A stretch of 62,942 nt of DNA, filler included, from Octopus bimaculoides (taxonomy: Eukaryota): assembly GCF_001194135.2 (NCBI RefSeq). It is 5 parts of 5 records of this genome, joined end to end, with 100 filler letters (N's around TTAATTAATTAA, not from the genome) between each part and the next. Parts side by side here need not be neighbours in the genome. Positions count along the whole stretch, not along the records: positions 1 to 25,596 come from NC_068984.1; 4 more parts are not named here. One strand, 5' to 3'. Below are positions 1-62,942 of this stretch, one piece after another. The notes under the pieces are model-generated. The model ran no database searches and had not been told where the DNA came from. It was given only the letters and a program-made list of their open reading frames with translations. Position numbers and translations under genes: made by a program. Within the stretch, counting starts at the first letter, position 1. Each line of letters begins with the position of its first letter.

Positions 1-52
<52 letters not shown>

Positions 53-96
53 GTTAGATACACGCACATATAGCAATATGCATGATAAGTATATAT

Positions 97-147
<51 letters not shown>

Positions 148-438
148 CACATACATATTATATCTGTATATATGTGTGTGTGTAAACACTCGCATAATGT
201 ATAATATATAAATACCTGTATAATGGAGAAATAAAGTCCTGGCCCATTGTAATAACTATGGATGCGATTCCTTACAAAACATCTATTAAACAGTGCGTAT
301 TAAAACACAATTGGCGCATATTTATTGCTCCAGCGTGGTTATGTAGTTCGCTTCGGAACCACAATTTTGGTACACTAAAATAGCGTCGAAATCCATTATA
401 TATATATATATATACTTCTTATATATATATACATATAA

Positions 439-840
439 GGTGCAGTCGTGGGTGTGTGGTAAGAAGCTTGCTTCCTAACCACATGGTTCCGTGTTCAGTC
501 CTTCTCCGTGACACCTTCGGCAAGTGTTTTCTACTGTAGTGGATTTGGTAGACGGAAACTTAAAGAAGTCGGCGAGCTGGCAGACACGTTAGCAGGCCGG
601 GCGAAAGGCTTAGCGGTATTTCGTCTGTCTTTACGTTCTGAGTTCGAATCCCGCCGAGGTCGACTTTGCCATCCATCCTTTCGGGGTCGATAAATTAAGT
701 ACCAGTTACGCACTGGGGTCGATGTAATCGACTTAATCCCTTTGTCTGTCCTTGTTTGTTCCCTCTATGTTCGGCCCCTTGTGGGCAGTAAAGAAATATG
801 AAACTTAAAGAAGACCGTCGTATATATATATATATATATA
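439..840 (+). mobile_element. tRNA-derived SINE group A, left arm, split by a group B SINE
   Basis: A-box-like GTGGGTGTGTGG and B-box-like GTTCAGTCC head, then CCTTCGGCAAGTG..GGATTTGGTAGACGGAAAC. Resumes at 800 and ends in CCGTCG(TA)n. Homologous to copies at 6655 and 14496. Confidence 0.85.
571..798 (+). mobile_element. tRNA-derived SINE group B, near full length, with target-site duplication
   Basis: Head GGCGAGCTGGCAG..GAGTTCGAATCCC, central CATCCTTTCGGGGTCGATAAATTAAGTACCAG. Flanked by GAAACTTAAAGAAG(T/A)C at 555-570 and 800-815. Near-identical to the reverse copy at 24812. Confidence 0.9.
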
Positions 841-1391
841 TATATGTTTGGAGCTGGCCAGATTGGGAGATCCTACAATATATATATATGATGTTTGTAA
901 AGTTGTATTTGAAAATAAAATGCCGGATTGCCCAATAATTTTCAGTAGAATACCATTTTTTTAAATATAAATTTTACAAGGAAAAGTTTGAAAGTAATTG
1001 TGAAGTTCCGGGTTACTGTCATCTGCTTGTTGTCTGTCTATATATTATGACTTGGGTCCACGCAAGCCTAGACTATAACATATAAAGAGTTATCTTTCTC
1101 ATTAAATATAACCATTTCACCAGTTGTTTTCAAGTGAACACAAACTTTTGTCAAATTAGGAAAAAATTCTTTTTCCTGCTTTCGTCTCCTTACCCCAACC
1201 CTATACACCTATTTCTCCCTACAAGCACCTTTCGCTATACAAAATCATTTATGTCACACCTAATTTGCATATATATCGCCCTACTAAGCCGATGACATTC
1301 ACAAAGGAAATTATATATAAGGCTTGAAAAACCAAGTCAGACTAATGACAACATGTAAGACTAAATTTGGAATTTATTCTTAACCTTACTT

Positions 1392-1781
<390 letters not shown>

Positions 1782-3079
1782 GGTGAGACTTTTGAAGCTT
1801 TGTGAGACATGAAAGAATTCGTTTTTAAGGCTGGAACTCGAAATAAAACAATGAAGGAAAATATGGGATTAAAAACCCTTTGAATAGATACCACATTAGA
1901 GCATTAGAATGAATTTCTATAGTACCATCAGTAACTTTTACAACATTCATCTTCTCTCTATTGGTAGATTTTCTTAAATTCCTTGCTTTGACCAGTTCCA
2001 TTAGGAACTCAAAAAGAGGAAGAGTTACCTTCAGTGATTAGAACCAATGTCATTTTTTGGTTATTGCCACCAATATCTTGCCGAGAGGCATGCAAATATC
2101 TCTGGTTGTCATTTTAGTTGCACATTTCGCCACTGAGCATTTACTGTAGGGTACTGCCATCTATCTGTCTTCCATATATAAACTGCTTTTGAATTGCTTT
2201 ATTTTCATTGCGATTAGAACCACTGTCGTTGTGGTTACAGTCACCACTGTTATCTTGCTCAGAGACATGCAAACATTTCTGGTTGTTAGTTCACATTTGT
2301 ATTTTTAGGCATTTTCTAGATTTCTTTCTTTTGCGTTCTGAGTGATTTCCATGATCGAACGTAAATTAGTTTGAAACTGTATTATATCGTCTTTACGTTC
2401 AATATAAGGCATCGCTCTACAGATTTATGACATTCTCTGAGATGCTTCCAACGAACATATCCATAAATTTACTTTAAACACAATGACACTGATGACTTTA
2501 AAGACTATGCAAATCGATGATCTATGGAAGGCACAGTCTTCTTAACTCGCAAATTTAATTCGAAAGTTTCCAAACGGAATAAATGTTTGTGCCTTGACAA
2601 AAGCCGAAAGATGTTACTAAATAAGTATTTGATCGTAAATCAGACAAATGAACAGTTTTCAATAACATACTTAAACCATACGCACTTAATAGAAAGTACA
2701 CCATTTTTCGGACAATCTCCACGTTATGCTAGACGTCTTAAGATGAGTGTCATTTTTCTTTCTCTCTCGTTTATTTTCGAAACTTTGATATCTTATTGTT
2801 TCTTTCTGATAATCTTTCTGTTTCGTTCGAAAGACTGACCGCTGCCTAGTCCGGAATTGACCACATCACAGGTCAGTACTCTACAAGTTTAAATTAATTT
2901 TATAAATTTGTATAACAGTACAACTAACACAATTCTTTGACAATAACTACCAGCATTGAATACACTTTAAAGCAATATATATATACTATGATTTCTATCT
3001 CATACAAGTGTCCAACTATAAACGGCAGACATGTTTCTTATAATGTCCCATTAATGGCAAATAGATTTTGCTTTTTTTT

Positions 3080-3228
3080 TAGGTGCAGGTTTGTGGCTAA
3101 AAGACTCGCTTTGCTACTGTCTACTCCTGGCGCCTTGGTAAGTGTTTTCTACTATAACCCCGGCCCGACTAATGCCTTGTGAGGGAATCTGGCCAACGGA
3201 AAATATGTGCTAAAACCCATCGTATATG
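3080..3228 (+). mobile_element. degenerate SINE group A left arm
   Basis: GGCGCCTTGGTAAGTGTTTTCTACTATAACCCCGGCCCGACTAATGCCTTGTGAG..CCCATCGTATAT matches the group A body. Confidence 0.7.
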
Positions 3229-3595
3229 TACGAGGTTCGTTCGAAAAGTATTTGACTTTATTTTTTTCCGACAAAACTAATGGTGTGTGGGCAGAATCCT
3301 TTAGCTGGAAAGTGATGCCACCCATCCTGCGCATCCGTGAAAATTTTCGCGACAGTAGGCTGCATCAGTTCCCAGCTGTTATGCTTAGAGTACAGACGTA
3401 TAATGCGAGCTCGTCGTATTTTCGCTTTCACCAAACGCGTCGATCAGAGATGTTGCATCAAGAAAGATTTGGTAAAAGTTTGGTGATAATCAAGCTCAAA
3501 ACATCCAGAAGATTAAGGATGGCATGGACAAAATTCAATCAAAATAGTACTACAACCATTTGGATCATGACTGGACCTCAGTGGAAAGTGCCACG
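3229..3595 (+). mobile_element. mariner (Tc1/mariner) 5-prime remnant
   Basis: Starts TA-CGAGGTTCGTTCGAAAAGT (mariner-type TIR). Decayed N-terminal HTH peptide DQRCCIK..KFGDNQAQNIQKI..YYNHL..WTSVES resembles the mariner QRYCIKF..KLG..RTSVES pattern. Confidence 0.75.
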
Positions 3596-3616
3596 ATATA
3601 TATATGTATATATATC

Positions 3617-3975
3617 GTGGTACTTCGTCGGTTACGACTACGAGGGTTCCAGTTGATCCGATCAACAGAACAGCCTGCTCGTGAAATTAACGTGCAAATG
3701 GCTGAGCACTCCACAGACATGTGTACCCTTAACGTAGTTCTCGAGGGGATTCAATGTGACACAGAGTGTAACAAGGCTGGCCCTTTGAATTACAGGCACA
3801 ACAGAAACAGGAAAAAAGAGTGAGAGAAAGTTGAGAGGAAAGAGTACAGCAGGGTTGGCCCCCACCTCCTGCCAGAGCCTCGTGAAGTTTTAGGTGTTTC
3901 CCGGTCTGGGAATTGAAACCGCGATCCTACGACCGCGAGTCCGCTGCCCTAACCACTGGGCCTTTGCACCTCCAC
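3617..3975 (-). mobile_element. tRNA-derived SINE group C variant, full length
   Basis: Reverse head GGAGGTGCAAAGGCCCAGTGGTTAGGGCAGCGGACTCGCGGTCG..GTTTCAATTCCC. The 3-prime ~190 nt are homologous to the copy at 37752-38077. Confidence 0.85.
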
Positions 3976-4454
3976 ACACACACACACACACNNNNNNNNN
4001 NNNNNNNNNNNNNNNNNNNNNNNNNNNNNNNNNNNNNNNNNNNNNNNNNNNNNNNNNNNNNNNNNNNNNNNNNNNNNNNNNNNNNNNNNNNNNNNNNNNN
4101 NNNNNNNNNNNNNNNNNNNNNNNNNNNNNNNNNNNNNNNNNNNNNNNNNNNNNNNNNNNNNNNNNNNNNNNNNNNNNNNNNNNNNNNNNNNNNNNNNNNN
4201 NNNNNNNNNNNNNNNNNNNNNNNNNNNNNNNNNNNNNNNNNNNNNNNNNNNNNNNNNNNNNNNNNNNNNNNNNNNNNNNNNNNNNNNNNNNNNNNNNNNN
4301 NNNNNNNNNNNNNNNNNNNNNNNNNNNNNNNNNNNNNNNNNNNNNNNNNNNNNNNNNNNNNNNNNNNNNNNNNNNNNNNNNNNNNNNNNNNNNNNNNNNN
4401 NNNNNNNNNNNNNNNNNNNNNNNNNNNNNNNNNNNNNNNNNNNNNNNNNNNNNN

Positions 4455-4779
4455 CAGTTTGTTACATATCCCAATGCCCCAACAATCACGGGTATGAATC
4501 TGAACTTGTAGTCTGGGTGGAGTATCTGCAAATTTCTTAGTAGCTCGGCGTAGTTGTTCTCTTTTTCTCTAATCTTTAGTGGAATGTTGACATCCGCAGG
4601 ACAGCTGATTTCTACTACTGTACAGAGTTTCTCTTCTCTGTCCCAGATTACTATATCCGGTCTATTATGTCTGCACTTTATTGAGGTTTATATTGGGATA
4701 TTCCACCAATACTCTTTCATATTGTGAGTGGTAATGGCCTCTACCTCATTATGGGTTTTCATCTCCTTAGCCCCGGGGT
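4455..4779 (-). pseudogene. RLE (R4-clade-like) non-LTR retrotransposon fragment, restriction-like endonuclease domain, family 2 copy 1
   Basis: Manual translation KEYWWNIPI*TSIKCRHNRPDIVIWDREEKLCTVVEISCPADVNIPLKIREKENNYAELLRNLQILHPDYKFRFIPVIVGALGYV. Contains the RPD..E..K PD-(D/E)xK motif and the IVGALG motif, with one stop. Confidence 0.9.
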
Positions 4780-4843
4780 TATGTATGTATGTATGTATGT
4801 ATGTATGTATGTATGTATGCATGTATGTAAGTATGTATGTATG
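4780..4843. repeat. (ATGT)n / (ATAC)n microsatellite
   Basis: Direct reading. Separates the RLE fragments. Confidence 0.95.
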
Positions 4844-4958
4844 AATATCATTATTCAGTTTTATTTTAAAATTTCTTGCCAATAGAGAAAGAGCCAGTTT
4901 CTAACCTAGAGCCAAGGCCCCTTCATTGGAATTTCAACATCAACAACAGGGTATTTTT
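4844..4958 (-). mobile_element. probable 3-prime UTR terminus of an RLE retrotransposon, tailed by (ATAC)n
   Basis: The reverse strand ends AAATAAAACTGAATAATGAT followed by (ACAT)n. This resembles the 3-prime end of the Dong-like copy at 61675-61700, and it is in the same orientation as the flanking RLE fragments. Confidence 0.55.
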
Positions 4959-4988
4959 GTATGCATACATGTATGTATGTATGTATGT

Positions 4989-5356
4989 TCCGGTTTTGAG
5001 AATCCTAATTTCTCAAAATTGGTATCCCAGGGACCCAACAATTACAAGCATAAACCTGAACTTGTAACCTGGATAGAGTAACTGCAGATTTCTGAATAAT
5101 TCAGCGTAGGTATTCTTTTCCACTGATCTTCAGCTTTATGTTAACATCTGCTGGACAGCAAATTTCCACAACTATACACAGTTTCTCTTCTCTATCCTAA
5201 ATCATTATATCAGGTCTGTTGTGCTTACATTTTACTGAGGTCTTCACTGGGACATTCCACCAGTATTCCTGAGTGGCTATGGCTTCTACCATATTGTGGG
5301 TTCTTATTTCTTTGTCCTCGGCGTTATTCTTCCGACGGATTCCATTATAGTGTCAC
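4989..5356 (-). pseudogene. RLE non-LTR retrotransposon fragment, family 2 copy 2
   Basis: Translation HYNGIRRKNNAEDKEIRTHNMVEAIATQEYWWNVPVKTSVKCKHNRPDIMI*DREEKLCIVVEICCPADVNIKLK/YAELFRNLQLLYPGYKFRFMLVIVGSLGY/NFEKLGFSKP. A paralogue of 4455-4779 with a stop, a frameshift and deletions. Confidence 0.9.
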
Positions 5357-5404
5357 ATATGTACGTATGTATGTATGTATGTATGTATGTATGTATGTAT
5401 GTAT
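5357..5404. repeat. (ATGT)n microsatellite
   Basis: Direct reading. 5-prime flank of RLE copy 2. Confidence 0.95.
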
Positions 5405-6654
5405 ATTACACACGCACTTTTACATTCATATGTATGTAAACCTAATAATTAAGTCTGAGAAAGAATTCCAATGCCGAAGCCAATTGAGGCCCTCTAAATC
5501 TGGGTGACAAGATGGATTCGATAAATTCTTTATTAATATTTCCAACAACTGTAGTAAGACGCCTGGAATGGTTTGAGTGGAATTTTAGTGAGATGCAGTT
5601 CTAAGAAGGAAGCATTTCTCAAAGTGCTCGCTTAGCTTTCCTTAGAATCTTCGAGGTGAGAGAGAAAAGTAGCATTGATAAGGCGAAGAGAAACATGTTA
5701 AATAAATGAGTTTAGTTGAGGAAAGTAAAGACAGTACGAAAGAAACAAACAAGTTCAGGGGAGCAGAAAGAGAAAACCCGACGTGTTCGCGGTGGAGGTT
5801 AGAAAGAGGGGGACGGGAGATCTACATAGCACAGTGCCGCGTCGACAGTTGCGTGTATAAATTGCTGGCAGGAGAGGGTGTGTAGTTAAATGAAATATTC
5901 GTCTCCTACGCTGCATCCTGCAGATTTCATTAAAAACATTTTATGCATTTGTATGAATAATTAACAGGACCAAGTGTTCGTAAATGGTGTGTTTTTGACA
6001 AATGTTAACAGCATATTCATCTGAGTGATTGATTTAACAATAACCTACATGGCGAATAATTGGTTTATTAATGAATCAAGCGATTCATTAAAGCTGAATT
6101 TATATTTATTTATTTATTTTATATATTTTTGTTGTTTTCCCTTAATTTTTTTATTTTGTTTTTTTTTCTTCTCTTTGCTTTATTGTATTTTTGTTTTGTT
6201 GTTTTTTTTACAAGCGATTAATAATTTACTAAATGCTTTATCTGAATCCTTTAATACGGAAACTTGAAAGCTAGTAAAACATTCCATCCATAAAGTTAAT
6301 TATGATCGCCCGAATTCAATCAATAGCAAGCTTAAAGGACATTTGATAATCATTCTCCAAGGACACTTACCTATCAGTATAGCTCGAAGGTTTTTTTCTT
6401 TACATTTAAAACTGAGGTAAATAAAATACAATAAGAATACAAAAAAACACAATAAAGCGAAACAAACAACAAAACAAAAACAAAAACAATCATTTTAAAA
6501 TAAAATAAAATGAAATATAAAAACGAAACAGAAAAACAACTGAACAAAAAAATTCATTTTCTTAACCGCTTAAATGAAAAAAATATATTCTAAGAGAATA
6601 TAGAACGACCTTAAGAAACGTCTATATTAAATTTTGTAAAGAATAAAATGAAAT

Positions 6655-6807
6655 GAGTGGCGGTGTTGTAAGTAGCTTGTTTACCAGCCACATGGTTTCG
6701 GGTTCATTCCCACTACGTGGCACCTTGGTCAGGTGTCTTCTATAGCCTCGGGCCGACCAAATCGTTATGAGTGGATTTGGTAGACAGAAACTGAAAGAAG
6801 TCCGTCG

Positions 6808-6840
<33 letters not shown>

Positions 6841-7090
6841 CTGTGTGTGTGTCTGTGTGTGTGTGTATGTTTGGGTGTCTGTGTTTGTCCCTCCCCCTCA
6901 ACATCGTTTGACAACCGATGCTGGTGTGTTTACGTCCCCGCAACTTAGCGGTTCGGCAAAAATAGACTGATAGAATAAGTACTAGGCTTCCAAAGAATAA
7001 ATCCTGGGGTCAATTTGATCGACTAAAGGCGGTGCTCCAGCATGGCCGGAGTCAAATGACTGAAACAAGTTAAAGAGAAAAGAGAGAAAA
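6655..7090 (+). mobile_element. SINE group A, full length, with internal (TA)n(TG)n microsatellite
   Basis: tRNA-like head, body ending GAAACTGAAAGAAGTCCGTCG, (TA)n(TG)n, then right arm TTGACAACCGATGCTGG..AATAAGTACTAGGC..GGTGCTCCAGCATGGCC..TGACTGAAACAAG and an A-rich tail. Confidence 0.9.
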
Positions 7091-7475
7091 AAGAGAGTAT
7101 AATAAAAAAATAAACCAAAAAAAGTTAAAATAACCCAAGTATGTTGAATGTAATCATAGTGGGCTCTGTAGGTATAAGCATTATTACTTTGGTGGAAACG
7201 ACTCATCTATCTGTCTGCTAATTGCATTGTCCGTTAGGTAAACTACTTTAGTTTCCCGTAATAGCTAATCCATTAGTTGACAACGTTGCTTACGTAGCAA
7301 ATCTAGAGTGCCATGATCGGGTCTCCAAGGATTTGACACTTCGGCTTTCAAGTCAATACAGTCACGTAGAACGATAAGATTCACAGTACACCGCTGTTGC
7401 TGCATGCGCGTGGTATATACATTATCTCTTCTCTTACACATGTTACTATGTATGTATAATGTATATATATTATAT

Positions 7476-7546
<71 letters not shown>

Positions 7547-8867
7547 TATTTGCATACAGATGTATGGATATATAGCCATGTGTACATATATTCTACAATA
7601 TATACGTTTATATATACACACACATATATACATACATATATATATATATATATACATAAATAAATATATATACATGCATATATATAGACACATATACATG
7701 TATACATACATATATATATACATACATGTATATAAATATACATACATATACACACATAAATATATATACATACATATATATAAATATATACATATATATG
7801 CATACATTTGTACATATATACACTTACAGATATATGTAAACACACACACACATANNNNNNNNNNNNNNNNNNNNNNNNNNNNNNNNNNNNNNNNNNNNNN
7901 NNNNNNNNNNNNNNNNNNNNNNNNNNNNNNNNNNNNNNNNNNNNNNNNNNNNNNNNNNNNNNNNNNNNNNNNNNNNNNNNNNNNNNNNNNNNNNNNNNNN
8001 NNNNNNNNNNNNNNNNNNNNNNNNNNNNNNNNNNNNNNNNNNNNNNNNNNNNNNNNNNNNNNNNNNNNNNNNNNNNNNNNNNNNNNNNNNNNNNNNNNNN
8101 NNNNNNNNNNNNNNNNNNNNNNNNNNNNNNNNNNNNNNNNNNNNNNNNNNNNNNNNNNNNNNNNNNNNNNNNNNNNNNNNNNNNNNNNNNNNNNNNNNNN
8201 NNNNNNNNNNNNNNNNNNNNNNNNNNNNNNNNNNNNNNNNNNNNNNNNNNNNNNNNNNNNNNNNNNNNNNNNNNNNNNNNNNNNNNNNNNNNNNNNNNNN
8301 NNNNNNNNNNNNNNNNNNNNNNNNNNNNNNNNNNNNNNNNNNNNNNNNNNNNNNNNNNNNNNNNNNNNNNNNNNNNNNNNNNNNNNNNNNNNNNNNNNNN
8401 NNNNNNNNNNNNNNNNNNNNNNNNNNNNNNNNNNNNNNNNNNNNNNNNNGGAAGAACGAGAAGGGTAAAGAGAGATACGTAGTAGTAACAGAGGAAGAAC
8501 GAGAGGGGGAAAAGTGATAGAGAAAGAGATAGAGTCGCGTCAGAAAATATAAAGTTGAAAAAACTACTTACAACAGGGATGACGCAGGCGTTCGATCATG
8601 TAAAACAAATAATAAATGAGTATATGCATATATACGTACAGGTATGTGCATACCTACGTCTACCTGTATATATAGGTGCATATCTGGGTACAGGACATTG
8701 CAAACAAAAGGTAGACAAGAAAATAATAATAATCAGAATACAGAAAACACACAAGCCACATAGAGGACATTTTCCTTCATCAGCTACCCCCATTTTAACA
8801 CCGGCGTTTCGAACAGTTGGGCAGGACGCATCGTTAAAATGGGCATATATACATACATATACATACA

Positions 8868-8903
<36 letters not shown>

Positions 8904-8909
8904 TATATA

Positions 8910-9103
8910 CAATAATCCCTCGACTATCGCGCGTGTTACGTTCCAACCCTCACCACACGATAGCCGAAAATCTGTACTGTATCTTGTACTTTTTTTATAA
9001 TTTGGATTTAATTATTCGACGTAAGCTTAAATAATAAACCGCGATAGCTGAACCCGATAGGTGTACCGTGATAGTTGTATCGCGATATGGCGAGGGATTG
9101 CTG
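8910..9103. mobile_element. pogo/Tigger-like MITE
   Basis: Imperfect TIRs CAATAATCCCTCGACTATCGCG (left, after TA in a TA tract) and the reverse complement of CAGCAATCCCTCGCCATATCGCG (right). Confidence 0.55.
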
Positions 9104-9714
9104 TGTAGGTAAAAAAAACTAAGGAGTGTGTGCGTTACATGAATGATATTTTCAGGATTATATAAGAAGACAACAAACGGAAAATATGACATACCTATAT
9201 ATATATAATAAAAAAAAACGTGTAGTAAATAAGCAAGCGAACATATACTAAATACACAGGCGAACAGTAAACACAGATGGTCACCGACTTCTCATTAGTT
9301 ATCGGCCAGAAGGTCAGACGCAATTTCGGCCATTATCGATAATACTGCATCCATTCTGGGGGCACCTGCAAGAAACGTGCCTGGAATGGGACCAAAACAT
9401 AAAACGAGGCGGGCTCAAGACGAAACCGTTAGTGGACGGATGAGGGACAAACAATAAACAGAATAAAGGCTTAGGACCAGACAAAGATAACAAATAATAA
9501 TAATAATAATAATGACAATAATAATAATACAGCAAAAAAGCCTTGAGACTCCAAGACCAGACAAAGTGGGTAACGGGGAGGTGAAGTGAAAATGATCCTA
9601 AACGACTATAGACACGGGAGGGGTAGAGCGAGGAGCATAGAAAATTGTGACCAGTGCGGTCATATATACATATACGTATACATACACACGCATATATATA
9701 TGTGTGTGTGCGTG

Positions 9715-9746
<32 letters not shown>

Positions 9747-9982
9747 TATATATGTGTGTGCATGTGTGTGTGTGTGTGCATACATAAACTTTAAAACAAG
9801 GTTATTTTGATGCAAGTTTACGAAAAGAACATTTTCCAGTCCAATCACTCTATACTGAGAACATTCTCCAATATACTGCGGAGATCAAGTTGACTATAAT
9901 TTCGAGTTTCATACATCGGATCGTCCAAGCATTATATATATATGTATATATGTATGTGTGTGTCTGTATGTATGCATACATA

Positions 9983-10111
9983 TGTCTGTGCTTGTCACCT
10001 ACGACTTTGGAAACCGATGTTAGCTTGCTTATGTACGCTAACTTTGCGGTTCGGCAAAGTAACCGATAGAATAAGTACCAGTGCAATGACTGAAACAAGT
10101 AAGAGATAAAA
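9983..10111 (+). mobile_element. degenerate SINE group A right arm
   Basis: GCGGTTCGGCAAAG..CCGATAGAATAAGTACC..AATGACTGAAACAAGTAAGAGATAAAAG. Confidence 0.75.
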
Positions 10112-10173
10112 GGATTCATGTACACTTAACTGGCTTATCTCCCTTGGTTCTTGCTTTTGCAAAGTGCCATTCT

Positions 10174-48217: not shown

Positions 48218-48645
48218 ATTTCTTGATTAACCACAAAAGGTTTACATTAAAAACATTTGAACAGCAGAGGACAAATAGAATGTGGGGTTACATGAAAGTC
48301 GTGTAAACATTGAAAAACAATCGATTATAACAACAAAATTCTCCAAAAGAGGGAGATCATGGACTGCTCGTGGAAACTCCACAAATCCACGACTCTCCTG
48401 ACCATCAGGGTAAGCATCCTCTCCACTACAGGGAAATGCTTAGAGTAAGCTCATTCACTCGGGCCGTTCTTTCTACATTCACCCACCTTTTAACAAAATT
48501 GCTGGGGGACAAAACTTCCCTCTCTACCCTCACTTTTTTTTTCAAATGAAACTTGAACAAGTTTATGAGGGCTTGGCCAAAGAGGAAAGCGTCTGGCCTA
48601 CCACACAACCTCTTTCTCGCTAAGGCTATCAGGCAAAGAAAGAAA
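48218..48645 (-). mobile_element. L1/Tx1-like LINE 3-prime end with (ATT)n tail
   Basis: Reverse ORF end FLFGQALINLFKFHLKKKVRVEREVLSPSNFVKRWVNVERTARV..L*, then a 3-prime UTR and (ATT)n. The clade is assigned from resemblance only. Confidence 0.6.
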
Positions 48646-48647
48646 AA

Positions 48648-48867
48648 AATAATCCTTTCTACTAAAGGCAAAAGGCCTGAAATTTTGGCGGAGGGGACTA
48701 GTCGATTACATCGATCCCAGTGCGTAACTGGTACTTTACTTAATTTATCGACCCCAAAAGGATGAAAGGCAAAGTCAACCTCGGCGGCATTTGAACTCAG
48801 ACCGTAACGGCAAACGAAATACCGCTAAGCACTTCGCCCGGCGTGCTAACCATTCTGGCAGCTCGCC
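48648..48867 (-). mobile_element. SINE group B variant (B2, 3-prime end AATTTCAGGCC..GTAGAAAGGATT)
   Basis: Reverse B head and core with an alternative 3-prime module. Confidence 0.88.
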
Positions 48868-48885
48868 TTTTTAATAATAATAATA

Positions 48886-49083
48886 ACCCTTTCTAGTATA
48901 GGCTCATGGCCTGAAATTTTTGCTTGGAGGGGATAAGTCGATTACATTGATCGCAGTGCGTAACTGGTACTTATTTCATCGACCCTGCAAGGGTGAAAGG
49001 TAGAGTCGACCTCGGTAGAATTTGTAAAGACGGACGAAATGTTGCTAAACATTTTGTGCTAACGATTCTACCAACTCGCCGCC
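48886..49083 (-). mobile_element. second tandem SINE B2 copy flanked by TAA repeats
   Basis: Same structure as 48648-48867. TTAATAATA occurs on both sides. Confidence 0.85.
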
Positions 49084-49503
49084 TTAATAATAGTAAAGAA
49101 AATATACATGTTTTGTCTTGGTGTAAAAGCTGGTCTACAGCAAATATTCTGCTCAATATCACAGATTTGCTTGTCACATGCTGCACCTTCACCAGTTGAG
49201 CATGTCTTTTAGTGGCACACGATATGTGCATCTCTGATCACGAGCAAAAGTAGTGGGGAAGCATCATTAACATGTGTTGAGAGGGATTCTTGGAGCTTGA
49301 ATAATCCGCCTCTGGAAACATGAGTGTTTCGTTCATCATCCTAAACAAATCTTATTCAGGGACCTTTTGAGTGGGATGGGCTACTCGAACTGAAGAAAAC
49401 TCTAACTTGGCCCCACCTGTAAGGTCATGCGTTGCTTATCTTGATATGAAACCACCATGTCACGCACATAGGGTTACGATGCATGAGCCTGGAGATAGCT
49501 CAT

Positions 49504-49770
49504 CTGTGAGCAATGAAGATGAAGATAGTGCCAAGTATTGTTGGGTACTTGAGGACAGTATCAGAAGGCATCAAGGGGAACGTAAAGGAAATCGGAATAG
49601 AGTGCTCAGTAGAGATCTGTTACAAAAGCTTTGCCGCATTGGCAAGGCCAGAATCATCAGGAAAGTATTAGATAGTTGAAAAGAACAGATAGTATGGTAC
49701 CGTAGGCTGCATGTACCAAGTCTGCTACGCATGCAAGACTCCAAGTGTTCCAACAAAACTCGAGTCAAGA
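49504..49770 (+). mobile_element. Dong-like RLE retrotransposon 3-prime end
   Basis: MKIVPSIVGYLRTVSEGIKGNVKEIGIECSVE/LLQKLCRIGKARIIRKVLDS* (stop 49677-49679), 3-prime UTR, then AATAATAATAA. Confidence 0.8.
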
Positions 49771-49779
49771 ATAATAATA

Positions 49780-50267
49780 ACTAGCAGAAATACCCGTCGT
49801 TGACTGGGTTCAGAAAGAGTTTTCAAAAGTTATACCCTGATTTATGAAAGTTACTGCTTCAATATCATTAAATGTTTTGTAGCGAAATATCCGCAAGCTC
49901 TTATTGCCAGGTTTCGGCCCCAAAAGTTATAATATTTTAATAATGGGTCTGCTGATAGTCAATCTCTTCTGCTCTTTCTCTTTTCCTACGCTGATTGCTT
50001 AGGTAGTCCAAATCTACTTTTTTTTCGGAGACATTGTAGTAGGGTAAATTAATCTATAAGACAGGGGACTTAACTCATGTTAGCAAACTTACGGATTTCA
50101 CCGACGTGAAAATTTTTAAAAGTTACGGTTGAAAAGCTATTTTTACTGCTATCCGGGGATGCCTCAGGAAAAATAAATTGACAAAAGCACAGCCATGGTC
50201 GTGACCAATGTCCTCCTAAAATTGGAGCGACGTGCATGCTAATTTGTGGACGTGCATAAAGTACATT

Positions 50268-50324
<57 letters not shown>

Positions 50325-50346
50325 CCTGCCTTTTATAGATATAGAT
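49780..50346 (+). mobile_element. Helitron/Helentron-like non-autonomous element
   Basis: Starts ACTAGCAGAAATACCCGTCGTTGACTGGGT (CTAG plus a short hairpin), ends in (CA)n-ATCCTGCCTTTTATAGATATAGAT, no TSD, inserted within (AAT)n. The architecture resembles Lep1/DINE-1-like elements. Confidence 0.55.
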
Positions 50347-50353
50347 AATAATG

Positions 50354-50405
<52 letters not shown>

Positions 50406-50407
50406 TA

Positions 50408-50606
50408 ATAATTTCTAATTCTGGAACAAAGCCTGCAATTCTGAAAGGGAGTAATCAGTGGATGACATTGAGCCAGTACTTGTCTGGTACTTTATTTTGT
50501 CGACCCCGAATAGATGAAAGGCAAAGTTGAACTCTGCGAATTTAACTCAGAACATAAAGAGTTGGAAGAAACGCCGCTAAACATGTTGTCCGACGCGCTA
50601 ACGATT
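50408..50606 (-). mobile_element. SINE B2, degenerate
   Basis: GGTACTTTATTTTGTCGACCCCGAATAGATGAAAGGCAAAGTTGAAC. Confidence 0.8.
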
Positions 50607-50814
50607 TTAATTTAATGCGGCTTCAAGTGTGTATACTGAGTTTTTCTACAGTTTGGCAAGCTTCCACGATATCAGTAAATGATTTACTCACTATTTTCAA
50701 TATAAGGAGGCATGAATTTCCTTTAAGCAGATGACAGTCGGGTGCATGGCATTGTTAAGCCTCAAAAAAAGTGAAACACGTCTGTTGTTCTTGTGTGTCA
50801 CTGCAGCGACGATA

Positions 50815-51658
50815 TACAAGGTGCATTCTAGAATTGAGACTATTTTAGATGTAGTTTTAATAGTCCTAAATTATTGCAATTTTAGTATATCATTACTATG
50901 CATCTAATGAACTGACCTGTCAACCTTTGTTATTCCAGATCAAAGGAAACGGTTGTAATAGAACTTTGAACACACCTTACTATAAACATTGCTTGTCACT
51001 GCTGTCTAGTTTTCAGAAGGCAGTTCAGACGTAAAGACAATTTGGAAACTCGCTATGCAATAAAGTTTTGTGTTAAACTGGGGAAAAACAAAAACACTAC
51101 GGAAACTTATGAAATGCTCCAGAGTGCTTATAGATCAACTTGTATGAATCGAGCGTCTATTTCTCACCGGCACAAGAGGCCCAGCAATGCAAGTCCACAG
51201 ACAAGTTCATGATGTTCCACTTTTTCAACAGCAAGGACATCAACTACATCTATTGGGTTCCCTCTGGCCATTCGGTCAACAAAGAGTATTTTGTGGAGAT
51301 TTTGAGGGAGTTCAAGAAGAGACTTCATCGCAAAAGACCTGAGCACCTGTACCGGAACACAATTTTATCATGGTAATCAAATACCTAACAGATTTGGGCA
51401 TCAAACTGTCCCTCACCCCCTCTACAGTCAAGCCCTTGCTCCCTGTGACTCTTGGTTGTTCTCCAAGCTGAAGGGAAAGATAAAGGAAGCTGTGACAAAG
51501 GTCTCGGACATCATGGGGCCTTCATGAAGTGGCTCCAGCACTACAACAAGGTTATTAAAGTCAGAGAATCCTACTATGAAAGAGATTAGAGTTTTGTAGT
51601 TTAAAATTAATAAATGTCCCTCTTGAAAATGTCTCAAAACTTCTGAATGCACTTTGTA
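50815..51658 (+). mobile_element. internally deleted mariner with both TIRs (~844 bp)
   Basis: TIRs TACAAGGTGCATTCTAGAATTGAGAC and the reverse complement of TACAAAGTGCATTCAGAAGTTTTGAGAC. Peptides LETRYAIKFCVKLGK..ETYEMLQSAY, WVPSGHSVNKEYFVEILREF, VPHPLYSQALAPCDSWLFSKLK (YSPDLAP-like). Confidence 0.9.
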
Positions 51659-52208
51659 TGTTGTATTTTTAATACAAGAAGTCTATAAAGAAATTTTATT
51701 TCAGATAATTCCACAGCAACATGCCTTCTAACAGCGTGTTATTATGATCCATAGAAGGCGATTTTAAATTAATGCTGGTTCTGTTGCGTATATGGAGGAC
51801 AAAGTCTGAAGAATATAAAATAAACACTTTTAGCTATACGACATTGGAAGGTTATTTATATATTAAGCCTTTTTCTGAGAAACACCGCTTAAAGTTTAAT
51901 TTATCCAATTAAAGAGCATTTAATATAACATCTATTTCCCTGAAGATATAAATATAGGTTAAGTTAATACGTTTCTAATTCTTTCGACGACGCTTTTGAA
52001 TTTCAACTGAACATATTTTATATTAAAAGTAGCATTTGAAATGACCAAATAATCTAAATTTGAAATTTTGGATTTTTGCCTTCAGCAAAGCAAAGAGTAT
52101 CGAACTAATAGTGTTTATATAAGAAACTGCGTTAAATATCTTGTTTAGGAGTCGGCTTTAAATATAACTAATAATAAATTATACATAGTTTCTGCTTTTT
52201 TATGTAAA

Positions 52209-52452
52209 AAGTGCGTAGCTTAACGGTTAGAGCATTGCACTCATGATCTTGCAGTCGAGGTTTCGATTCTAGGACTGGGCGGTGTGTTGTGTTCTTGAAT
52301 AAAATCCTTCATTTCACGTTGCTACAGTACTCTTAGTTGTAATTCTGCTACGGATCGGGGTCTCGTTCAGTGGAAATGTTGGGATCTGGGTCACTTATAC
52401 ACCATGGAAACCGCATAACCGGCTCTACGAGTCCTAGGACTTGAGACAGTAC
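52209..52452 (+). mobile_element. SINE group C variant
   Basis: Head GTGCGTAGCTTAACGGTTAGAGC..GTTTCGATTC, core TTCATTTCACGTTGCT, 3-prime module CACCATGGAAAC. Confidence 0.75.
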
Positions 52453-52615
52453 ATACTGTCTGTTCTGAAACATTTAACAATGTAAAACGATAGCCTTCAT
52501 AAAGCGGGTATGACAATACTGCCGGATATGTTCAACGGATACATTGGAAGTAAAAGGTTTAGAAACTCTGAAGTAAGAGAAATGTGTGCAACATTCTTTT
52601 CATACACAAATCATA

Positions 52616-52836
52616 TTGATTTCAAATTTCGGCACAAAGACAGCAACTTTGAAGGGATGGACCAGACGATTTCCTCGTCATCAGCGATCAACTGCTACTT
52701 ATTTTATCAACTTCGAAAGAATGAAAAGCAAAGTCGACCTCGGCGGAATATGAACTCCGAACGTAAAGAAATGGAAGAAATGCTGCTAGATATTTTTTGT
52801 TTTAGCGCATTTACGATTCTGCCGGTTCACTACCAT
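52616..52836 (-). mobile_element. SINE group B, degenerate
   Basis: GAATGAAAAGCAAAGTCGACCTCGGCGGAATATGAACTCCGAACGTAAAG. Confidence 0.8.
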
Positions 52837-53073
52837 TCTTTCATGGACCATATTAAAGCTAAATATCCAACAACAATAGCTGACAGCCATCTCGATTACT
52901 ACCTGTGTTTTAGTTTAAAACCTGATTATGTCAAAATTTCTTTATGTGTACGGTCAAGTTTTTCATTGATTTCAATAAGACCTTATCTGCTATAGGCACA
53001 AGGCCTGCCATTTTGGGCGATCTTGAGCTGAATGCCCTAACCACTAAGTCATGCACCTTCGCGCGCGCACACT

Positions 53074-53121
<48 letters not shown>

Positions 53122-53648
53122 TATATATTACTCTATCTCTGGTATTTGAGTACTATTNNNNNNNNNNNNNNNNNNNNNNNNNNNNNNNNNNNNNNNNNNN
53201 NNNNNNNNNNNNNNNNNNNNNNNNNNNNNNNNNNNNNNNNNNNNNNNNNNNNNNNNNNNNNNNNNNNNNNNNNNNNNNNNNNNNNNNNNNNNNNNNNNNN
53301 NNNNNNNNNNNNNNNNNNNNNNNNNNNNNNNNNNNNNNNNNNNNNNNNNNNNNNNNNNNNNNNNNNNNNNNNNNNNNNNNNNNNNNNNNNNNNNNNNNNN
53401 NNNNNNNNNNNNNNNNNNNNNNNNNNNNNNNNNNNNNNNNNNNNNNNNNNNNNNNNNNNNNNNNNNNNNNNNNNNNNNNNNNNNNNNNNNNNNNNNNNNN
53501 NNNNNNNNNNNNNNNNNNNNNNNNNNNNNNNNNNNNNNNNNNNNNNNNNNNNNNNNNNNNNNNNNNNNNNNNNNNNNNNNNNNNNNNNNNNNNNNNNNNN
53601 NNNNNNNNNNNNNNNNNNNNNNNNNNNNNNNNNNNNNNNNNNNNNNNN

Positions 53649-53689
<41 letters not shown>

Positions 53690-53933
53690 TACATATATAT
53701 TGTGGTACTGTGACTTGTTTACTTTCAATTACAAATTTTAGTAATTGTTTATACCAGTCATTGCAGTATTGATTTGGTGGCGATTGCATTTTGTCCATTG
53801 AATGTAACCGCCATATTGGTCATGCGCATATGACTTGCTTAAGATTGGAAAATCCGAGGCAATATTATTAATCGTTTCTAATCTATGTATACTGTCTCCC
53901 ATTTCATGATTCATAACTTTGAGGTAGTTTCAT

Positions 53934-54210
53934 CGGTGATACTTTAACGTGCAGTCTACCGGAGCTGTGAAACGACTTAATGCGAGTTAGGATTAGAGTT
54001 AAGGTTTAAGATTAGTGTTGGAGTTACTGTTAGGATTAGAATTAGGTTAAGTATTAAGGTTAGTGTTCGGGTTTAACGTTAGGGTAAGGGCTTAGGTTTA
54101 GAATTAAGGTTTAGGGTTAGGGCTACGGCTAGGGTTTAGGGTTAAGGTTAGGGTTAAACTTTACGCTAAAGTGTAAATGGTCAAGTAGACCGCACGCTAA
54201 AGCGGCACCG
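53934..54210. mobile_element. foldback/MITE-like element with degenerate (TTAGGG)n-like core
   Basis: 26-bp imperfect terminal inverted repeats CGGTGATACTTTAACGTGCAGTCTAC and GTAGACCGCACGCTAAAGCGGCACCG enclose ~170 nt of TTAGGG/TTAAGG/TTAGGA variants. Confidence 0.6.
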
Positions 54211-55209
54211 TTTCTTTTCGATAAGCTCTCTTTTCGCGCTGCAATTCTTCTGTCTCATGCTTTAGACCAGTACTAGTGAGCCATTTACGGCTCCATCTTA
54301 GATGTATCTCAATTTTGTCCAGTCTTCCCCAGATACTAACATTGCACGGATTTACTTTGCCACTGCTCTTTCATTATATTTCTAGATTTCCGTTTCTGTT
54401 TTCATGCTGTCTCGTCTTTTTTTGTTGTTGTTTGGGCCTTTTTTGTTTTTGCATTTTCAGCAGATATCTGTAAGTTTACAAACTCTATACTCGACCTAAT
54501 TGCTTTCTTATCTATGAAAATTAGAAATTTTTTGGTTCGTGTTTCTTAATTTTTAAAACGTTCCTATGTTCTGTTAATCATACTGTAGTTATTTTAAAAT
54601 ATTTCTCTGATTATACGAGTCCTCCCCTTCCTTGGGTGTGTGATAAATACATCCTGTCTACAACAAATTAATGATTATGTATTAATTTTAAATTCTCTCA
54701 GTTTTCCTTGTTTTGCTGTCAATGTTTCGTAGATTTCTTAATTTCTGCATTATCATATAGGTGCAGGAGCTAATAACTTGGATATTAAACATTTTTGTAA
54801 TACTTTTTTGTTTAGTTATATTTTTCGATGGAATACACTTCAATATGTGAACAATATTTTCCTGCTGTTTCGCTCTGGTTATTCCTATTTTTCCCCTTAA
54901 TACTCAATTTTAAACGAAAATTTCAAATCAGTCGAGCCATATTATGAAAATACGATGTATTAATAAAATAACACGCTCATACGTAATTACCTATATTTTG
55001 CGTAAAGCTAAGAGAAGTAAGTCAGATGGAATTAGAAGTAAACAGTTATGGTAGGGGTGCTGGTGTAGGCGATGACGGAGAAGTTGGTGTCTTGACAAAG
55101 GTAACTAGAGAAAGGCACAGAGAGGTAGAGATAGATAGATAGAGATAGAGACAGAGAGAAAAAGAGAGACGCAAATATGAAGAGGGAGTAAAGGAAAATA
55201 TCAAGACGT

Positions 55210-55755
55210 AACTGTAGCTGTGACCATGCTGGGGCACGCCTTTCAATAGTTTTGTCACTTTATATATATTATTTTATTTTAAAGTTTGGTATTTATTTTA
55301 TGAATGAGTGTTTGTTAAACTGCTGCATTACCATACACCAGCATCACCGGTTTTCATAGGAGATAGGTGTAAACACACACACACGCACACACACACAAAC
55401 ACACACACACACACACACACACATACGCACACAAGCGATACATACACGCATACTCTCTTTTTCACACACTCTCTCTTTCTCACACACGCACACGTACACA
55501 TACACGCGCGCGCACACATACACACACGCACTATCTTTCTCTCTCTCACACACACTCTTTCTCTTTCTTTCCCTCACACACACACACACACACGATGGAT
55601 TTCTATATTGTTTCTGTCTACTAAATTTAGCTCAAGGCATTAATCATCTCGAGGCTATATAGCAGATAACTCTTGCTCAAGGTGCTGCACAAAGCGAACC
55701 AAGACTCGCATAATTAAAAAACGAATTTTTTAATTATTCTGCCATGCCTGCGCCT
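55210..55755 (-). mobile_element. degenerate SINE group A with expanded internal (CA)n
   Basis: Tail remnant at 55210-55255, right-arm remnant at 55331-55375, ~220 nt of microsatellite, then left arm and head at 55594-55755. Confidence 0.65.
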
Positions 55756-56867
55756 ATATTACTGATAAGAGATTTTGAGAATCCACTGCTCAGAAGGCCA
55801 GCTACTAGGCTTAGTTCACTGGCATTCTGTGTCCGAGTCTAGCCATATGAAAACAATGTCTCAATAAAGTATATTAAAATATGTTCAAATTTTACTAAAG
55901 TAGTTGTACAGTAGTAGAATAATATCATAGATATAGATTATGTCTTTGATTGTGTTCCACAGTTAAGACTAATTATTTCTTGATGTAAGGTGAAAAATAA
56001 TAGATAACAGCTCTGAAGGTAGAAGAGGTGGAATGTGAACGATGAGGACTATAGCTTTCAGAGATGCTGTCACCTAAGACTGCACATTCAATACTAAATT
56101 ATACACAATCTAAAGAATCAAACATTTCAAACAAAATACAATTTCAAAAAATTATATATTTCATCTTTCTCTATAAATTTCCAAGCATCTTACAATTTTG
56201 AAAATAACCGTGGAATTTTCACAGGTTCTGCTAGTTTTAGTTTATTGAATTCATTCATGTGGAATAGTTTTCTTCTACTAAAACATGTTATTAATCAAAA
56301 CTCCTTTCAATGGGGAAAAAGAAGAGAATGAAAAGAAAATCATTCTCTGTCGAAAAACTTCTCTTAAATTATTTCGATATCAAACAAAGTTTCTCTGAAA
56401 TACTTTCTCAGTCAAATAAAGTTTCTTTTAGATATTTTACAAGTTGAATAATGTCAGTGAAATAGTTTTCTAATAACCAAATATATTAAAATTCTTAGTT
56501 GGCCTTACTATTTAAAATGTTTTCTTTTTTATCATTCAAGCAACATTACTTTGATTTTTATTTTCTCAGACATTTCCTAATTTTGAAATTAAATAGCTAA
56601 AAATGTTTAGTGCTAATTAATGCCTTATTTCTTTGAATCTTTTCATTTTACCGTCTTTGTCAGATTTTAACTATTGCCAGATTTTGACTTCTTATTTGAC
56701 AAAACGGTAAAGTTTTTCTAGTACAAAGGTATATTTTATTCAATCGATCCTACTTATATAATTTTTAATTATTTCAACGCTTTTGAAAACAAAAAAAAAC
56801 CCAAAAAAATCAGTAAACAAAGTTAGCTGGATCTGAAATCAGAATGTAGTTGAACGAGGTTTATTCT

Positions 56868-56905
<38 letters not shown>

Positions 56906-56933
56906 TAATAATAACAATAATGATAATAATAAT

Positions 56934-57146
56934 TGTGGTATTTTCCAAGGTGACTCCCTTTCACCACTAATTTTCTGCATAGCACTAATACCACTCTCAA
57001 GTGAACTGAATAGAACAGGGTATGGCTACAAAATTGACAACAGGAAAATAAGCCATCTATTTTATATGGATGATTTAAAGCTATGGCAAAGATGATGAAG
57101 AGCTTCAAGGACTACTACATACTGTGAAAGGATTCAGTGATGATAT
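56934..57146 (+). pseudogene. R4/Dong-clade reverse transcriptase fragment (domains 4-5)
   Basis: CGIFQGDSLSPLIFCIALIPLSSELNRTGYGYKIDNRKISHLFYMDDLKL/AKDDEELQGLLHTVKGFSDD: QGDSLSP and YMDD motifs. The 5-prime end abuts (AAT)n at 56871-56933. Confidence 0.92.
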
Positions 57147-57880
57147 GTAGTCTGTCATGTTTTATTTTTAGCATGCGATTGGGTCGCTTCCGTGATTTTG
57201 TTTTACAAAGTCTGCTTTTCATCCTCAGCCTCTTTTTGGTTCTCAACTTCATATGTGCGTGGGGGTGGTGCTGCTATGACAGAGTGCTTGCTGGTCGTTT
57301 CATTTTAATTGTTGTTGCTGGTGTATTGTTTGGTTGTCTTTGTCTTTGCTGCTTGTGGCTGAGAAGGAGAGCTTTAAGATCTTATGACTCGCTTCTGGTG
57401 ATAAGAACGGGTAGCTCCATCTGGTGACTCACGAATTGTGCTTTATGTTACAGTAGGACCGACAACGTCTATGATTTGTTCTTGTTGCTTGCTTTTTTTT
57501 TTCTGTGCACAAAGCTTTTAGATGGATTTTTGCTTCTACATCTGTAACAAATGTGTCGTTTACCTTAGCTGCAATGTTTTAAGCATTTAAGTCTTCTCAG
57601 CACCGTCTTGCAGGTCGCAGTTCTAGTATCATTTTGTGGTCGAGCCGGGTCATGAGAACTTTTATGTTCATGAGATGGCACCCAATCATACATCGCCAAA
57701 TGTTACATCAGAACTGATCACCTACCCATATTGTGCCACGATGGAGTCTGCTAGCCAGAGGTAGACATCGTCAGTGATAACTCTGACGCCGACTCTTGTG
57801 TTTCTCCTTTCAAATACTGCGGAACTACCCTATGGGCAAATGTCGCATATACTTTATAGGCTTAAGGTTTCGCTGCATTC
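57147..57880 (-). pseudogene. LINE ORF1 (gag-like) remnant with CCHC zinc knuckle, probably L1/Tx1
   Basis: Reverse 57549-57507 reads CYRCRSK/IHLKALC (C-X2-C-X4-H-X4-C with a 1-nt frameshift). Upstream VRVITDDVYLWLADSIVAQYG*VIS resembles an ORF1 RRM. Confidence 0.55.
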
Positions 57881-58735
57881 TCCATTTTAAAAATGATGCA
57901 TATAGTACCGTACTCTTTTTCTCTTCCAAAAAAGGATTTTTCACTTAAAAATATTTTTCAAAGATGCCTCCAATTTCTGTTGGGTGAGATTAGAAATGCT
58001 GTCGTGTTTTTCGCAAAATTGATACATTATTTTCATCATCTCACAGATCTTTATAGTTACTTGTTGAAAGCTGATCCCAGTTCAGTGCACACAGTGTTGC
58101 CAAGTCTTTCATCTCTCTAGAAAATGTTTCATAGCAAGGATTTTCCGGTTGGACAAAACATTAAGAATCTACTATTGCTCGTGTTTACACCCGGAACGTG
58201 CGTATGCATATTGTTGTTGTGGACGACAAGATTCCTTCTCGGTTGACGTGTTTTCTCTTTCTCTCAGTTCGTGCATTTTATGAATATTTTACATTACAAT
58301 TAAATTAGAGTTCTCTGTTTTGTTTATTTTGAGTGTGAGAAATGTATTATTTTGTACAGTTTTCTCTTGAGGGGCATGGCTTCAAATATTCATGGCCGTT
58401 TATTTTTGTCGGTAACGCGAGAGAAAAATAAAATTTTGTCTAAAAGTAATACACAGTCATTATTTTGTCTTTTGTAAGTACCTGTAAGTGGAGACTCCAA
58501 ACTATCATTCACCCACGGCAGTGGGTAAGTATATCCTTAAGGTCAACTTTAGATTACTCGCGAGCACTTCTAGTCTTCGTTATTAATTCAGTTCTCAATC
58601 AAATTGAATGCAGTTCTTTTAGCAATGGTGCTCCAGTCCTAGGCTACATTTTGAGATAAAATAATAGAAATTTGGCTCATTGAAAAAAAGTTAGGTCAAA
58701 ATATGAGCTCAAAAATGGAAGAGTATGGAGAAAAA

Positions 58736-59085
58736 TTGACTTTGAATCAAAATATCTCAGTTATTTTAAAAGAAAAGTTTAGATGAATTGGTTTCAAAAG
58801 AATGAGCTCATTGCGAAATATGTTTTGGTAAAAATCTCATTAAAAAGCATAAGCTATGCAAAAAGTAATGTGATTGTAATTGACGAAAACAATAATAAGC
58901 ATCCCCAAAAGTTGACTTTGAATCAAAATACCTTGGCTATTGTAAAAGAAAACTATACAACAGTTGGGTTCAAATGAAAAAAGCTCTATGGGATGAATTA
59001 TATGGTGAAAACCACATTAAAAATTATTAGCAACAAAAAAAGGGTGCAACTCCAAGTGACGAGAAAAAGGTGATCATTTTAACAA
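58736..59085. repeat. diverged 176-bp tandem duplication
   Basis: TTGACTTTGAATCAAAATA at 58736 and 58912, with colinear downstream similarity. Confidence 0.75.
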
Positions 59086-59620
59086 ATCAAAATATATTTT
59101 GTCATTTTAAGATATTTAGCATTATAACCGACGGTACTTGATAGTGTGGGTCGCATAGCTTAATGGTACAGGGCGCTTAACAGGAATTTCATATTCTATA
59201 GCAACTTGCTGGCCGCCCCCCCCTTTTCTAAGGGTATTCATCCAATCTTCTAAGCTGTTTTCACNNNNNNNNNNNNNNNNNNNNNNNNNNNNNNNNNNNN
59301 NNNNNNNNTTAATTAATTAANNNNNNNNNNNNNNNNNNNNNNNNNNNNNNNNNNNNNNNNNNNNGATATATTATCCAGGTGGATATCGTAGGAGTTCTCA
59401 GTTATATTCCAGGTTATGGCTAACCGCATCGATTAGTATTTAATGTCCATGACTACTAGAAGTTGCCACCCACGCGGTAAATTCCTCCGATGAGTAATTC
59501 CGTGTCCGCTTCACTGGATGGTAATAATATCTGTTGTGTATATTATTAATAATTATAACGATAGAGAATATGGAGACTAGTAAAACCTCAAACTTTGTTT
59601 CTTCCTATTTTATAATTTCA

Positions 59621-59666
59621 TGTGGAGGCGCAATGGCCCAGTGGTTAGGGCAGCGGACTCGCAGTC
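59621..59666 (+). mobile_element. SINE group C variant head, remainder in gap
   Basis: GGAGGCGCAATGGCCCAGTGGTTAGGGCAGCGGACTCGC matches the 3617-3975 head. TATAATTTCAT occurs at 59611-59621 and 60366-60376 as a putative TSD. Confidence 0.8.

Positions 59667-62942: not shown

What the first reader, a model, noticed from the sequence alone, without database searches (positions are those of the whole stretch)
4455..5404. Head-to-tail RLE retrotransposon array embedded in (ATAC)n: candidate new microsatellite target specificity
Seen, on the minus strand in order: (ACAT)n, RLE fragment (5356-4989), (ACAT)n, a 3-prime-UTR-like terminus (4958-4844), (ACAT)n, and a second paralogous RLE fragment (4779-4455). 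Every boundary is the same tetranucleotide in the same polarity. The protein (EYWWN, HNRPDI, EISCPADVNI, IVGALG) is clearly a different family from the AAT-associated Dong-like copies in this window. Established: R4-clade RLE elements are often sequence-specific (R4 for 28S rDNA, Dong for TAA repeats), and target-specific elements pile up in tandem in their target. Inference: this family recognises (ATAC)n/(GTAT)n, a specificity I do not know to be described, and could be a main generator of the abundant TATG repeats. Caveat: copy 2 is also cut at its 3-prime side by the repeat, which simple target-primed insertion does not explain.
Basis: partly seen in the sequence, partly recalled or inferred. 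Interest (0 to 1): 0.75.

Follow-up and report, generated by a model that had tools for sequence, protein, structure and literature searches.

The report
Retrotransposon that inserts into ACAT microsatellites
Two dead copies of an R2-like retrotransposon sit head to tail inside an (ACAT)n microsatellite, and intact relatives found elsewhere are bounded on both sides by the same repeat in the same polarity, so this lineage very probably inserts specifically into (ACAT)n, a target I found described only for an unrelated insect element.

Summary
On the minus strand, two 5'-truncated pseudogene fragments of a restriction-like-endonuclease (RLE) domain from a non-LTR retrotransposon lie in one (ACAT)n tract, same polarity.

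Two corrections:
- Fragment 4779-4455 ends at an assembly gap (N 3992-4454), not at the repeat.
- The short middle repeat plus the 115-bp "terminus" belong to fragment 5357-4989. An Octopus vulgaris copy carries the same ORF end, imperfect (ACAT)n and 115-bp module. So there are two elements, not three pieces.

- Four of four readable 5' junctions of octopus copies with a detectable 5' flank repeat abut (ACAT)n in sense polarity.
- Four full-length relatives (about 4-4.5 kb, two families, 1083-1208-aa ORFs) carry (ACAT)n at both ends.
- A scan selected only by protein motif found 14 of 23 contigs reaching a repeat at an element end. All were in sense: 6 (ACAT)n, 8 (ACTT)n.

A full-length relative folds like R2 (Foldseek E 1e-35) and has no APE domain.

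Not established: R4/Dong clade membership, since no reference sequences were available, and any role as generator of TATG repeats. (ACAY)n targeting is already known for the APE-type Waldo; microsatellite-specific RLE elements are known (Dong, Togen, some HERO). Verdict: a new member of a known kind, of moderate interest.

The parts
5358..5404 (-). (ACAT)12 microsatellite, 5' flank of copy 1 (upstream remainder of the target array)
   Evidence: Further upstream on the minus strand is unique sequence, not an element terminus.
4989..5357 (-). Copy 1: 5'-truncated ORF fragment (C-terminal RLE domain pseudogene, ...EYWWNVPVKTSVKCKHNRPDIMI*DREEKLCIVVEICCPADVNIKLK...LGFSKPE)
   Evidence: Translations. 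tblastn to P0001 and the family composite at 72-76% identity. One stop, one frameshift, one small deletion.
4959..4988 (-). Short imperfect (ACAT)n inside the 3' UTR of copy 1. About 130 bp of ORF end and proximal UTR are missing next to it.
   Evidence: L001 3' UTR positions 110-251 align to window 4989-4848 at 88%, including this repeat. L001 sequence.
4844..4958 (-). 115-bp terminal 3' UTR module of copy 1 (...GGTTAGAAACTGG...CTGAATAATGATATT)
   Evidence: 91% identical to L001:3470-3578. Alignable with the 3' UTR that follows the stop codon directly in the O. vulgaris subfamily copy L006.
4780..4843 (-). (ACAT)16 microsatellite: 3' flank of copy 1 and 5' flank of copy 2
4455..4779 (-). Copy 2: 5'-truncated ORF fragment (RLE domain pseudogene, ...EYWWNIPI*TSIKCRHNRPDIVIWDREEKLCTVVEISCPADVNI...VIVGALGYVTN), cut off by the assembly gap
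   Evidence: Translation. Homologues at E down to 2e-45. tblastn at 77% to the family composite.
3992..4454 (.). Assembly gap (463 N) that hides the 3' part of copy 2
   Evidence: The missing ORF end plus UTR (about 380 bp by comparison with L001) would fit in it. That fit is an inference.

Best explanation
The locus holds two old, dead, 5'-truncated copies of an R2-like non-LTR retrotransposon. The element has a single ORF with a central reverse transcriptase and a C-terminal CCHC knuckle plus PD-(D/E)xK restriction-like endonuclease, and no APE domain. Its lineage inserts sequence-specifically and in one polarity into (ACAT)n.(ATGT)n microsatellites. By analogy with R2, the likely mechanism is as follows (inferred). 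The ORF protein binds its own 3' UTR RNA and the repeat DNA. The RLE nicks the (ATGT)n strand. The freed 3'-OH primes reverse transcription from the RNA 3' end (target-primed reverse transcription). Synthesis often stops early, giving 5'-truncated copies whose 5' end is joined to the upstream part of the same array. Because the target is polar, successive insertions into one array lie head to tail, as they do here. In the octopus subfamily of copy 1, an imperfect (ACAT)n lies inside the 3' UTR. It is probably a captured piece of target from read-through into a downstream truncated copy (inferred). Shown here: domain content, R2-like fold of a full-length relative, base-precise junctions with (ACAT)n on both sides, single polarity, and the relationship of the window copies to those relatives. 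Inferred: the nicked strand, the order of steps, and which protein domain reads the repeat. The candidate reader is an N-terminal three-helix, Myb/SANT-like domain.
For: Window anatomy.

Octopus copies. L001 has 5' flank (CCAT)n(ACAT)2.5. L006, a different subfamily, has 5' flank (CCAT)5(ACAT)21 with element homology starting right after it. In both loci and in the window, the sequence upstream of the array is not an element terminus.

Full-length relatives with (ACAT)n at both ends in sense polarity: L007 and L008, L010 and L011.

The junctions are conserved to the base across independent assemblies. The 5' junction reads (ACAT)n|..GCGCAG..GGACGTGTGGATTAYCGCTCT. The 3' junctions read ..GAGAACGA|ACAT and ..ATGAGAAGTGATAT|ACAT. 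The window copy ends ..CTGAATAATGATATTCAT|ACAT.

A scan chosen only by protein motifs gave 21 loci. With L007 and L008, 14 of 23 contigs reach a repeat at an element end, all in sense: 6 (ACAT)n and 8 (ACTT)n.

Contigs of one protein cluster are all 3.94-4.13 kb in eight independent assemblies, so assembly always breaks at the flanking repeat.

L012 holds the 3' end of one family, then (ACTT)19, then the 5' end of a different family, head to tail.

In a neighbour-joining tree of the RLE domain, the window copies fall in an octopus group next to the (ACAT)n-flanked metagenome group.

Architecture: RVT_1 only, no APE; CCHC and RHD motifs. An AlphaFold model of P0213 (pLDDT 83.6) matches R2Tg, R2Bm and R2Pm at E 1e-35 to 1e-29.
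Against: Only one of three readable octopus 3' junctions is a clean (ACAT)n array (window copy 1). L001 is followed by a single ACAT then (AT)3, and L006 by (AT)45.

Two related copies lack a 5' repeat. L005 abuts zinc-finger coding sequence. L030 has a unique 5' flank and only degenerate ACAY-rich sequence at its 3' side.

The joint clade of octopus copies and (ACAT)n-flanked relatives has only 48% bootstrap support on a 175-aa domain.

The host organisms of the full-length relatives are unknown.

The full-length contigs are short-read assemblies that collapse many copies. No biochemical evidence exists. The window copies themselves are pseudogenes.
Confidence: 0.85

Rival explanations
1. (ACAT)n is not a target but the element's own 3' tail, made by reverse-transcriptase slippage or carried in the RNA as in many LINEs. 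On this view the arrays upstream of copies are tails of preceding copies in tandem arrays.
For: The octopus subfamily carries an (ACAT)n inside its 3' UTR. A tandem array of element plus tail would also assemble as repeat-element-repeat. 3' flanks in octopus are less consistent than 5' flanks.
Against: The arrays 5' of the window copy 1, L001 and L006 are preceded by unique sequence or by (CCAT)n, not by an element terminus. Full-length 5' ends abut the repeat at a conserved base. Two different families share one array head to tail (L012). One 3' array runs on into (TGAC)n(GACG)n, a compound genomic microsatellite (L015). L006 has no repeat between its stop codon and its 3' module.
Confidence: 0.07
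2. Passive association: the element inserts without sequence specificity, and copies merely survive or accumulate in microsatellite-rich, low-recombination DNA. This was proposed for Waldo-A and Waldo-B near CA repeats in Drosophila. Alternatively the adjacency is chance in a very repeat-rich genome.
For: The window is extremely rich in simple repeats (76 TRF rows). L005 and L030 are not in a clean array.
Against: The junctions are base-precise, in one polarity, on both sides, with one motif per lineage (ACAT or ACTT), and recur across unrelated assemblies. The background density of correctly oriented arrays is about 4e-5 per bp.
Confidence: 0.04
3. The head-to-tail arrangement in this window is partly an assembly artefact: a draft scaffold mis-joined at microsatellites.
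For: Six N gaps lie in 25.6 kb, one of them directly next to copy 2. Repeats are where short-read assemblies fail.
Against: The two copies, the terminus and three arrays lie in one uninterrupted stretch (4455-5404). The copies differ by about 20%, so they are not a collapsed duplicate. The same kind of arrangement occurs in L012. This rival would not change what the elements are.
Confidence: 0.04

Closest known systems
Dong (R4 clade, Bombyx mori; DongAg, DongBg)
   Same: An RLE-type single-ORF non-LTR retrotransposon that inserts specifically into a microsatellite, (TAA)n (PMC3812793, PMC4640811). 'Dong-R4' is the label given to abundant and recently active LINEs in octopus genomes (PMC13282606, PMC8967140, PMC10294476).
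   Different: The target here is the tetranucleotide (ACAT)n. No HDV-like 5' ribozyme was detected, whereas Dong and R4 have one (PMC3774820). Clade membership by RT phylogeny was not tested.
Waldo (R1 clade: WaldoAg1, WaldoAg2, WaldoFs1)
   Same: Its target is (ACAY)n microsatellites, essentially the same repeat (PMC3812793, citing Kojima and Fujiwara 2003).
   Different: Waldo uses an N-terminal APE endonuclease and belongs to the R1 clade of insects. The present elements have no APE and carry a C-terminal RLE. If both target this repeat, that would be convergence.
R2 (28S rDNA-specific; R2Bm, R2Tg structures 8gh6, 9dou, 9nl3)
   Same: Overall architecture and fold: N-terminal DNA-binding region, RT, linker, CCHC knuckle, RLE. 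Site-specific target-primed reverse transcription is the model mechanism.
   Different: The target is a microsatellite, not 28S rDNA. No C2H2 zinc finger was found in the N-terminus. Sequence identity is only 15-19%.
Togen (NeSL-related, fish) and microsatellite-specific HERO families
   Same: RLE elements with microsatellite targets: (TG)n for Togen, and unspecified repeats for some HERO families (PMC4640811).
   Different: The repeat motif differs. The phylogenetic relation to the present lineage was not tested.

Membership tests
RLE-encoding non-LTR retrotransposons (R2 group) | Single ORF with central reverse transcriptase and no APE endonuclease | tested here: met
   Full-length relatives P0039, P0145, P0029 and P0040 match RVT_1 only, with no Exo_endo_phos. 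P0213 and P0217 are 1133- and 1083-aa ORFs. The window copies are 5'-truncated and retain only the C-terminal domain.
RLE-encoding non-LTR retrotransposons (R2 group) | C-terminal CCHC knuckle followed by a PD-(D/E)xK restriction-like endonuclease | tested here: met
   CRLC..ED..H....C and RHD lie upstream of HN(R/K)PD ... E.SCP.D.N ... K..EK in relatives. The window copies keep HNRPDI, VVEISCPADVNI and the downstream K/EK. Pfam has no model that hits this domain.
RLE-encoding non-LTR retrotransposons (R2 group) | Fold like solved R2 proteins | tested here: met
   The AlphaFold model of P0213 has pLDDT 83.6. Foldseek gives R2Tg 9nl3 at E 1.2e-35 and 9dou at E 1.4e-33 (target TM 0.71), R2Bm 8gh6 at 9e-32, and LINE-1 ORF2p only at 1e-21. 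phmmer of P0039 hits R2 chains at 1e-24.
Target-specific non-LTR retrotransposon | The same sequence flanks both ends of full-length and truncated copies, in one polarity, at conserved junctions | tested here: met
   L007, L008, L010 and L011 are flanked at both ends. L024 and L026 show the 3' end. The window copies, L001 and L006 show the 5' end. None is antisense. Exceptions are the L005 and L030 5' flanks and the L001 and L006 3' flanks.
R4 clade (R4, Dong, Rex6) | RT-domain phylogeny groups it with R4, Dong or Rex6 references | not testable with these tools
   No reference sequences for R4, Dong, Rex6, HERO or NeSL could be obtained. The protein libraries carry no such names.
R4 clade (R4, Dong, Rex6) | HDV-like self-cleaving ribozyme at the 5' end (reported for R4 and Dong, PMC3774820) | tested here: inconclusive
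   An Rfam E-value scan of L007 and L008 found no ribozyme; the only hits were mir-297, which are microsatellite artefacts. A loose HDV-like descriptor found no candidate shared between families. The 5' 45 nt are conserved and contain a hairpin with three covarying pairs, but from only two independent sequences.
R4 clade (R4, Dong, Rex6) | Known targets: 28S rDNA (R4) or (TAA)n (Dong) | tested here: not met
   The flanks are (ACAT)n, or (ACTT)n in sister lineages.
Waldo / R1 clade | N-terminal APE-type endonuclease | tested here: not met
   No APE domain was found by Pfam or by fold. An RLE lies at the C-terminus.
R2 clade proper | N-terminal C2H2 zinc finger(s) plus Myb; insertion in 28S rDNA | tested here: not met
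   No C2H2 pattern occurs in P0213 or P0217, and the target is not rDNA. An N-terminal three-helix domain is present (pLDDT 82). Its best low-rmsd matches are Myb/SANT domains, but at E >= 1, so Myb status is inconclusive.

The most novel reading that the evidence does not exclude
A previously undescribed clade of R2-like RLE retrotransposons reads tetranucleotide microsatellites with strand polarity and has switched naturally between (ACAT)n and (ACTT)n. Its (ACAT)n specificity would be convergent with the APE-type Waldo elements, and cephalopod 'Dong-R4' LINEs, reported as active in octopus, would include such microsatellite-homing elements.
Probability: 0.45. Interest if true: 0.65.

Novelty: new member of a known kind. 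Interest (0 to 1): 0.5.

Why it matters
Target-specific RLE retrotransposons are the natural models for site-directed, break-free DNA insertion, and R2 is being engineered for that purpose. A set of close relatives that differ in a 4-bp repeat target, (ACAT)n versus (ACTT)n, is a natural experiment. It could show which protein region sets target choice.

For cephalopod genomics, this explains one class of LINE/microsatellite associations. It warns that repeat annotation and assembly will break exactly at these elements. It also shows that some 'Dong-R4'-type octopus LINEs may be confined to a harmless niche rather than scattered through genes.

The finding does not show that the element creates the microsatellites.

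Tried and rejected
- Pfam on the window peptides found nothing significant.
- I looked for translated microsatellite at the N-termini of 148 representative homologues as a cheap junction survey. None was found, but this is uninformative because gene callers start at Met.
- L003 and L004, about 50% identical relatives from unknown hosts, have no (ACAT)n near them. They belong to other branches.
- Rfam and a hand-written descriptor for a 5' HDV-like ribozyme were negative.
- A consensus 3' UTR structure across octopus and metagenome elements could not be built; the sequences are not alignable.
- Host identification through cluster members gave no names.
- P0057 (O. bimaculoides) is not on record for a locus look-up.
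- L031 and L032 contigs stop short of the flanks.
- Literature searches for an RLE element with an ACAT target found none. Repbase Reports, Dfam and Kojima and Fujiwara 2004 are not in the library.
- I considered and rejected the reading that the 115-bp unit is an independent SINE. It occurs only directly behind family copies in 63.6 kb of non-N octopus sequence, and it aligns with the contiguous 3' UTR of L006.
Full report
**1. What is in the window**

Read on the minus strand, 5404-4455 contains the following:
- (ACAT)12 at 5404-5358.
- A reading-frame fragment at 5357-4989.
- A short imperfect (ACAT)n at 4988-4959.
- A 115-bp non-coding unit at 4958-4844.
- (ACAT)16 at 4843-4780.
- A second reading-frame fragment at 4779-4455.

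The two fragments encode the same about 110-residue stretch: EYWWN, HNRPDI, E(I)(S/C)CPADVNI, IVG(A/S)LG.
- Copy 2 has one stop codon.
- Copy 1 has a stop, a frameshift and a small deletion.
- They are about 78-80% identical in DNA, so they are old, separately diverged copies.

TRF confirms the arrays.

Fragment 4779-4455 does not end at a repeat. It runs into a 463-N assembly gap (3992-4454). Beyond the gap come (GT)n and a tRNA-like SINE.

**2. What the fragments are**

Pfam has no model for the peptide. Homologues are numerous: 4581 representatives at E<=0.001.

The full-length homologues are 1083-1139-aa single ORFs with a central RVT_1 domain and no APE domain. Their C-terminus reads CRLCxxxxEDxxHxxxxC ... 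RHD ... HN(R/K)PD ... ExSCPxDxN ... K..EK. That is the CCHC knuckle plus PD-(D/E)xK restriction-like endonuclease (RLE) of R2-type elements.
- P0039 matches solved R2 proteins by sequence (E 1e-24).
- An AlphaFold model of P0213 (pLDDT 83.6, pTM 0.73) matches R2Tg, R2Bm and R2Pm over nearly its whole length (E 1e-35 to 1e-29).
- That match is well ahead of the one to LINE-1 ORF2p.

The fragments are therefore the 3' parts of 5'-truncated RLE-type non-LTR retrotransposons.

The nearest named proteins are from Octopus vulgaris and O. bimaculoides. The window is therefore probably octopus DNA. In octopus genomes, 'Dong-R4', 'Hero' and 'R2' LINEs are reported, the first being abundant and recently active (PMC13282606, PMC8967140, PMC10294476).

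**3. The middle repeat and the 'terminus' belong to copy 1**

An O. vulgaris copy (L001, chromosome OX597824.1) has this order:
- The ORF running to its stop codon.
- About 40 bp.
- An imperfect (ACAT)n.
- The same 115-bp module (91% identical).

A copy of another octopus subfamily (L006) has a homologous module directly after its stop codon, with no repeat in between. The module is therefore genuine LINE 3' UTR, not a separate SINE.

Copy 1 in the window has lost about 130 bp, the last about 30 codons and the proximal UTR, next to that internal repeat. The locus is two elements head to tail, not three pieces.

The end of the proximal UTR in L001 (GATATGAGAAT|ACAT) resembles the true 3' terminus of relatives L008 and L010 (ATGAGAAGTGATAT|ACAT). 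The internal repeat may therefore be captured target, from read-through into a downstream truncated copy. This is inference.

**4. Is (ACAT)n the target? Octopus copies**

5' junctions, on the element's sense strand:
- Window copy 1: (ACAT)12.
- Window copy 2: (ACAT)16.
- L001: (CCAT)n(ACAT)2.5.
- L006: (CCAT)5(ACAT)21, with RT homology beginning right after it.

In each case the DNA upstream of the array is unique sequence or a different repeat, not the tail of another copy.

3' junctions are less uniform:
- Window copy 1: (ACAT)16.
- L001: one ACAT then (AT)3.
- L006: (AT)45.

Two copies are exceptions at the 5' side:
- L005 abuts C2H2 zinc-finger coding sequence.
- L030, from an unknown host, has a unique 5' flank and only degenerate ACAY-rich DNA after its stop codon.

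The background density of perfect (ACAT)>=4 arrays away from these elements is about 5 in 63.6 kb. Four correctly oriented 5' junctions are therefore far beyond chance.

**5. Full-length relatives settle it**

Four full-length elements have (ACAT)n at both contig ends, in sense polarity:
- L007, 3993 bp, 1133-aa ORF, from ENA.
- L011, 4125 bp, from JGI, the same family as L007.
- L008, 4510 bp, from ENA.
- L010, 4541 bp, from JGI, a second family shared with L008.

The junctions are conserved to the base:
- 5' junction: (ACAT)n|..GCGCAG...GGACGTGTGGATTAYCGCTCT.
- 3' junctions: ...GAGAACGA|ACAT or ...GAGAAGTGATAT|ACAT.

L024 and L026 show the same 3' junction.

The eight contigs of the P0213 protein cluster, from independent ENA, Logan and JGI assemblies, are all 3.94-4.13 kb. 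That is what one expects if every copy is bounded by a repeat the assembler cannot cross.

The loci L009-L029 were chosen only by two protein motifs, so the flank survey is unbiased. With L007 and L008, 14 of 23 contigs reach a simple repeat at an element end:
- All 14 are in the sense orientation.
- Only two motifs occur: (ACAT)n in 6 and (ACTT)n in 8.
- The remaining 9 contigs stop inside the element.

**6. Target, not tail**

Four observations are hard to reconcile with (ACAT)n being merely a self-made 3' tail or with tandem duplication:
- L012 carries the 3' end of an L020-type element, then (ACTT)19, then the complete 5' end of a different family. Two families sit head to tail in one array, the same anatomy as in the window.
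- L015's 3' array continues into (TGAC)n(GACG)n, a compound genomic microsatellite.
- The O. vulgaris 5' arrays are compound (CCAT)n(ACAT)n.
- L010 has a partial duplication of the first 7 nt at its 5' junction, typical 5'-junction noise of target-primed reverse transcription.

**7. Relationship of the window copies to those relatives**

I built a neighbour-joining tree of the about 175-aa RLE domain, with 200 bootstrap replicates.

| Group | Members | Bootstrap |
|---|---|---|
| Octopus group | Both window copies, L001, L005, L006, L002 | 65% |
| (ACAT)n-flanked metagenome group | L007/L011, L008/L010, L024 | 86% |
| The two groups together | All of the above | 48% |

(ACTT)n-flanked elements fall in two other places in the tree, and L026, which is (ACAT)n-flanked, falls in a distant branch. 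Target motif is thus largely lineage-specific but has changed more than once. The tree is short and only moderately supported. The octopus junction data stand on their own.

**8. How it probably works**

Shown here:
- R2-like architecture and fold.
- Precise two-sided junctions.
- A single polarity.

Inferred from the R2 model (8gh6, 9dou and the literature cited in PMC13580325):
- The protein binds its 3' UTR RNA and the repeat DNA.
- The RLE nicks the (ATGT)n strand, and the nick primes cDNA synthesis.
- Incomplete synthesis gives the 5' truncations seen in every octopus copy.

The polarity of the target forces successive insertions into one array to be head to tail.

Possible functional RNA and protein parts in the relatives:
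- A conserved 5' terminal about 45 nt. It contains a hairpin that covaries between the two families, but that is only two independent sequences.
- A 3' UTR hairpin CCUUG-CURUA-loop-UAYAG-CCGG. It shows a compensatory G-C/A-U change and three different loops in L007, L008/L010/L024 and L031 (read by eye).
- An N-terminal three-helix domain (residues 22-78 of P0213, pLDDT about 80). Its best low-rmsd matches are Myb/SANT domains, but without statistical significance.

No C2H2 finger is present. No HDV-like ribozyme was found at the 5' end, although R2, R4 and Dong have one (PMC3774820).

**9. Comparison with what is known**

- RLE elements are mostly target-specific. Microsatellite targets are described for Dong, (TAA)n; Togen, (TG)n; and some HERO families (PMC4640811, PMC3812793).
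- (ACAY)n is the described target of Waldo, an APE-type R1-clade element of insects (PMC3812793). The repeat is therefore not a new target for retrotransposons, but the enzyme type here is different.
- I found no paper describing an RLE element with an (ACAT)n or (ACTT)n target.
- Repbase Reports, Dfam and the Fell et al. inventory mentioned in PMC13580325 could not be searched.
- Whether the lineage belongs to R4/Dong, HERO or neither was not testable, because no reference sequences were available.

**10. What is not supported**

The suggestion that the family is a main generator of the TATG repeats has no support here:
- The other (ACAT)n arrays of the window, at five loci, have no element fragment beside them.
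- An element that needs an existing array can split arrays. In the octopus subfamily it can also carry a short internal one along. It does not seed arrays at new sites.

**11. Verdict**

- The main interpretation, (ACAT)n target specificity of an RLE retrotransposon, is supported with confidence of about 0.85.
- Clade assignment to R4 is open.
- Novelty: a new member of a known kind, possibly already present in Repbase.
- Interest is moderate. It rests mainly on the natural (ACAT)n/(ACTT)n specificity pair in an R2-like scaffold.

Noticed in passing
L012:300-480; L013-L016, L019-L021: Sister lineages of the same RLE clade are flanked by (ACTT)n in sense polarity. In L012 the 3' end of one family and the full 5' end of another share a single (ACTT)19 array head to tail.
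   Followed up: partly
L005:9700-9960 (O. bimaculoides CM046628.1): A copy of the family begins inside C2H2 zinc-finger linker codons (cgtattcacaca|aatacacaag). Intact neighbouring units read cgtATACATACAgga, so the HTGEKP-linker coding sequence mimics 2.25 units of the (ACAT)n target. This may be an off-target insertion into an expanded gene family. Speculative.
   Followed up: no
L006:17607-18258 (O. vulgaris OX597815.1): (TTA)72 is followed about 230 bp later by an RT fragment of a different LINE in the same orientation.
   Followed up: no
window 3700-3991 (minus strand): Directly beyond the assembly gap lie (GT)n and a tRNA-like SINE (ggttagggcagcggactcgcggtcgtaggatcgcggtttcaattccc).
   Followed up: no
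window 10173-10769 and 11427-11859: A 15-bp minisatellite (TCCGCTCTACGCTCT) is present at about 40 and 29 copies on either side of an assembly gap (10770-11420).
   Followed up: no
window 14572-14675: A perfect 16-bp tandem repeat, CGACCAAAGCCTTGGG, x5, with a palindromic core.
   Followed up: no
L007:3880-3905, L008:4385-4410, L024, L031:2845-2869: A conserved 3' UTR hairpin, CCTTG-CTRTA-loop-TAYAG-CCGG, lies about 50 nt before the 3' end. It has a compensatory G-C/A-U change and three different loops. It is a candidate RNA element recognised by the reverse transcriptase.
   Followed up: partly
L007:48-95, L008:76-125, L032:1-45: A conserved 5'-terminal motif, GCGCAG...GGACGTGTKGATTRYCGCTCTGC, is shared by three families. 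No known ribozyme matches it.
   Followed up: partly
L001:3079-3150 and L006:8904-9009: Both O. vulgaris insertions sit at the (ACAT)n end of compound (CCAT)n(ACAT)n microsatellites. Their 3' flanks are AT-rich rather than ACAT.
   Followed up: partly
L004:8704-9259 and L003:6792-6868: More distant relatives are preceded by (AT)278 and (GCTG)n respectively. These may be further target specificities in the clade.
   Followed up: no
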